64,000 nt of DNA, from contig CAWFAD010000008.1 in assembly GCA_963813815.1 (NCBI GenBank), forward strand, positions 160,001-224,000, read 5' to 3'. This document shows, one piece after another, positions 1 through 64,000 of this stretch. The notes under the pieces are model-generated. The model saw only the letters and a list, made by a program, of their open reading frames with translations, was not told where the DNA came from and ran no database searches. The position numbers and the translations under genes are program-made. The number at the start of each line of letters is the position of its first letter. Position 1 is the stretch's first letter. The DNA is from an uncultured bacterium. Lineage in GTDB: Bacteria > Krumholzibacteriota > Krumholzibacteriia > Krumholzibacteriales > Krumholzibacteriaceae.

Positions 1-1
1 G

Positions 2-616
2 CACAGGATTCTCGGAGAGCTGGAGAGGCTCTATCCGAACCCCCGGCACTATCTCGATTTCGAGGGGCCGTTCCAGCTCCTCGTGGCGACCATTCTCTCG
101 GCGCAGTGCACCGACGAGAAGGTGAACGCCGTCACGCGCGATCTCTTCGCGAGGTACCCCTCGCCCCTCGATCTCGCCGGAGAGCGCCTCGAAACGATCG
201 AGGCCGCCGTGCGGCCGACCGGTTTCTATCGCAACAAGGCCAAGGCGATTCAGGGGGCCGCGCGCGCCGTCGTCGAGCGGTTCGGCGGGCGCGTGCCCGA
301 CACGATGGACGAGCTCCTCACGCTCCCCGGCATCGCCCGCAAGTCCGCGAACGCCATCCTGCAGCACGGGTTCGGAAAGGTCGTCGGGATCGTCGTCGAC
401 ACGCACGTGATCCGCGTGGCGGGACGCCTCGGCTGGACGCGGAACACCGATCCCGAAAAGATCGAGCGGGATCTCATGGAGCTGTTCGAGCAAGAGACGT
501 GGCGCGCGCTCCCATTCTATCTCAAGAGCCACGGCCGCGCCGTCTGCAAGGCCCCCGTTCCGCGGTGCGGGGCATGCGCCGTCGCCGCGCTCTGCCCGTC
601 GGCGCTCAGCGTTTGA
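2..616 (+). CDS. nth: Endonuclease III, 5'-truncated by the window edge
   Basis: The frame is open from base 2 (HRILGELERLYP...PFQLLVATILSAQCTD). It has the HhH motif LPGIARKSA, VDTHV, and a C-terminal Cx6Cx2Cx5C 4Fe-4S motif. Confidence 0.95.
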   Translation, partial: HRILGELERLYPNPRHYLDFEGPFQLLVATILSAQCTDEKVNAVTRDLFARYPSPLDLAGERLETIEAAVRPTGFYRNKAKAIQGAARAVVERFGGRVPDTMDELLTLPGIARKSANAILQHGFGKVVGIVVDTHVIRVAGRLGWTRNTDPEKIERDLMELFEQETWRALPFYLKSHGRAVCKAPVPRCGACAVAALCPSALSV

Positions 617-2159
617 TCCGAGCGGCCTTGGCCGCCTCCCAAGCGTCCAGCTTCTTCCGGAAAACCGCCGAAAGCGAATCGCCGGGGAACGCCTCGATGT
701 ATTTCGCGTACAGCTCGCCGGCGTTCTTGGTGAAACCGTCCTGCTCGTAGAGCTTTCCGAGATCCGCGTACACCCACGGCATCTCCCGGCGCACGCGGCC
801 GTCGTCGATGGTGACGAGCTTCTGGAGCGAGTTCCGCTCGCCGGTGAGGTCCCCGATCTCGCGGTACGCGCGGAAGAGTATCGTATAGAGGCCGAAATCG
901 TTCGGTCGAAACGGCGCGAGGCTCCGGAGATAGGTGATCGCGTCGAAGGGCCGCTTCGAGGCGAAGAAGAAGACGCCCTTCTGGTAGTCGAGCTCGGACC
1001 GGCCCACGATCTTCACGAGCTCGGGGGAGTCGAGGATCTCGATTCCCGTCGGGATGTTCCCGGCGGCGCCGAGCACGCGGGCGAGCTGGAAAAAGCCCCT
1101 CAGGTACTCGTGGTCGTGGCGGTACGCCTCGAGAAGCGCCTCGCGCGATTCGACTCCCTTTCCCTCGAATCCGAGGGCGACGGCGAGCGCGAAGTGAATG
1201 CCGGCGCTCTTTTCCTTTCCCTCCGCGAGTATCGAGCGGTAGAGCGCGGCGGCGGCGGCGTATCGCCCCGCCCTGATCGAATCCTCGGCCTGGATCATCG
1301 TGTCGTATATTCCCGCGGGGGGCGGCTCGAGGCTCTTCGGCTCGGCGAGCGTCTCGGCGATCACGCCGCCATAGTACCGCAGATCCATCGGCACCTCGTT
1401 CCCCTGCGTCGCGCAGTTCACGGTGACGAGCCGGGCGCGCACGCGGGCGGAGGCGAGAGAGCGGAGAAAGGCGAAGAGCGCTTGCGTTCCGGGACGGTAG
1501 CCCGGGGTCCCGGCCGCGAGCAACTGGAAGTAGTTGAGGTCGATGTCGACGATCGCCGTCTCGTTCCCGTCGAGCGACAGATCCTCGAGGCGGGTGATCG
1601 TGAGCGGAATGCCCGCGATCGAGCCCGTGACGCGCTTCCCATCCACCTTGAACTCGCCGACCGAGGCGGGTGGAAATTTTCTCCGCTCGATGAAGAATCG
1701 CCGGTACGTGTCGATCGGCTCCTCTCCCGTCGCGGTCGCGGACGGGATCACCCAGATGACCCGCCGGTACATGCCGGCGATATAGCCGACCGTGGCGACG
1801 GAGCCCCGCTCGATGAGGGGGGATATCGTTGAGAGCGCGTTCACGTCGCCCCGCTGGAGGCCCTTCGCCGCGTTCTCGACGCTGTCGAGATAGCTCTGGG
1901 GTATCAGACCGAGGTCGTCGCCGGAATCGATGTGCACGAGCACGTCGGCCCTCGCCTTCGCGTCGGTCCACACCCGCAGCGCGTCGACGTTGTTCTCGAC
2001 GGTGTACACGTTCTTCACCGGTTTCTCGCCGATCGTCGGGACGCCCCCGCACCCCGCGAGCCCCGCCGCGCCGATCGCCAGGACGGCCGCCGCCGCGGCC
2101 ACGCGGACGACCCGCGCCCCGCCGGACCGGGCGCCGTTTCGGGAAAGTGACAATTTCAT
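606..2159 (-). CDS. Putative lipoprotein with a UPF0489/arginase-like N-terminal domain and C-terminal TPR repeats
   Basis: ATG at 2159 follows a GAGGAG SD. It has a lipobox LAGC, the motifs VLVHIDSGDDL and IVDIDLNYF, and helical TPR-like repeats in the C-terminal half. Confidence 0.7.
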   Translation of the reverse strand: MKLSLSRNGARSGGARVVRVAAAAAVLAIGAAGLAGCGGVPTIGEKPVKNVYTVENNVDALRVWTDAKARADVLVHIDSGDDLGLIPQSYLDSVENAAKGLQRGDVNALSTISPLIERGSVATVGYIAGMYRRVIWVIPSATATGEEPIDTYRRFFIERRKFPPASVGEFKVDGKRVTGSIAGIPLTITRLEDLSLDGNETAIVDIDLNYFQLLAAGTPGYRPGTQALFAFLRSLASARVRARLVTVNCATQGNEVPMDLRYYGGVIAETLAEPKSLEPPPAGIYDTMIQAEDSIRAGRYAAAAALYRSILAEGKEKSAGIHFALAVALGFEGKGVESREALLEAYRHDHEYLRGFFQLARVLGAAGNIPTGIEILDSPELVKIVGRSELDYQKGVFFFASKRPFDAITYLRSLAPFRPNDFGLYTILFRAYREIGDLTGERNSLQKLVTIDDGRVRREMPWVYADLGKLYEQDGFTKNAGELYAKYIEAFPGDSLSAVFRKKLDAWEAAKAARIKR

Positions 2160-2203
2160 ATCTTCTCCTCGCTCTAACTGGTGTATCCGCAACTCAGTAT
2201 AGA

Positions 2204-2309
2204 AGTATAGGGGATGTGGGGCGTCCGTGTCAAATGCGGCCGCGCGCGGGCCGGACGCGCGGACGGTCCGCGAGCGTTCTTGACACGCGTCCGCCGCCGC
2301 CCGTACCCT
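2204..2309. promoter_or_regulatory. Back-to-back sigma70-type promoters for the TPR gene (minus) and apgM (plus)
   Basis: Minus strand: TTGACA (2233-2228), 18 nt, TATACT (2209-2204). Plus strand: TTGACA (2280-2285), 18 nt, TACCCT (2304-2309). Confidence 0.55.
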
Positions 2310-2382
2310 TGGCCCCGAGCGGCGCGAGCGCCGAACGCGGCGCGGATGACGGCGCGCGCATCATCTCAACAAGGAGAGCGTC

Positions 2383-3588
2383 ATGTTCCGCCACCTCATA
2401 CGGCGAACCGACTCGAAGATCGTGTTCCTCGTGCTGGACGGGCTCGGAGACATCCGGGCTCCCGGCTTTCCGAAGACCGCGCTCGACGCCGCGCGCAAGC
2501 CCAACCTCGACCGGCTCGCCCGAGAGGGGCTTTGCGGCCGAAGCCTCCCGATATCCGTCGGCGTCACCCCGGGAAGCGGCCCCGCGCACTTCGCGCTCTT
2601 CGGGTACGATCCGCTCGCCCCGGAGAACGACGTCGGCCGGGGCGTGCTCGAGGTGCTCGGCACGGGGTTCGCGCTCGGCCACGACGACGTCGCGATCCGC
2701 GGGAACTTCGCGACGGCGGACGCCGACGGCGTGCTCACGGACCGGCGCGCCGGCCGGATTCCCCACGAGGAATGCGTTCGCCTCTGCCGGATGCTTCAGG
2801 ACAGGATCGCGGAAATCGACGGCGTCGAAACGATCATCATGCCGGTGCGCGAGTACCGCTTCGGCGTGGTGCTCCGCGGCGCGGGCCTGTCCCCCGAGGT
2901 CGAGGAGACCGATCCGCAGCTCACGGGCCGAAAGCCGCTCCCCCCCTCGCCGCGCGTTCCCGGCGCGAAGCGCACGGCGGAGATCATCGAAAAGCTCGTC
3001 GCGCGCTGCAACGCGGCGCTCGCCGCCGAGCCGAAGGCGAACTCCGTGCTCATGCGCGGCATCTCGCGCATGCCGCGCGTCGAAACGTTCCAGGAGCGCA
3101 CCGGGCTCCGCCCGTGCGCCATCGCCGCGTACCCCCTCTACCGGGGCGTCGCGAAGCTCTGCGGCATGGACCTCGTCGACACGGGATTCTCCGTGGCGGA
3201 TGAGATCGAGGCCCTCCGCGGGGCGTGGGCGGGCGGGTACGACTTTTTCTTCGTGCACGTCAAGAAAACTGATTCGTTCGGAGAGGACGGCAATCTCGAG
3301 GGAAAAACGAAGATCATCGAGGAAGTCGACGCGCAGCTGCCGCACCTCCTCGATCTCGCCCCCGACGTGGTCGTCGTGACGGGGGACCACTCGACGCCGT
3401 GCGCCCTCAAGGCGCACTCGTGGCACCCGGTCCCGTTTCTCATTCACTCGAAATCCTGCGGAATGGACGACGCGCGGGCTTTTACCGAGAGCGAGTGCGA
3501 CCGCGGCGGTCTCGGGATCTTCCCCGCGCGGAACATCGTGGAGCTCGCGCTCGCGAACGCGGGGAAGCTCAAGAAGCACGGCGCTTGA
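2383..3588 (+). CDS. apgM: 2,3-bisphosphoglycerate-independent phosphoglycerate mutase, ApgM (archaeal-type) family
   Basis: Motifs VLDGLGD, TPGSGPAH, HVKKTD..GEDG, TGDHSTP and HSWHPVP. AAGGAG SD upstream. Confidence 0.92.
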   Translation: MFRHLIRRTDSKIVFLVLDGLGDIRAPGFPKTALDAARKPNLDRLAREGLCGRSLPISVGVTPGSGPAHFALFGYDPLAPENDVGRGVLEVLGTGFALGHDDVAIRGNFATADADGVLTDRRAGRIPHEECVRLCRMLQDRIAEIDGVETIIMPVREYRFGVVLRGAGLSPEVEETDPQLTGRKPLPPSPRVPGAKRTAEIIEKLVARCNAALAAEPKANSVLMRGISRMPRVETFQERTGLRPCAIAAYPLYRGVAKLCGMDLVDTGFSVADEIEALRGAWAGGYDFFFVHVKKTDSFGEDGNLEGKTKIIEEVDAQLPHLLDLAPDVVVVTGDHSTPCALKAHSWHPVPFLIHSKSCGMDDARAFTESECDRGGLGIFPARNIVELALANAGKLKKHGA

Positions 3589-3599
3589 GCGCGGCGGCG

Positions 3600-4991
3600 C
3601 TACTCCTTCACGCGGAAGGTCGCGGCGATCCGCTCGAGCTCGGCGATGTTCCGTTTCTCTTTCGCCGGATCGAGCGCGGCCTCGGTCGCGCACTGCACCA
3701 CGTAGAGCTTCCCGCCTCTCAGCATCATGGTCCATGACCAGCGGCCGCTGCCCGGCTCGCTCGTCACGTCTTTCCCCCTCCAGGTGCCGGACGCCCCTAT
3801 CGCCGGACCGCCCGGCGTCTCGAGGCGTCCCGTCCGCTCGATCTTCATGAGCCGGCCGCCCTGCTCGTCGTAGCGCGAGACCGCCTCGGCGATGTCCTGC
3901 ACGATGAGCTCGGCGTTCGAGGACGACTTCCACTGCGCCTCGATCTCGAGGTACCCCTCCCCCGATTGCGCCCCCCAGCGGATGTATCCCATCCGCGGAT
4001 TGCCGCCCCCGTCCAGTATGAGAAACTCGGCCGGGAAATCGAGCGTGAATCCGGGTTTCACGATCCTCGGAATCTCGCGCCGGTAGACGGCCTGCACGTT
4101 GAAGGGAATGATGTTCGGCTGCAGCCATCCCTCCGCCTCCGGCATCCTGAGCGTCCGCACGACCTCCTCGAGCGGGTAGCGCTTGCCGATGGCGTCGACG
4201 CAGATCTCGCGAAGAGACTCGATGTAGCGCCGCTCCCCGTCGATCGCGTCCTTGCCGCAGACGAGCCCCTGGCCCGGCACGAATAGGCGCGCCTTCATTC
4301 CCTCGAGCCGCCCGAGGGTCCGGAGCCAGTTGTCGAAATCGGCTCCCGGATCGCCGAGATTCGGATGGTAGCCGTTGCTGAGAAGGCCTCCGGTAAAGAC
4401 GACGCGGTCCTTCGGAACGGCGACCACGGCGTCCCCCGCCGTATGCCCCGGGCCGAAATGCCGCAGCTCGACCGTGACGCCGCCGAGATCGAGCGCCGCC
4501 TCGCCGGCGAAGAGGGTGTCGGGCGGCACGAAGCGGACGTCCGCGAGCGGAGCGAAGGCCTCTTCCCCGCGCCCGCGATAGATGTCGAGGTAGATCGGCG
4601 AATAGAGCTCGAAGGCGTCGCGCGTCTCCGCGGTCGCCACGACGGCCGCGCCCTGTTCCTTGAAAACGGAGTTGCCCCAGGTGTGATCCTGATGGTAGTG
4701 CGTGTTGACGACCCAGCGGATCGGGAGGTCCGTCACCGAACGAATCTCCTCGAGCAGCTCGCTCGCGAGGGCGGGCGTGTACCGGGCGTCGATGACGGCG
4801 ACGCAGTCCCTGCCGACGACGAAGCCGCTGTTCGCCCCGAGCCCCTCCTCCGAGGCCGGTCCGCTCGCGATCAGGGCCCACGTGTGCTTGCCCACGCGGA
4901 CGAGGCCGGTGTTCCCGATCTCCTCTCGCCCGCACCCCGCGCTCGAAGCGAGAACGGCGGCGAGCGCGAGCACGACGATCGAACGCTTCAT
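3600..4991 (-). CDS. Lipoprotein MBL-fold metallo-hydrolase (cyclase/glyoxalase II-like) with an extra C-terminal domain
   Basis: Lipobox SAGC. Motifs NTHYHQDH (HxHxDH), GHTAGD and VPGQG. About 150 extra C-terminal residues. Confidence 0.8.
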   Translation of the reverse strand: MKRSIVVLALAAVLASSAGCGREEIGNTGLVRVGKHTWALIASGPASEEGLGANSGFVVGRDCVAVIDARYTPALASELLEEIRSVTDLPIRWVVNTHYHQDHTWGNSVFKEQGAAVVATAETRDAFELYSPIYLDIYRGRGEEAFAPLADVRFVPPDTLFAGEAALDLGGVTVELRHFGPGHTAGDAVVAVPKDRVVFTGGLLSNGYHPNLGDPGADFDNWLRTLGRLEGMKARLFVPGQGLVCGKDAIDGERRYIESLREICVDAIGKRYPLEEVVRTLRMPEAEGWLQPNIIPFNVQAVYRREIPRIVKPGFTLDFPAEFLILDGGGNPRMGYIRWGAQSGEGYLEIEAQWKSSSNAELIVQDIAEAVSRYDEQGGRLMKIERTGRLETPGGPAIGASGTWRGKDVTSEPGSGRWSWTMMLRGGKLYVVQCATEAALDPAKEKRNIAELERIAATFRVKE

Positions 4992-5066
4992 GCGACGCTC
5001 CTTCTCATGCGAAGGGAATAGCCCCGGCGCCGGCGGCCGGCGCGCGAGCGCGAGCCGCGCGCCGCA

Positions 5067-6629
5067 TCAAGGGGCTTCGCCGGGGCGGGGCTGCCGCGCT
5101 CCGAAGAGCACGAGATCGCCCGCGCCGTAATAGACGCGTATCTCCGTTTGGAAGTCGCCGCAGCCTTCGAGCGACTTCATGTCCTTGACGGACGAGAGAA
5201 ACAGCTTCGACGGCTCCGCGCGCAGGGCCGCGGCGAGCGCCGCGGGCTCCTCGATCGGATCGTCGAAGGCGCGGTTGCCGTAAAAGAGCATCCGGGCGCC
5301 CTGCTCGCGGACCGGCTGCCTGAAGCTCCCGATCCGCGCGCCTTCGGGCGTGATGCGTCCCGCGACGAGCGCGATCTCCCGGATCGGATCGGCGCTCGCG
5401 CGCCTCAGGCTCACGAGCGTCGCAACGACGAACAGCATGAGGAGGCAGAAGAGCGCCGTCAGAACGCTGTTCACGACCCACACCCGCTTCATCGGGTGCC
5501 TCCCCCGCCGCAGCGCCCAGCGGGCGATCTCGCGCGAGGCGAGCAGGGCCGTGAACGGGGCGACGGCGAGAAACGCGCTGACCGGCTCGGCGCCCGAGAG
5601 CGCGAGCGGCACGAAGATCGCCGCGAGGAACACGAGGATCGCCGAATCGATCCCGCCCGCGAGCGAGGAGCGGCGCCGATCGCCCCGGAGGAAGAGAATC
5701 CGAGCGACGCCGATCGACGCCGGAATGGACCAGGGAATGGACCGCAGCCACACGTTCGCCGCCGATCCGAGAAAATCGGCTCCGGCGCCCGGGCCGGGCC
5801 GGACGAGCCCGGCGATCGGCGCCCAGAGCGGGCTCCCGAAGAACCCGCCGCTCCGCTGCGCCGCGGGGACGAGCCACAATCCGCCGAGCGCGACCCCCGC
5901 CGCCGTCGCGGCCAGAAACGAGGGCATGGTCCAGATCCGCCGCCTGCTCCGCTCGACGGCGCCCGCGGCGGCCGCGCCCGCGACCGGCAGGAGCCCCGCC
6001 GCCCCGACGCTCAGGATGCCGCCCGCGATCGCCGCGCCCCAGAGGATCGCGCCGCCGCGCCGCTCGGGAAGGTACAGCCAGCCCAGCATCGCGAGCGCCG
6101 CGAACATCGCGAAGGGAAGTCCGGTCGTGACGTGCGGGGCGAACCGGCCGAAGAGCGGGGTCGAGGCGAGAACGATCGCCGCCAGCACCCCGACGGCCGC
6201 CGGGAGCGTGCCCCAGCGCGTCGCGCGCGACGCCTCCCGCGCCTCGGCCGCGGCTCCCTCGTGCGAGGCGAAGTCGCGCGAGGCTTCACGCCCCGCGACG
6301 AGGAGCACCCACGCGACGGCTATGGAGAGGAGGACGAAACCGAGCCTGGCGGCGAAATCGCTCGCGCCGAGAAGGAGAAAAAAGAGCGACATGAGCCACG
6401 GAGCGAGGGGCGGCGTGTCGTAGGCGGGCGCTCCGTTGAACTGCATCGGCAGCGGCCTGCCCGTGACGACGATCTCCCGGGCGGTTTCGGCGAGCGCCGC
6501 CTCGTCGCCGGGGGGAAGCGCCCCGTCCCACGTGCCCCAGACGGTTATGACGAGGGCGGAAAAAAAGAAGAGGAGGACGAGTATGTGCCCTCGACCCTCC
6601 TCTCCTGCGAAAAACGGAAGCTCTGCCAC
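5067..6629 (-). CDS. GT-C (ArnT/PMT, GT39/GT83-like) membrane glycosyltransferase
   Basis: GTG start with a GGGAGG SD. DE motif (GDEAALAETARE), 'YDTPPLAPWL' and 'AARL' segments, many transmembrane stretches. Confidence 0.75.
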   Translation of the reverse strand: MAELPFFAGEEGRGHILVLLFFFSALVITVWGTWDGALPPGDEAALAETAREIVVTGRPLPMQFNGAPAYDTPPLAPWLMSLFFLLLGASDFAARLGFVLLSIAVAWVLLVAGREASRDFASHEGAAAEAREASRATRWGTLPAAVGVLAAIVLASTPLFGRFAPHVTTGLPFAMFAALAMLGWLYLPERRGGAILWGAAIAGGILSVGAAGLLPVAGAAAAGAVERSRRRIWTMPSFLAATAAGVALGGLWLVPAAQRSGGFFGSPLWAPIAGLVRPGPGAGADFLGSAANVWLRSIPWSIPASIGVARILFLRGDRRRSSLAGGIDSAILVFLAAIFVPLALSGAEPVSAFLAVAPFTALLASREIARWALRRGRHPMKRVWVVNSVLTALFCLLMLFVVATLVSLRRASADPIREIALVAGRITPEGARIGSFRQPVREQGARMLFYGNRAFDDPIEEPAALAAALRAEPSKLFLSSVKDMKSLEGCGDFQTEIRVYYGAGDLVLFGARQPRPGEAP

Positions 6630-6672
6630 GCCGCGCCTCCCTGCGTTCGGTACGGCGCGGAGTATACGGGAA

Positions 6673-6885
6673 TCAGCGCTCCCCTTCCAGAAATTGTTGC
6701 AGCTCGCGGATCGTCTTCGCCGCGTCCGCCCCGTACAGGGCGATGAGATTGCCCAGGGACCCCCAGGCAGGCGTCCCTCATCTCAGGCAGACGACGCCGC
6801 GGCTCATGAGGAACCCGATCGAAGCGGGATACGCCTCGACGAGCTCCTCGACCGTCATCTCGGCGGTGATTGCGGTCTTCTTCAT
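6673..6885 (-). CDS. DUF1858-like small redox protein with an in-frame UGA, probably selenocysteine (CxxU motif)
   Basis: Not in the ORF track. Translation: MKKTAITAEMTVEELVEAYPASIGFLMSRGVVCLR-[TGA 6780-6778]-GTPAWGSLGNLIALYGADAAKTIRELQQFLEGER*. GGGAGGGAG SD upstream. The DUF1858 pattern (IT..MTV.EL...YP....FL...G..C..C) continues across the TGA, and a SECIS-like hairpin follows. Confidence 0.85.
6751..6768 (-). promoter_or_regulatory. Candidate bacterial SECIS element
   Basis: mRNA GCCUGGG-GGUC-CCUGGGC forms a 7-bp stem (two G-U pairs) with a GGUC apical loop. There are 16 nt between the UGA and the loop. Confidence 0.7.
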
Positions 6886-6912
6886 GCTCGGCTCCCTCCC
6901 GTCGTGGCGGCG

Positions 6913-7245
6913 CTACTTCGCGAGCGCCTTGGTCAAGAACTCGTTCAGAAGATCCTTCGGAACGGCTCCGGACATCGAATTGACCTCCGCGCCGCCCTTG
7001 AACACCTTGAGCGTCGGAATGCTCATGATGCCGTACTGAATCGCGATGTTTTGGCTCTCGTCCGTGTTGAGCTTCGCGAATTTCACCTTCCCGGCGTATT
7101 CGCCGGCGAGCTCCTCGAAAACCGGCCCGAGAAACTTGCACGGTCCGCACCACGGCGCCCAGAAATCGACGATCACGGGGATATTCGATTCGAGCACTTC
7201 CGCCTTCCAGCTCGTTTCGTTCACATGAATTGCGTTCGCCCCCAT
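6913..7245 (-). CDS. trxA: Thioredoxin
   Basis: VDFWAPWCGPC and the SIPT cis-Pro motif. ATG at 7245 follows GAGGAGGAG. Confidence 0.96.
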   Translation of the reverse strand: MGANAIHVNETSWKAEVLESNIPVIVDFWAPWCGPCKFLGPVFEELAGEYAGKVKFAKLNTDESQNIAIQYGIMSIPTLKVFKGGAEVNSMSGAVPKDLLNEFLTKALAK

Positions 7246-7289
7246 TGCTCCTCCTCGCGCCGGTTTCGCCGGCCGTTCGATGATACGCC

Positions 7290-7643
7290 CTACCGCTTCC
7301 GCGCCCGCGGAACGCCCTCGCACCGATTGAGGCAATCGAGCATGCGGATGACGTTTCGCTCGGCGAGGCGGTAATAAATGTGAGAATCCTTCCGCTGGCT
7401 CCGCACGATGTTGCTCAGCCGCAGAATCTTGAGCTGCTGCGACACGAGCGACTGCTTGAGCCCGGAGAGGCCGCAGAGGTCCGTCACGGTCCTCTCCCCG
7501 CGGGTGAGGATGTTCACGAGACGCAGCCGCGCCGGGCTCGCGAGAGCCTTCAGCACGTCGGCGAATCGCTCGATCTCCCCCGCCGCCAGGGGCTCGCGCG
7601 TCTGCCGCGCAACCGCTCGTTCCAGCAATCCCTCTTCCATCAT
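7290..7643 (-). CDS. ArsR/SmtB-family transcriptional repressor
   Basis: LKALASPARLRLV...SLVSQQLKILR...IYYRL winged helix. Cys residues in DLCG and the C-terminal DCLNRC. Confidence 0.92.
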   Translation of the reverse strand: MMEEGLLERAVARQTREPLAAGEIERFADVLKALASPARLRLVNILTRGERTVTDLCGLSGLKQSLVSQQLKILRLSNIVRSQRKDSHIYYRLAERNVIRMLDCLNRCEGVPRARKR

Positions 7644-7677
7644 GATATTAATATATCATAATATCACAATGGGTCAA
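7643..7677 (-). promoter_or_regulatory. arsR promoter with an overlapping inverted-repeat operator
   Basis: TTGACC (7677-7672), 16 nt, then TATATT (7655-7650) with an extended-10 TG, then 6 nt to the ATG. A perfect inverted repeat TGATATTA (7643-7650) N8 TAATATCA (7659-7666) forms an AT-rich patch in GC-rich DNA. Confidence 0.75.
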
Positions 7678-7752
7678 GAAAAATTCCCGCGCCGGTCCGG
7701 GGATCCCCTTTTCCCCCTTGCCTTGCGGTTGGCAAACTGCAACCATGGCAAC

Positions 7753-9933
7753 ATGATGCGCCTGCCGGTTCTTTTCGCCGCGCTGCTCCTCGCCCTTTCC
7801 GCTCCGGCCTCGCCGGCGCCGGGAACCCGTCCCCGCGTCGGCCTCGCCCTCGGAGGAGGCGGCGCGCGCGGGCTCGCCCACATCGGCGTGCTCAAGGTGA
7901 TCGAGGAGGCGGGGCTCCCCGTGGACGTCGTGACGGGCACGAGCATGGGAAGCATCGTCGGCGGCCTCTACGCGATCGGCTACACGCCGGCCGAGATCGA
8001 GCGGATCGTGCTCGAGGCCGATTGGCCGGAGCTCTTCAGGGACCGGCTCGCGCGCAATGAGCTTCCCATGAAAAATCGGAAGCGCGACGACCGTTACCTC
8101 GTCTCCTTCCCCGTCTCGAAGAGGCGCGTGCGCCTTCCCTCGGGCCTCATCGGCGGGCAGAGGATTTACGATCTTTTCGTGCGGCTCGCCTGGCCCGTTC
8201 TCGAGACGGACGATTTCCGCCTGTTTCCGAGATCCTTCGCCTGCCTGGCGACCGACATCGAAACGGGGGACGCGGTCGTTTTCGATCGCGGCTACCTGCC
8301 CGACGCGATGCGGGCGAGCATGGCGATACCGTCCGTCTTTACGCCGGTGCGCATCGGCGGGAGGCTCCTCGTCGACGGCGGTCTCGCGCGCAACCTCCCC
8401 GCCGCGGACGCCCGGGCGCTCGGCGCGGACATCGTCATCGGCGTCGACGTGAGCAGCGATCTCGCCGGCGCCGACGAGCTCGAATCGTTCATCGACATCC
8501 TCAACCAGACGCTCGACATCGCGCTCAAAACCAACAACGCCGATCAGGCGGCGCTCTGCACGATCTTCCTCGCCCCCCGGCTCGACGAGTTCCGGAGCAT
8601 CGACTACGATCGCGCCCGCGAGATAATCCGGGCCGGGGAGACCTCCGCGCGCGAGCGTCTCGACGATCTGCGCGCGATCGCGGATTCGCTCGACGGCCTC
8701 CCGCCGGAGGGGCCCTCCCCCGGCCCCGTCGAGCGCGGCCCCGTGCGCGTGGACGAGATCGAGGTGCGCGGACTCCGGGACGTCGCGGAGCGCTTCGTTC
8801 TCGCCGAGCTCGGCATGCGGCCGCCGCAAACGGTCACGGCCGACGGGCTCGAGACGGCCATGCGGCGGCTTTTCAGCAGCGGCTACTTCACCGGCATCAG
8901 GTACCGCTTCGAGCAGATCCCCGCGGGACGCCGGCTCGTCGTCATCGTCGAGGAAGAGAGTGGCGTGACGCTCAACGCCGGCCTGCGGTACGACTCGCAC
9001 TGGCAGGCGTCGCTCCTCCTCAACGCGACCGTCCGAAATCTCCTCGAGCACGGCTCGCAGTTCGATTTCGATCTCCTCTTCGGCGAACGAAGCCGTCTCG
9101 CCGCGGCGTACGCCCTCCATACGGGCATCCGGCGCAGCGCGGGGGTTCGCGTCGAGGCCGACTGGCTCGACGACGCCGTCGACGAGTACCGCGACGCCTC
9201 GCTGGTGAGCCGCGCGGAGGTGTCGAGCGTGCGGGCCGGGATGCTCGTCGAAACCCTTTTTTCCCGCGTCCTCTACTCGGCGGCCGGGCTCAACGTCGAA
9301 TGGTACGATATCCGGCCCGAGATCGCGCCCGAGACGGCGGTCGCCGAATCGGGCCGTCTCGCGTTCTTCTCCGGCGACCTGTGGTTCGACACGCTCGACC
9401 GATCGTCATTCGCGCGCCGCGGCGTGTCGTTCCGGCTCCGCGGCGAAAAGGCGCTCGCCTCCCTCGGAAGCGACGCGTCGTTCGAGCGGGGATACGCCGC
9501 GGCCCGCGTCGCCGTGCCCGTTCACCGGCTCGTCACGGCGCGCGCCGACGTCTTTTTCGGCCTCGCCGGGGGCGAGAGCATCCCCCCGCACTACCGCTTC
9601 TTCGTCGGCGGGATCAACTCGTGCGTCGTGCTGCAGGGAGATCGGACGTCGGCCTTCTACGGCTACCGCCACCAGGAGCTCGCTGGGGAGAACGCTTTCA
9701 TGGCCGCCGTCGACGTCCAGATCGAACCGTACTCCGGCTGGTACGTGACGCTGCGCGGAAACGCCGGAAACGCCGCCGACGACCGGAGCGACCTCTTCGG
9801 CGGATCCCTCGTTCGATCGGGCGGCGCTCTGCGCCTCGGGGCCGATACGCCCGCGGGGCCCGTCGAGATTTCCCTCACGTACGGCGAGACGGCGGATTTC
9901 GGCGTGTTCTTCGACGCGGGATTCGCCTTCTAG
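7753..9933 (+). CDS. Patatin-like phospholipase with POTRA domain and Omp85-type beta-barrel (PlpD/type Vd-like)
   Basis: Signal peptide. Patatin motifs GGGGARG, GTSMG and DGG. POTRA-like segment and a barrel region ending in GFAF. Confidence 0.88.
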   Translation: MMRLPVLFAALLLALSAPASPAPGTRPRVGLALGGGGARGLAHIGVLKVIEEAGLPVDVVTGTSMGSIVGGLYAIGYTPAEIERIVLEADWPELFRDRLARNELPMKNRKRDDRYLVSFPVSKRRVRLPSGLIGGQRIYDLFVRLAWPVLETDDFRLFPRSFACLATDIETGDAVVFDRGYLPDAMRASMAIPSVFTPVRIGGRLLVDGGLARNLPAADARALGADIVIGVDVSSDLAGADELESFIDILNQTLDIALKTNNADQAALCTIFLAPRLDEFRSIDYDRAREIIRAGETSARERLDDLRAIADSLDGLPPEGPSPGPVERGPVRVDEIEVRGLRDVAERFVLAELGMRPPQTVTADGLETAMRRLFSSGYFTGIRYRFEQIPAGRRLVVIVEEESGVTLNAGLRYDSHWQASLLLNATVRNLLEHGSQFDFDLLFGERSRLAAAYALHTGIRRSAGVRVEADWLDDAVDEYRDASLVSRAEVSSVRAGMLVETLFSRVLYSAAGLNVEWYDIRPEIAPETAVAESGRLAFFSGDLWFDTLDRSSFARRGVSFRLRGEKALASLGSDASFERGYAAARVAVPVHRLVTARADVFFGLAGGESIPPHYRFFVGGINSCVVLQGDRTSAFYGYRHQELAGENAFMAAVDVQIEPYSGWYVTLRGNAGNAADDRSDLFGGSLVRSGGALRLGADTPAGPVEISLTYGETADFGVFFDAGFAF

Positions 9934-9986
9934 GCGCGGGGGCTTTTTGCGGCGACAGAGGCCGCGACCCCTGCTATGATCGCCTC

Positions 9987-11063
9987 ATGAGCATCTCCTA
10001 TCCGCCGGCCCTGAGCCTCGCCCGCCTTCCGACGCCGGTCGAGCGTCTGCGGCGGCCGCCCGAATACCCGCGTCTTCCGAACGTGTTCGTCAAGCGCGAC
10101 GACCTCACCGGCTCCGTTCTCTCGGGGAACAAAGTCCGCAAGCTCGAGTTCTGTCTGGCGGAGGCCGCGGCGGCCGGCGCCGACACCGTGATCACCTGCG
10201 GGGGCGTTCAGTCCAACCACGCGCGGGCGACCGCGGTCGCGGCGGCGAGACTCGGCCTGCGGCCGGTCCTCGTGCTGCGGGGACCGGAGCCCGCGGAGAA
10301 CGACGGCAATCTGCTGCTCGACCGGCTCGCCGGGGCGGACGTCAGGTTCATCGGGGAGGCCGAGTGGCCGTACGTGGGCGAGATCATGAAATCGATCGCC
10401 GGCGAGCTCGCCGCGGCCGGGCGCGTCGCGCACACGATCCCCGAGGGGGCCTCCTATCCTCCCGGCGTGTTCGGATACATCAGGGCGGCGGAGGAGATCG
10501 CCGCCTCGGAGCGGGAGCTCGGCGCCGCGTTCGACGCGATCGTCTTCGCCGTCGGCAGCGGCGGAACGTACGCCGGGCTCGCGTACGGAGCGCGCATCTT
10601 CGGCCTCGGGGCCCGCGTCGTCGGGGTCAACGTGCTCGACACGCCGGAGCGTTTCGCCGACCGCATCCATGCGATCTCCGAGGATTTCATCAGGACGTAC
10701 GAGGACCGCTACCGGGGGGAGCGGTGGTTCCGGCCGATCGCCCCGGACGAGATCGAGATCGCGGGCGGGTACGAGGGGCCCGCGTACGCCGTGCCGAGCG
10801 CCGAGGGGCTCTCTCTCATCCGGGCGTTCGCCCGCTCCGCCGGGCTCTTCCTCGACCCGGCCTACACCGGCAAGGCGATGCTCGGCCTCGCCGGCGAATC
10901 GGACCGGGGACGGTGGAAGAGCTCGGACAACGTTCTCTTCATTCACACGGGCGGGATCTTCTCCCTCTTTCCGTGGCGCCGCGAGCTCGCGCCCGGCCCC
11001 GGCGACTCGGCGGAAAACGCGGTCCCGGCGCCGGCCGCGGCCCCGCCGGCCCAATCCCCTTGA
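9987..11063 (+). CDS. D-cysteine desulfhydrase / ACC deaminase family PLP enzyme
   Basis: Motifs VKRDDLTG..SGNKVRKLE, GGVQSNH, GSGGT and LDPAYTGK. Start placed at the ATG at 9987. Confidence 0.9.
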   Translation: MSISYPPALSLARLPTPVERLRRPPEYPRLPNVFVKRDDLTGSVLSGNKVRKLEFCLAEAAAAGADTVITCGGVQSNHARATAVAAARLGLRPVLVLRGPEPAENDGNLLLDRLAGADVRFIGEAEWPYVGEIMKSIAGELAAAGRVAHTIPEGASYPPGVFGYIRAAEEIAASERELGAAFDAIVFAVGSGGTYAGLAYGARIFGLGARVVGVNVLDTPERFADRIHAISEDFIRTYEDRYRGERWFRPIAPDEIEIAGGYEGPAYAVPSAEGLSLIRAFARSAGLFLDPAYTGKAMLGLAGESDRGRWKSSDNVLFIHTGGIFSLFPWRRELAPGPGDSAENAVPAPAAAPPAQSP

Positions 11064-11088
11064 CACCCCCCCTGCGGCGGCATACTGT
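11060..11088 (+). promoter_or_regulatory. sigma70-type promoter for dapA-dapB
   Basis: TTGACA (11060-11065), 17 nt, TACTGT (11083-11088). Confidence 0.6.
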
Positions 11089-11178
11089 ACCATCCGGCGC
11101 TGCCGCGACGCGGCCGCCGTTCACGACGAGCAACGATCATTTCCGCGGCGGGCCGCGGAAGAAGGAGGATGGAAGATC

Positions 11179-12069
11179 ATGACGATGCAGGGGCTCTACG
11201 TGGCGCTCGTCACGCCATTCGACGAGAAAACGGGCGCCTTGAACGAGGCGAAGCTCCGCGAGCTCGTGAAGTTCCACGTCGACGCGGGAACGGACGGCAT
11301 CGTCCCGTGCGCGACGACGAGCGAGAATCCGACCTACACCTGGGACGAGCACTTCCGGATCATCGATATCGCCGTCAAGGCGGCGGCCGGCAAGATCAAA
11401 GTCGTCCCCGGCTGCGGCACGAACGCGACCGCGAAATCCCTCGAGAACGTCAAGAAGGCGCGCGAGCTCGGCGCCGACGGCGCGATGGTCGTGACCCCCT
11501 ACTACAACAAGCCGACGCAGGAAGGCCTCTACGCGCACTTCATGAAGCTCGCCGACGAGGGCGGGCTGCCGCTCATGCTCTACAACGTGCCGGGACGCAC
11601 CGGCCTCAACATGCTCCCGAAGACGGTCCAGCGCCTCTCGAAACACGAGCGCATCGTCGCGATCAAGGAGGCGAGCGGCTCGCTCGAGCAGATGTGCGAG
11701 ATCGTGCAGCTCTGCGGCGACGGCATCACGCTCCTCTCGGGCGACGACGGCATCACGCTCCCTATTCTCTCGATCGGCGGCAAGGGCGTCGTGAGCGTCG
11801 TCGGCAACATCGTGCCGAAGGACATGCTTGCGATGATCGCGGCCTTCGAGAAGGGGGATCTCGCGAAAGCGCGCGCCCTCCACTACCAGCTCTTCCCGCT
11901 CTGCAAGGCGATGTTCCTCGAGACGAACCCGACTCCGGTGAAGGAAGCGATGAACATGCTCGGCATGGGCGTCGGAGACGTGCGGCTCCCGCTCGTCGGT
12001 CTCCAACCGGAGAACCGCGAGAAGCTCCGCAAGGCGCTCGCGGACTACGGGCTCAAACTCGCGAAGTAA
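11179..12069 (+). CDS. dapA: 4-hydroxy-tetrahydrodipicolinate synthase
   Basis: Motifs ALVTPF, ATTSE, VTPYYNKPTQEG, LYNVPGRT, IKEASG and ETNP. AAGGAGG SD upstream. Confidence 0.95.
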   Translation: MTMQGLYVALVTPFDEKTGALNEAKLRELVKFHVDAGTDGIVPCATTSENPTYTWDEHFRIIDIAVKAAAGKIKVVPGCGTNATAKSLENVKKARELGADGAMVVTPYYNKPTQEGLYAHFMKLADEGGLPLMLYNVPGRTGLNMLPKTVQRLSKHERIVAIKEASGSLEQMCEIVQLCGDGITLLSGDDGITLPILSIGGKGVVSVVGNIVPKDMLAMIAAFEKGDLAKARALHYQLFPLCKAMFLETNPTPVKEAMNMLGMGVGDVRLPLVGLQPENREKLRKALADYGLKLAK

Positions 12070-12080
12070 GGCGGTCGATC

Positions 12081-12848
12081 ATGATCAGAGTCGTCGTATG
12101 CGGCGCCCTCGGCAAGATGGGACGCACCGTCGCCGACGAGATCGCGGGGACCGCTGATCTCGCGCTCGCCGGCGCGATCGAGGCGCCGGGTCATTCGGGG
12201 CTCGGCACGAAGCTCGGCGCCGTCGAGGTGACGGCCGACCTCGCGCGCGCCCTCATCTCCGCCGACGTCGTCGTCGACTTCACGAACCCCGCCGCAACGC
12301 TCGCGCACGTCGAGGTGGCGGCCGCGGCGGGAAAACCGATGATCGTCGGCACGACCGGGCTTTCGGCGGACGAGATCGCCGCCGCGAAGCGGGCGGGCGG
12401 CCGGATACCCCTCGTCATCAGCCCGAACATGTCGGCGGGGGTCAACCTGCTCTTCAAGGTCGTCGAGGACGTGGCGCGCGCGCTTCCCGACTTCGACGCC
12501 GAGATCGTCGAGATGCACCACAACAAGAAGAAGGACAGCCCGAGCGGAACGGCGGCGAAGCTCGCGGACGCCGTCGCGAAGGCGCGGCCGGGATCGAACG
12601 TCATTTACGGCCGCGAGGGAATGATCGGGGCGCGCCCGGCGGCCGAGATCGCCGTGCACGCGCTCCGCGGCGGGGACGTCGTCGGCGAGCACACGATCGT
12701 CTTCGCCGGCGAGGGCGAGCGCTTCGAGCTCACGCACCGCGCGCATTCGCGACGGACCTTCGCGCGCGGGACACTCCGGGCGATCCGCTTCGTTCACGGG
12801 AAAAAGCCCGGTCTCTACACGATGGCCGACGTGCTCGGCCTGAAGTGA
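12081..12848 (+). CDS. dapB: 4-hydroxy-tetrahydrodipicolinate reductase
   Basis: Motifs GALGKMG, VDFT, GTTG, EMHHNKKKDSPSGTA and RGGDVVGEH. Confidence 0.96.
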   Translation: MIRVVVCGALGKMGRTVADEIAGTADLALAGAIEAPGHSGLGTKLGAVEVTADLARALISADVVVDFTNPAATLAHVEVAAAAGKPMIVGTTGLSADEIAAAKRAGGRIPLVISPNMSAGVNLLFKVVEDVARALPDFDAEIVEMHHNKKKDSPSGTAAKLADAVAKARPGSNVIYGREGMIGARPAAEIAVHALRGGDVVGEHTIVFAGEGERFELTHRAHSRRTFARGTLRAIRFVHGKKPGLYTMADVLGLK

Positions 12849-12860
12849 CCCGCCCGCGTC

Positions 12861-14276
12861 TCAGTAGAGGTTGAAGCACACGACGCGCGGCTCGGTCATC
12901 TCCTGAAGCGCGAACTTGATCCCCTCGCGTCCGAGGCCGCTCCGCTTCACGCCGCCGAACGGCATCATATCGATCCGGTAATCGGACGAATCGTTCACGA
13001 CGACCCCGCCGACCTCGAGCTCGCGTATCGCCTTGAACGCCTTGTTGACGTCCCGCGTGAAGATGCCCGCGTGGAGGCCGAAGTCGACGGCGTTCGCGCG
13101 CTCGATCGCCTCGTCGAGATCCTTCACCGGGTAGAGGTTCACCGTCGGCGCGAACACCTCGTCCACGTCGACCCGCGCGCCCGGCGGCACGTCCGCGAGC
13201 ACCGTCGGCTCGTAGATCGCGCCCCGCCGCTTGCCGCCCGTGAGCACCTTCGCCCCGGCCTTCACGGCCTCCTCGACCCAGCGCTCGATCCGCTTCGCCT
13301 CGCCCTCGTTGATCATGGGACCCATGTCGCAGTCTTCCTCGAGCTTCGGGCCGACCTTGTAGGAGCGCGTGCGCGCGACGAAGAGCGTCTCGAACCGCTT
13401 GTAGATCGACTGCTCTATGTAAATGCGCTGGACGCCGATGCAGTTCTGCCCGGCGGCCCAGAAGGCGCCCGAGACGCAGTCGTCCACGGCGCGCTTGAGA
13501 TCGCAGTCTTCGAGCACGATGACGGGGGTGTTCGATCCGAGCTCCATGCCGATCTTCTTGAGCCCCGCCTTCTTCACGATCTCCTCCCCCGCCTCGGCGC
13601 CCCCGGTGAAGCTCACCATGCGCACGCGCGGGTCGGTGACGAGCGCGTCGCCCGTTTTCGCCGCGTAGCCGGTGACGACGTTCAGGATGCCCGGCGGCAG
13701 CCCCGCCTCGTCGAAGGCCCGGGCGAGCATGAGCGCCGAGAGCGGCGTCACGGTCGCCGGTTTCACGACGACGGCGTTCCCCGCGGCGACGGCCGGACCG
13801 ACCTTGTGCGCGACGAGGTTCAGCGGATCGTTGAAGGGCGTGATCGCCGCCACGATCCCGATCGGAAACCGGAAGTAGTACCCCACGCGGTTCTCGGATC
13901 CCGGTCGCGAATCGAAGGGAATCGTCTCGCCCTGGAGGCGGCGCGCCTCCTCGGCGGAGATGCGGACGGTGTCGACGCAGCGGGAGGCCTCCTTGCGCGC
14001 CTCGCGGATCGTCTTCGATCCCTCGCGCGCGATCACGCGAGCGTACTCCTCCTGACGCGATTCGATGTAGGAGGCGGCCGCGTTGAGGATCCGGATGCGC
14101 TCGTGAACGGGAAGGTTCCGGTTCGTCCGGTAACCCTGCTCCGCCGCGGCGATGGCGGCCTTGACGTCCTCCGCCCCGCCGCTCGGAACGGTGTCGACGA
14201 GCGAGTCATCGTACGGGTCCCTGACCTCGATCGTCTCTTTCTTGTCGATCCACTTTCCGCCGATGAACATCTTCAT
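12861..14276 (-). CDS. NAD(P)-dependent aldehyde dehydrogenase (lactaldehyde dehydrogenase/GapN-like subfamily)
   Basis: Motifs ITPFNDP, FTGG, ELGSN, GQNC (catalytic Cys), EVFAP and PFGGVKRSGLGREG. Confidence 0.92.
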   Translation of the reverse strand: MKMFIGGKWIDKKETIEVRDPYDDSLVDTVPSGGAEDVKAAIAAAEQGYRTNRNLPVHERIRILNAAASYIESRQEEYARVIAREGSKTIREARKEASRCVDTVRISAEEARRLQGETIPFDSRPGSENRVGYYFRFPIGIVAAITPFNDPLNLVAHKVGPAVAAGNAVVVKPATVTPLSALMLARAFDEAGLPPGILNVVTGYAAKTGDALVTDPRVRMVSFTGGAEAGEEIVKKAGLKKIGMELGSNTPVIVLEDCDLKRAVDDCVSGAFWAAGQNCIGVQRIYIEQSIYKRFETLFVARTRSYKVGPKLEEDCDMGPMINEGEAKRIERWVEEAVKAGAKVLTGGKRRGAIYEPTVLADVPPGARVDVDEVFAPTVNLYPVKDLDEAIERANAVDFGLHAGIFTRDVNKAFKAIRELEVGGVVVNDSSDYRIDMMPFGGVKRSGLGREGIKFALQEMTEPRVVCFNLY

Positions 14277-14313
14277 ACGGGATCCTGCCTTCTTCGGTGC
14301 CCGGTCTCCGGGG

Positions 14314-15480
14314 CTAGCGCTTGCGCGCGGTCTTTTTCGCTTTTTTCGGAGCCTTCCTCGCGGCCTTCTTCGCCGGCTTCTTCGAGGTCTTCTTCGGAGT
14401 CTTCTTCGTCGCCCTCGCGGCGGGCTTTTTCGCCGCGGCCGGCCCGCGCCTTCCGGCCGGGCCGAACTTGTGAATGGCGAGCAGATCGACGAGCACCGAG
14501 TAGCCGGTCTCGATCCTGCCCGCGCCCGCGCCGACGATCGTCACGTTCCCCATGAGATCGGTGCGGAAGGTCGCGGCGTTCGTCGCGCCCATGACCCCGG
14601 CGAGCGGATCGGCGAGCGGAAGCTTTTCCGGCCGCACGGAGGCCCGAACCGACGCCCCGTCCCGCGCGACGCGGCCGATGAGCTTCCAGCGTTTTCCCTC
14701 GGCCTTCGCCGCGTTGACGTCGTCGATCGTGATCCTCGTGATTCCGACCCGATCGACGTCGGCGACGTTGATGTCGGCGCCCATGACGGCCTTGGCGAGA
14801 ATGATGACCTTGGCCATCGCGTCGTACCCCTCGACGTCCGCGTCGGGCACGGCCTCCGCGAAACCGAGATCCTGCGCTTCCTTGAGCGCCTCGGCGTAGC
14901 TCTTGCCCGTCTCCATGTTGGAGAGGATGAAGTTCGTCGTTCCGTTCAGGATCCCGCGGATCTCGCGGATCTCGTTCCCGGCGAGGCAAAACTCGTTGAG
15001 ATTGAGGACCGGCGTCCCGCTCATCACGCTTCCCTCGTAGCGGAACCGCACGCCCTTCGCGCGTGCGAGGGCGGAGAGCTCCTTGAAGAAGAGCGCGGTG
15101 GGGCCCTTGTTCGTCGTCACGAGGTGCTTGCCCGACTCGAGCGCCGCCTTGAAGTGGGAGTAGGCGGGCTCGCCCGTCTTGATGTTCGTGTAGGAGGCCT
15201 CGACGACGACGTCGGCGTTCGACTTCTTGATCGTCTCGAGCGCGTTCCAGCCGGTCGCCGCGCCGGGATAGGCCGCGATCCGGCCGTCCTTCGCGAGCGC
15301 GAGGAGCCTCGCGAGATCGAGGCCCTTCGGATCGTACACCGAGCCCTTGTTGACGTCGCTCACGGCGACGACCGAGCATTCGAACCCGTGCTCGCGCGCG
15401 AGACGCTCGCGCTGCTTCAGCAGTATCTCGGCGAACCCCTGCCCCACGACCCCGAACCCGATGATTGCGATGCGGTACAT
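14314..15480 (-). CDS. hom: Homoserine dehydrogenase without an ACT domain, carrying a Lys/Ala-rich C-terminal tail
   Basis: Motifs GFGVVG, VTTNKGP, YEGSVMSGTP, GILNGTTN and DVEGYDAMAK. A basic tail of about 49 aa follows. Confidence 0.92.
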   Translation of the reverse strand: MYRIAIIGFGVVGQGFAEILLKQRERLAREHGFECSVVAVSDVNKGSVYDPKGLDLARLLALAKDGRIAAYPGAATGWNALETIKKSNADVVVEASYTNIKTGEPAYSHFKAALESGKHLVTTNKGPTALFFKELSALARAKGVRFRYEGSVMSGTPVLNLNEFCLAGNEIREIRGILNGTTNFILSNMETGKSYAEALKEAQDLGFAEAVPDADVEGYDAMAKVIILAKAVMGADINVADVDRVGITRITIDDVNAAKAEGKRWKLIGRVARDGASVRASVRPEKLPLADPLAGVMGATNAATFRTDLMGNVTIVGAGAGRIETGYSVLVDLLAIHKFGPAGRRGPAAAKKPAARATKKTPKKTSKKPAKKAARKAPKKAKKTARKR

Positions 15481-15526
15481 GGCCGCCTCCTTCGTGCCGC
15501 GCCGCCGCGGCGCTTCAGGTGAGTTC

Positions 15527-16717
15527 CTACGCGCGCTCGAGCGCGTTGTCGAGATCCTCGATGAGATCCTGCGCGTCCTCGATTCCCGCGGAGTACCGGA
15601 TGAGGTTGTCGGGCACCCCCGCCTTCGCCCGCTCCTCCGGGCCGAGCTGCCAGTGCGTCGTCGCCGCGGGTTGGATCGCCACCGTCTGCGACGAGCCGAG
15701 ATGCGTCGTATGCACGGCGATCTTGAGGTTGTCGATCACGCGACGCGCCGCCTCGAGCCCGCCCTTCACCCGGAACCCCAGGAGCGATGAAAAGCCGCTC
15801 ATGTTGCGTTTGGCGGCCTCGTGCTGGGGATGGCTCGGAAGGCCGGGGTAGAACACGGATTCGATCTTGGGGTGCTTTTCGAGAAACTTCGCGACCGCCA
15901 TCGCGTTGTCGCTGTGCTTGCGCATGCGGAGCGAGAGGCTCTCGAGCCCGAGGAGGCACAGCCAGCTGTTGAAGGGGGACGCCGTCGGCCCGATGTTGCG
16001 GAATCCGACGTGCCGCACGTGATTCACGAACTCGCTCTTCCCGACGACGACGCCGCTGAGGCTCGTGCCGTTGCCGCTGATGTATTTCGTCGCGGAGTGG
16101 ATGACGATGTCGGCTCCGAGCTCGATCGGCCGCATGAGCGCCGGCGTGCAGATCGTGTTGTCCACCATGAGCGGGATGCCGTGCTTCTTGGCGAGCTTCG
16201 CGAGCGGCGGGAGGTCGGCGACGAAGAGGTTCGGGTTGCTCGGGCTCTCGACGTGGAGGAGCTTCGTCTTTGGCGTGATGAGCTTTTCCCACTCTTCGAT
16301 CTTGTCGGGCTGCTCGACCCACTTCACCGAGATCCCCATCCGCGGGCACGAGACGGCGAAGAGCTGCTGCGTGCCGCCGTAGACGCGGATCGACGAGACG
16401 ATCTCCTGACCGGCCTCGACGAGGTGGTGCAGCACCATGAAGATCGCGGCCATCCCTGAAGAGGTCGCGAGTCCGGCCTCGCCTCCCTCGAGCATCGCCA
16501 TGCGCTTCTCGAAGATGTCGTTCGTGGGGTTGTTGATGCGGCCGTACGCGAACCCCTCGATCTTGTAGCTGTAGAGATCGGCGGCCCATTGCGCCGATTC
16601 GTACGGGAACACGGCGGCCTGAATGAGCGGCGGCGCCATCGTGTGGTAGCGGAGCTGCTCCTCCCACGGGAAGCCCCCCTTCACCGCCATCGTGTCGAAC
16701 CGGTGTTTCTCTTCCAT
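15527..16717 (-). CDS. Cys/Met-metabolism PLP-dependent gamma-family enzyme (trans-sulfuration/gamma-lyase; substrate uncertain)
   Basis: Motifs YGRINNPT, SSGMAA, VYGGT, ESPSNP, DNT, HSATKY (PLP Lys) and YPGLPSHP. Confidence 0.88.
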   Translation of the reverse strand: MEEKHRFDTMAVKGGFPWEEQLRYHTMAPPLIQAAVFPYESAQWAADLYSYKIEGFAYGRINNPTNDIFEKRMAMLEGGEAGLATSSGMAAIFMVLHHLVEAGQEIVSSIRVYGGTQQLFAVSCPRMGISVKWVEQPDKIEEWEKLITPKTKLLHVESPSNPNLFVADLPPLAKLAKKHGIPLMVDNTICTPALMRPIELGADIVIHSATKYISGNGTSLSGVVVGKSEFVNHVRHVGFRNIGPTASPFNSWLCLLGLESLSLRMRKHSDNAMAVAKFLEKHPKIESVFYPGLPSHPQHEAAKRNMSGFSSLLGFRVKGGLEAARRVIDNLKIAVHTTHLGSSQTVAIQPAATTHWQLGPEERAKAGVPDNLIRYSAGIEDAQDLIEDLDNALERA

Positions 16718-16753
16718 GTGGTCCTCCTTCCGGGAATCTTCCCGCGTTCGGTT

Positions 16754-17308
16754 CTATTTCCGTCGTGCGCGGCGCCTCGCCGGAGCGGCCTTTCCGCCGT
16801 TCGGCCCCTTCGCCTTTCCGTTCACCGGCACGCCTCCGAGCGGAATCGCCGTTTCGCGCTTCAGCGTCGACAGGACGAACATCGTTTTCACCTTGTCGAT
16901 CCCTTTCGTCCGTGTGAGGCTCGTGAGCAGGAACCGCTCGTAATCCTCGATGTCGCGCGTATAGACCTTGAGGAGGTAATCCTCGCCCCCCGCGACGTGG
17001 TAACACTCGAGCACCTTCTCGCTCTCCCGGACGAAACGGTGGAAGTTCTCGATGGAGTCGGCGTGGTGCAGGTTGAGCGAGACGGCCACGAACGCGACCG
17101 TTCCGAGCCCGAGCTTGCGGCTGTCGAGAAGGGTGACGTACCGGTCGATGATGCCGCGCTCCTCGAGCTTCCGCACGCGCTCGAGGACGGCCGAGGGGCT
17201 GAGACCCACCTCGGCGGCGAGCTGCACGTTCGGAATGCGCCCCTGCGTCTGCAGGATCTCGAGGATCCTCTTGTCGACGGGATGGATCGTTCCGTTTTCC
17301 GCGGCCAC
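16754..17308 (-). CDS. Lrp/AsnC family transcriptional regulator
   Basis: DKRILEILQ..GRIPN..LA..VGLS....ERVRKLEE HTH and an ECYHVAGGEDYLLK RAM domain. GTG start at 17308 follows GGAG, with TATAAT upstream. Confidence 0.92.
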   Translation of the reverse strand: MAAENGTIHPVDKRILEILQTQGRIPNVQLAAEVGLSPSAVLERVRKLEERGIIDRYVTLLDSRKLGLGTVAFVAVSLNLHHADSIENFHRFVRESEKVLECYHVAGGEDYLLKVYTRDIEDYERFLLTSLTRTKGIDKVKTMFVLSTLKRETAIPLGGVPVNGKAKGPNGGKAAPARRRARRK

Positions 17309-17559
17309 GGACGCTCCAATCAGAATAATATTATACCGGATGTTTGCGTACCTGCAGATTGTCCTGCATTTGGCGGAAAATGTCAACTAATATGTTGAAT
17401 ATCTAGGCCGCAACAAACAATAGTTCTGAATATGTGCGCCCGGCCGAGGCCCGGCGAAGCCTTCGACGGCCTTGACGCGGGGGAGATTTTCCCTTAGAAT
17501 AGACCCGCAGCGGCGAATCTCATTTCATACATCCCAAAAGCGGAGGCCGGCGTGCGGAC

Positions 17560-18813
17560 ATGAACGCGCGGACTCCCATCGGACGCGTTGGAATCGTCCT
17601 CGCGGTCTCGCTAACCGTGTCGCTCCTCGTTTACGCGAGATCCTTCGACAACGGCTTTCGGAACGACGATTTCACATTCCTCGAGCATGTCGCCTCATCG
17701 CCGTTCCCCGAATGCATCATCCAGCCGAGCCATGAGTTCGCCTTCTACCGGCCCGGCGCCATATGCCTGTTCCTCGTCGAGCGCAGGCTCTTCGGGCTCG
17801 ACGGCGGCTTGTATATTCTCTTCAACTATCTCGTTCACCTCGCGATCGCCGGCCTCGGCATCGGCCTCTTGCTGGCGCTCGGGTTCGAGAGGAGCGTCGC
17901 CGTTCTCGCCGGCTCGCTCTTTCTCGTGGGCGCCGGGCATTACGGCAAGACGGTGATGTGGGCGAGCTGCGGCGGGGCGCTCTTCGCCTGGATGCTTTCG
18001 ATGATCGCCCTGACGCTCGCGGCGCGGTGGGCGAAGCGGCTCAAGGAATCCGTATCGATCGCTTTCCCCGGGGGATGGGCCCTCGCGGCGGGGGCCTTCG
18101 CGATCCTTCTCGGGGCCCCTTTCTTTCACGAGTCGGCGCTCGTCGCCGCCCCGCTTTCGATCTGCGTTCTCGCCTTCTTCGGCCGCTGTCCATGGAGACT
18201 GAAATTCATCTGCGCCGCGGCGATGGCTGCGGCCGCTCTTTTTCCGGCCGCCGTGTTTCTCGCCATTCGCGTCCGGTATCCGGTCTACGGAGTCTCCCCG
18301 GATGCCTTCCCGGCGGCCGCGGGGGCCGCGGTGCGCTACCTCGGGTTCATGGCCCTCCCCCTGCAACCGTCCGTTATCGCCGAGCGCGCGCCGGCCGCGG
18401 TCGAATTCCTCGCGATGCACATCCAGCCGGTCCAATTCGCGGCGGGCGCCTTTCTGCTCCTCGCGGCCGCCGCGTGGATCCTCTCCCCTCTCGCGCGGAG
18501 AAGGGTCGTGGGGATCTGGCTCGTGCTCGCGCTGTGCCCCTTCATGCTCGTGCCGATGCCGGAAGGGTATCTCGAGCTGCGGTACCTGTACGGCGCGTCG
18601 TTCCCCTTCTCGGTCCTCGCGGCCGAGGCCTTCCTCTCGGCGCTCCGGAGCCGAAGGAGAGCTGCGAGGATCTCCGGCTGGACGATGCTCGCGTACGCGA
18701 TCGTCGTCTCCGTCGCGCTCACGGCGATCCTGGAGGCGAAGTACGACGCCCGAGGCCGCGAGCGCGAGAGCATCGAGCGGCTCGAGGAGATCCGCTCGCT
18801 CAACCCTTTTTGA
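17560..18813 (+). CDS. Polytopic membrane protein, GT-C-fold glycosyltransferase-like
   Basis: N-terminal TM followed by 'F.NDDF..L' and 'FYRP'. 'FHESA' and 'RYLY' motifs, about 10 TM segments. Confidence 0.6.
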   Translation: MNARTPIGRVGIVLAVSLTVSLLVYARSFDNGFRNDDFTFLEHVASSPFPECIIQPSHEFAFYRPGAICLFLVERRLFGLDGGLYILFNYLVHLAIAGLGIGLLLALGFERSVAVLAGSLFLVGAGHYGKTVMWASCGGALFAWMLSMIALTLAARWAKRLKESVSIAFPGGWALAAGAFAILLGAPFFHESALVAAPLSICVLAFFGRCPWRLKFICAAAMAAAALFPAAVFLAIRVRYPVYGVSPDAFPAAAGAAVRYLGFMALPLQPSVIAERAPAAVEFLAMHIQPVQFAAGAFLLLAAAAWILSPLARRRVVGIWLVLALCPFMLVPMPEGYLELRYLYGASFPFSVLAAEAFLSALRSRRRAARISGWTMLAYAIVVSVALTAILEAKYDARGRERESIERLEEIRSLNPF

Positions 18814-18846
18814 TCGCGACCCTCCTCCCGTCGCGAACAAATCTCA

Positions 18847-18875
18847 TTGACATATAATCAGTTATGGCGTACAAT
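18847..18875 (+). promoter_or_regulatory. Near-consensus sigma70 promoter
   Basis: TTGACA (18847-18852), 17 nt, TACAAT (18870-18875). Confidence 0.8.
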
Positions 18876-18956
18876 GGAGCTCAATAGGGGAAGCGATCGA
18901 TCCATTCAATAGGCTCCGAGAGCGCTGCGTGCCGGGTTTTGCAAGGGGGTTCCGCC

Positions 18957-21482
18957 ATGCATGCTCATCCGCGTAAAGGGTTTGCCTTCGGCATGACGAA
19001 GTTGGCCGTTTCGTGCTTGCTGATGCTCCTTTCGAGCTCCAGCATCCTCGCCTCGAATAGGTTCTCATTCGATGCGTTCGAGATCTTTCCCGTGGATGCT
19101 CCGGTGAACATCTGCAGCGCCGATTTGAACGGGGACGGAATCGCGGATCTCGCGACCAACGGCCCGTGCATCTCGATCCTTTTCGGGATCGGAAACGGGA
19201 CGTTTCGGACGATGGTGCGGTACGTGCCGGACCCGGCTCGCGACGAATATCAGTCGCTCGTGGTCGCGGATTTCAACAAAGACGGCGCGACCGATCTCTC
19301 GATGGTGAGCCACGACTATCCCCCGATGCTCGTCATAGCTCTCAACGACGGGAGCGGCGGCTTCGAGCCGGGCATCTTGATTGCGCCGACCGCATACGCG
19401 GGCGGGCCTCAGAGCCTCGCCCTCTCCGATTTCAATGGGGACGGAAACGAAGACGTCGCGCTTCTTTACCGTGACAGCACGCCGGACTTCGTATCGATCT
19501 TCCTCGGCAACGGGGATGGAACGTTTCAGCCGGAGATCGTGACTGCCATCCCGACGGATTATACGAGTCTGAAGAACATCTGCGCGGCCGACTTCAACGG
19601 CGACGGCGACGCCGACGTCGCCTTCGCCGACTCATACAGCCTGAGCCTCATCGTCCTCTTGGGCCGGGGCGACGGGACCTTTCGCACGGGGCCGGTATGC
19701 AGCGACCTCCCCGAGACGCCGGGGGTCATGTCCGTCGCGGACGTGGATCTCGACGGCGACTGGGACATCGCGACCAACGGAAACGATTATTACGAAAGCG
19801 ATTACTATTTTTACGTCCTCCTCAACGCGGGAGACGGCGGATTCGACGACCTGTACACGAGCCCTCCTCAATCGTATCTCTACGGAGATCCGAAAGGCAT
19901 TTTTGCTTCGGATCTCGACGGAGACGGCGACGCCGACATGGTCGTGCTCCACTGGTACCACGTCACCCTTTTCGAGAATGACGGAGCGGGGGTCTATGCG
20001 TTGATCGGCGGATATGAGACCAATATGGATCCGCGCGCATGCGTCGGGGATTTCGATCGCGACGGCGATAGCGATATCGCTTACGCCTCCTCTAACAACG
20101 ACGCGACGATTCTCCTCAACAACGGCGACACCACGTTCCGCGACGCCGACTATTATTTGAAGAGCGAAATCACGGCATTGAGCTCCGCGGATTTCAACCG
20201 CGACGGCAAGCCGGATCTCGCGGCCTCGACCTTCTATGGAAAGCTCGCGATATACCTCGGCGACGGCGAGGGCGCGTTGCAGGAGACGGCCAATTATGTC
20301 TCGAGCCCCGAGGCGCAATGGGTCGACATCGCGGATTACAACGCCGACGCCTTCGCCGACATCGCCATCAGCAACGGATATCAGAACACGGTCTCCATCC
20401 TGCTCGGCAACGGAGACGGAACGCTCCGGCCCAAGACGGACTATGCGGCGGGAGGCGTAGCGGTACAGATCTGTTCGGCCGATCTCGACGGCGATGGGGC
20501 GGTCGACCTCGCCGCGGCGAACGTCGCTCCCTCGCAGATCAGCGTCCTCTTCGGAAACGGGGATGGAACCTTTCGAGCTCCCGTGGCATACGCGAGCCCG
20601 GCTGATCTGCCGCAGCCCTATTCCATATGCGCCGCGGATTTCGACGGCGACGGGGACGCGGATCTCGCCGTCGGCGCATATGAAACCACGTGGAGGGCGA
20701 TCTCCCTCGGAGTGTTCATGAATAACGGGGACGGAACGTTCCAATCCCCGGCGCTGTACCACTCCACCCGCACGCGGAGAGTCATCGCCTCCGACGTCGA
20801 TCATGACGGCGACGTCGACATCGTGGCGCTGCACAGCGAAGGGATCGCTATACACCTGAACAACGGGTACGGGACGTTCTCCGTGTTGGCCGAGTACGCA
20901 CTGGGCTATGCGGACTCCTTCTGCCTATCCGATTTCAACCTCGACGGAAAATTGGATATCGCGGCCTGCGGAGGGTTTAGCTATACGGTATGGGTCAATG
21001 GGCTTCATCTGCTGGCGGGAAACGGCGACGGGTCCTTCACGCCCCAGCAGACGTTCTTCGGACTCGGTCACGGCCGTTTGGTCGCCGGCGATCTCGAGAA
21101 CGACGGCGATCCGGATCTCATCATCGCGGACTCTTACAGAATCATGGTCACGCACAACCTGGCGTCCGTCGCGACGGCAATCGGCGGCGAAGCGGCGATG
21201 CCGGCCCTGCCGTTCCTGTCGCAGAACTTCCCCAATCCCTTCAATCCCAGCACCACGTTCAGGGTCTCGCTGTCCACGCCCGGTCATGCGCGAATCGTCG
21301 CGTACGACTCGGCGGGACGCTTGGTGGCAGTCATCGCCGATCGCTATTTTCCCGCGGGCGTTTCGGAGATTGTCTGGCACGGCAGGGACGAAAGGGGCGA
21401 AGCGCTCGCTTCGGGCGTTTATTTCGCGCGCATGACGATGAACGGACGCGCCCTGGCCAAGAAAGTCTTGCTGTTGCGATAG
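18957..21482 (+). CDS. Secreted FG-GAP/VCBS repeat beta-propeller protein with a C-terminal FlgD-Ig/T9SS-like domain
   Basis: About 13 ADFNGDGxxD...GNGDGTF repeats. C-terminus QNFPNPFNPSTT...WHGRDERG...ASGVYF...KKVLLLR. The start could be 18957 or 18993. Confidence 0.88.
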   Translation: MHAHPRKGFAFGMTKLAVSCLLMLLSSSSILASNRFSFDAFEIFPVDAPVNICSADLNGDGIADLATNGPCISILFGIGNGTFRTMVRYVPDPARDEYQSLVVADFNKDGATDLSMVSHDYPPMLVIALNDGSGGFEPGILIAPTAYAGGPQSLALSDFNGDGNEDVALLYRDSTPDFVSIFLGNGDGTFQPEIVTAIPTDYTSLKNICAADFNGDGDADVAFADSYSLSLIVLLGRGDGTFRTGPVCSDLPETPGVMSVADVDLDGDWDIATNGNDYYESDYYFYVLLNAGDGGFDDLYTSPPQSYLYGDPKGIFASDLDGDGDADMVVLHWYHVTLFENDGAGVYALIGGYETNMDPRACVGDFDRDGDSDIAYASSNNDATILLNNGDTTFRDADYYLKSEITALSSADFNRDGKPDLAASTFYGKLAIYLGDGEGALQETANYVSSPEAQWVDIADYNADAFADIAISNGYQNTVSILLGNGDGTLRPKTDYAAGGVAVQICSADLDGDGAVDLAAANVAPSQISVLFGNGDGTFRAPVAYASPADLPQPYSICAADFDGDGDADLAVGAYETTWRAISLGVFMNNGDGTFQSPALYHSTRTRRVIASDVDHDGDVDIVALHSEGIAIHLNNGYGTFSVLAEYALGYADSFCLSDFNLDGKLDIAACGGFSYTVWVNGLHLLAGNGDGSFTPQQTFFGLGHGRLVAGDLENDGDPDLIIADSYRIMVTHNLASVATAIGGEAAMPALPFLSQNFPNPFNPSTTFRVSLSTPGHARIVAYDSAGRLVAVIADRYFPAGVSEIVWHGRDERGEALASGVYFARMTMNGRALAKKVLLLR

Positions 21483-21520
21483 CGGCGGAGAGAGAGATCG
21501 CGCCGCGCGGATTCCGGAAC

Positions 21521-22765
21521 TCAACCCTTCTTGATCGTGATGTTTCCGTTCACCGTCTTGATCCGGACGAGGTGATCGCCGCCGCCGACAGCGCCCGTGC
21601 CGCGGATGTGCCGGTGCTTGTTTCCCCAGTGCCCCTCCCAGTCGGCCGTTTCCTTGCGCTCCATGGGAAAATCGCTCTCGATGCGGTAGCGGCCCTCTTT
21701 CCCCTTGGAAAACTGCAGATCGATGTCGAACTCCATCGAAAGGCCCTCGGGCACGACGAGCGTGATGTCTCCGCCCATCGACGAGATCTCGACGTCGCGC
21801 TTTCCCTGCTTCGGGTCGCCCGTCATTCTGACGTCGACGTCGCCGCCCATCGTCGAAACGTCCACCCATCCGTCGACCGCCCCGACCTCGATGTCGCCGC
21901 CCATCGTGTTCGCCTTGACGAAGTTTCCCGCCGAGAGAATCTCGATGTCGCCGCCCATCGTCGAGGCCGTCGCGCCGCCCGGCGCATCCGCGATGTTCAC
22001 GTCGCCGCCCATCGTCGAGACGTTCACCGCCTCGCCCCCCGCGACGTCGACGTCTCCGCCGTACGTTTTCGCCCTGACGTTCCGGTCCGTCTTCTCGATG
22101 ACGATATCGCCGCCCATCGTTCTCAGGTTCACTTCGTCGTCGGCGCTTCCGTCGGGACGGCCGGTGACGTTGCGATAGACGACTTTTCCGCCCATCGTGG
22201 AGCCCTTGAGGTTCCCCTTCACGTCCTCTATGAGAATGCTTCCGCCCATCGTGCTCACTTTCCCGTCCGCCTCGCATTCCCGCACCGTCACCGAACCGCC
22301 CATCGTTTCGAGATCGACGTCGCCCTTCACGCGGGAGAGATCGATGTCGCCTCCCATCGTCGAGCCCCCGATCTCACCGGCGACTCCCTCGATATCCACG
22401 GAGCCGCCCTTCGATTCGATCGAGACGTCGAATCGCTCCGGCACCTTGATGACGAAGCGCACGTCCGAGTCGCAGCCCCAGCGCCCCGAGCAGTGCGAAT
22501 GAATCTTGAGGCTCCGGACGCCCGGATCGAAATCGACGCGCACGTCCTCGGCGTCCTTCCCCTTGATCTCGGCCGTGACGGATATCTCTTCTTTCGCCCA
22601 GCCGGCGATTTCGAGGGAGCCACCCGTGTCGAGATCGAGCACGAGCCGGCCTTCCATCTTGACGGGAAACGTCTTCTCGATCGTGGCCGGCTTCGCCGCG
22701 GATTCGCGCGCACCGGCGGCCGAGACGACGATCATGACGAGCGAGAGCGCCAGCGGGTATTTCAT
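21521..22765 (-). CDS. Exported DUF4097-like (putative adhesin) beta-solenoid repeat protein
   Basis: Signal peptide. About 11 (S/T)(M/Y)GG(D/S)(I/V) repeats. Ends with IKTVNGNITIKK. AGGAG SD upstream. Confidence 0.8.
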   Translation of the reverse strand: MKYPLALSLVMIVVSAAGARESAAKPATIEKTFPVKMEGRLVLDLDTGGSLEIAGWAKEEISVTAEIKGKDAEDVRVDFDPGVRSLKIHSHCSGRWGCDSDVRFVIKVPERFDVSIESKGGSVDIEGVAGEIGGSTMGGDIDLSRVKGDVDLETMGGSVTVRECEADGKVSTMGGSILIEDVKGNLKGSTMGGKVVYRNVTGRPDGSADDEVNLRTMGGDIVIEKTDRNVRAKTYGGDVDVAGGEAVNVSTMGGDVNIADAPGGATASTMGGDIEILSAGNFVKANTMGGDIEVGAVDGWVDVSTMGGDVDVRMTGDPKQGKRDVEISSMGGDITLVVPEGLSMEFDIDLQFSKGKEGRYRIESDFPMERKETADWEGHWGNKHRHIRGTGAVGGGDHLVRIKTVNGNITIKKG

Positions 22766-22899
22766 ATCGAGGCTCCTTTCGAGGTGGTCGAACGCCGTAC
22801 CTCTCATACTACGGCGCGGCGCACCCCGTGTTTCAGCGTTTTTCGACTCTCTCCCTTTTGCCTTTTCCCGGCGGCCAATCGCATGTTACAATGCGGCTT

Positions 22900-24630
22900 A
22901 TGAACGTGCGCATCGCCCTCGCACAGGTCAACCCCACGGTCGGCGATCTCGCGGGAAACGCCGCGCTCGCCCGGCGCCTGACGGCTGAGGCGAAGCGTCT
23001 CGGGTGCGGCCTCGTCGCCTTCCCCGAGCTGATGCTCTGCGGATACCCGCCGGAGGACCTCCTCCTCAAGCCGCGCTTTCTCGAGGACTGCGAGAGAACG
23101 CTCCGGCGCCTCGCCCGGGAGACCAGCGGCATCGCCGTTCTCATCGGCGCCCCCGCGCCGGCGGAGATCCCCGGCGGCCGCCCCTACAACGCGTGCCGCC
23201 TCCTCGTCGACGGCCGGATCGCCGCCACGTACCGCAAGATCAACCTCCCGAACTACGGCGTGTTCGACGAGCAGCGCTACTTCGAGCAGGGTCGGCTCGC
23301 GCTCGTCGCCCGCTTCGGCCGCGTGCCGGTCGCCGTCAACATCTGCGAGGACATCTGGGTGGAGGACGGCCCGGCGGAGGCGCAGACGGAGCTCGGCGGG
23401 GCGCGGATCGTCGTCAACATTTCCGCCTCGCCCTACCACCGCGGCAAGGGCCGGGAGCGCGAGCGCCTCATGCGGCGGCGCGCGCGGGAGAACGGATGCT
23501 GGCTCTGCTACCTCAACCTCGTCGGCGGTCAGGACGAGCTCGTTTTCGACGGCTGCAGCGTCGTCGCCGATCCCGCCGGCCGCACGATCGCCCGCGGAAA
23601 GCAGTTCGAGGAGGATCTCCTCGTCGTCGACATCGATCCCGGCTCCGCGCCGGCCCGCCGGCGGCGGCCGGCCCGCCGGGCGGCGCGCCACATCGTCGAG
23701 ATCGTCGATCTGCCGGCGCTCCGGAGCGCGCGCGGCGCGCGGGCGCGGCGGCGCGTCGAACCGCACCCGCAGCCGATCGAGGAGGTCTACCGGGCGCTCG
23801 TCCTCGGCACGCGCGACTACGTCGAGAAGAACGGATTCTCGGGGGTCGTTCTCGGGATGAGCGGAGGAGTCGACTCGGCGCTCGTCGGAGCGATCGCCGC
23901 GGACGCCCTCGGCGAGGATCGCGTCGTCGCCGTCACCATGCCTTCGCCCTTCACCTCGCCCGAAACGCTTCGCGACGCGCGCGCGGTGTGCCGCAACCTC
24001 CGGCTGCGGATGATCGAGGCGCCGATTCACGCCGTCTACGAGTCGTTCATCGACACGATGCGACCCGCCTTCTCCGGAAAGCGTCCGGACGTCACCGAGG
24101 AGAATATCCAGGCGCGCGTCCGCGGTAACATTCTCATGGCGCTCTCGAACAAGTTCGGCTGGCTCGTGCTCACGACGGGAAACAAGAGCGAGCTCGCCAC
24201 CGGCTACTGCACGCTCTACGGCGACATGGCCGGCGGGTTCGCCGTCATCAAGGACGTGCCGAAGACCCTCGTCTATCCGCTCTGCCGCTACCGCAACGCG
24301 CGGGCGCGGCGGCGGGTCATTCCGTCCTCCGTGTTGCGGCGACGCCCCACGGCGGAGCTCAGGGCGGGCCAGTGCGACGAGGACACGCTCCCGCCCTATC
24401 CCGTCCTCGACCGCATCATCGAGCTCTACGTCGAGCGGGACCGGAGCTTCGACGAGATCGTCGCCTCGGGGCTCGACCGCGCCGTCGTGCGGCGGACGCT
24501 CGGCATGATCGACGGGAGCGAGTACAAGCGCCGCCAGGGCGCCCCGGGCATCAAGATCACGCCGAAGGCCTTCGGCCGCGACCGGCGGCTTCCCATCACG
24601 AACCGCTACCGCGGGGCCGGCCATGACTGA
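22900..24630 (+). CDS. nadE: Glutamine-dependent NAD+ synthetase
   Basis: Nitrilase domain (FPEL, YRK..LPNYGVFDE, ICEDIW) plus synthetase motifs SGGVDS, ENIQAR, TGNKSE and SEYKRRQ. Confidence 0.96.
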   Translation: MNVRIALAQVNPTVGDLAGNAALARRLTAEAKRLGCGLVAFPELMLCGYPPEDLLLKPRFLEDCERTLRRLARETSGIAVLIGAPAPAEIPGGRPYNACRLLVDGRIAATYRKINLPNYGVFDEQRYFEQGRLALVARFGRVPVAVNICEDIWVEDGPAEAQTELGGARIVVNISASPYHRGKGRERERLMRRRARENGCWLCYLNLVGGQDELVFDGCSVVADPAGRTIARGKQFEEDLLVVDIDPGSAPARRRRPARRAARHIVEIVDLPALRSARGARARRRVEPHPQPIEEVYRALVLGTRDYVEKNGFSGVVLGMSGGVDSALVGAIAADALGEDRVVAVTMPSPFTSPETLRDARAVCRNLRLRMIEAPIHAVYESFIDTMRPAFSGKRPDVTEENIQARVRGNILMALSNKFGWLVLTTGNKSELATGYCTLYGDMAGGFAVIKDVPKTLVYPLCRYRNARARRRVIPSSVLRRRPTAELRAGQCDEDTLPPYPVLDRIIELYVERDRSFDEIVASGLDRAVVRRTLGMIDGSEYKRRQGAPGIKITPKAFGRDRRLPITNRYRGAGHD

Positions 24631-25102
24631 CCTCGCGATCCGGCCCTTTCGCCCCGAGGACAAGCCCGGCGTCGTCTCCATCATCGAATCGGTCTACCGC
24701 GTCTACGGCTACCGGCTCGACTTCGATCACTTCGACGCGGATCTCGTCGACGTCCAGACGACGTACCAGGACGCGGGGGGAGAGTTCTGGGCGGCGGACG
24801 AGGGCGGCTCGGTCGCCGGCTGCGTCGGCGTCCTGCCGCACGGGGCGGACGAGTGCGAGCTCAAGCGCCTCTACGTCGCCGGGGCGCGCCGCCGCCGCGG
24901 GCTCGCGACGCGGCTCCTCGCGACGGCGCGCGGATGGGCGATCTCGAGGGGATACCGGCGGATGATTCTCTGGTCGGACGTGCTGCTCGCGGCCGCGCAC
25001 ACCCTCTACCTCAAGAGCGGATTTCGGGCGACGAACGAGACGCGCGCGATCGATCCCACCAACCCGACGAGCGTCGAGCGGCGCTTCGAGATCGACCTCT
25101 AG
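24623..25102 (+). CDS. GNAT family N-acetyltransferase
   Basis: ELKRLYV...RRRGLA acetyl-CoA motif and LY...GF. Overlaps the nadE stop. Confidence 0.85.
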   Translation: MTDLAIRPFRPEDKPGVVSIIESVYRVYGYRLDFDHFDADLVDVQTTYQDAGGEFWAADEGGSVAGCVGVLPHGADECELKRLYVAGARRRRGLATRLLATARGWAISRGYRRMILWSDVLLAAAHTLYLKSGFRATNETRAIDPTNPTSVERRFEIDL

Positions 25103-26370
25103 ACCTCCGTCCCGTTTTCCAGCGTGGCGCCCTTCGGCACGACGATGATGCCGCCGCGGATGTAGAAGCGTTCGGCGGGGTCGTCGTACGAGTCGAGCTT
25201 TTTTCTGTTCTCGAGGACGACGCCGTCGCCGATGCGGGCGTTCTTGTCGACGATGGCGCGCCGTATCCGGCAACGCTCGCCGATCCCGAGCGGCACCTTC
25301 CCCTTCGCCTCCCACGGCAGCTCGTAGAGGTCGGACCCCATCACGATCGCGTCGGAGATCCGCGTGCCGGCGCCGACCCGCGTCCGGACGCCGATGATCG
25401 AGCGGCGGATCACGGCGCTCTCGATGATGGCCCCGCCCCCGAGGATGGAGCGCTCGATCGTGCCGCGGTTCACCTTGGGGCCCGGCAGCGAGCGGCAGTG
25501 CGTGTAGAGGGGATGGTGCTCGTCGAAGAGGTTGTAGGGCGGAAGCGGCTCGAGGAGATCCATGTGCGCCTCGTAGAACGTGCGGATCGTCCCGATGTCC
25601 TCCCAGTAGCCGTCGAAGAGGTAGGCGCGCACGTCGAGGGAGGGGAGCGCGTGGGGAATGATCTCCTTCGCGAAATCGATGAGCCGCTGCTCGCGCTCGA
25701 GCACGTCGCGCAGGACGTCGAACTTGAAAAGATAGACGCCCATCGATCCGAGGTAGGGCCGCCGCTTCGCCTCGGCCGCGGAGAGCCCGAGGGTGCGCGT
25801 GTTCGTGCGCATCTCCGCGAGAAACTTCCCGCGGGGCTTCTCGTGAAACTCGGTGATCTTTCCCTTCCCGTCCGCCCGCAGCACGCCGAGCTCGTGGGCG
25901 CGCGAGGTCGGGACGGGCTTCACCGCGATCGTGATGTCGGAGCCGAGGAACCGGTGGCGCGCGAGAAAATCGACGTAGTCCATCCGGTACAGGTGGTCCC
26001 CCGACAGGATGAGCACTTCCCGCGGCCCGTGCGTCGCGACATGCGGCAGCACCTTCCGCACGGCGTCGGCCGTCCCCTGGAACCAGTCGATCGAGGAGGG
26101 CGTCTGCTCCGCGGCGAAGATCTCGACGAAGCCGCCGCTGAAGATGTCGAAACGGTACGTCCGCGAGATGTGCTGGTTGAGGGAGGCCGAGTTGTACTGC
26201 GTGAGCACGTAGATGCGGTCGATCCCCGAGTTGATGCAGTTCGAGATCGTGACGTCGACGAGCCGGTAGCTCCCCGCGAGCGGCACGGCCGGCTTCGAGC
26301 GCATCCGGGTGAGCGGAAAGAGCCGCGTGCCTCTTCCGCCGCCGAGTATGAGGGCGATCACGTCGCGCAT
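25099..26370 (-). CDS. glgC: Glucose-1-phosphate adenylyltransferase
   Basis: Motifs GGGRGTRLFPLT..RSKPAVP, WFQGTADAVR, SGDHLYRMDY, FHEKP and YWEDIGT. Confidence 0.96.
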   Translation of the reverse strand: MRDVIALILGGGRGTRLFPLTRMRSKPAVPLAGSYRLVDVTISNCINSGIDRIYVLTQYNSASLNQHISRTYRFDIFSGGFVEIFAAEQTPSSIDWFQGTADAVRKVLPHVATHGPREVLILSGDHLYRMDYVDFLARHRFLGSDITIAVKPVPTSRAHELGVLRADGKGKITEFHEKPRGKFLAEMRTNTRTLGLSAAEAKRRPYLGSMGVYLFKFDVLRDVLEREQRLIDFAKEIIPHALPSLDVRAYLFDGYWEDIGTIRTFYEAHMDLLEPLPPYNLFDEHHPLYTHCRSLPGPKVNRGTIERSILGGGAIIESAVIRRSIIGVRTRVGAGTRISDAIVMGSDLYELPWEAKGKVPLGIGERCRIRRAIVDKNARIGDGVVLENRKKLDSYDDPAERFYIRGGIIVVPKGATLENGTEV

Positions 26371-26425
26371 GAGGGCTCCCTCGCGGACCCCGCGGCGCCT
26401 CGCGGCGCCGCGGTCCGTCCGCCGG

Positions 26426-27844
26426 TCACTGCTGTTCGAGCTCGATCACGTTCACCGCTCCGAAGTCCGAGAGCGGCCGGTCGAAGAGCTCCGCGTTTCC
26501 CACGAAGAGCATCGTAAGCCTGTCGGGCGCGAGGTACTTCTCCGCCGCGGCCTTGATGTCGGCCGCGGTGAGCTTCGCGTACGTATCGAGATCGAGCTTC
26601 GGCGTGTCGAGCGGCCGGCCCTCGAAACGGAGAGTCACGAGCCGCATCATGACTTGAACCTTCGACTCGTAATCGAACACCTGGCCGTTGACGTAGAAAT
26701 CGACGGCCTTCTCGACCTCGTCCTCGCTCGGCCCCTGCTCCCGCATCCGCTTCATGAGATCGATCATGATCCGCGTCGCGCGGCTGCACGCGTCCCCCTT
26801 CGTCTGGGCGGAGGCGGCGAAGGTCCCCTTCGCGAACGCGTCGGCCGAGTATCGCGATCCAGCGTGGTACGCGAGCCCCTCGTCGCTACGCACCTTTTCG
26901 GTGATCCAGGAGGTGAAGCTCCCGCCGCCGAGAACGAAGTTCATGATGTTGACGGCGCAGCGGTCCGGATTCTTCGCGTTGATGCCCTCGTGCCCGAGGG
27001 TGACGTACGCCTGATTGATGTCCATGTAGGCGTAGTTGACGCTCGAGGCCGGCGTCGCGGCGACGTCGGGAACGCCCGGGATCGAAACATTCGCCCCTGC
27101 CCAGCCGGCGAACGCCGTCTCGAGGGCCGCGACGATCTCCTCCCGCGTCACGTCCCCGCTCACGCCGATAATGGCGTTCGCGGGATGGAAGTAGGTCTCG
27201 TGGAATTTCACGAGATCGGCGCGGGAGATCGCGTTCACCGACGCCGTGCCGTACTCCCAGCCGTACGGATGCTCCCCGTACACGAGCTTCGCGAACTCGC
27301 GCCGCGAGACGGCGTTGGGCTCGTCGTTCTTCCGGCGGATTTCCTCGAGCAGGGTCTTGCGTTTCATCTCGATTTTGTCCTCGGGAAACGCCGGGTTCAT
27401 GACGAGATCGGCGAAGATCCCGAGAACCCGCGGCAGATCCTTCTTCATGCAGGTGAACGAGATCTGCGTGTTGAGCGGGGCGCCGCGCACTTCGACGAAG
27501 GCCGCGAGAAACTCGAGCTCGTCGTTGAGCTTGTCGGCGGGCCAGGCGGCGCTGCCGCCGTTGCGCATGACCCACCGCGCCATCTCGTCGAGCCCGCAGA
27601 CGCCGCGATCGGCGAAGTACGTTTTGACGAGAAGCACGCCGCTCACGACGGGGATCTCGTGATCCTCGACGAAGAAGCCGGCGAGACCGTTCGAGAGCGC
27701 TATCTCGACCGTCTCCGGCGTCTTGACCGAGAGCGGCGCGTAGACGAGCTTGCTCGGGTGCGGGCGCTTGCCCGCCTCAGCGAGCGAGGCGAACGAGACC
27801 GCGAGGACCGCGGCCAGAACGACGATCAAGGCTTTGCTGCGCAT
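26426..27844 (-). CDS. M16B peptidase, non-catalytic partner subunit (exported)
   Basis: Signal peptide and M16 fold (LSNGL, LGGGSFTS...VRSDEGLAY R/Y pair). Lacks HxxEH. Confidence 0.88.
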   Translation of the reverse strand: MRSKALIVVLAAVLAVSFASLAEAGKRPHPSKLVYAPLSVKTPETVEIALSNGLAGFFVEDHEIPVVSGVLLVKTYFADRGVCGLDEMARWVMRNGGSAAWPADKLNDELEFLAAFVEVRGAPLNTQISFTCMKKDLPRVLGIFADLVMNPAFPEDKIEMKRKTLLEEIRRKNDEPNAVSRREFAKLVYGEHPYGWEYGTASVNAISRADLVKFHETYFHPANAIIGVSGDVTREEIVAALETAFAGWAGANVSIPGVPDVAATPASSVNYAYMDINQAYVTLGHEGINAKNPDRCAVNIMNFVLGGGSFTSWITEKVRSDEGLAYHAGSRYSADAFAKGTFAASAQTKGDACSRATRIMIDLMKRMREQGPSEDEVEKAVDFYVNGQVFDYESKVQVMMRLVTLRFEGRPLDTPKLDLDTYAKLTAADIKAAAEKYLAPDRLTMLFVGNAELFDRPLSDFGAVNVIELEQQ

Positions 27845-27856
27845 CGCACCTCTCCT

Positions 27857-29737
27857 TTACTTCTTCGTGGCGGCCTTCGCGCGCTCCCAGAGCTCTTTGC
27901 CGAGCTCTTTGCGCTCGGCGTCGGTCTTGAGACTCTGGAACTTCTGGAATATCGCGACCTGCTCCTCCTGCGGGAGCGTCTGGATGTACTGCATGAGCGC
28001 CTTCTCGTCGATCTGCTCCTCGCCCCCCGCCCCTTCCCGCTGCTCGACCTGAACGCGGTAGGCGACCGTGCGGTTCTTCGCCGTGAGGTATTCTCGCGCG
28101 ACCCGCATGACGTCCTCGGCCGTCACCTGCTTCGCGCGCTCGAGGATGCGGAAGTTGGCGCGGTAGTCGCCGTAGAAAAGCCGTCCGAACCCGGCGGTGA
28201 AGGCGATCCCGAGGTTCGATCCGAGCTGGCGGATGAGCGCCGCGTCGATCTGATTCTTGACTCTCTCGAGCTCCCGAGCCGTCACGGGCTCGCTCTTGAG
28301 CCGCTCGATCTCAGCGAGCAGCGCCGCCTCGACCTCCTCGAGCGTGTGCGGGTTGCGCGGCAGGGCCTCGATCACCATGAGGTTGTCGTACCGGGAGCCC
28401 GGCCCGTCGTAAACGTTCGGCTCCTCGGCCAGAAGCTGCTGCTTCTCGAACACCGTCTGGTAGAAACGGGAGGTGCGTCCGTTCGCGAGAACGTTCTCGA
28501 TCACGTCGAACGCCGCGGCGTCGGGATCGGGGTAGATGGGCTTGTGATATCCGATCATGAGCTTCGGATTGGCCGTGTGCTCGAGGACGATCCGCCGCTC
28601 CCCCTTCTGTTCGGGCTCGATCGTTTCGACGCGGGGCGGCTCGGCGCCGCGCGGGATCGATCCGAAATATTTCTCCGCGAGCTTCTTCACCTCGCCGACC
28701 GTGACGTCTCCGACCACGATGGCGATGGCGTTGTTCGGCGTGTAGTAGAGATCGTGATAGCGGATGAGCTCCTCGCGATCGATCGTGCGCAGGTCGCTCA
28801 TCCAGCCGACGACCGGCCAACGGTAGGGATGCGCGGTGAATGCGGCCGCGTAGAACGCCTCGCCGAGCTCGTTGTCGGGATCGTTCTCGCCGAGCCGCCG
28901 CTCCTCCATGATCACGTCGCGCTCCGACCAGAACTCCCTGAACACCGGCGATTCCATGCGGTCGGACTCGAGGTTCATGAAGAGCTCGAGGCGGTTCGCC
29001 GGAAGATACTCGATGTACACGGTGAAATCGTTCGACGTGAACGCGTTGAGAAAGCGCGAGCCGTTGTTCATGAACTGGCCCCAGAGCTCGTCCTTCACGA
29101 GGTACTGGCGCTGCTCGTCGAGGAGGCGCGAAATGTCCCCCCAGGCGGTTTCGTACTCGAGGTACTTCTCGAGGTAGTCGACGCCCCCGTCCTCGACGAG
29201 ATACGGGACCGATGCGACGGAGTCGGGAAGCGGCTTCATCGCGCGGATCTTCGCGACGAGCAGCTTCTGCTGCTCGGGCTTGTTCGCGCCGATCGCCGTT
29301 TTCTCCTCCTCGGTGAAGGCGTTCAGAACCTGCTTCGCGAGCTCGCTGAAGCGCTCGAACCGCCATTCGCCCATTTCCTTGCGGAGCCGGATCGTGCGCC
29401 CGCCGAGCTCGTCCGTCTCGCGCAGGTAGGGCAGCTCCTTCTTGTAGTTCTTGGTCCCCATCATCTCGGTGCCCTTGAACATCATGTGCTCGAGCATGTG
29501 CGAGATGCCGGTGATGTTGGGCCACTCGTTCGCCGCGCCGGCGTCGTACGCGATCGCGCAGAAAACGACCGGCGCCGCGCTGCGCTCGACGACGACCCAC
29601 GTCATGCCGTTCCGGAGCTCGAACTCCTTGATCTTCTCCTCGAGAGTCTGCGCCGCGAGCGGCCCGGCCGCGATGACGGCCGCCGCCACCGCGACGGCCA
29701 CCGCGCGGAGAAACGACGTTCCCTTCCGTCCGTGCAT
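27857..29737 (-). CDS. M16B zinc peptidase, catalytic subunit (exported)
   Basis: HMLEH (HxxEH), NAFTS, ERDVIMEER and HPYRWPVVG. Long helical insertion after the Zn motif. Confidence 0.92.
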   Translation of the reverse strand: MHGRKGTSFLRAVAVAVAAAVIAAGPLAAQTLEEKIKEFELRNGMTWVVVERSAAPVVFCAIAYDAGAANEWPNITGISHMLEHMMFKGTEMMGTKNYKKELPYLRETDELGGRTIRLRKEMGEWRFERFSELAKQVLNAFTEEEKTAIGANKPEQQKLLVAKIRAMKPLPDSVASVPYLVEDGGVDYLEKYLEYETAWGDISRLLDEQRQYLVKDELWGQFMNNGSRFLNAFTSNDFTVYIEYLPANRLELFMNLESDRMESPVFREFWSERDVIMEERRLGENDPDNELGEAFYAAAFTAHPYRWPVVGWMSDLRTIDREELIRYHDLYYTPNNAIAIVVGDVTVGEVKKLAEKYFGSIPRGAEPPRVETIEPEQKGERRIVLEHTANPKLMIGYHKPIYPDPDAAAFDVIENVLANGRTSRFYQTVFEKQQLLAEEPNVYDGPGSRYDNLMVIEALPRNPHTLEEVEAALLAEIERLKSEPVTARELERVKNQIDAALIRQLGSNLGIAFTAGFGRLFYGDYRANFRILERAKQVTAEDVMRVAREYLTAKNRTVAYRVQVEQREGAGGEEQIDEKALMQYIQTLPQEEQVAIFQKFQSLKTDAERKELGKELWERAKAATKK

Positions 29738-29973
29738 ACCGCCTCCCTTCGAAATGGATCTCGTGGTGAGGCCCGGCCGGGCCGGGCGAATGCCGGCCCC
29801 CGCCGGAGCCCCGTCATCCTACTATAAAGGAAGCGCGAAGTGAAGGGGGGAAGCTTCCCCGGGAACCTTCTCGCGGCTTGCTACCCGCGCGCCCCTGTGC
29901 TACCCTTCCCGCGCCGATCACCCGCCGACCGTGAGGGTGCGAGTCCGCTTCCTGAGCCGATACGAGGTGACCC

Positions 29974-32967
29974 ATGAGGTTGTGCCGGCTGAAACATATC
30001 ATTCGCGCGACGCTGGTCTTTTCGATCGTTTCGGCCTTCGCGGCCCGGCCCTCGGGGTCCCAGGCCCTCGCCGACGGCGAAGCGCCCTACTGGCAGCAGG
30101 GGGCCGACTACACGATCGAGGCCTCGCTCGACACGAGGGATCACCTCCTCGCGGGCACCGAGATCGTCTCCTACACGAACAACTCCCCCGACACGCTGCG
30201 CGAGTTTTACCTCCACCTCTACGCGAACGCGTTCCGGGACAAGACCTCCCAGCTCATCCGCGACTACCTTCAGGGGACGCTCTACTTCTTCGTCGGGCTC
30301 CCCGAGTCGATGCGCGGCTGGATCGACGTCTCGGATCTCGCCGTGAACGGCCGCGCGGTCGAGTTTACGGTCGACGGCACGATTCTCGCGAGCGACTTCC
30401 CGAAGCCCCTCCTCCCCGGCGAGACGGCCGTCATCACGCTCTCGTTCCGCGAAAAGATCATGCGGCGCCTCGGCCGGATGGGATGGGCGGGCGAGCACTA
30501 CGACATGGCGCAGTGGTATCCGAAGATGGCGGTCTACGACGGCGACGGCTGGCACCCCGATCAGTACCGCATGGGCGAGTTCTACGGCGAGTTCGGAACG
30601 TTCGACGTCAGCGTCACGCTCCCCGAGAAGTACGTCGTCGCGGCGACGGGGCTTCCGGTCTCGGGAGACCCGGGCTGGACGAAGAACGCGCCCCGGCCCG
30701 AAGCGGCGGGCGGAGGGGGCGGCGGCCATCCGGGCGGACGGCCGTCAGGTGACGCCGCGAGCGGCGAGGCCGCACCCGCGACGAAAACCGTGCGCTTTCG
30801 CGCCGAGAGGGTTCACGATTTCGCCTGGTGCGCGAATCCTTCGTTCGTCGTGCAGGATTCGACGGTGAGCGGGGTCCGCGTCATGAGCTTCTTCCGTCCG
30901 TGGAACCGTCCCTGGGCCGACTCCACGCTCGCGCAGGGGATCCGCGCGGTCCGCTGGCTCGAAGGGGTCGCGGGACCCTTCCCGTACCCCCAGATCAGCA
31001 TCGTCGACTCGCCGACGCGGGGCGGCATGGAGTATCCGATGCTCGTCATGAACGGCTACGTCGACGACGGCCTCGTGCTCCACGAGCTCGCGCACATCTA
31101 TTTCTACGGAGCGCTCGGGAACGACGAGCGCGCCGAGGCGTGGCTCGACGAGGGGCTCGCCCAGTACAGCGTCTTCTGGCGCGCGGAAGAGGCATACGGC
31201 CCCTACGGTCCGCCCTCGGAGCGCCCCTGGCCCTTTTCGCTCTTCCGCGAGCGGCGGATGTGGGACGACATCGAGCGCCCCGTCGTGAAGCTCCACCGCA
31301 CCGGCTTCGCCGAGCGCATCGCCACTCCCGCGCACGAGTTCAAAAACGGCTTCAGCACGATGCCCTATATCGGCGCGCCGCTCTTCCTGCGGGCGCTCCG
31401 TTACACCGTCGGCGACGAGAATTTCCGCGAGATCGTCTCGACCTACGTCGACCGCTGGAAGTTCAAGCACGTCGACGAGGAGGCCTTCCGCTCGGTGTGC
31501 GAGGAAGTCTCCGGGATGGACCTCAAGGAGCTCTTCCGCCAGTGGCTCCACACGACCAAGTCCTGCGATTACCGGCTCGCGCGCTTCAGGACGAAGCGGA
31601 CCAAGGACGGCTGGAGCGCGGATCTCAGGATCGACCGCAAGGGCGAGCTCATGATGCCGGTCACCCTCGCCGTGCGGCTCGCCGACGGCAACACCGTCAC
31701 GGAGCGGTTCGACGGCGTCTCCCGCACGATCACGGACACCCTCCGCTTCGAATCGAAGCCCGTCCGGGCCTCGATCAATCCCGACAACGAGATCCTCGAC
31801 GTCTACCGGCTCGACAACGTCTCGCCGCGGCGGCGGCATTTCACGCTCCTCGACGTGCCGTTCAACCGGTACTACCCGCCCGACGCCTTCTCGTACCGCT
31901 TCCTGCCGGTCGGGTACTACAACGACGTCGACGGGGGAAAAGCGGGGCTCCGCATGCGCGGGAGCTTCGACGACACGTACCGGAAATTCACGCTTCAGGG
32001 GCTCTACGGCTTCGAGAGCGGCGTCGCCGACGTCTACGGATCGTACCGGCACCCGATAGGCTACCTCGGGCGGGACGCGGTCGTCTCCGGCGAGGCGTTC
32101 ATCCGCGAGGGGCGGCAGGGCGCGTCGCTCGAGCTCTCGAAGATCCGCCGCAAGTCCCTCTACGATCCGTTCGCCCACACGATCACCCTCGGGCTCTCCT
32201 ATCACGAGCTCACGGACGAGGAGTACGTCCGCCCGTTCACGTACGAGAAGGGGATGAACTTCAAGGGGAAGATCGCCCTCGCGTTCGAACCCGAGACCGA
32301 CATCTTCGCCTCGCGGCTCTCCTTCTCGCTCGAGCGCACGCTCTGGGGGAGCGACTTCGACACGGAGAAGCTCAACGTCTCGCTCGCGCTCTCGCCGGGG
32401 CTCCGGTCGGATTTTCTCCCGGTGAAGCCGCACCTGCGCTTCTTCCTCGGGCGCGCGATGAACGACGCGCCGGTGCAGGAGCGCTTTCAGCTCGCCGGCG
32501 CCGGCACGCTCGCGAAGGAGAACCGCTTCTGGCTCCGCAGCGTCGGCGCGTGGCCGGCCGACTACTACGGCAACTTTCACGTGCCGGGGGACGCGAACCT
32601 GCGCGGCTACTTCGACGGCACGTTCGCCTTCAAGCAGATCTTCTCGTCGAACGTCGAGCTCGAGCTTCCGTTTCCCATCCTGCTCCCGCTCAGCCGCCCG
32701 CTCGCGCGCGCGCTCGACCGCAAGCTCTACCTTTTCTTCGACTGGGGAAAGGTCCTGGACGCGCGGCCGCTCGAGGGTCTCGCGCCGTGGGAGCGGAGCG
32801 CATTCGACGAGAACTACTTCGACGGGATCCTGCTCGACTCGGGCGTCGGCGTGAGCATCTGGAAGCTGACGGCGGAGTTTCCGCTCTACCTGAGCCACCC
32901 CGCGCTCGTCGGGCAGGACGAGAAATGGGATCTGCGCTGGACGATCGGCTTCGAGCGCCTCTTCTGA
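29974..32967 (+). CDS. M1 family aminopeptidase with a C-terminal outer-membrane barrel-like extension
   Basis: Signal peptide. Motifs YWQQ, GGMEYP and HELAH-x18-E (WLDEG). About 370-aa beta-rich C-terminal region ending in Phe. Confidence 0.88.
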   Translation: MRLCRLKHIIRATLVFSIVSAFAARPSGSQALADGEAPYWQQGADYTIEASLDTRDHLLAGTEIVSYTNNSPDTLREFYLHLYANAFRDKTSQLIRDYLQGTLYFFVGLPESMRGWIDVSDLAVNGRAVEFTVDGTILASDFPKPLLPGETAVITLSFREKIMRRLGRMGWAGEHYDMAQWYPKMAVYDGDGWHPDQYRMGEFYGEFGTFDVSVTLPEKYVVAATGLPVSGDPGWTKNAPRPEAAGGGGGGHPGGRPSGDAASGEAAPATKTVRFRAERVHDFAWCANPSFVVQDSTVSGVRVMSFFRPWNRPWADSTLAQGIRAVRWLEGVAGPFPYPQISIVDSPTRGGMEYPMLVMNGYVDDGLVLHELAHIYFYGALGNDERAEAWLDEGLAQYSVFWRAEEAYGPYGPPSERPWPFSLFRERRMWDDIERPVVKLHRTGFAERIATPAHEFKNGFSTMPYIGAPLFLRALRYTVGDENFREIVSTYVDRWKFKHVDEEAFRSVCEEVSGMDLKELFRQWLHTTKSCDYRLARFRTKRTKDGWSADLRIDRKGELMMPVTLAVRLADGNTVTERFDGVSRTITDTLRFESKPVRASINPDNEILDVYRLDNVSPRRRHFTLLDVPFNRYYPPDAFSYRFLPVGYYNDVDGGKAGLRMRGSFDDTYRKFTLQGLYGFESGVADVYGSYRHPIGYLGRDAVVSGEAFIREGRQGASLELSKIRRKSLYDPFAHTITLGLSYHELTDEEYVRPFTYEKGMNFKGKIALAFEPETDIFASRLSFSLERTLWGSDFDTEKLNVSLALSPGLRSDFLPVKPHLRFFLGRAMNDAPVQERFQLAGAGTLAKENRFWLRSVGAWPADYYGNFHVPGDANLRGYFDGTFAFKQIFSSNVELELPFPILLPLSRPLARALDRKLYLFFDWGKVLDARPLEGLAPWERSAFDENYFDGILLDSGVGVSIWKLTAEFPLYLSHPALVGQDEKWDLRWTIGFERLF

Positions 32968-33000
32968 GCGGGCCGGCCGCCGCCTCGCCGGCGGCCGGGG

Positions 33001-33032
33001 CTACTTGATCGCCCCGCTACTTGATCGCCCCG
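33001..33032. repeat. Perfect 16-bp tandem duplication of the pckA 3' end
   Basis: CTACTTGATCGCCCCG at 33001-33016 and 33017-33032. Confidence 0.9.
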
Positions 33033-34960
33033 GCGATCGCCGGATCGAGATCGGCGAATTTCGAGAGCCACGCGATCCGCTCGGCGCGCAGCGACTCCCG
33101 GAGCGCGGCGAGATCTTCGCCCGTGTAGAAGCGGCGCTCGTCGTAGCGGGCGAGATCGAGCCCCGGAATCGCCGCCGGCACCTCGTACCCCCAGTACTCG
33201 TCGCGCTTCCACGCGACCCCCGCCCGGCTGATCTCGCGTATGACGGCCGCCGAATCCTGAATCCGTATCTTCTGCCCCGAGAGCACGGCGATCTCGACGA
33301 GCTGCATGCCCGCGCCGCCCTCCGTCCCGGCCTCGAGCGAGGCGAGAAGGGCCTTGAGATCGTTTTTCGCCCGCACGCGCCCGCTCTTCCCCGAGACCTC
33401 GTAGCGCACGGACGCGACCTTGAACTTCATCTTCTCGCCGTCCGGCAGCGCGTGCTCGACGGTCGCCCCGGTGTCGGGGTGCTTCGCGCCGTCGACGAAC
33501 CGGCGGAGCTTCTCGCGCGCCCCGGGCGCATCGAGGGGCTCGGCGCTCCGCTCGATCGTCCGCCCGCCGAAGCCGCCGGTGTTGAGCAGGAAGCACTGCG
33601 CGTTCGGGTTCTTCTTGAGAATCCGGTAGAAGAGGTTCCCCTCCTCCCCTTCCGAGCCGACGATGAAGGGGTTCGTGCCGACCTCGCGGACCGACTGGCC
33701 GGCCTTCGTCGGATCGGCGGCGGAGGTGATGATCGACTCGCCGAGCATGAAGAACGCCGCGGCCTGCTCGGCGTTGAGCCGCGCCGCCGGCGGCACGATC
33801 GTCTCGCGCCGCGTGATGAAGAAGACGAGGTCGACGCGGACGAGATCGATCTCGGCGTCGGTGAAATCGAGCTCCCGCCGCACGACGATGCCGCGGCCGT
33901 TGAGACACTGGCCGCCCGAGCCGAAGGGATGGTCGTAGCGGAAGAAATCGACCTCGAGCGTTTTCGGGTCGACGAAAACGTTCTCGAGCACGGCCGAGGG
34001 GCTCACGGCCCCGGTGTAGAGGAGCGGCTGACCCTCGGGCTCGAGACCCTCGGTCTTGATGTACGCGTTGTCCTCGGTGCCGTACGCGGCGCCGCTCTCG
34101 GCGAGAACGAAGAAATCGTCCTGCCGGATGACGACGCTCTCCCCCTTCGCGGGATCGAGCCAGAAATGGTGGACGGAGAGCGTGGTCTTGCCGGTGCCGC
34201 TCAGGCCGAAGAAGATCGCTCCCTTGTCCGCGACCTCGTTCGTCCTCCCGTCGAGCGCGCGGATCACCTTGCCGCCGGCGTGCACGCCGAGCCCGCCGCC
34301 CGCGCCCGCGATGAGACGCCGCTTCTCCGCGTACATCGCCATCCGCAGGTGCCCCTTCTTCACCTCGCCGAAGTAGTCGGTCCCGAGCACGTACGTCACG
34401 CGCCCCGTCGCGTCGCAGAAGATGGCGCGCGGATCGAGGCCGAGGCGTTTGGCGACCTCTCCCCACTCCGGCACCATGACGAGCGTCTGATCCGGCTCTC
34501 CCTCTTCCCGCCCCGCGGGAAGGTCGAAGATGAGCTTGTTCCACATCACGAGGAGCCGCGCGTACGGCTTCGTGACGATCGTGCGGCAATGGTGGCTGTG
34601 CTTCGGGTGGAGCCCCATCTGCTTGTCCATGACGAGAAGCTCGACGCCGGAGCCCGCGAGATACTCCGCCGCCGCCTCGATCATTTTTCTCTGACGCTCG
34701 TTCGGCTCGCCGAAGAACACCTCGGTGACGGCCGCCGAGCGGTTCGTCACGCGGGAAATGAAGGCGGGATTGCGGTACTTGGTGAGCACGTCGGAGGTGC
34801 CGCGGGAGCCGATCGTCGTCGCGTCCCTCAGGGCGAGGTCGTTGATCGTCTCGCGAGAGCGGACGAGCCTGCCCCCGTCGCGCGCGGTTTTGGTGATCGT
34901 GGCCGCGAGCTCTCTCGCCGGCGTGGATACAAAATCGCCCGGTGCCTTGTCTTTGCCCAT
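33017..34960 (-). CDS. pckA: Phosphoenolpyruvate carboxykinase (ATP), divergent, with an insertion of about 95 aa
   Basis: Motifs YFGEVKKG, VHAG, FGLSGTGKTTLS, QDD, ENV, NGR and LNTG. Confidence 0.88.
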   Translation of the reverse strand: MGKDKAPGDFVSTPARELAATITKTARDGGRLVRSRETINDLALRDATTIGSRGTSDVLTKYRNPAFISRVTNRSAAVTEVFFGEPNERQRKMIEAAAEYLAGSGVELLVMDKQMGLHPKHSHHCRTIVTKPYARLLVMWNKLIFDLPAGREEGEPDQTLVMVPEWGEVAKRLGLDPRAIFCDATGRVTYVLGTDYFGEVKKGHLRMAMYAEKRRLIAGAGGGLGVHAGGKVIRALDGRTNEVADKGAIFFGLSGTGKTTLSVHHFWLDPAKGESVVIRQDDFFVLAESGAAYGTEDNAYIKTEGLEPEGQPLLYTGAVSPSAVLENVFVDPKTLEVDFFRYDHPFGSGGQCLNGRGIVVRRELDFTDAEIDLVRVDLVFFITRRETIVPPAARLNAEQAAAFFMLGESIITSAADPTKAGQSVREVGTNPFIVGSEGEEGNLFYRILKKNPNAQCFLLNTGGFGGRTIERSAEPLDAPGAREKLRRFVDGAKHPDTGATVEHALPDGEKMKFKVASVRYEVSGKSGRVRAKNDLKALLASLEAGTEGGAGMQLVEIAVLSGQKIRIQDSAAVIREISRAGVAWKRDEYWGYEVPAAIPGLDLARYDERRFYTGEDLAALRESLRAERIAWLSKFADLDPAIAGAIK

Positions 34961-35025
34961 ACGGCGGATCCCGTTCCCTTCCTGTGTCAGTGCCGAACCA
35001 CGAGCCAGAAGCGATGTTCCAGCAG

Positions 35026-35054
35026 AATGTATGGCTTTTCGGGGGTTTTGTCAA
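35026..35054 (-). promoter_or_regulatory. sigma70 promoter for pckA
   Basis: TTGACA (35054-35049), 17 nt, TACATT (35031-35026). Confidence 0.7.
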
Positions 35055-35103
35055 AAGCGGAGAGGCGCGGGGCGCCCCGGGGCGCCCCGCCATGCCCGCG
35101 ATG

Positions 35104-36534
35104 CTAGTGCAGCTTGTACGTCACCGGAATAATAACCTCGATCGTATCGGCCTTTCCGACCGACGCGTCGACGTTGAAAGTCCATGTCCCGGCCGCTTCG
35201 AGCGCGTTCTTTTCGAACTGGGCCTGGAGCTTCTTCATCGTATCCCGATCGACCGCGGCGCCCTCCGGCGGCGTCAGGGTCAGGGAGTCGACGGATGCCG
35301 CGACGACTATCCCCCCGCCTTCCGCTCCGGCGATCTTGAGACGCAGGTGCACCTCGGAGCTTACCCCCAGCTTCCTCGCCTCTTCAGGATACCTGGGCTG
35401 CGTCATGCGGGCGATCTCGACTTTCGCCGTGATCGTCCCTTTGTCTCCCGTAACCGTCACGGTCGCGGACGATTCCTTGGCGGTCTTCTGCGCGGCCCCC
35501 TTTTCCCGGTCCGGCGTCGCCTTCATGGGCAGGGGGTAGAAAGTCGCTGCGGCGACGACGAGAGCCGCGGCGGCGACGAGAGCTCGATGCTCGAAACGCA
35601 TTGCGTACCTCCTTCTGTTCAATTCCGGTAAACGTTCCAGGCGGCGCCGCAAGAGAGAGGTCCCGCTCGCCGCCGCGAGGGCATACGCCGGCGAGGCGAG
35701 CCCGAGCGAGAGCGTGCGCGCGAGAGCGCGCGCGTAGGTGAGCGCGGGCACGCCGGCCTGAACGACGTTTTCGTCGCACGCGTACTCGGCGGTGGAACGA
35801 AGCCGCCGCAGCACGAGATAGAGCGGGGGATAGAAGAAAAAGAGCGCGAGGCCGAGGCGCTGCAGGGCGGCGCGCAGCGGATCGCGGCGCCTGCGGTGCG
35901 CGTCCTCGTGGAGAACGATCGCGCGAAGCTCGTCGTCATTGAGCTCGCGGACGAGACGCCCCGGCACGAGAATCATCGGCCGAATGAGCCCCACGACGGT
36001 GGGCATGACGCCCCGGTCGCAGAGGATCACCCGATCGAGCGGGACGCCCGAGCCGTCGAGAATCGACCTGAGCCCGCCGGAAACGCTCCCGTCGAGCGCC
36101 GCGAAGGGAGTCCCCCCGTGCCGCCCCGCCCGGACCGTGTCGACGACGAGACGGCCGAGAAGGTAGAGGGCCGAAGACGCCCAGCACGCGGTCGCGGCGA
36201 CGAGCGCCGAGGAGAGCATGGACCCTGGAGCCCGCGCGGCGGGGCTTCCGATCGGATCGAGGATCGCCGCCACGGCGGGAAGCAGCTGGGGCGCCTCTCC
36301 CCGCCCCCATGCCGGCGCGCCGCCGAAAACCGCCCGGAAGAGCAGATTCGCCGCGCCCCCGAAGAGAGAGAGCGGGAGGAAAATTTTGACGAGCGCCGCG
36401 CTCCAGAGGGCGTGGCTCGCCCGCGAGGGGGCGCCGCGAAGCAGCGCCTGGATGGCGAGAACGAGGCCGATGACGATCGTCGTCTGCCAGAGGTGCCCGG
36501 CCATCCCGTGCCAGAAGCCGTAGAGCGCCGTCAT
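35104..36534 (-). CDS. BlaR1/MecR1-type M56 metallopeptidase fused to a TonB C-terminal domain
   Basis: HEDAHRRRRDP (HExxH) and EYACDE. C-terminal PRYPEEARKLG...V.L...A..W.F TonB-C pattern. The start overlaps the blaI stop (ATGA). Confidence 0.88.
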   Translation of the reverse strand: MTALYGFWHGMAGHLWQTTIVIGLVLAIQALLRGAPSRASHALWSAALVKIFLPLSLFGGAANLLFRAVFGGAPAWGRGEAPQLLPAVAAILDPIGSPAARAPGSMLSSALVAATACWASSALYLLGRLVVDTVRAGRHGGTPFAALDGSVSGGLRSILDGSGVPLDRVILCDRGVMPTVVGLIRPMILVPGRLVRELNDDELRAIVLHEDAHRRRRDPLRAALQRLGLALFFFYPPLYLVLRRLRSTAEYACDENVVQAGVPALTYARALARTLSLGLASPAYALAAASGTSLLRRRLERLPELNRRRYAMRFEHRALVAAAALVVAAATFYPLPMKATPDREKGAAQKTAKESSATVTVTGDKGTITAKVEIARMTQPRYPEEARKLGVSSEVHLRLKIAGAEGGGIVVAASVDSLTLTPPEGAAVDRDTMKKLQAQFEKNALEAAGTWTFNVDASVGKADTIEVIIPVTYKLH

Positions 36535-36938
36535 GAGCCTTTCCTCCCCTCCCCGTCCCGGGCTGCCTTCGGCCTCGCCGCGAGCTCCTCCTCGATCCCG
36601 CGCAGATCGTCGAGGGTGAGCGCCTTCATGTCGGCGAGGTGCGAGACGAGCTCCGGCGCGCCGCCGTCGAAAAGGCTGTCGAGCAGCCGCCGAACCTCCT
36701 TGCGAACGATCTCGGCCGCCGAAACCTCCGGCCGGTACACCCACGCCTTGCCGTCGCGACGGACGCGCGTCACGGCGCCTTTCTCCTCGAGGCGCTCGAA
36801 GATCTTGCGCACGGTCGAGTAGCTCGGCGCCTTCGGGAGGTCGCCGTGGACCTCGCGAACAGTCGCTTCCTTGCGGCTCCAGAGCTTCCTCAGGCACTGG
36901 AGCTCGAACCGCGAGAGATCCGGGAGCTTTCGTTTCAT
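36531..36938 (-). CDS. BlaI/MecI/CopY family repressor
   Basis: LSRFELQCLRKLW...ATVREV...SYSTV...RLEEKG...WVYRP...LFDG. GGAGGAG SD upstream. Confidence 0.93.
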   Translation of the reverse strand: MKRKLPDLSRFELQCLRKLWSRKEATVREVHGDLPKAPSYSTVRKIFERLEEKGAVTRVRRDGKAWVYRPEVSAAEIVRKEVRRLLDSLFDGGAPELVSHLADMKALTLDDLRGIEEELAARPKAARDGEGRKGS

Positions 36939-36956
36939 GGCTCCTCCGTTCATGAC

Positions 36957-37004
36957 TGCTACGTCTGTCGCACTAAATATGCGACGCTTGTCGCACGTTG
37001 TCAA
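36957..37004 (-). promoter_or_regulatory. blaI promoter with two palindromic operators, TGCGAC-N4-GTCGCA
   Basis: Perfect palindrome TGCGAC-GCTT-GTCGCA (36980-36995) and near-perfect TGCTAC-GTCT-GTCGCA (36957-36972). The -35 TTGACA is at 37004-36999, followed by 17 nt and CATATT. Confidence 0.75.
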
Positions 37005-37156
37005 GGCTGAAAAACCGCCTCGCCCCGCGCCATCCCCGCGGCGGCCTTTTTTATTGCGCCATATCGAAATTCATGAGACAATCGGCCCGCTCTTTTTCCC
37101 CAAGTCCGGCATGACCGATAAGTCTCTCCCGCGCCTTTAACGGAAGAGGTGAAGGT

Positions 37157-38308
37157 ATGGTGAAACGAGTCGCAATCGTCGGCATCGGGACCACGGGATT
37201 CCGTCCCATCACCCCCGATGTCTCCTACCGGGAGCTCATATTCGAGGCGGCCCGGAAGGCCTACACCGACGCCGGGATCGAGCCGAGCGAGATCGGCGGA
37301 TTCATCACGGCGGCGGAGGATTTTCTCGAGGGGTACAGCATCTGCGACGAGTACTGCCCCGACCAGATCGGGGCCGTCCTCAAGCCCACCCAGACGATCC
37401 CGGGCGACTTTCTCCACGCCCTCGCGACGGGGTACATGATGATCATGACCGGCGCCTTCAAGACCGTGGCGATCGAGGCCCACAGCAAGGCCTCGAACGT
37501 GAAGACGCTCGACGAAATGATGGGATTCGCGCTCGACCCGGTCTACAACCGGCCCCTCCGCGAGACGGCGCACGCGATCGCCGGCCTCGAGATGACGCGA
37601 TACATGTTCGAGACCTGCACCACCTCGGAGCAGTGCGCGAAGGTGGTCGTCAAGAACCGCGGCAACGCGATGCGCAACCCGTACGCCGCCTTCGCGGCCG
37701 AGCTCACCGAGCGCGACGTGCTCGGGAGCGAGCCGGTGTCGCTCCCGCTCCATCGCCTCGACATAGCGCCGCACGCGGACGGCGCCGTCGTCGCCGTCCT
37801 CGCGGACGACCAAACGGCGCAGGCTCTCGGCGGAACGCCGATCTGGATCGACGGCATCGGATGGTGCACCGACACCCCGACCCTCGAGATGCGCGACTGG
37901 GGCGAGGCCGCCTACGCCCGCATCGCGGCCGAGATGGCCTACAAGATGGCGGGCATCGCGAACCCGCGCGGCCTCATCGACCTCGCGGAGATCTGCGACG
38001 AATACTCGTACAAGGAACTCCAGCACATGGAGGCCCTCAAGTTCTGCAGCCGCGGCGAGGCCGCCGAGATGCTCGAGAGCGGCGCCACCTCGGTGCAGGG
38101 GGAGCTCCCCGTCAACATATCCGGCGGCGCGCTCGGCGTGGGGCACCTCTTCGAGGCGTCCGGCGCCCACAAGATCCTCGAGCTCGTCGAGCAGCTCCGG
38201 GGCGAGGCGGGCGCCCGTCAGATCCCCGACGTGAACATCGGGCTCGCGCAGATCTGGCGCGGCGTTCCGACCGCCACGGGAGCGGTCGCCATTCTTTCGA
38301 ACATGTAG
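37157..38308 (+). CDS. Thiolase-superfamily (SCP2-type) protein lacking the canonical N-domain catalytic Cys
   Basis: RVAIVGIG, VKNRGNA..NP, ADGA, DLAE and VNISGGALGVGH. IPGDFLH sits where ACASG is usual. Confidence 0.85.
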   Translation: MVKRVAIVGIGTTGFRPITPDVSYRELIFEAARKAYTDAGIEPSEIGGFITAAEDFLEGYSICDEYCPDQIGAVLKPTQTIPGDFLHALATGYMMIMTGAFKTVAIEAHSKASNVKTLDEMMGFALDPVYNRPLRETAHAIAGLEMTRYMFETCTTSEQCAKVVVKNRGNAMRNPYAAFAAELTERDVLGSEPVSLPLHRLDIAPHADGAVVAVLADDQTAQALGGTPIWIDGIGWCTDTPTLEMRDWGEAAYARIAAEMAYKMAGIANPRGLIDLAEICDEYSYKELQHMEALKFCSRGEAAEMLESGATSVQGELPVNISGGALGVGHLFEASGAHKILELVEQLRGEAGARQIPDVNIGLAQIWRGVPTATGAVAILSNM

Positions 38309-38321
38309 GAGGTCTTCCGCA

Positions 38322-39485
38322 ATGGGAATGAGGAAAGTAGCGATCGTCGGAGCCGGCATCACGAAGTTCGTGCGCCGCGCGCAGGAGACGGGAAAGGAGC
38401 TCTCGTACCAGGCCTCCAAGATGGCGCTCGACTCCTGCGGCCTCACGCTCGATGACGTCGAGGCGGTCACCCTCGGCACGGCGCCCGACGCCTTCGACGG
38501 CGTCCACATGAAAGGCGAATACCTCGCCGACGGCGCGGGCGGGCTCCGCAAGCCCTACATGCGCCACTACGTCGGCGGCGGCACGGGGGTCTTCAGCCCC
38601 ATCCACGGATGGTTCCACGTGGCGAGCGGGATGGCGGACATCGTGCTGGTCGTGGCGGAGGAGAAGATGTCGTCCTGCCATCCGCACCCGCAGGGCGCCT
38701 TTCTCACGATCTTCGACCACACCACCGAGCAGCCCCTGAAGCCCACGCTCATCTGGATCTTCGCCCTCGAAATGAACCGGTACATGAGCACGTACGGCAT
38801 CTCGAAGGCCGACATCGCCCGCGTATCGGTCAAGAACAAGGGAAACGCCCTCGACCACCCCTCGGCGCAGGTCGCCGAGAAGATCACGGTCGAGGACGTG
38901 CTCGCGAGCGAAACCCTCTGCTGGCCCGTCAACCGGCTCGACATCAGCCCGGCATCGGACGGCGCGGCGGCCGTGGTGCTCGCGAGCGAGCGCGTCGCGC
39001 GCCGGCTCACCGACAAGCCGGTCTGGATCGACGGCGTCGGGTTCTCCATCGACACGGCGTACTGGGCCACCCGCGATCTCAGCTACCCGCGCTACGTCGA
39101 GACGGCGGCGCGGATGGCGTACGACATGGCGGGGATCAAGGAGCCGTCGAAGGAGATCCACATCGCCGAGCCGTACGACCCGTTCGACTACAAGGAGCTC
39201 CACCACATGGAGGGGCTCATGCTCTGCCCGCGCGGCGAGGCGGCGCGCCTCACCGCCGAGGGGTACACGGCCCGCGACGGCAACATGCCGATCTGCCCGT
39301 CGGGCGGCGCGCTCGGCGTCGGCAACCCGATCGCGGCCACGGGCCTCATGAAGATCATCGAGATCTTCCTCCAGCTCCGCGGCGAGGCGGGCAAGCGCCA
39401 GGTGCCCGGCAACCCGCGCTGCGGGCTCGCGCAGGCGTGGGGCGATCTCATGCAAATGGGAACCGTCGTCGTGATGAGAATATGA
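38322..39485 (+). CDS. Thiolase-superfamily (SCP2-type) protein lacking the catalytic Cys and the GHP His
   Basis: KVAIVGAG, VKNKGNA, SDGAAA, EPYDPF and SGGALGVGNPIAATG. VGGGTG sits where ACASG is usual. Confidence 0.87.
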   Translation: MGMRKVAIVGAGITKFVRRAQETGKELSYQASKMALDSCGLTLDDVEAVTLGTAPDAFDGVHMKGEYLADGAGGLRKPYMRHYVGGGTGVFSPIHGWFHVASGMADIVLVVAEEKMSSCHPHPQGAFLTIFDHTTEQPLKPTLIWIFALEMNRYMSTYGISKADIARVSVKNKGNALDHPSAQVAEKITVEDVLASETLCWPVNRLDISPASDGAAAVVLASERVARRLTDKPVWIDGVGFSIDTAYWATRDLSYPRYVETAARMAYDMAGIKEPSKEIHIAEPYDPFDYKELHHMEGLMLCPRGEAARLTAEGYTARDGNMPICPSGGALGVGNPIAATGLMKIIEIFLQLRGEAGKRQVPGNPRCGLAQAWGDLMQMGTVVVMRI

Positions 39486-39504
39486 GGCAAAGGAGACACG
39501 CGCT

Positions 39505-40041
39505 ATGAAGCTCGAAGATTACGAACTCGGCGGCACGCACCTCAGCACCTCTGATTTCGAGAAGGGGAAGGTGCTCACGACCGCCTGGCAACCGAACCTC
39601 GCCTACGCATGGGACAACGGCGCCGCTATAGGCCGCTATCTCGCCGAGCTCAAGGAAGGGCGCATCATCGCCCGCGTCTGCCACAAGTGCTCCCGCATCA
39701 TGCTCCCGCCGCGGATGTTCTGCGAGCTCTGCTTCAAGCCGACCGACGAGTGGATGTACGTAAAGGACACGGGCACGATCGAAACCTTCAGCATCGCCCA
39801 CGTCAACTGGGACGCCTCGCGGCGAGGCCCCAAGGAGCCCCCGCTCCTGCCGGCCGTGATCCGGATCGACGGCGCCTCGGAGGGCATGGGCATCCTACAC
39901 ATGCTCGGCGAGGTCGATCCGAAGGCCATCAAGGTCGGCATGCGGGTCGTCGCCGTCTGGAAGAAGCCCGGCGAGCGCACCGGGGCCATCACCGACATTC
40001 TCTATTTCAAGCCGAAGAAGCCGGCCCGCGCGAAGCGCTAG
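39505..40041 (+). CDS. DUF35 Zn-ribbon/OB-fold protein
   Basis: CHKC...PPRMFCELC zinc ribbon followed by an OB fold (GTIETFS, IRIDG, KVGMRV). Confidence 0.9.
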   Translation: MKLEDYELGGTHLSTSDFEKGKVLTTAWQPNLAYAWDNGAAIGRYLAELKEGRIIARVCHKCSRIMLPPRMFCELCFKPTDEWMYVKDTGTIETFSIAHVNWDASRRGPKEPPLLPAVIRIDGASEGMGILHMLGEVDPKAIKVGMRVVAVWKKPGERTGAITDILYFKPKKPARAKR

Positions 40042-40061
40042 CCCGGCGGAGGTGAATTGAT

Positions 40062-40544
40062 ATGGCGTTCACGGAAAAGATATCGAAGACGACGACGCCG
40101 ACCTTCTGGGAAGGCGAGATTCCGGTCAACTACATCTACACCTTCGGCCTCGCGGGCGAGGTGTTCTTCCGGGCGCTCAAGGACAAGGGGACGTTTCTCG
40201 CCACGCGGTGCGAAGCGTGCGACGTCACCTTCGTCCCGCCCAAGATCTACTGCGACCGCTGCTTCGAGAAGCTCGACCGCTACATCGACGTCGGCACCAC
40301 GGGGCACGTCGAGACTTTCACGGTGAGCTTCAAGAACATGGACGGCTCCGAGAAGAAGCGCCCGCGCATCCTCGCCATGATCCGGATCGACGGCACCGAC
40401 GGCGGGATCATCCACTATCTCGAGGGGATTCCCTTCGACGAGATCGCTCTCGGCATGCCGGTGCGGGCGATACTGAAACCGAAGGCGGAGCGCCGGGGTG
40501 GGATGGAGGACATCGTCGGGTTCGGCCTCGTGAAGGAGAAGTAG
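40062..40544 (+). CDS. DUF35 Zn-ribbon/OB-fold protein (second copy)
   Basis: CEAC...PPKIYCDRC, GHVETFT, IRIDG and GMPV. GGAGG SD upstream. Confidence 0.9.
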   Translation: MAFTEKISKTTTPTFWEGEIPVNYIYTFGLAGEVFFRALKDKGTFLATRCEACDVTFVPPKIYCDRCFEKLDRYIDVGTTGHVETFTVSFKNMDGSEKKRPRILAMIRIDGTDGGIIHYLEGIPFDEIALGMPVRAILKPKAERRGGMEDIVGFGLVKEK

Positions 40545-40561
40545 CGCGCCGCGAAGAGGGC

Positions 40562-40605
40562 AAAATAAAAGGATGGGCCTCCACCGTGAGCCCATCCTTT
40601 CTCTT
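40562..40605. terminator. Bidirectional intrinsic terminator
   Basis: Stem AAAGGATGGGC (40568-40578) pairs with GCCCATCCTTT (40590-40600). U-tracts lie on both sides, stronger on the minus strand (UUUUAUUUUG). Confidence 0.85.
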
Positions 40606-40755
40606 GAGTCCCGAAGGCCTAGCTCTGCTGCGACCTTACCTCTACCGCCTTCGGCCTCCCTGCGCTACGCGAGCCTTCCTGACGATGGGGGTCCCCGAAC
40701 CCTATCCGAACCTATAACCGCGGGCTCTGAACAGGCACACAAGTAGCGCGGTCAA
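40562..40755 (-). ncRNA. Candidate structured non-coding RNA of about 190 nt, family unidentified
   Basis: Lies in a 460-bp gap between convergent genes. sigma54-like TGGCACGAATTATGA at 40781-40767. Internal helices GCGCUAC/GUAGCGC, GAGCC/GGCUC and CCGAAGGC/GCCUUCGG. Ends in the strong minus-strand terminator. Confidence 0.4.
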
Positions 40756-41006
40756 ACCTCTAATCATCATAATTCGTGCCAGATTTGCCGGTTGCGTCTC
40801 CGGCGAAAACACGCCCGTTTCCAGGCGCTGCCGAGGCTCGACCGCCCGAGCCATAACCATTTACAAATACAACTGTTAAATATGACGCCTATCGCCGCGC
40901 GCCGCTCCGTCCGCGCCCTCTCCCATGCGTCCTCATCGGAAAGACGCCATTCGGGCTCTCAATAAAATTATTTTACAAATGGCGGGGTAGCGTAAAAAAT
41001 GTTTCC

Positions 41007-42416
41007 TCAGATGTAGACGAGGTGGACGGTGTTCGTTTGGCTCTTTTCTTTCAAGGGGATACCGGCCGTGAGGACGACGCGCCCCACAATTCCCGCGGCG
41101 CGGAGCTTTTCCCTGACGGCCGGGATGAGCTCGTCCGTACGCTCGAGCCGGGCGACGGGCACGGCGAGCGTCCCCCAGAGAAGCCCCGCCTGCCGGATCA
41201 CGGCCGGATTGTCCGTGAGGGAAACGACCGGCGCCGGATAGCGGTGCCGCGCGACGAAGCGGGAGGTTCTCCCCGTGTGCGTGAGGCACGCTATCGCGTG
41301 CGCCCGCATCGATCGGGCCATATCGACCGCGCCCGCGCTCGCCATTTCGGCGAGACGCTCGGGGCTCCGGGCGCTCCCCGGCGCGAAGGAGCGCGGACGG
41401 CACTCCGCGCCGGAATCGCGCGCGTACTGCTCCGCCCGCTCGATGATGCGCGCCATCATCGCGGCGCTCTGCACGGGATACTGTCCGGTCGCCGTCTCGG
41501 CCGAGAGCATGAGGGCGTCGGCCCCGTCGAGAACCGCGTTCGCCACGTCGCTCGCCTCCGCGCGCGTCGGGCGCTCCGAGGAGGACATCGATTCGAGCAT
41601 CTGAGTGGCGACGATGACGGGCTTCGCGCTCTCGCGGGCGAGCGCGATGATCGTCTTCTGGCGCGCGGGCACGTCCTCGGGCGGAATCTCGACGCCGAGA
41701 TCGCCTCTCGCCACCATGATCGCGTCCGCCGCCTCCACGATCCCTTCGAGGCCGTCGAGGGCCTCGCGTTTCTCGATCTTGGCGACGACGAGGGCCGAGG
41801 AGCCCCGCGACCGGATGATTTTCCGGGCGCGCGTCACGTCCGCGGCGCTCCGCACGAACGAGAGGGCCACGGCGTCCACGCCGAGCGAGAGGCCGAACTC
41901 GAGATCGCGGCGGTCCTTGTCCGTGAGCCCGGCGGCGAGCCGGGCCCCGGGGAGGTTCAGCCCCTTGCGCGAGGTGACGATCCCGCCGTCGACCACGCGG
42001 CAGCGGACCTCTCCGCGCCCGGCCGACTCGACCACGAGATGAATCGTGCCGTCCGAGAGGTAGATGTCGTCCCCCGCGCGCGCCTCCCGGGGGAGGCGCG
42101 GGTAGCTCACGTGGGCGCCCCGCTCGTCGCCCAGGATCTCGCGCGTCGTGAGGGTGAAGATCTCCCCCTCGCGGAGCCGCGCCTTTCCGCCCCGCAGCTC
42201 CCCGATGCGGATCTTGGGCCCCGAAAGGTCCTGCATGATCGTGAGCGAGGGGGAAAGGCGGCGGAGCGCCGCGTACACGGCCCGGTGCTCCTCGTGCGTG
42301 CCGTGGGAGAAGTTGAGCCGCGCGACGTCCATGCCGGCCCCGACGAGCGCCGAGAGCGACGCGCGGCTCCGGCACGCGGGACCGATCGTACAGACGATTT
42401 TCGCGAATCGATTCAT
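41007..42416 (-). CDS. pyk: Pyruvate kinase
   Basis: Motifs KIVCTIGP, ARLNFSHG, DLSGPKIR, AKIE, MVARGDLGVE, ATQMLESM and DALMLSAET. Promoter TTGAAT (42484-42479), 17 nt, TACAAT (42461-42456). Confidence 0.96.
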   Translation of the reverse strand: MNRFAKIVCTIGPACRSRASLSALVGAGMDVARLNFSHGTHEEHRAVYAALRRLSPSLTIMQDLSGPKIRIGELRGGKARLREGEIFTLTTREILGDERGAHVSYPRLPREARAGDDIYLSDGTIHLVVESAGRGEVRCRVVDGGIVTSRKGLNLPGARLAAGLTDKDRRDLEFGLSLGVDAVALSFVRSAADVTRARKIIRSRGSSALVVAKIEKREALDGLEGIVEAADAIMVARGDLGVEIPPEDVPARQKTIIALARESAKPVIVATQMLESMSSSERPTRAEASDVANAVLDGADALMLSAETATGQYPVQSAAMMARIIERAEQYARDSGAECRPRSFAPGSARSPERLAEMASAGAVDMARSMRAHAIACLTHTGRTSRFVARHRYPAPVVSLTDNPAVIRQAGLLWGTLAVPVARLERTDELIPAVREKLRAAGIVGRVVLTAGIPLKEKSQTNTVHLVYI

Positions 42417-42536
42417 ATCGGGCCTCCCAGGGCGCCGCGGCGCGGCGTCCGGCGCATTGTACGGCGCTTTCGCCTTGCATTCAAGCGCCCGTTGTGTTAC
42501 AAATTGCCGGTCCCGCGCCCGGAACGGGAACCAATC

Positions 42537-43652
42537 ATGAAACGAAGAGTGCTGCACGTTATCTATTCGCTCTATCGGGGCGGCGCCGAGCGCGTCATCG
42601 AGACGCAGATCCTCGGGACCGATCGCAGCCGGTACGAGATCCTCGTCTGCTCGATCACGGGCGGAGGCGACCTCATCGACCGCATGGCGAACGCCGGCGC
42701 GCGCGTCTTCCTCCTCGGCAAGCGGCGCCGCGGCGATTTCACCACGATCACCAAGCTCGCCAACCTCATCAACGTGGAGCGGGTGGATATTCTCCACCTC
42801 CACAACTCCCCGGGCATGTTCTGGGGGACGCTGGCGAGATCGTTCTCCGGGCGGAGGGTGCCGATCGTCCGCACCGAGCACAATCCGTATCTGCCGGCGG
42901 TCATGCCGCCCCTTTTCCGGATGCTCTACCCGCGGCTCACGAAACGCGCCCGGCGCGTCATCTGCGTGTCGGAGGTCGTGCGGCGCTCGTTCGCCGAGGC
43001 CTTTCCCGGGCTCGCCGACCGGTTCGTCGAGCTCCCGAACGGCATTCGCATGCAGGATTACGAAAAGCTGCCCCCGCGCCACGAGTGCCGCGCCCAGTTT
43101 CATCTCGCGCCGGGGGAGCGCCTCATCGGCACGGTCGGGCGCATGTCCCCGGTGAAGAATCACAAGCTCCTCATCGAGGCCTTCGCGCGGGTCCGCGAGA
43201 AGGTGCCCGACGTGAACCTCGCGATCATCGGCGAGGGGGAGCTCCGGTCGAAGCTCGCCGACTACGCCGCCGATCTCGGCGTGAGCGAGTACGTCTCGCT
43301 CGTCAAGGAAACGAAACAGATCGATCACTTCTACGGCGCCATCGACGTCTTCGTTCTCTCGTCCGACTCGGAGGGAATGCCGCTCACGCTCCTCGAGGCG
43401 CTCGCCTCGGGCGTGCCCGTCGTCGCGACGGAGGTCGGCGGCATCCCCGAGGTCGTCGAGAGCGGCAAGACGGGATATCTCGTGCCGAAGGGCTCGGCGG
43501 AGTTTCTCGCGAAGAGGATCGTCGAGATCCTGCAGGAGCCGGCGAAGGCGCAGGCGATGGCGATCGCCGGGCGCGCGATGGTGCGCGAGAGATTCCCGGC
43601 CGAGAAGATGGTGGCCGGCGTCGAAAAAATATACGACGAGGCGCTCGCCTGA
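42537..43652 (+). CDS. GT4 family glycosyltransferase
   Basis: GGAE, VRTEH, PNGI, VGRMSPVKN and EGMPLTLLEA (EX7E). Confidence 0.92.
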   Translation: MKRRVLHVIYSLYRGGAERVIETQILGTDRSRYEILVCSITGGGDLIDRMANAGARVFLLGKRRRGDFTTITKLANLINVERVDILHLHNSPGMFWGTLARSFSGRRVPIVRTEHNPYLPAVMPPLFRMLYPRLTKRARRVICVSEVVRRSFAEAFPGLADRFVELPNGIRMQDYEKLPPRHECRAQFHLAPGERLIGTVGRMSPVKNHKLLIEAFARVREKVPDVNLAIIGEGELRSKLADYAADLGVSEYVSLVKETKQIDHFYGAIDVFVLSSDSEGMPLTLLEALASGVPVVATEVGGIPEVVESGKTGYLVPKGSAEFLAKRIVEILQEPAKAQAMAIAGRAMVRERFPAEKMVAGVEKIYDEALA

Positions 43653-43653
43653 C

Positions 43654-44661
43654 ATGATCAAGAGAAGGCTCGGCAAAACGGACATGACCGTCTCGGGCGT
43701 GGGCTTCGGGGGAATCCCGATACAGGGGGTTTCCTTCGACGAGGCCCGCCTCATATTGAAAAAGGCCGTGGACGAGGGGATCGACTTCTTCGACAGCGCC
43801 CGCGCCTACACGGACAGCGAGGAAAAGATCGGGCGCGCCCTCGAGGACGTGAGATCGAGGATCCGCCTCTCGACGAAATCCCTCGCCCGCACCGCTTCTG
43901 GCATCGCCGAAGACATCGAAACGAGCCTCCGCGGCTTCCGCACCGATCACATCGATCTCTACCAGCTCCACTCGATCGGCACCGCGGCCGATTTCGACAA
44001 GGTCTTCGCGCCCGGCGGGGCCTACGAAGCGCTCGTCGAGGCGCGCAAGGCGGGCAAGATCCGCTGGATCGGCGTCACGGGGCACTCCCGCGAGGTCATG
44101 CTGCGGGCGATCGAATCGGGGCTCTTCGACACGGCGCAGTTTCCCTTCAACCCGATCGAGGACGAATGGTCCGAGGCCGTCATCCCCGCGGCGCGCCGCG
44201 CGGGCGTCGGCACGATCTGCATGAAACCGCTCGCCGGGGGAGCCATCCGGAGCCGACGGGCCGCGCTGCGCTACGAGCTCACGCGCGGCATGGACGTCGT
44301 GATTCCGGGCATGGATTCGATCGAGCAGGTCGAGGAGAACGCCGCCGCGGGCCGCAAGCTCGAGCCACCGGACGAGGGGGAGCTCGTCGATCTTCACGCG
44401 GAGAAGGTTCGCTGGGGGGAGAAGTTCTGCCGCCGCTGCGGCTACTGCCAGCCGTGCCCGAACGGGCTCAATATCCCGTTCCTCTTTCTCATCGACGGGT
44501 ACTACTCGCGCTACGAGCTGCGCGACTGGGCGCTCGCCCGGCTCTCCGCGCTCGAGAAGAAGTTCGGCGACTGCGCGGCCTGCGGAGAGTGCCTCGCGAA
44601 GTGCCCCTACGGGCTTCCGATCCCCGACATGATGAAGGACGCCTCGGGGCGCGTCGTCTAG
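43654..44661 (+). CDS. Aldo/keto reductase with a C-terminal 4Fe-4S dicluster domain
   Basis: RRLGKT, FDSARAY, DLYQLH and MKPLAGG. Cys motifs CRRCGYCQPCP and CAACGECLAKCP. Confidence 0.9.
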   Translation: MIKRRLGKTDMTVSGVGFGGIPIQGVSFDEARLILKKAVDEGIDFFDSARAYTDSEEKIGRALEDVRSRIRLSTKSLARTASGIAEDIETSLRGFRTDHIDLYQLHSIGTAADFDKVFAPGGAYEALVEARKAGKIRWIGVTGHSREVMLRAIESGLFDTAQFPFNPIEDEWSEAVIPAARRAGVGTICMKPLAGGAIRSRRAALRYELTRGMDVVIPGMDSIEQVEENAAAGRKLEPPDEGELVDLHAEKVRWGEKFCRRCGYCQPCPNGLNIPFLFLIDGYYSRYELRDWALARLSALEKKFGDCAACGECLAKCPYGLPIPDMMKDASGRVV

Positions 44662-44668
44662 GGCCCCT

Positions 44669-45580
44669 CTACTTTTTCATCCGCTCGAGATTCCCGATCG
44701 TCTCGCGAATGAGCCGCTCGCTCCGCTTCGACCCGGGCTCCAACCCCACGAGCGAGCCGAGCCAGCGGCCGAACTGAAAGGTCACGACGGCTCCCTGATA
44801 GGGGTCCTTGCAGATCGACTGGACGCAGGGGCCGCCCGCGGCCTCGACGATCGCCGTCGAGCCGCCCGTCTCCCGGACGAACCAGTCGAAGGCGCCCCGC
44901 GCGACGGCGCTGTCGGGAAGGGTCGAGAGATAGAGCTTGGCGTTCTCTCCTTCCCATCGGTACGTCGCGACGAAGGAGGGCGGATACTTCGCGCGGCCGA
45001 GGACTCCCTCGGTGAGGTAGCGCGTGTCCCGCGCGACGAGCCCGTCGAGGGAGAAACAGGCCGCCTCGGGCGGAAGCGCGCCCGCTTCCGGGATCTTCGC
45101 CGCGATCGCGGCCGCGAAGGCCCTCAGGGCGCGGGCGAGCTCGGGGCGAGTCTCGTACACGGCGACACGCACGTAGTAGGGGCCCTTCCAGAAATGGATC
45201 GAGTACTCGTCCGCGAAGGCCTCGTTGCCGATCTCGAGAAAGGAGAGCTCCGGGTTCCGCATCTGGGCGTAGATGCCGTAGGCCATGAGAGGGTTCCCGT
45301 GCTCGTACGCCTCGACTTTGAGCCCGGCGCCGCTCCCGCTCAGGTAATCCTGCGCGGCGACTTCTTTGAACTCGAACGAGATGAAGTTCTCGGCGGCGCC
45401 GTTGACGTACTCCCAGAGATTCTCTTCCGTGTAGACGAGCGGCTCGCCGTCCGCCTTCCAGTCCTCGATCTCGAGCGAGGCGGGGAGGAGCCGGGCGGGG
45501 CCGGCGCTCTCCGAGGCGGCGCCGCGTTGCGGCCAAGCGGCCGCGGCGAGCGCGAGGGCGAAAATCAGGGCTTTTCTCAT
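44669..45580 (-). CDS. Exported hypothetical protein (DUF6599-like)
   Basis: Signal peptide. 'LWEYVNGAAE' and 'AYGIYA...FWKGPYYV' motifs typical of that family (recalled from memory). Confidence 0.65.
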   Translation of the reverse strand: MRKALIFALALAAAAWPQRGAASESAGPARLLPASLEIEDWKADGEPLVYTEENLWEYVNGAAENFISFEFKEVAAQDYLSGSGAGLKVEAYEHGNPLMAYGIYAQMRNPELSFLEIGNEAFADEYSIHFWKGPYYVRVAVYETRPELARALRAFAAAIAAKIPEAGALPPEAACFSLDGLVARDTRYLTEGVLGRAKYPPSFVATYRWEGENAKLYLSTLPDSAVARGAFDWFVRETGGSTAIVEAAGGPCVQSICKDPYQGAVVTFQFGRWLGSLVGLEPGSKRSERLIRETIGNLERMKK

Positions 45581-45679
45581 ACAACCACCTTCATCCGTCG
45601 TGAGGATCGTATTATATTATACACTGTAACTCGCCGACTGCATCCGCGCAAGAGGAGCCGTGAACGAGGAGGCCGACCG

Positions 45680-46366
45680 ATGACGAAAACGCGCGCGTTC
45701 GTTCTCTCCCTTATTCTTTCGGTCGCCGCCCTCGCGGCGTTCGTCCGGCCGGCCGCGGCCGAAGGGCGCTTCTTCCTGCGAGCCGGCATGGGCGTGAGCG
45801 TCCCCTCGCTCGACAACCTCGAGAACGAGCTCGGCGTCCAGGGGGAGGGCGAGACGGTCGACCCCGGACTCTCGCTCGGGGTCTCCCTCGGCCGGAGCTT
45901 CGCGGACGACGCATGGTCCCTCGAAATCTACATGGCGGCCGCTTTCTACTCCGATTTCATCTACTACAACACCTACGAAGGCTTCGCGGGGAAGCTGCGC
46001 CACATCGACTTCATGGGAATCGCCCGGCGCCACTGGCGGACGGACGCGAAGTGGCTCCGGCCTTCGATCGGGCTCGGCGCGGGTTACGGCTCGACGGAGC
46101 TCATCTCGGGAGGCGGCAGCATGGGCGCGCTGCAGGGCCTCGGAGCGCTCCGCGTCGAATCGGCGCTCACGGAGAACCTTCTCATCGCCGTCGAGGGCAT
46201 CTATAGCTTCGGCCTCGAGACCAAGGCCTTCACCGGGCCCTTTCTCGAGAACGTCGACACCGACGCCGTGCTCATAAGCTCGGGGGACCCGCTCGAGGAC
46301 AAGTACGACACCTACGAGATCCGGCTCGGCATAACGGTCTGGCTCCCCAAAATGCTGCAGGAGTAA
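45680..46366 (+). CDS. Small outer-membrane beta-barrel protein
   Basis: GAGGAGG SD, signal peptide ending AAAE, alternating beta-strand pattern (PSIGLGAGYG, YEIRLGITVW). Confidence 0.7.
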   Translation: MTKTRAFVLSLILSVAALAAFVRPAAAEGRFFLRAGMGVSVPSLDNLENELGVQGEGETVDPGLSLGVSLGRSFADDAWSLEIYMAAAFYSDFIYYNTYEGFAGKLRHIDFMGIARRHWRTDAKWLRPSIGLGAGYGSTELISGGGSMGALQGLGALRVESALTENLLIAVEGIYSFGLETKAFTGPFLENVDTDAVLISSGDPLEDKYDTYEIRLGITVWLPKMLQE

Positions 46367-46382
46367 GCGCGGCGACGCCCGG

Positions 46383-49300
46383 TCATCGCTTGTCGGGGTC
46401 TTTCGGAATCGCCGGCGTCTCCGGCGGATTCGACCGAATCTTCTCCATGAGAACTTCGATCGCCTTCTCGAGCTGCGGATCCCGTCCCTTGACGAGGAGA
46501 TCCGGCGAGCTCTCGACCTCGATGTCGGGAGAGACACCGACGTTCTCGACCGCGTAGTTCCCCTCGAGATCGGTGAATCCGATGCCGGGCATCGTCACCC
46601 TGCCGCCGTCCGCGAGCGGAATGTCCCGGTTCATGCCGACGAGCCCGCCCCACGTGCGCTTCCCGATGAGGGGGCCGAGCCCCTCCTGCCGGAAGAGGTA
46701 CGGGAAGGCGTCGCCGCCCGAGCCCGACCACTCGTTGATGAGCATGGCGAGGTGTCCCTTCGGCGCGGAGGGCGGGAACGAGCGAAGCTGCTTGAAGTGC
46801 CGGAGCGACCAGTAGCTCGACGGCCGCCGGGCGAGCCGGTCGACGAAGAGCGAGGGCATCCAGCCGCCGCTGTTCCAGCGCTCGTCCACGATGATGCCGT
46901 CGAGGTTCGTCTGTCCGTAGAAGAGCTTCGCGAACTCCATGAGACCCTCGGTGGCCGTGTTCGGCACGTGCACGTAGCCGATGCGGCCGCCCGAGGCCTC
47001 GAGCACATTGAGCCGGTTCGACTCGACCCAGTCCGCGTAGCGGATGTTGACGTCGCTCGGGACCGGCTCCACCGTGACGTCCCGCGCGTCCTTGCCGTCG
47101 GCGGTTTTCGCGACCTTGATCACGGTCTGCTTGCCGGCGCGGTTCTCGAGGAGCGCGAGCGGATCGGCGGGATACTTGAGATCGGCGCCGTTAATGGCGA
47201 GGATGAAGTCGCCGGGCTTCACGTTGATGCCGGGCTGGCTGAGCGGCCCCTGAAACTGCGGATCCCAGTTGCGGCCGTCGTAGATCTTCGTGAAGCGATA
47301 GCGCCCGCTCGCCTTGTCCGCCTCGAAGTCGCAGCCGAGGAGCCCCGTGCCAACGGGCTGCACCTTCGGGTAGTCCCCGCCACCGACGTAGGCGTGGCCG
47401 GCGTTGAGCTCGGAGATGAGCTCGCCGAGAATGTAGTTGAGGTCGTCGCGGTGCGTGAGGTACGGGAGGAGCTCCTCGTACCGCTCGCGGATCTTGTCCC
47501 AATCGACCCCGTGCATGTTGTTCACGTAGAAGAAATCCCGCTCGAGCCGCCACGCCTCATGGAACATCTGCTTCCACTCGGCCATCGGGTCGATCTTCAC
47601 CTCGAGGCCGTCGGCGCCGATCTTTCCGTCGCTGACCTTCTTTCCCTCGGCGGCGTCGATGATGCCGTAGGTCTGGCCCGCGCGGTAGAGGATCTTCTTG
47701 TTGTCGGCGGAGAAGACGTAGTTCGTGATGCCGGAGATGACCGTCTTCGACTCGCGCTTGTCGAAGTCGAAGTACTTGAGGTCGAAGCCCCGCGGGGTGT
47801 CCTCGTCCTGACCTTCGCCAATCGCGCCGTTCGGCACGTCCGCGTAAAAGAGCTTCTTCTCGGCGGGCTGGAGGCCGGCGAAGTTGCCCGAACCGACGGG
47901 GATTCCGATGATGCGCGACTCAAACCCCTCGAAGTCGATCTTCATGTCCTTCTTCTCGGCCTCGTCCTTTTTCTCGTCGTCTTTCTTCGCGTCTTTCTTG
48001 TCGTCTTTCTTGTCGTCTTTCTTGTCGGCGTCCTTTCCGTCCTCTTCCTTCTTCTCCTCCTTCACCTCAACCTCGTCGCTCTCGGGCGCGAGAGGGGAGG
48101 GCGTGTCGGCGGCGAGGGTCGCGACGCAGAGGACGTTGGGATTCACGTAGTTGATGTCGTAGTCGTAGGCGTTGAACGAGAAGCTCGTCGCCCTGTTCGA
48201 GATGAAGTAGAGGTATTTCCCCTCCGGATCGAAGCAGGGATTCGAGTCGCTGTAGAGGCCGCTCGTCAGCTGACGCGGCTTCTTCTCGTCGAGAGAGTAG
48301 AGATAGATCGACGAGTTGCCGTTGTCGCCGTTTTTGGCGTACACGATCCACTTGCTGTCGGCGGACCATGAGTAATCGAGGAGATCCCACCACGGATCGA
48401 CGTCGACCGTCTGCACCTTCTTGTCGTCGATGTCCACGTAGTAGAGATTGAAGGTCTCGTCGTAGAAAGAGATCTTCTTGCTGTCGGGCGACCAGCGCAT
48501 GCGGAACGGAAAATGCCCGACGCCCTTCGTGACGCGCACCTCGTCGCCCGTGCCGTCGGGCTTCCGCAGGTAGACGTCGTACTCGCCCGTCGCGTCGGAG
48601 AAGTAGGCGACCCACTTGCCGTCGGGAGAGAAGGCCGGCGCCCGCTCGCGCGAGCCCTGCGTGTTCGTGACGTTTCTCGTTTCGCCCTTCTCCGCCGGAA
48701 CGGTGAATATCTCGCCGCGCGCCTCGAAGGCCGCGCGCTTGCCGGTGCCGGAGAGATCGCCGTCGTTGATGAGGGCGCCGACTCTCTCGTAGCGCGGACG
48801 AACGTCGGCGAGCTCGCTCGGTACGACGATCTCGATCTTCCGCGTCTTCTCCGTCTTGAGGTCGAGAACGTAGAGCCAGCCTCCGTTCTCGTACACGATC
48901 GAGTCGCCGCCGAGGCTCGGCCACTTGACGTCGTATTCGTCGTGGTTCGTGAGCTTGCGAACCTTTCTCGTGTCGAGATCGAGGCGGTAGATGTTGTGTG
49001 TGCGCTCGCGGTCGGATATGAAGTACACGCTGTTTCCGTGCCACATCGGGAAGAGGTCGCTCCCCTCGGAGTCGACGATGAGCTCCGCGGCGCCCGTCTT
49101 GAAGTCGTACATCCAGATGTTCGGGGCCATGCCGCCTCTGTAGCGCTTCCACGTGCGCGCCTCGGTCGCGAGCCTCGTGAAGGCGATCTTCGAGGCGTCT
49201 GGCGAGTAGCTCGCGAGCTCGCCCTCGAAGAGCGGGAGCGCCTCGGCGGCGCCGCCGTCGCGCCCGACGGAGAAGAGCCGGTTGTAGCGAGGGCCGGGGT

Positions 49301-49700
49301 TCGTCTTCGACTCGCGGGCCGAGCGGAAGAGGATGCGGTCGCCGTCCGGGTGCCAGTCGAGGAGCATATCCGGAAAGGGATGGTATGTGAGGCGCTCCGG
49401 AACTCCGCCCTCGACGGGGATCGTGTAGACGTCGGGGTTGCCGTCGTAGAACCCCGTGAACGCGATCGTCTTGCCGTCGGGCGAGAACTTGGCGAAGCGC
49501 TCGCTGCCGCGATGGGAGGTGAGCCGCGTCGCCGTGCCGCCATTCACGGGAGCGATCCAGAGATCGCCGCCGTGCGTGAATACGACCTTGTCCCCATAAA
49601 TGTCGGGGATCCGCATGAGCCGGCTTTCGGGAGCCGCCTGCGAGGCGGACGCGAAAAGGACCGCCCCAAGAACCAAGAGACAAAAACCCCTCTTGCCCAT
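46383..49700 (-). CDS. Tricorn protease (S41 family), exported
   Basis: Signal peptide from the ATG at 49700. PD40/beta-propeller repeats (FSPDGK), WKRYRGG, GHAY, PDZ domain, SGSGGD catalytic Ser and GKRTWGG. Confidence 0.95.
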   Translation of the reverse strand: MGKRGFCLLVLGAVLFASASQAAPESRLMRIPDIYGDKVVFTHGGDLWIAPVNGGTATRLTSHRGSERFAKFSPDGKTIAFTGFYDGNPDVYTIPVEGGVPERLTYHPFPDMLLDWHPDGDRILFRSARESKTNPGPRYNRLFSVGRDGGAAEALPLFEGELASYSPDASKIAFTRLATEARTWKRYRGGMAPNIWMYDFKTGAAELIVDSEGSDLFPMWHGNSVYFISDRERTHNIYRLDLDTRKVRKLTNHDEYDVKWPSLGGDSIVYENGGWLYVLDLKTEKTRKIEIVVPSELADVRPRYERVGALINDGDLSGTGKRAAFEARGEIFTVPAEKGETRNVTNTQGSRERAPAFSPDGKWVAYFSDATGEYDVYLRKPDGTGDEVRVTKGVGHFPFRMRWSPDSKKISFYDETFNLYYVDIDDKKVQTVDVDPWWDLLDYSWSADSKWIVYAKNGDNGNSSIYLYSLDEKKPRQLTSGLYSDSNPCFDPEGKYLYFISNRATSFSFNAYDYDINYVNPNVLCVATLAADTPSPLAPESDEVEVKEEKKEEDGKDADKKDDKKDDKKDAKKDDEKKDEAEKKDMKIDFEGFESRIIGIPVGSGNFAGLQPAEKKLFYADVPNGAIGEGQDEDTPRGFDLKYFDFDKRESKTVISGITNYVFSADNKKILYRAGQTYGIIDAAEGKKVSDGKIGADGLEVKIDPMAEWKQMFHEAWRLERDFFYVNNMHGVDWDKIRERYEELLPYLTHRDDLNYILGELISELNAGHAYVGGGDYPKVQPVGTGLLGCDFEADKASGRYRFTKIYDGRNWDPQFQGPLSQPGINVKPGDFILAINGADLKYPADPLALLENRAGKQTVIKVAKTADGKDARDVTVEPVPSDVNIRYADWVESNRLNVLEASGGRIGYVHVPNTATEGLMEFAKLFYGQTNLDGIIVDERWNSGGWMPSLFVDRLARRPSSYWSLRHFKQLRSFPPSAPKGHLAMLINEWSGSGGDAFPYLFRQEGLGPLIGKRTWGGLVGMNRDIPLADGGRVTMPGIGFTDLEGNYAVENVGVSPDIEVESSPDLLVKGRDPQLEKAIEVLMEKIRSNPPETPAIPKDPDKR

Positions 49701-50056
49701 CGCTCGCTCCTTCCGAAAAAAGGTATCGGGCATGAAATAATGGAAAGCCTTGGTTACATCATGTAATACTAACGGAGGCGGAATTTGTTTCAACAATTAA
49801 TGCTTCTCGTCGCGCTCCCAGTGCCTGCATTGCACGCCCGCCCCCCAAAAGCCCGCCCGAAACATATTGCTTCGCTTCAGAAATTGTTCTACCCTCACTT
49901 CCGGCATCTGCTTATCGATACACGAGGCAGAGTTTGCCCACTGGGCATGCGGAGCGGCTTCGACTCTCCGATTCCGAACGATCATGCGCAATAATCCCCG
50001 GACGAGAGCGATGAGCCGCCACTCGAGGCGGAATCAGCGAAAAACGAGGTGGCGAC

Positions 50057-52402
50057 ATGGGGAGATTCGATCGTACGCCTGATGATTGGCACCGGAATGC
50101 CCTTTTTCTCGCCGCGGGCTTTGCGCTCGTCACGAGCCTGTCCGCGGGCCCGGTATGCGCGCAGGTGACGGGGATCAGCTATACGCTCACACCGCTCGCC
50201 GAGGGAATGCGGTTCGAGAACAACGCTGCGCTCAAGAGCTCGTTCTTTTATGGCGGAAAGCTGGGATTCGGATTCGGCGAGTTCATCGAACTGAACGGCC
50301 TCTATCTGTTCGGCCCGAGCGTCGAGACGGAGCTCGGGAACCTCTCAGGATATGACGACGCGACGGCGGCACTCCTTCGAGGGCTGCCCACTCGCTCGCT
50401 CGACATTCATCGCTTCGGCGGTGAACTAAAGTTCAACATCGGCCGCAGCACCATGTTTCCCTTCGTCACGCTCGGCACCGGGGCTCTGCGGTTCGAGCCC
50501 GAAGGCCTGAACGAAAGCAATACAATATACCTGAGCGGTGGGTTGGGTCTTCAGTTCAGCCTCCGCGAGCGCTATACCGTCGTCCTCCAGGCGACGGGCC
50601 TCGCCTACCGGTACAATCCGGCGGCCGCCCTGATGTCGGAGGACGACATCGCAGCGCTCGGCATGGCGGCCGACGACTTCGACCTTGTCAACGTGCGCGA
50701 CTTCGGCGCGAGCATCGGGGTGAAGTTCTATCTCGGCGGTCGGCGGAGCGGCGATCTGAGCGACATGGACCGGGCATTCCAGGAGCAATTCCGCCGCGGG
50801 TGGCGCGGGATCGATTTCCGACTCGAGCCCGCGGGTGGCGAAATCGATTTCGACGAAGCGCTCGGCTACCGCCGCAACCACCGTTTCGCGAGCCTGTCCG
50901 TGGGCATCGACCTCGGCGCATATGCGGGGCTTCGCGCCTTCTATTGGCGGGGCATAGAGGACGGCTCGTGGACGGCGTTCGACGACCTGCAGGCTTACGG
51001 CGGCGAGCTCAAGCTGGCATTTGCCGACGGCTCCGGCAGCCTCGCCCCGTACTTCATGGTGGGCGGCGGATACATAGACGTGATGACAGGATACGCAGGT
51101 AACGGTCTGGCGCTCGCCGAGGATCGTCCCTTCGCTCTCGGCGGCATCGGCCTTATTCTGCCGCTCGGCACAGCCCTCTCTCTCGACGCGGCCGTTCGCT
51201 CCCTTATCATGAGCACCGCGGGCGTCGATAACGTGAGTGACCCTGGCTCGATCGAAACGAGCACCATGTTTGCGGTGGGAATAAGCTTCGGCCTCGGCGG
51301 CGGACGGCGGGAGAGCGTCTTCGGCAGGGAGATGGCTGCATCTAAGATCGAGCGGGAACGGCTCTCGACGGAGGTATCCGGACTCGAGCTCAAGCTCAAC
51401 GAGCTTCGGAGCCGGATGGATTCTATGGCGGCGGTCGCCGGAGGACATCTCGCCCCCGGCGTCGATTCGTCGGCTCTACGCGGCAGCGTGAAAGGTTCCC
51501 CGGGCGGACCGCGCTGGGTCACGCTCCCCGTGCCCGAGGAGGGAGAGCTTTACCTCAGATTCGGCGCGCCGGGCGGCGTGAGCGTCGAAACGATCGAGGG
51601 AGAACCCCTGACGTACTACCTCGATCCCACGACCGGAACCCTCATGCTCGCGGCACCACCCTCCGTTGAAAAACCGGCGGCTCCGGGCGCGGTTCCCGCG
51701 GCGGCCCCTCAAGACGCGAGGATGCCGTCCTCCGGAACGGCGGTTCCGGCCGGGCAGGCGAGCCCGACTGCGGCGGGCGCTCCCGCGCCGAGTATCGGCG
51801 CCGCGGGCCCCAGCGTCGAATCGCTCGAGAATATCATCCGCCGCGTTTTTCGTGAAGAGCACTCCTCCGCCGCGGCGCAGCCAGCCACGCCGGCGCGGGA
51901 GCCGGCGCCTCTGGTCATCGAGGTGCCCGCGGCGGAAGCAGCGCCCGCAGCCGAGCTAACGGCTGAAGGCGATGCCGAGATCGCGATCGAGGAAGCGGCG
52001 CCTCGCGCGCCGTCGACCCGGTTCGCCGGTCTTTCGCCGCTCACGGGCTATAACTTCGACGCCCCCCATCAGGGGCTCATCGGCGTGCGGGCCGATTTCG
52101 TACACCGCGCGAAGCCATACCGGCTCGTGCCGGAACTCGTCATGGGCTTCGGTGACGACAAAACGACGATTAACTTCAACCTCAACGGCTTTTACGATCT
52201 CGGCGTCAGCCTGCTCGAGCGGCTGCACCCGTACGGAGGCATCGGCCTCGGCCTGCTCCACAGGGACGAGTTGGAGCTTGTCTTGAACCTCGTGATCGGA
52301 ACCGATATCCAGATCGGCACATCGACGCTGTTTCTCGAATACGTGAACCAGGACTTCTTCGACAACAACAGGCTCCTCGCCGGGTATAGGTTCAGTTTCT
52401 AG
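50057..52402 (+). CDS. Multi-domain outer-membrane protein with tandem beta-barrel-like domains, a coiled coil and a Pro/Ala-rich linker
   Basis: Signal peptide. Three segments with OmpA/OMP_b-brl-type strands (PFVTLGTG, PYFMVGGG, PYGGIGLG). C-terminus GYRFSF. Confidence 0.7.
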   Translation: MGRFDRTPDDWHRNALFLAAGFALVTSLSAGPVCAQVTGISYTLTPLAEGMRFENNAALKSSFFYGGKLGFGFGEFIELNGLYLFGPSVETELGNLSGYDDATAALLRGLPTRSLDIHRFGGELKFNIGRSTMFPFVTLGTGALRFEPEGLNESNTIYLSGGLGLQFSLRERYTVVLQATGLAYRYNPAAALMSEDDIAALGMAADDFDLVNVRDFGASIGVKFYLGGRRSGDLSDMDRAFQEQFRRGWRGIDFRLEPAGGEIDFDEALGYRRNHRFASLSVGIDLGAYAGLRAFYWRGIEDGSWTAFDDLQAYGGELKLAFADGSGSLAPYFMVGGGYIDVMTGYAGNGLALAEDRPFALGGIGLILPLGTALSLDAAVRSLIMSTAGVDNVSDPGSIETSTMFAVGISFGLGGGRRESVFGREMAASKIERERLSTEVSGLELKLNELRSRMDSMAAVAGGHLAPGVDSSALRGSVKGSPGGPRWVTLPVPEEGELYLRFGAPGGVSVETIEGEPLTYYLDPTTGTLMLAAPPSVEKPAAPGAVPAAAPQDARMPSSGTAVPAGQASPTAAGAPAPSIGAAGPSVESLENIIRRVFREEHSSAAAQPATPAREPAPLVIEVPAAEAAPAAELTAEGDAEIAIEEAAPRAPSTRFAGLSPLTGYNFDAPHQGLIGVRADFVHRAKPYRLVPELVMGFGDDKTTINFNLNGFYDLGVSLLERLHPYGGIGLGLLHRDELELVLNLVIGTDIQIGTSTLFLEYVNQDFFDNNRLLAGYRFSF

Positions 52403-52436
52403 CGACTCGTCGCGCGCGACGGAAAAAGGCGCGTCT

Positions 52437-53531
52437 ATGAGACGATTCCTGATATCTCTTGCGGCACTCGCCGCGACAGCGTCGCTCGGATCGCAGGCGG
52501 TCCGCGCGCAGTCCGCCGACACCGCGCTGGCCGCGGCCCCCCCGCAGCGCGCGTCATCCGGTCCGGCCGGCACCGCGGTGCACTCCCGAGCCGCAGATTC
52601 CGCGGCCGTGCGCCTCGTGCCCGTGAAGCTGCGCTCGCCTGGCGGCGTGCGGATACGCTCCGTGCGCGACAACCGACGCGTAGTCATCATCGCCCCGCCG
52701 ATGCGGATCGCGGGCGCGGCCTCCCAGCCCGATACCGTGTCCCGCACCGGGACCGCGACGCGCGACGATCTCGATCGCCTCGAAGCGCGGCTCCAGACAT
52801 ACTTCGACGAGCGCATCCGCGGCCTTGAGATATCCCAGCGGGAGGTTCTTCTCTCCCTCTCTCCGCGCGCGGCCGGCCCCACCGGATTGCCCCACGCTCA
52901 CGACCACCCCGGGGCGACCGAGGTCATCGGCGCTCCGTTCATCGCGCCCGCATCCGCGCCACCCGATACGGCAGCCGCCGACACGGCTCTCGCGGCGGAT
53001 TCGACGCGCCGGGCGGCCCTCGCCGCCGCGCGCGACACGAGCGGCGCTGCGTTTTTCGGCTTCAAGCCGCCTTCCGCGATCACGCTGCTCGGCCCCGGCG
53101 CGGGCATTACCGAAATCGAGCGCGCGATGCTCGAGGGAGATCTTCTTCGGGTCGTAAACGTCATCTTCGAGTTCGACAGCGCCGAACTTCTTCCGGCATC
53201 GCTGCCCATCCTGAATGCGCTCGGGACCGTACTCGCGAAGCATCCGGATCTGCTTATCGAAATCGGAGGGCATACTGACAGCAGCGGTCCCGACGAATAC
53301 AACGTGCGGCTCTCGCTGGCGCGGGCCGAGGCGGTTCGCAAGCATCTCGTCGTCGCGCTCTCGATCGCGGGGGACCGTCTTACCGCGCGCGGCTACGGCG
53401 AAAGCATGCCTATCGCCGACGAAAGCACGCCCACCGGGCGCGCACTCAACCGGCGGGTCGAGTTCCTCGTGCTCCGTCCGGGGGAACGGCGAGAAACGCC
53501 GCCTCCGGCCGATGAAGAATACCATCCCTGA
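52437..53531 (+). CDS. OmpA C-terminal (peptidoglycan-binding) domain protein without a barrel
   Basis: Signal peptide and low-complexity N-terminus. Motifs FEFDSAEL, IGGHTD, N..LS..RA and NRRVEF. Confidence 0.88.
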   Translation: MRRFLISLAALAATASLGSQAVRAQSADTALAAAPPQRASSGPAGTAVHSRAADSAAVRLVPVKLRSPGGVRIRSVRDNRRVVIIAPPMRIAGAASQPDTVSRTGTATRDDLDRLEARLQTYFDERIRGLEISQREVLLSLSPRAAGPTGLPHAHDHPGATEVIGAPFIAPASAPPDTAAADTALAADSTRRAALAAARDTSGAAFFGFKPPSAITLLGPGAGITEIERAMLEGDLLRVVNVIFEFDSAELLPASLPILNALGTVLAKHPDLLIEIGGHTDSSGPDEYNVRLSLARAEAVRKHLVVALSIAGDRLTARGYGESMPIADESTPTGRALNRRVEFLVLRPGERRETPPPADEEYHP

Positions 53532-53545
53532 CAAAGGAGGCCGCA

Positions 53546-53776
53546 ATGACGAGCCTGAAAGTCCTTCTGATTCTCATTATGATGTGTCTTCTGGCCATCT
53601 TCATCGCCCAGAACGTCGCGATCATCCAGATGAGGTTTCTCGTCTGGGATTTCTTCCTGTCTCGTGCGCTGCTCGTGTTCTTCGCGTTCGTGGCCGGATT
53701 CATCATTGGCTGGTTCTCCTCGGGCCTGCTCTTCTGGCGGAAGTCCAGGGCCGAGAAGTCGGGTGAGAACGCCTAA
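53546..53776 (+). CDS. LapA (DUF1049)-like small membrane protein
   Basis: Two TM helices with 'FIAQN...F'. AAGGAGG SD upstream. Confidence 0.75.
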
Positions 53777-53787
53777 AGAGAGGACGT

Positions 53788-54393
53788 ATGTTCATACTCC
53801 TTCCGCTCCCGTACCAGGAAAACGCGCTCGCCCCCGCGATCTCGGCTGACACAGTGGGCATTCACTACGGCAAACACCACAAGGGCTACGTCGACAACCT
53901 AAACAAGCTCACCGCCGACACGGGATTCGCCGGCATGCCGCTTGAGAAGATTGTCGCAGCCGCAGCCGGAAAGTCCGAGCACGCGGCGATCTTCAACAAC
54001 GCCGCTCAGGTCTGGAATCACTGGTTCTACTGGAACAGCCTGAAGCCGAATGGCGGCGGCGAGCCGCCGGCCGCGCTGATGGCGCTCGTGAAAAGCTCCT
54101 TCGGCGATCTCGAAACCTGCAAGAATAAGCTCGCGGCGGCCGCGGCCTCCCAGTTCGGCAGCGGCTGGACGTGGCTCCTCCTCGAGGGTGGGAAGCTCAC
54201 CGTCGCGAAGACGGCTAACGCCGACACGCCCCTCGCCGCCGGCAAAAAGCCGCTCCTCACGATCGACGTGTGGGAGCACGCCTATTACCTCGACTATCGG
54301 AACAGGCGAGGAGACTATGTGAAGGCGGTCATCGACATGCTCATGAATTGGGAGTTCGCGGCCGCCAACCTCGAAACGATGGGCAGGTCTTAG
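53788..54393 (+). CDS. sodB: Superoxide dismutase, Fe type
   Basis: [15 protein letters not shown] (the AAQ Fe-type signature), QFGSGW and DVWEHAYY. Confidence 0.93.
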
Positions 54394-54479
54394 CGAACTA
54401 CGGCGAGAGAACCCTCTCTTGCGTCTCGGTGAGCGAGCCAGCGTCATGGCGGCGGGGAAGAAGCTTTTCCGAATGAATA

Positions 54480-54511
54480 ACGGGAGCGAGGCGGCAGCGT
54501 CTCGCTCCCGT
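54480..54511. terminator. Hairpin between the convergent sodB and secreted-protein genes
   Basis: ACGGGAGCGAG pairs with CTCGCTCCCGT as an 11-bp stem. No clear U-tract. Confidence 0.5.
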
Positions 54512-54580
54512 GCGTGTCGGTGATTCTATGTCGTCCCCTCCTGCGCGCATTCGCGCCGCCGGCCGCGCGTTTTTCTCGCC

Positions 54581-57313
54581 CTACCGGAGCAGCACCATCT
54601 TGCGGGTGAGGGTCTCACGGCCGGCCCTGAGCCGGTAGAAATACACGCCCGAGCTCACCGTGCGGCCGGCGTCATCCACGCCGCGCCACTCGATGGAGTG
54701 AACCCCGCGCTCTTGTCGAACGCCCGCGAGCAGCCGCGACACGAGCCTTCCCGAGGCGTCGTAAACCTCGAGCGCCACCGGCGCGGCCTCCGGCAGATAG
54801 TAGTCGATCGTGGTCGAGGGGTTGAACGGGTTCGGATGGTTCTGCTGAAGCGTGAGCGGCGCCTCGGGCGTCGCCACGGCCTCAGTCTCGAAAAGCGTCC
54901 GGCTGCCCGACTCGTCGACGACGTCGACGCGATAGATATAGGTCGTTCCCGGCTCGACGCTCCGGTCTCACGACGAACGTGAGACCGTCGCGCTCGATCT
55001 CGACCGAGGAGAGCGCCGTGAACGAAGCGCTCGCACCCACGGCGCGCAGCACCTAGAAGCTCGCGTCCGCGTCGACCTCGGAGAGCGTCCACGCGATCTC
55101 CACGCACGAGCCGGCGAGAGCGGCCGCGTAGCTCTGAAGCAGCGTGCCCACGTTCACGTCCCCGGGGGCGAGAAGGGCCGCGGGCGACGCGTTCCCGTGA
55201 CGGTCCACCGCCACGAGCTTGTAGAAGTAATCGTACGCCTTGACCCACGTCTCGTCGAGATACTCCGTGCCGTCTGTCGAAGCGACGAGGTTCGACGCGT
55301 CGGGCACGAAGAGCGCGTCGAGGCCCCGGTAAACGTCGTAGCTCGCGAGATCGGAGGCCGGGTTCGCACCGTCCACTCGAGAAGGAGACCAGCCGGCGAG
55401 GCGATCTCGTTCCCCACGAATCCGGTTGTCAAACGCGGCGCGAGGTTGTCGACCGAGTACCCCGTGTCGGGAATCGACGGCGACGAAAACGCCCGCCGTC
55501 GTGGTGTGCGCCGTGACCATGTACACTTCCCACGGTATCCCGGCTTCGGTCGAGTCGTTCCTCGTCGGAACGGCGACGTTGTAGACCGTGTCGCGCATGG
55601 CGAACCAGAATCCGACCGACTCCCACTCGCCCTCGGGCAGGCCGAGGAGCGCCGCGGAGGCGGCGTCGACGTGTACGCCGACGGCATGCTCGGGGTCGGC
55701 GAGCAGGGAAAGAAGGGCCGCGCGGTCCTCCGTCGCGTCGGTCGCGGAGCCGCGTCGCTTCGGGCCGCGTCGTCTCCGCCGATCTCTTCGATCAAGCGCC
55801 ATACGCTGTAGCCGAATATCGGGGTCACGAGCTCGCTCGCGGAATCGAGCGACGAGGCTCTCGTCTTGACGCGCACCCAGCCGCCCTGATCCCGGGGCAC
55901 GTCGAGGCACGAAATGATCTCTGGCTCGGGATCGCCCCAGAGCCCGCTCGGGCCGATGAACTGCGCGTAGAGATCGTAGCCGCTGCCGCTTCGATCGTCC
56001 TCCCACGCGATGATCACGCCGCCCATCCCGTCGCCGACCGGGACCGGAGCGAACTGGCTATTGTCGGCCTTGCATACGGACGTTCCAAAGGGAAGCGGCC
56101 AACGAAGGGTTCCGTCCGCGCCGATGCGCTGAAGGTAAACGTCGTACTCGTCCTCTTCCCAGTCGTAGATGTCGAGGGGCACGAAGGCGCCGCCGGCGCC
56201 GTCCGCGATCATGCGAAGATCGTAGTTGCCGGTGGAGCCGTAAACCATGATCCCCTCTTCGTTCCACACGACGCCGGTATCGGGGTTCACGCGCTGGGCA
56301 TACACCGAGTAGTCGTCGCCCCGGCTATCGTACCAGGCTATGATCGCGCCGCCCGCGTCGTCCTCGACGATTCGGGGATTGTACTTAGTAGGACCAATAC
56401 GTCGAGGCGATGAGGCCCTCGGGCGCCCAGAGCAGGGCGCCGCTCATATCGAGCCGCTGCAGGAATATGTCGTCGTACATCCCCTGATACTCCTGCCCGC
56501 GAAGAACACGGTCGATCCGTCGCAGACGAAGCTGAAATCGGATTGATATCTTCCCGGGGCTATGGGAACGCCGTCCACCTGCCACTGTCCCACGCCATCC
56601 GCGCCTATGCGCTGCGCGTAGATTTCCGACAAACCGTTTCGATAGTCGAACCACGCGATGATCGCTCCGTTGGCATGGTCGGATCGGATTCTCGGATTGT
56701 ATTGCTCGCTCGGGTAGGATACGACGGGCACGCCGTACGGCGCCCAGAGCGCGTTGCCGTCGCCGTCGAGGCGCTGGGCATAAACGTCCGCGCCGCCGAA
56801 TCGATAGTCGTTCCATGTGATGATGGCCCCGCCGGCGTCATCCGAAACAGCGTAGATCTCCCACTGGTCGCCGGACGTATCGCAAACGGCCACGCCGCCC
56901 GGCGTCCAGAGCGCGTTGCCGTCGCCGTCGACGCGCTGGGCATAGACATCCTGATTTCCCATGCGATAGTCCATCCATACGATGATGGCCCCGCCGGCTC
57001 CGTCCGAAACGATGCGGCACGCCTGCTCGTAGTTGGGGGTGTCGCAAATGGGCACGCCGTTCGCCGTCCACAGCATGTTGCCGCCGGCGTCGACCCGCTG
57101 GGCGTAAATGCCGGAGCTCATGCCGTCGCGATAGTCCTCCCATGCCATAATCGCCCCGCCGGCGCCGTCGCTCACGGCGACAGCGCTGCGCTGATCGTAT
57201 ATCTCCATGCTCACGGGAGCGCCATTCGCGACCCACTCAGCCACGGCGGGCGCCGCGAGCGCGCAAACGCATAGCAGAGCGAGCGCCAATGAGAAGACGT
57301 AACTTCTCGACAT
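54581..57313 (-). pseudogene. Secreted 'YAQR' repeat protein of about 900 aa with an FlgD-Ig/T9SS-like C-terminus, broken by about 6 frameshifts and 1 TAG
   Basis: One coherent protein can be stitched across ORFs 56444-57313, 56385-56816, 55154-56305, 55053-56006 and 54581-54877. It has ~54-aa repeats (DGAGGAIIxWxDYR...YAQR) and ends QNHPNPFNPSTT...RKMVLLR. Confidence 0.8.
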
Positions 57314-57436
57314 TCCGGACCCTCCTTGTGAAAACGCTAATCATTCCTCATGCCGAAATTGTTGCGACAAGCAATTCTCGGGCCGTATCGGCGGGCTTCC
57401 ATGGCGAAACGCGCCCGGCAGCGGTCGATTTTTCAA

Positions 57437-57501
57437 TTGACATCGGTCGCGTATTATTTAAACATATGCTATATCTTTTAATAGCGGGCGGCGCTATTAA
57501 A
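57437..57501 (+). promoter_or_regulatory. AT-rich promoter region with a perfect palindrome upstream of the Fic gene
   Basis: TTGACA at 57437-57442. Inverted repeat TTTAATAGCG (57477-57486), GGCGG, CGCTATTAAA (57492-57501). Confidence 0.6.
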
Positions 57502-57526
57502 GCGCCGCCGCGCGGGAGACCGAGCG

Positions 57527-58690
57527 ATGAAACGAGGCACGACGGGCAGATATGAGATTTCGAGCGCCGGAGGCGAATCGGTTCGCGCCTTCGTGCCCCG
57601 CCCGCTGCCGCCGTCCCCACCCCTCAAATTGGACGGCGCGCTCAACGAGCGGCTCGAGGAAGCGCACCTCGCTCTCGGGAGGCTCGACGGCATCTCGAGC
57701 CTTCTCCCCGACACCTCGCTCTTTCTCTACTCCTACGTGCGAAAGGAAGCCGTTCTATCGTCACAGATCGAGGGAACGCAGTCCTCTCTTTCGGATCTTC
57801 TTCTGTTTGAGATGCGCGGCGCTCCGGGCGTCCCGCTCGACGACGCGCTCGAGGCGTCCAGCTACGCAGCGGCGATGGAGCTCGGTCTCCGAAGGCTCAA
57901 GGGTGGCTTCCCGCTCAGCAATCGTCTCATCCGCGAGATGCACGCGAAGCTTCTCGAGCGCGGACGCGGGAGCGAAAAGGAGCCGGGACGTTTTCGGCGG
58001 AGCCAGAACTGGATCGGCGGAACGCGTCCGGGAAACGCCGCATTCGTGCCGCCGCCGCCGCACGCGGTGGCCGACTGCATGTCGGAGCTCGAGAAGTTTC
58101 TTCACGGCCGCCGGGGGCGGCTCCCGGCGCTCGTTCGAGCGGGGCTCGCGCACGCGCAGTTCGAAACGATCCACCCGTTCCTCGACGGAAACGGCCGCAT
58201 CGGTCGCCTTCTCATTACGCTGCTGCTGTGCCAGGCGGGCATTCTCGGGGAACCGCTGCTCTACCTCAGCCTCCACTTCAAGCAGCACAGAGACAAATAC
58301 TACCGCCTCCTCGGCGAGGTTCGCACGACGGGCGAATGGGAAGCCTGGCTCTCGTTCTTCCTCAACGGGGTTCGCCTGACCGCTGACGGCGCCGTCGCGA
58401 CGGCCCGCAGGCTCCTCGATCTTTTCGAGAGGGACGAAAAGCGCATCCGCGCCCGCGGCCGCGCGGCGAGTTCGGCCGTGCGCATCCATCGGGCGCTCCG
58501 GGCGAGGCCCGTTATCTCTCTGCGGGAGGCCGCCGCCAGGGCCGGGGTTTCGTTCCCCACCGCCTCGGCGGCGATGAGCCTTCTCCAGGAGCTCGGCGTC
58601 GCCCGGGAGCTCACGGGGAAAAGACGCGACCGCCTGTTCCTGTACTCGCGCTACGTCGAGATTCTGAGCGAGGGGACGGAGCCGCTGTAG
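57527..58690 (+). CDS. Fic family protein (class II, N-terminal inhibitory helix) with a C-terminal winged helix
   Basis: Catalytic motif HPFLDGNGRIGR, inhibitory motif SSQIEG, and an HTH-like C-terminus (SLREAAARAGVSFPTA). Confidence 0.93.
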   Translation: MKRGTTGRYEISSAGGESVRAFVPRPLPPSPPLKLDGALNERLEEAHLALGRLDGISSLLPDTSLFLYSYVRKEAVLSSQIEGTQSSLSDLLLFEMRGAPGVPLDDALEASSYAAAMELGLRRLKGGFPLSNRLIREMHAKLLERGRGSEKEPGRFRRSQNWIGGTRPGNAAFVPPPPHAVADCMSELEKFLHGRRGRLPALVRAGLAHAQFETIHPFLDGNGRIGRLLITLLLCQAGILGEPLLYLSLHFKQHRDKYYRLLGEVRTTGEWEAWLSFFLNGVRLTADGAVATARRLLDLFERDEKRIRARGRAASSAVRIHRALRARPVISLREAAARAGVSFPTASAAMSLLQELGVARELTGKRRDRLFLYSRYVEILSEGTEPL

Positions 58691-58873
58691 AGAGGGGCAT
58701 CTCGCCTGTTTGCAGGCCCTTCGCCGGCGCCGCGCCTCCGCGCGCCCAAGGCGGCCGCGCGAATATTTAGTTGAAAAATTCCGCCATCTCTTGTAATTTC
58801 AACTCATAGCGTTTTCGAGCGAACTGACCGAATCATAACCGACTATCGCTCACCCACCGGGAGGAATCCTTCT

Positions 58874-60652
58874 ATGGAAATGCTTCTCTCCGGAAACGAG
58901 GCCGTCGCGCGCGGGATGTACGAGCACGGCGGCGAGTTCGCCTCGGCGTACCCGGGCACCCCGAGCACCGAGATCCTCCAGACGATCGCGCGCTTCTTCA
59001 AGGACGACGTCTACGCGGAGTGGTCGACCAACGAAAAGGTCGCGCTCGAGGTGGCGGTCGGGGCGAGCTACGGCGGCGCGCGCTCGCTCGCCGCGATGAA
59101 GCACGTGGGCGTGAACGTCGCGGCCGACCCGCTCATGACGCTCTCGTACACGGGGGTCGGCGCCGGGCTCATCCTCGTGAGCGCGGACGACCCAAGCCTC
59201 CATAGCTCGCAGAACGAGCAGGACAACCGCTGCTTCGGCAAGTTCGCCTCTATCCCCGTGCTCGAGCCGGCCGACAGCCAGGATTCGCTCAATATGGTCA
59301 AGGACGCCTTCGAGATCAGCGAGAAGTTCGACACCCCGGTCCTCTTCCGGATGACGACGCGGATCTCGCACTCGAAGGGGCTCGTCAAGATCGGCGAGCG
59401 GCGCAAGGCCGAGCACGCCGGGTTCGAAAGGAACATCGCCAAATACGTCATGGTCCCCTCGAACGCCGCGGTGCGCCATCAGCTCGTGATCGAGCGCCTC
59501 GAGGCGCTCAAGGTCTTCGCCGAAACGACCCATCTCAACAAGGTCGAGATGGGCGACCACAAGGTCGGCATCATCACGGGGAGCGTGGCCTACCAGTACG
59601 CGAAAGAGGTCATGCCGAAGGCGAGCTTTTTGAAAATCGGCCTCGGCTATCCCCTGCCAATGAACAAGATCATGGACTTCGCGCGGGAGGTCGAGCGGCT
59701 CTTCGTCGTCGAGGAGCTCGAGCCCTTCTACGAAGAGCAGATCCTCGCGGCGGGGATCCCGTGCGAGGGGAAGAAGTGGTTCTCGAACTTCATGGAGCTC
59801 AATGTCGAGCGCGTGCGCGACGGATTCATCGCGGCGGGCGTGCTCCCGAAGAGCGCCGCGCCCGCGAAGCAGGCCGAGGAGAAGGTGCTCCCGCGGCCGC
59901 CGGTGCTGTGCCCGGGATGCCCGCACCGCGGCGTCTCGATGGCGCTTCGCAAGCTCGGCGTCGTCGTGACGGGGGATATCGGCTGCTACACCCTCTCGGC
60001 GCTCCCGCCGCTCGAGACCGTGGACACGTGCCTCTGCATGGGGGCCTCGATCAGCCACGCCTTCGGCATCGAGAAGGCGAAAAAGACGAAGAAAAAGGCC
60101 GTCGCCATGATCGGCGACTCGACCTTTCTCCATAGCGGCATCACGGCGCTCGCGAACGTTGTCTACAACAGAGGCGAGACGACGACGATCATCGTCGACA
60201 ACCGCATCACCGCCATGACGGGCGGGCAGGACCACCCGGGGACGTCGAAGACGCTCATGGGGGAGCGGACGAACGCCGTCGATCTCGAGGCGATCTGCCG
60301 CGCGGTCGGCGTGGAGCACGTGCGGAAGATCGATCCCTACGATCAGGAAGCGACGCTCGCGATTCTCAAGGAGGAGGTCGAGCGGCCCGCGGCGTCGGTC
60401 GTCATCACGACGCGGCCGTGCATGCTCTTCCCGAGCAAGATAAAGACGGTCAGGACGTTCCGCATCCTGCTCGACAAGTGCACGGCCTGCGGCGCCTGCT
60501 TCCGAATCGGGTGCCCGGCGATCTCGACGGCGGAGGAGAAGAACGAGAAGGGGCGGCCGAAATCGCTCATCGACCCCGAGCTCTGCACGGGATGCTCGCT
60601 CTGCTTCCAGGTGTGTCCGAGCGAAGCGATCGTCGAAGTGAAGAAGGCATAA
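58874..60652 (+). CDS. iorA: Indolepyruvate:ferredoxin oxidoreductase, alpha subunit
   Basis: LSGNEAVARG, YPGTPSTE, KHVGVN, RPPVLCPGCPH, GDIGC and the GDSTF TPP motif. C-terminal 2x[4Fe-4S] motifs. Confidence 0.95.
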   Translation: MEMLLSGNEAVARGMYEHGGEFASAYPGTPSTEILQTIARFFKDDVYAEWSTNEKVALEVAVGASYGGARSLAAMKHVGVNVAADPLMTLSYTGVGAGLILVSADDPSLHSSQNEQDNRCFGKFASIPVLEPADSQDSLNMVKDAFEISEKFDTPVLFRMTTRISHSKGLVKIGERRKAEHAGFERNIAKYVMVPSNAAVRHQLVIERLEALKVFAETTHLNKVEMGDHKVGIITGSVAYQYAKEVMPKASFLKIGLGYPLPMNKIMDFAREVERLFVVEELEPFYEEQILAAGIPCEGKKWFSNFMELNVERVRDGFIAAGVLPKSAAPAKQAEEKVLPRPPVLCPGCPHRGVSMALRKLGVVVTGDIGCYTLSALPPLETVDTCLCMGASISHAFGIEKAKKTKKKAVAMIGDSTFLHSGITALANVVYNRGETTTIIVDNRITAMTGGQDHPGTSKTLMGERTNAVDLEAICRAVGVEHVRKIDPYDQEATLAILKEEVERPAASVVITTRPCMLFPSKIKTVRTFRILLDKCTACGACFRIGCPAISTAEEKNEKGRPKSLIDPELCTGCSLCFQVCPSEAIVEVKKA

Positions 60653-60665
60653 GGAGAATATCGAC

Positions 60666-61247
60666 ATGAAGAACGGTACGACAAACGTGCTGATCGTCGG
60701 CGTGGGCGGACAGGGCGTGCTGCTGGCGAGCGAGATGCTCTGCGAGGTCGCGAAGGTGCTCGGCCTCGACACGAAAAAGAGCGAGGTCCACGGGATGTCG
60801 CAGCGCGGCGGGGTCGTGACGAGCCACGTGCGCTTCGGGAAAAAGGTCTACTCCCCGCTCATCGCCGAGGGGGAGGCGGACGTCATTCTCGGCTTCGAGA
60901 TCGCCGAGGCGCTCCGGTGGGTGCACTATCTCAGGCCCGGCGGCACGATCATCGTGAACGAGCAGAAGATAGTCCCGCCGATCACGACGACGGGCAAGTT
61001 CAGGTACCCCGAGAAGGTCGAGGAAGCGATACAGAAACGCGTGCCGAACACGAAGGTCATCGACGCCTACGCGATCGCCCAGAAGCTCGGCAACACGCGC
61101 CTCGTGAACACGATACTCCTCGGCGTTCTCAGCAACGCCATAGACCTCGAGCAGGAGAAGTGGCTTCAGGTGATCGACCGGATGGCCCCGAAGGGCACGG
61201 GCGAGATCAACAAGAAGGCCTTCCTCGAGGGCCGGGCGCTCAGCTGA
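60666..61247 (+). CDS. iorB: Indolepyruvate:ferredoxin oxidoreductase, beta subunit
   Basis: GVGGQG, SEVHGMSQRGG.V.SHVR and N...LG...N.KAF. Confidence 0.95.
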   Translation: MKNGTTNVLIVGVGGQGVLLASEMLCEVAKVLGLDTKKSEVHGMSQRGGVVTSHVRFGKKVYSPLIAEGEADVILGFEIAEALRWVHYLRPGGTIIVNEQKIVPPITTTGKFRYPEKVEEAIQKRVPNTKVIDAYAIAQKLGNTRLVNTILLGVLSNAIDLEQEKWLQVIDRMAPKGTGEINKKAFLEGRALS

Positions 61248-61253
61248 CCGCGT

Positions 61254-64000
61254 CTACTTGCTCTTGTCGGGATAGGGCGGCGGCGGCGCGATGGTCGCCG
61301 GCTGCTTCTTCATGAGCTCCTTGATTTCCGCTATCGCCCGGTCGAGCTGATCGTCGGCGCCGGCGAACTCGCGGGCCGGGTCGTTGTCGACCATGATGTC
61401 GGGCTCGACGCCCACGCCCTCCATGATCCATTCCTTGCCATCGACGTCGTAGCGGGAGAACTCGGGCCGGTTCAAGAACCCGCCGTCGAGGAGCGGGAGC
61501 GAGCCGCGGATGCCGACGACCCCGCCCCACGTGCGCTTGCCGATCACGGGGCCGAGGCGGTGCTTCTTGAACCGGTACGCGACGATGTCGCCGTCAGAGG
61601 CCGAGAACTCGTCCACGAGGAGCACCTTGGGCCCCAGCACCATGCCGTCGGGATCGGGGGCCGGCGCCGCGTTGCGCGAGATGTCGATCATCGCGACCTC
61701 GCGGCGGAGCCGCTCGATGATTTGCGATGAGACGTTCCCGCCGCCGTTCCCGCGAGCGTCGACGATGAGGGCATCCTTCCGAAGCTGCGGGTAGTAGTAT
61801 TTCACGAAGGCGTTGAGGCCGTAGACGCCCATGTCGGGAATGTGAACGTAGCCGACTTTTCCATTCGTGGCCTTCGCGACCTTCTCGATGTTGCCCTGAA
61901 CCCAGCGATAGTAGTAGAGCTCGCCCTCGTCATTCGTCGGGACGACGACCGTCTCGCGGCTCCCGTCGACCTTGGGCGCCGAGCCGAGCCGCAGCGTCAC
62001 CTGTTTGCCGGCCTTGCCGACGAGCGCTTCGTAGAGATCGGGAATCGCGTTCGCCGGCTTGCCGTCGACCGCGAGGATGTAGTCGCCCTCGCGCGCCGTC
62101 ACGCCGATCTCGGTGAGGGGCGAGCGGAGGCCTTGGTCCCAATTCTGCCCCTCGAGGATCTCCTTGATGCGGTAGTAGCCCGTGGCCGCGTCGCGCTCGA
62201 TGCGGGCGCCGAGGAGGCCCGTCGGGATGCGCTCGGGGCGGGGGTAGTCGCCGCCGCCCACGTAGGCGTGGCCCACGGAGAGCTCGGAGATCATCTCGCC
62301 TATGATGTAGGTGAGGTCCGCGCGGTGGTTCACGAACGGGAGGAGCGGCTCGTATTTGTCGCGCATCCCTTTCCAGTCGACGCCGTGGAGGTTCGGGTCG
62401 TACACGAAATCCCTCATCTGCCGCCAGCACTCGCGGTAGATCTGATCCCACTCGGCGCGGCGGTCGAGATTGACCTGCATGTTCGAGAGGTCGAGCTTGT
62501 CCTTGACCTCGAGCTTCGCCGAGGGGAGATCGACGATGGCGTAGCCGCCCTCGAGCGCGACGAGCATCTTTTTGCCGTCCGATGAGATCTCGAAGCCGCG
62601 GAGCTCGCCGATCTCGGTTTCCTTGCGCTCGTCGAGGTCGTAGACGAAGAGCTTCGCCTTTTCGTCGCGGCTGCCGTTGCGGTTGTAGTAGAGCTTGGCG
62701 CCGACGGACTGGATGCCCCGGTAGTTCGACGGAGAAATCGGGAGCGCCGCGACGCGCGACTGAATCCCCTCGGCGTCCACCTTGACGGCGGGCTTCGCCT
62801 CGGGCTCTTTGCCCTTGTCGCCGTCTTTCTTGTCGGCTTTCGTCCTTGGCGGAAGCCTTCTCCGCCTCGCCCACGCTCACCTCGTCGCTCTTCGGCTCGA
62901 AGGGGGATTTCGTGTCGGCGGCGAGGGTGACGAGGTAGATGCCGGCGAGATCGCGATAGATGTGGTTCCACTCGAGCTGCCCGTAGCTCGGCGAGAAGCT
63001 GCGGTCCGAGATGAAGAAGAGGTACTTGCCGTCGGAGCTGAAAGCGGGCTCGTAGGAGTTGAACCAGCCGTCGGTGACCTCGATCGTTTTCTTCGAATCG
63101 ACGCCGTAGAGCTGGATCGTCGCCATCTGGGTCTCTTCGGGCCTCGCGTACGCGATCCATTTGCTGTCGTGGGACCAGCAGTAGTCGCCGAACTCCCACA
63201 CCGTCGCCTGCGCGACGAGCGTGACCTTGCCCGATTCGACGTCGACGTACTGGAGGCGGAGCTTCTTGTCGGCCCAGAGGAGCTTCTTGGAGTCGGGCGA
63301 CCAGAGGACGCGGTACTTGTAGGTGTCGCCGCCCTTCGTGAGCTGCCTCGCGGGCGCGCTCCCGTCCTGCGGCATGAGCCAGAGCTCGTCCTCGCCCGTG
63401 GCGTCGGAGACGAAGGCGATCCACTTGCCGTCGGGGGACCATTTCGAGCTGCGCTCGTGGACGCCGGGGGTCGAGGTGAGGTTTCGCGTGTTGCCGTGCT
63501 TTGTGGGAACGGTGAACACGTCGCCGCGCGCGCCGAAGAGGGCGCGGGCGCCGTCGGGGGCGATCTCGAAATTGGTGATCTCTTTGTCGACGCTCCGCAG
63601 GCCGCCGCGGCCCGAGGCGAAGTCCTCGACGATCGAGATAGAGAGCTTTTTCGTCTCGCCCGAGGCGAGGTCGTGGCGGTAGATGTACCCGCCATTTTCG
63701 AAAACGATCGCTTTGTCCCCGAGAGAGGGGAACTTGACGTCGAACTCGGCGAACTCGGTGAGCCGGCGAGTCTCGCCGGAGCCGAGATCGTGGACGTAGA
63801 GGTTCATCTTCTTGTTGTCGTCGCGGTCCGAGAGGAAGTAGATCTTGCTCCCGCTCCACATCGGGAAGACGTCTTGAGCGGGATTGCTCGTGACGTTGGT
63901 CGTGGCCTTGGTCGCGAAATCGTATATCGAGATGTCGTCGGCCTGACCGCCGCGGTAGCGCTTCCACGTGCGGAACTCGCGGAAGACGCGGTTGTAGGCC
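61254..64000 (-). CDS. Second tricorn protease (S41), 5'-truncated by the window edge, with one frameshift near 62840
   Basis: WKRYRGG near 63960 and propeller repeats. The C-terminal part has GHAY, PDZ, SASDGD and GKRTWGG. The frame switches inside the K/D/E-rich linker (...AKDE / KADKKDGDK...). Confidence 0.88.

Follow-up and report, generated by a model that had tools for sequence, protein, structure and literature searches.

A DUF1858-like selenoprotein gene overlooked by annotation in a Krumholzibacteriaceae genome, with a likely genus-level change from cysteine to selenocysteine

A stretch of 64,000 nucleotides from contig CAWFAD010000008.1 (assembly GCA_963813815.1; the whole stretch is called the window here) of an uncultured member of the Krumholzibacteriaceae almost certainly carries a selenoprotein gene missed by annotation. 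The gene comprises 70 codons on the minus strand between trxA and an ArnT-like gene (Table 1) and, read with TGA as selenocysteine (Sec, U), it translates as MKKTA...VVCLR-U36-GTPAWGSL...LEGER-stop, the only TGA triplets in frame being the one at codon 36 and the terminal one. Our best overall explanation, which we hold with reasonable confidence, combines Sec decoding of this UGA, a conversion from Cys at the level of one genus and a thioredoxin-linked redox role for the product. The initial annotation had described the frame, its neighbours and its strong Shine-Dalgarno sequence without stating a strand, and all three descriptions were borne out, the plus strand of the same interval giving a nonsense translation. 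Its remark that ORF calling had missed the gene agrees with the public protein collection, which holds a 35-aa fragment and lacks the full-length version (C for U). Three further fragments ending C-x-R occur among 150 cluster representatives, and truncation of this kind makes the Sec branch invisible to protein searches. A codon-usage model trained on the same genome gave positive in-frame values for both gene halves (9.0 and 5.2) and negative values for the other two same-strand frames; one reverse frame reached 5.0 on one half.

Table 1. Features of the selenoprotein locus, in window coordinates.
Feature	Position	Strand	Evidence or remark
70-codon DUF1858/TIGR03980-like gene with C33-x-x-U36	6673..6885	minus	Translation, profile match, predicted fold
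In-frame TGA, codon 36, predicted selenocysteine	6778..6780	minus	TGC/TGT in 17/17 homologues outside the genus
Cys33 codon, first residue of CxxU motif	6787..6789	minus	Translation
Shine-Dalgarno-like GGGAGGGAG	6892..6900	minus	GGGAGG ends 9 nt 5' of ATG
SECIS-like hairpin, +10 to +27 after UGA	6751..6768	minus	Identical in 7/7 genus Sec genes
trxA, thioredoxin (WCGPC), 27 nt upstream	6913..7245	minus	TIGR01068 above cut-off
ArsR/SmtB-family regulator, first gene of putative operon	7290..7643	minus	Model match above cut-off
Sigma-70-like promoter TTGACC-16-TATATT upstream of arsR	7650..7677	minus	Consensus match only, 10/12
Possible promoter of downstream gene, TGGAAG-17-TATACT	6661..6689	minus	Proposed by eye; below scanner threshold
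ArnT-like / PMT_2 membrane glycosyltransferase gene	5067..6629	minus	Conserved downstream neighbour

Profile scores that are significant and yet lie under curated cut-offs place the product in a divergent DUF1858-like subfamily. The only Pfam family matched is PF08984, at 27.1 bits against a cut-off of 32.2 (E 4e-6), and TIGR03980 matches residues 6-62 at 34.1 bits against 44.95, a cut-off that Cys orthologues of the same subfamily also fail to reach. Among 13 aligned members 12 match PF08984 at E up to 0.01, and many of the listed homologues carry precomputed PF08984 assignments. Judged from the predicted structure (pLDDT 78.7), the fold is that of DUF1858/ScdA_N, the top fold matches being 2K53 and 2K5E (both Z 8.4), the YtfE N-domain 5FNN (Z 7.5) and 2FI0 (Z 6.3), followed by a next match at Z 3.8. 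Foldseek alone gave no match at E up to 0.001, its best being 2K53 at E 0.06. The DUF1858 membership proposed in the initial annotation is thus upheld by the fold and by the E value but not by the Pfam cut-off. The accompanying label "hybrid-cluster-associated" is uninformative for the present copy: neither a prismane (hybrid-cluster, PF03063) nor a hemerythrin gene was found in the genome assembly, which is 90.8% complete, and PF03063 was also unmatched in 39 neighbouring ORFs, hand-picked mostly from 132 listed. The domain also occurs in tandem repeats: P0123 has two copies within its 132 aa, and P0266, of 446 aa, has four or more matched copies.

The protein shares its fold with the TIGR03980/DUF1858 Cys proteins 2K53, 2K5E and 2FI0, and its positions 33 and 36 align with the Cys pairs of the first two. 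It differs from these proteins in having Sec for the second Cys, a G-x-P-x-W-G sequence after the motif, and a location in a putative arsR-trxA operon in a genome where no hybrid-cluster gene was found. The ScdA_N (DUF542) domain of YtfE and ScdA also has the same fold (5FNN, rmsd 2.3 over 60 residues) and carries its redox-active Cys site in the corresponding region; the accessible text of PMC9052748 describes the YtfE Cys pair as passing electrons from thiol reductants to the di-iron site. Unlike that domain, which has a vicinal CC and 15% identity to the present protein, ours has CxxU, and the di-iron hemerythrin fusion partner of YtfE has no counterpart among the genes found in this genome. 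Elsewhere, DUF1858 receives only brief mention, in a nitrate-respiration protein (PMC6282519) and as an NnrR-regulated gene (PMC6710368), in the portions of those papers available to us.

Gene order around the locus is conserved. Genes for arsR and trxA lie upstream in all 12 order-level orthologues (7 Sec, 5 Cys), and the ArnT-like gene lies downstream in 11, the remaining locus ending early. A functional link between the ArnT-like gene and the selenoprotein gene is probably absent; the candidate promoter of the former overlaps the last codons of the latter. Nine genomes of the genus gave no DUF1858 match. Six of these retain only the last few codons after trxA, and the other three have, respectively, an assembly gap between the gene ends, a contig end at trxA and no trxA match. 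In the six deletion loci (L113-L118, from G005, G013, G002, G003, G006 and G008) the junctions, just after trxA, differ from one another, which suggests more than one deletion, and the 3' piece that is kept resembles a promoter of the ArnT-like gene. Deletion in six members of the genus marks the gene as accessory, and since trxA is retained in the same genomes, adjacency is no proof of partnership. Among more distant homologues, 4 of 12 have another thioredoxin-fold gene directly downstream, as judged from the 39 hand-picked ORFs scanned. Diverging from arsR is a Patatin-POTRA-Omp85 fusion (window 7408-9933, plus strand) of PlpD-like type; the first ~115 codons of this ORF overlap arsR on the opposite strand, so its true start is probably later.

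We posit that the product would be a 70-residue cytoplasmic selenoprotein of DUF1858/ScdA_N fold in which U36 acts as the reactive nucleophile. This residue would alternate between a selenol and an oxidised form, joined to C33 as a selenenylsulfide or bound to a sulfur or nitrogen species as an adduct. The oxidised form would be reduced again by the thioredoxin encoded upstream, in an operon putatively co-transcribed under the ArsR-type regulator. Because the gene is often lost, the protein would be an accessory redox relay or scavenger. Among the 150 cluster representatives the first Cys is lost in 14 and the second in only 2, a bias that singles out position 36 as the more important of the pair. 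A small relay or scavenger recycled by TrxA under ArsR control seems to us somewhat favoured as the function, on the evidence of gene neighbourhood, fold and residue conservation.

The main rival to this redox-relay role accepts that Sec is inserted and takes C33-x-x-U36-G as a knuckle that binds Zn, Fe, a toxic metal or an Fe-S cluster and is probably shared by two monomers. The protein would then carry or sense metals or clusters, under control of the ArsR regulator. CxxCG is the usual pattern of zinc and rubredoxin knuckles, a zinc-finger model gives a weak match over residues 29-40 (E 0.05), and the upstream regulator is above the cut-off of a metalloregulator ArsR/SmtB model. Fusions of DUF1858 to SufT or the Fe-S maturation domain DUF59, recorded for four proteins in the accessible part of PMC4982691, point in the same direction. 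On the other hand, the 14 of 150 representatives that are without the first Cys but keep the second suit a single reactive thiol better, and thioredoxin-fold neighbours recur. We therefore regard metal or cluster binding as unlikely, though a serious contender, and retain the redox relay as the preferred function.

The distribution of TGA and Cys codons at position 36 follows the boundary of the genus. When 208 genomes of the phylum were searched with a profile, 26 matched and 24 of these were kept; the two weak matches dropped (G196 and G053) comprised one without the motif and one with an ScdA_N-like CC motif. Codon 36 is TGA in 7/7 genus genomes that carry the gene, our own included, and TGC or TGT in all 17 homologues from other genera, as would be expected from the initial proposal that the UGA encodes selenocysteine. 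A TIGR03980 search gave 37 matches in 35 of the 208 genomes, and internal TGA codons were confined to the same seven. Of 1,684 protein matches, the 120 listed all have CxxCG and none is closer than 64%; the protein collection would hide Sec forms, so these matches show the Cys background and not the absence of Sec elsewhere. An eighth Sec gene (L147), adjoining trxA and the ArnT-like gene on a metagenome contig, is a real member and the only one among 121 loose-pattern metagenome matches listed, in 120 loci. The initial annotation had also raised the possibility that raw reads would show TGC or TGT. The TGA is common to the six other genus genomes and L147, and it is covered by contigs of two DNA sequencing runs from different studies for which no difference is listed; on one side of the TGA these contigs extend for fewer than 31 bases, so they lend weak support. 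Two RNA-labelled runs yielded no listed piece across the TGA and give no information on expression. In a single-protein scan of species genomes three short matches were spurious, and one true orthologue (L017) was not counted separately, as it may duplicate a genus genome. A plasmid search for the gene gave no match.

Homology continues past the TGA. Against a profile of 120 Cys-only homologues, themselves found with a profile that included the present gene, the segment of residues 37-70 by itself reaches 25.3 bits (P 5e-10), compared with 48.0 bits for the part before the UGA and 2.3 bits for the best of 200 shuffled controls. The seven Sec genes have 42-66 of 69 residues in common and show no indel, frameshift or stop after the UGA, their ends agreeing within one codon, unlike the flanking gaps, whose lengths vary among loci. 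Values of pN/pS are 0.63-0.71 after the TGA and 0.45 before it, so purifying selection looks weaker in the downstream part, as far as these related genes indicate.

A hairpin immediately 3' of the TGA provides a candidate bacterial SECIS element. The GCCUGGG-GGUC-CCUGGGC structure noted initially was found as described, with a 7-bp stem, a GGUC loop and 16 nt from the UGA to the loop; it can also be drawn as a GGG-GGU-CCC core with a triloop, and its energy is -9.8 to -11.5 kcal/mol. The consensus bacterial SECIS in the accessible text of PMC13188914, including the legend of its Fig. 2A, has a loop of 3-9 nt beginning with G, a stem of 4-16 bp, a spacing of 16-37 nt and an energy of at most -7.5 kcal/mol. 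The present hairpin lies within all of these limits; its differences from the consensus are a spacing at the lower limit, a competing fold that uses bases beside the UGA, and the lack of a conserved lower stem. When the bases right after the UGA are included, the minimum-energy fold is a different, unconserved hairpin, and the GCCUGGG hairpin is the minimum-energy fold only when they are excluded. Stability against shuffled sequences is not significant (z -0.7 to -1.0). Of 55,688 TGA triplets in the genome, 4,073 (7.3%) are followed at 16-37 nt by a hairpin that has a 7-bp stem and a loop starting with G; stricter limits leave 948 (1.7%), and the rates after TGY triplets are the same (7.3% and 1.7%). 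An Rfam scan over the locus yielded nothing meaningful, only three matches at chance level.

The hairpin being unremarkable alone, the case for it rests on conservation. Its 18 nucleotides form the longest invariant run among the seven Sec genes, the next longest being 10, and four-fold sites vary at 0/5 positions within it versus 8/15 elsewhere, a comparison that involves only five sites in related genomes. The same interval folds at -11.5 kcal/mol in all seven Sec genes versus 0 to -6.2 in all 17 Cys genes. All seven stem pairs are invariant in the seven genes, and covariation is accordingly nil, but L147 has two changed bases in the lower stem and refolds round the same GGG-GGU-CCC core at -11.3. 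Elsewhere in the lineage, selD hairpins (17 loci) mostly have a GGA-type triloop with GG in the loop, and those of a hydrogenase gene have a CGGGUA loop, likewise with GG. We suggest that a ribosome at UGA36 would cover the next few bases and so remove the competing fold, leaving the hairpin at +10 to +27, with GGU in its loop, to recruit SelB and Sec-tRNA for insertion of Sec. Taking codon pattern, conserved hairpin and downstream homology together, decoding of UGA36 as Sec through this hairpin is highly probable, and insertion in the cell would follow.

If instead the TGA really terminated translation, the ancestor of the genus would have acquired a nonsense mutation, and what remains would be a gene in decay or a peptide of 35 aa, perhaps with coupling to an ORF whose ATG overlaps the TGA. 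Reduction of the gene to a 3' remnant in six genus members, a pN/pS nearer 1 after the TGA, the possible retention of the last codons for the overlapping promoter, and the frequent use of TGA as a stop in this genome (350 of 626 long training ORFs end in it) could all be accommodated. However, the TGA sits exactly on the most conserved Cys, 34 downstream codons stay free of frameshift and stop in all seven diverged genes while the gaps on either side change length, and the frozen hairpin occurs in TGA genes only. The shifted-frame ORF from the A-TGA overlap is 40, 78 or more than 500 aa long depending on the genome and diverges quickly, and it was rejected as a conserved gene since neither length nor sequence is kept. 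Termination at codon 36 is in our estimation very improbable, and we continue with Sec decoding. As a separate observation, the A-TGA overlap arises because the Arg codon before the UGA (window 6781-6783) is AGA in 7/7 genus genes, despite AGA making up ~3% of Arg codons in our genome; in G004 the frame of the resulting ATG enters the ArnT-like gene.

The genome encodes the machinery for Sec, as the initial annotation had supposed. Profile searches recovered selA (506 bits), selB (353) and selD (367), all above curated cut-offs, and a tRNA with a UCA anticodon matches Rfam tRNA-Sec RF01852 at 71.3 bits. This tRNA-Sec, canonical in form, is the sole UCA-anticodon tRNA among 48 tRNAs called; a second tRNA-Cys call, on contig C13, was set aside for its poor stem and lack of an Rfam match. 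That the UGA is instead read as Cys, Trp or Gly through a suppressor tRNA or variant code, which for Cys would yield a normal protein given the Cys of the homologues, is the least probable reading of all, because that single UCA-anticodon tRNA is canonical (though one more tRNA may lie in the part missing from the 90.8%-complete assembly), TGA is the commonest stop of the genome, and the selD, hydrogenase and DUF1573 genes contain TGA only at known or plausible Sec sites. Among 42 relatives searched, selA is present in 42 and selD in 40, and both also occur where the DUF1858 orthologue has Cys, with the exception of G037, which has no selD match. Genomes with the Cys form thus carry Sec pathway genes, and a missing pathway does not explain the Cys forms.

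Other genes with internal TGA were observed in the genome. The selD gene is itself a selenoprotein gene with an in-frame TGA (G000:C10:174414-175340, plus strand; loci L003 and L028-L057), and several relatives have a second selD, free of TGA, whose open frame is much longer and may be a fusion. The gene for the large subunit of an MvhA-like [NiFe]-hydrogenase, adjoining an mvhD-type gene, has a TGA near G000:C5 42717 (minus strand; loci L025 and L082-L111) in place of the second N-terminal motif Cys (RICGV-U), its C-terminal motif being DPCFSC. The hydrogenase TGA is found in 19 of the 30 matches listed, namely in all 15 genus genomes with a match and in G018, G019, G022 and G037, and the site is followed by a frozen hairpin; only one such Group 3 hydrogenase sequence had previously been reported, according to the accessible text of PMC13582414. 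A 361-aa DUF1573 protein with PG-U-GC (TGA near G000:C16 33603, minus strand; L275) belongs to a catalogued UGC-type selenoprotein family, and no hairpin downstream of its TGA passed the filter. A short frame with VGDVC-TGA outside the window (G000:C8 125340, plus strand) passed the coding filter both before and after the TGA and has no SECIS-like hairpin; it is probably an antisense shadow of another gene.

In a quick tree (144 rows, 72 columns), midpoint-rooted and with neither bootstrap nor a secure root, the Sec genes group as a single clade among Cys forms with SH-aLRT 98. All of them read G-T/S-P-A-W-G-S-L after the Sec position. Among the 120 listed Cys matches, position 38 is E in 118, position 40 is A in 1 and position 43 is S in 11, and it is the codons for A40 and S43 that supply hairpin bases; a single Cys protein, P0012, known here as a protein sequence only, has AWGSL. 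None of five Cys orthologues at the same locus keeps the hairpin. The contrasting case is the hydrogenase of G020, which has Cys at the Sec site and retains the hairpin unchanged. The position of the Sec clade among Cys forms and the lack of a hairpin in the Cys orthologues indicate gain rather than loss of Sec, and we infer, from sequence comparison, that Cys gave way to Sec once, at the base of the genus. In the proposed history the ancestor would have carried CxxC-GEPVWGTL, and in the genus ancestor TGY would have become TGA with fixation of E38T, V40A and T43S, the latter two having given bases of the hairpin. We consider this history likely. The wider proposal, that a selenoprotein was born independently at the base of one genus within a CxxC-GEPxWG subfamily, its SECIS built within the coding sequence via residue changes beside the active site (V40A and T43S, alongside E38T), and that alleles from before the change, after it and after loss of the gene all survive, is one we put forward with fair confidence.

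The gene belongs to a catalogued family; it represents neither a new family nor a new decoding mechanism. The possibility, allowed for in the initial annotation, that Sec-containing DUF1858 proteins exist in other taxa proved correct, as a predicted CxxU selenoprotein of PF08984 (WP_012065717.1) is tabulated in the accessible parts of PMC9312934 and PMC13188914. Like that entry, the present protein has the DUF1858 domain, a CxxU motif with one Sec and a small stand-alone form; it may differ from WP_012065717.1, known here by its table entry, in that the present gene falls in the divergent CxxC-GEPxWG subfamily, below the Pfam and TIGR cut-offs. Within the phylum, the Sec form of this subfamily was found in one genus only, and its conversion was probably separate from that of the catalogued entry. 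No Sec form of the CxxC-GEPxWG subfamily is on record in the papers searched. Our literature search, for which subscription papers were mostly unsearchable and some supplements went unread, found no study of DUF1858 selenoprotein function, of this subfamily or of this lineage. As to a first report of Sec-DUF1858, the term "DUF" does not occur in the accessible text of PMC2398784, nor anything relevant in its supplement 1, and "DUF1858" does not occur in the corresponding text of PMC5029168 or in its five supplements.

For annotation, the finding corrects a record whose product is a 35-aa fragment. A selenoprotein family that is listed but uncharacterised gains a further lineage and probably a separate origin, and attention is drawn to position 36 as the reactive residue of the DUF1858 domain. 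What is new is a likely genus-level origin of Sec together with its SECIS element at a conserved arsR-trxA locus, where ancestral, converted and deleted alleles are found at one locus, a series that makes the de novo origin of a SECIS element easy to test in a reporter. If this reading is true, the alleles would form a small, complete natural series for testing how few mutations make a working bacterial SECIS and what a thioredoxin-linked domain of unknown function gains from Sec.
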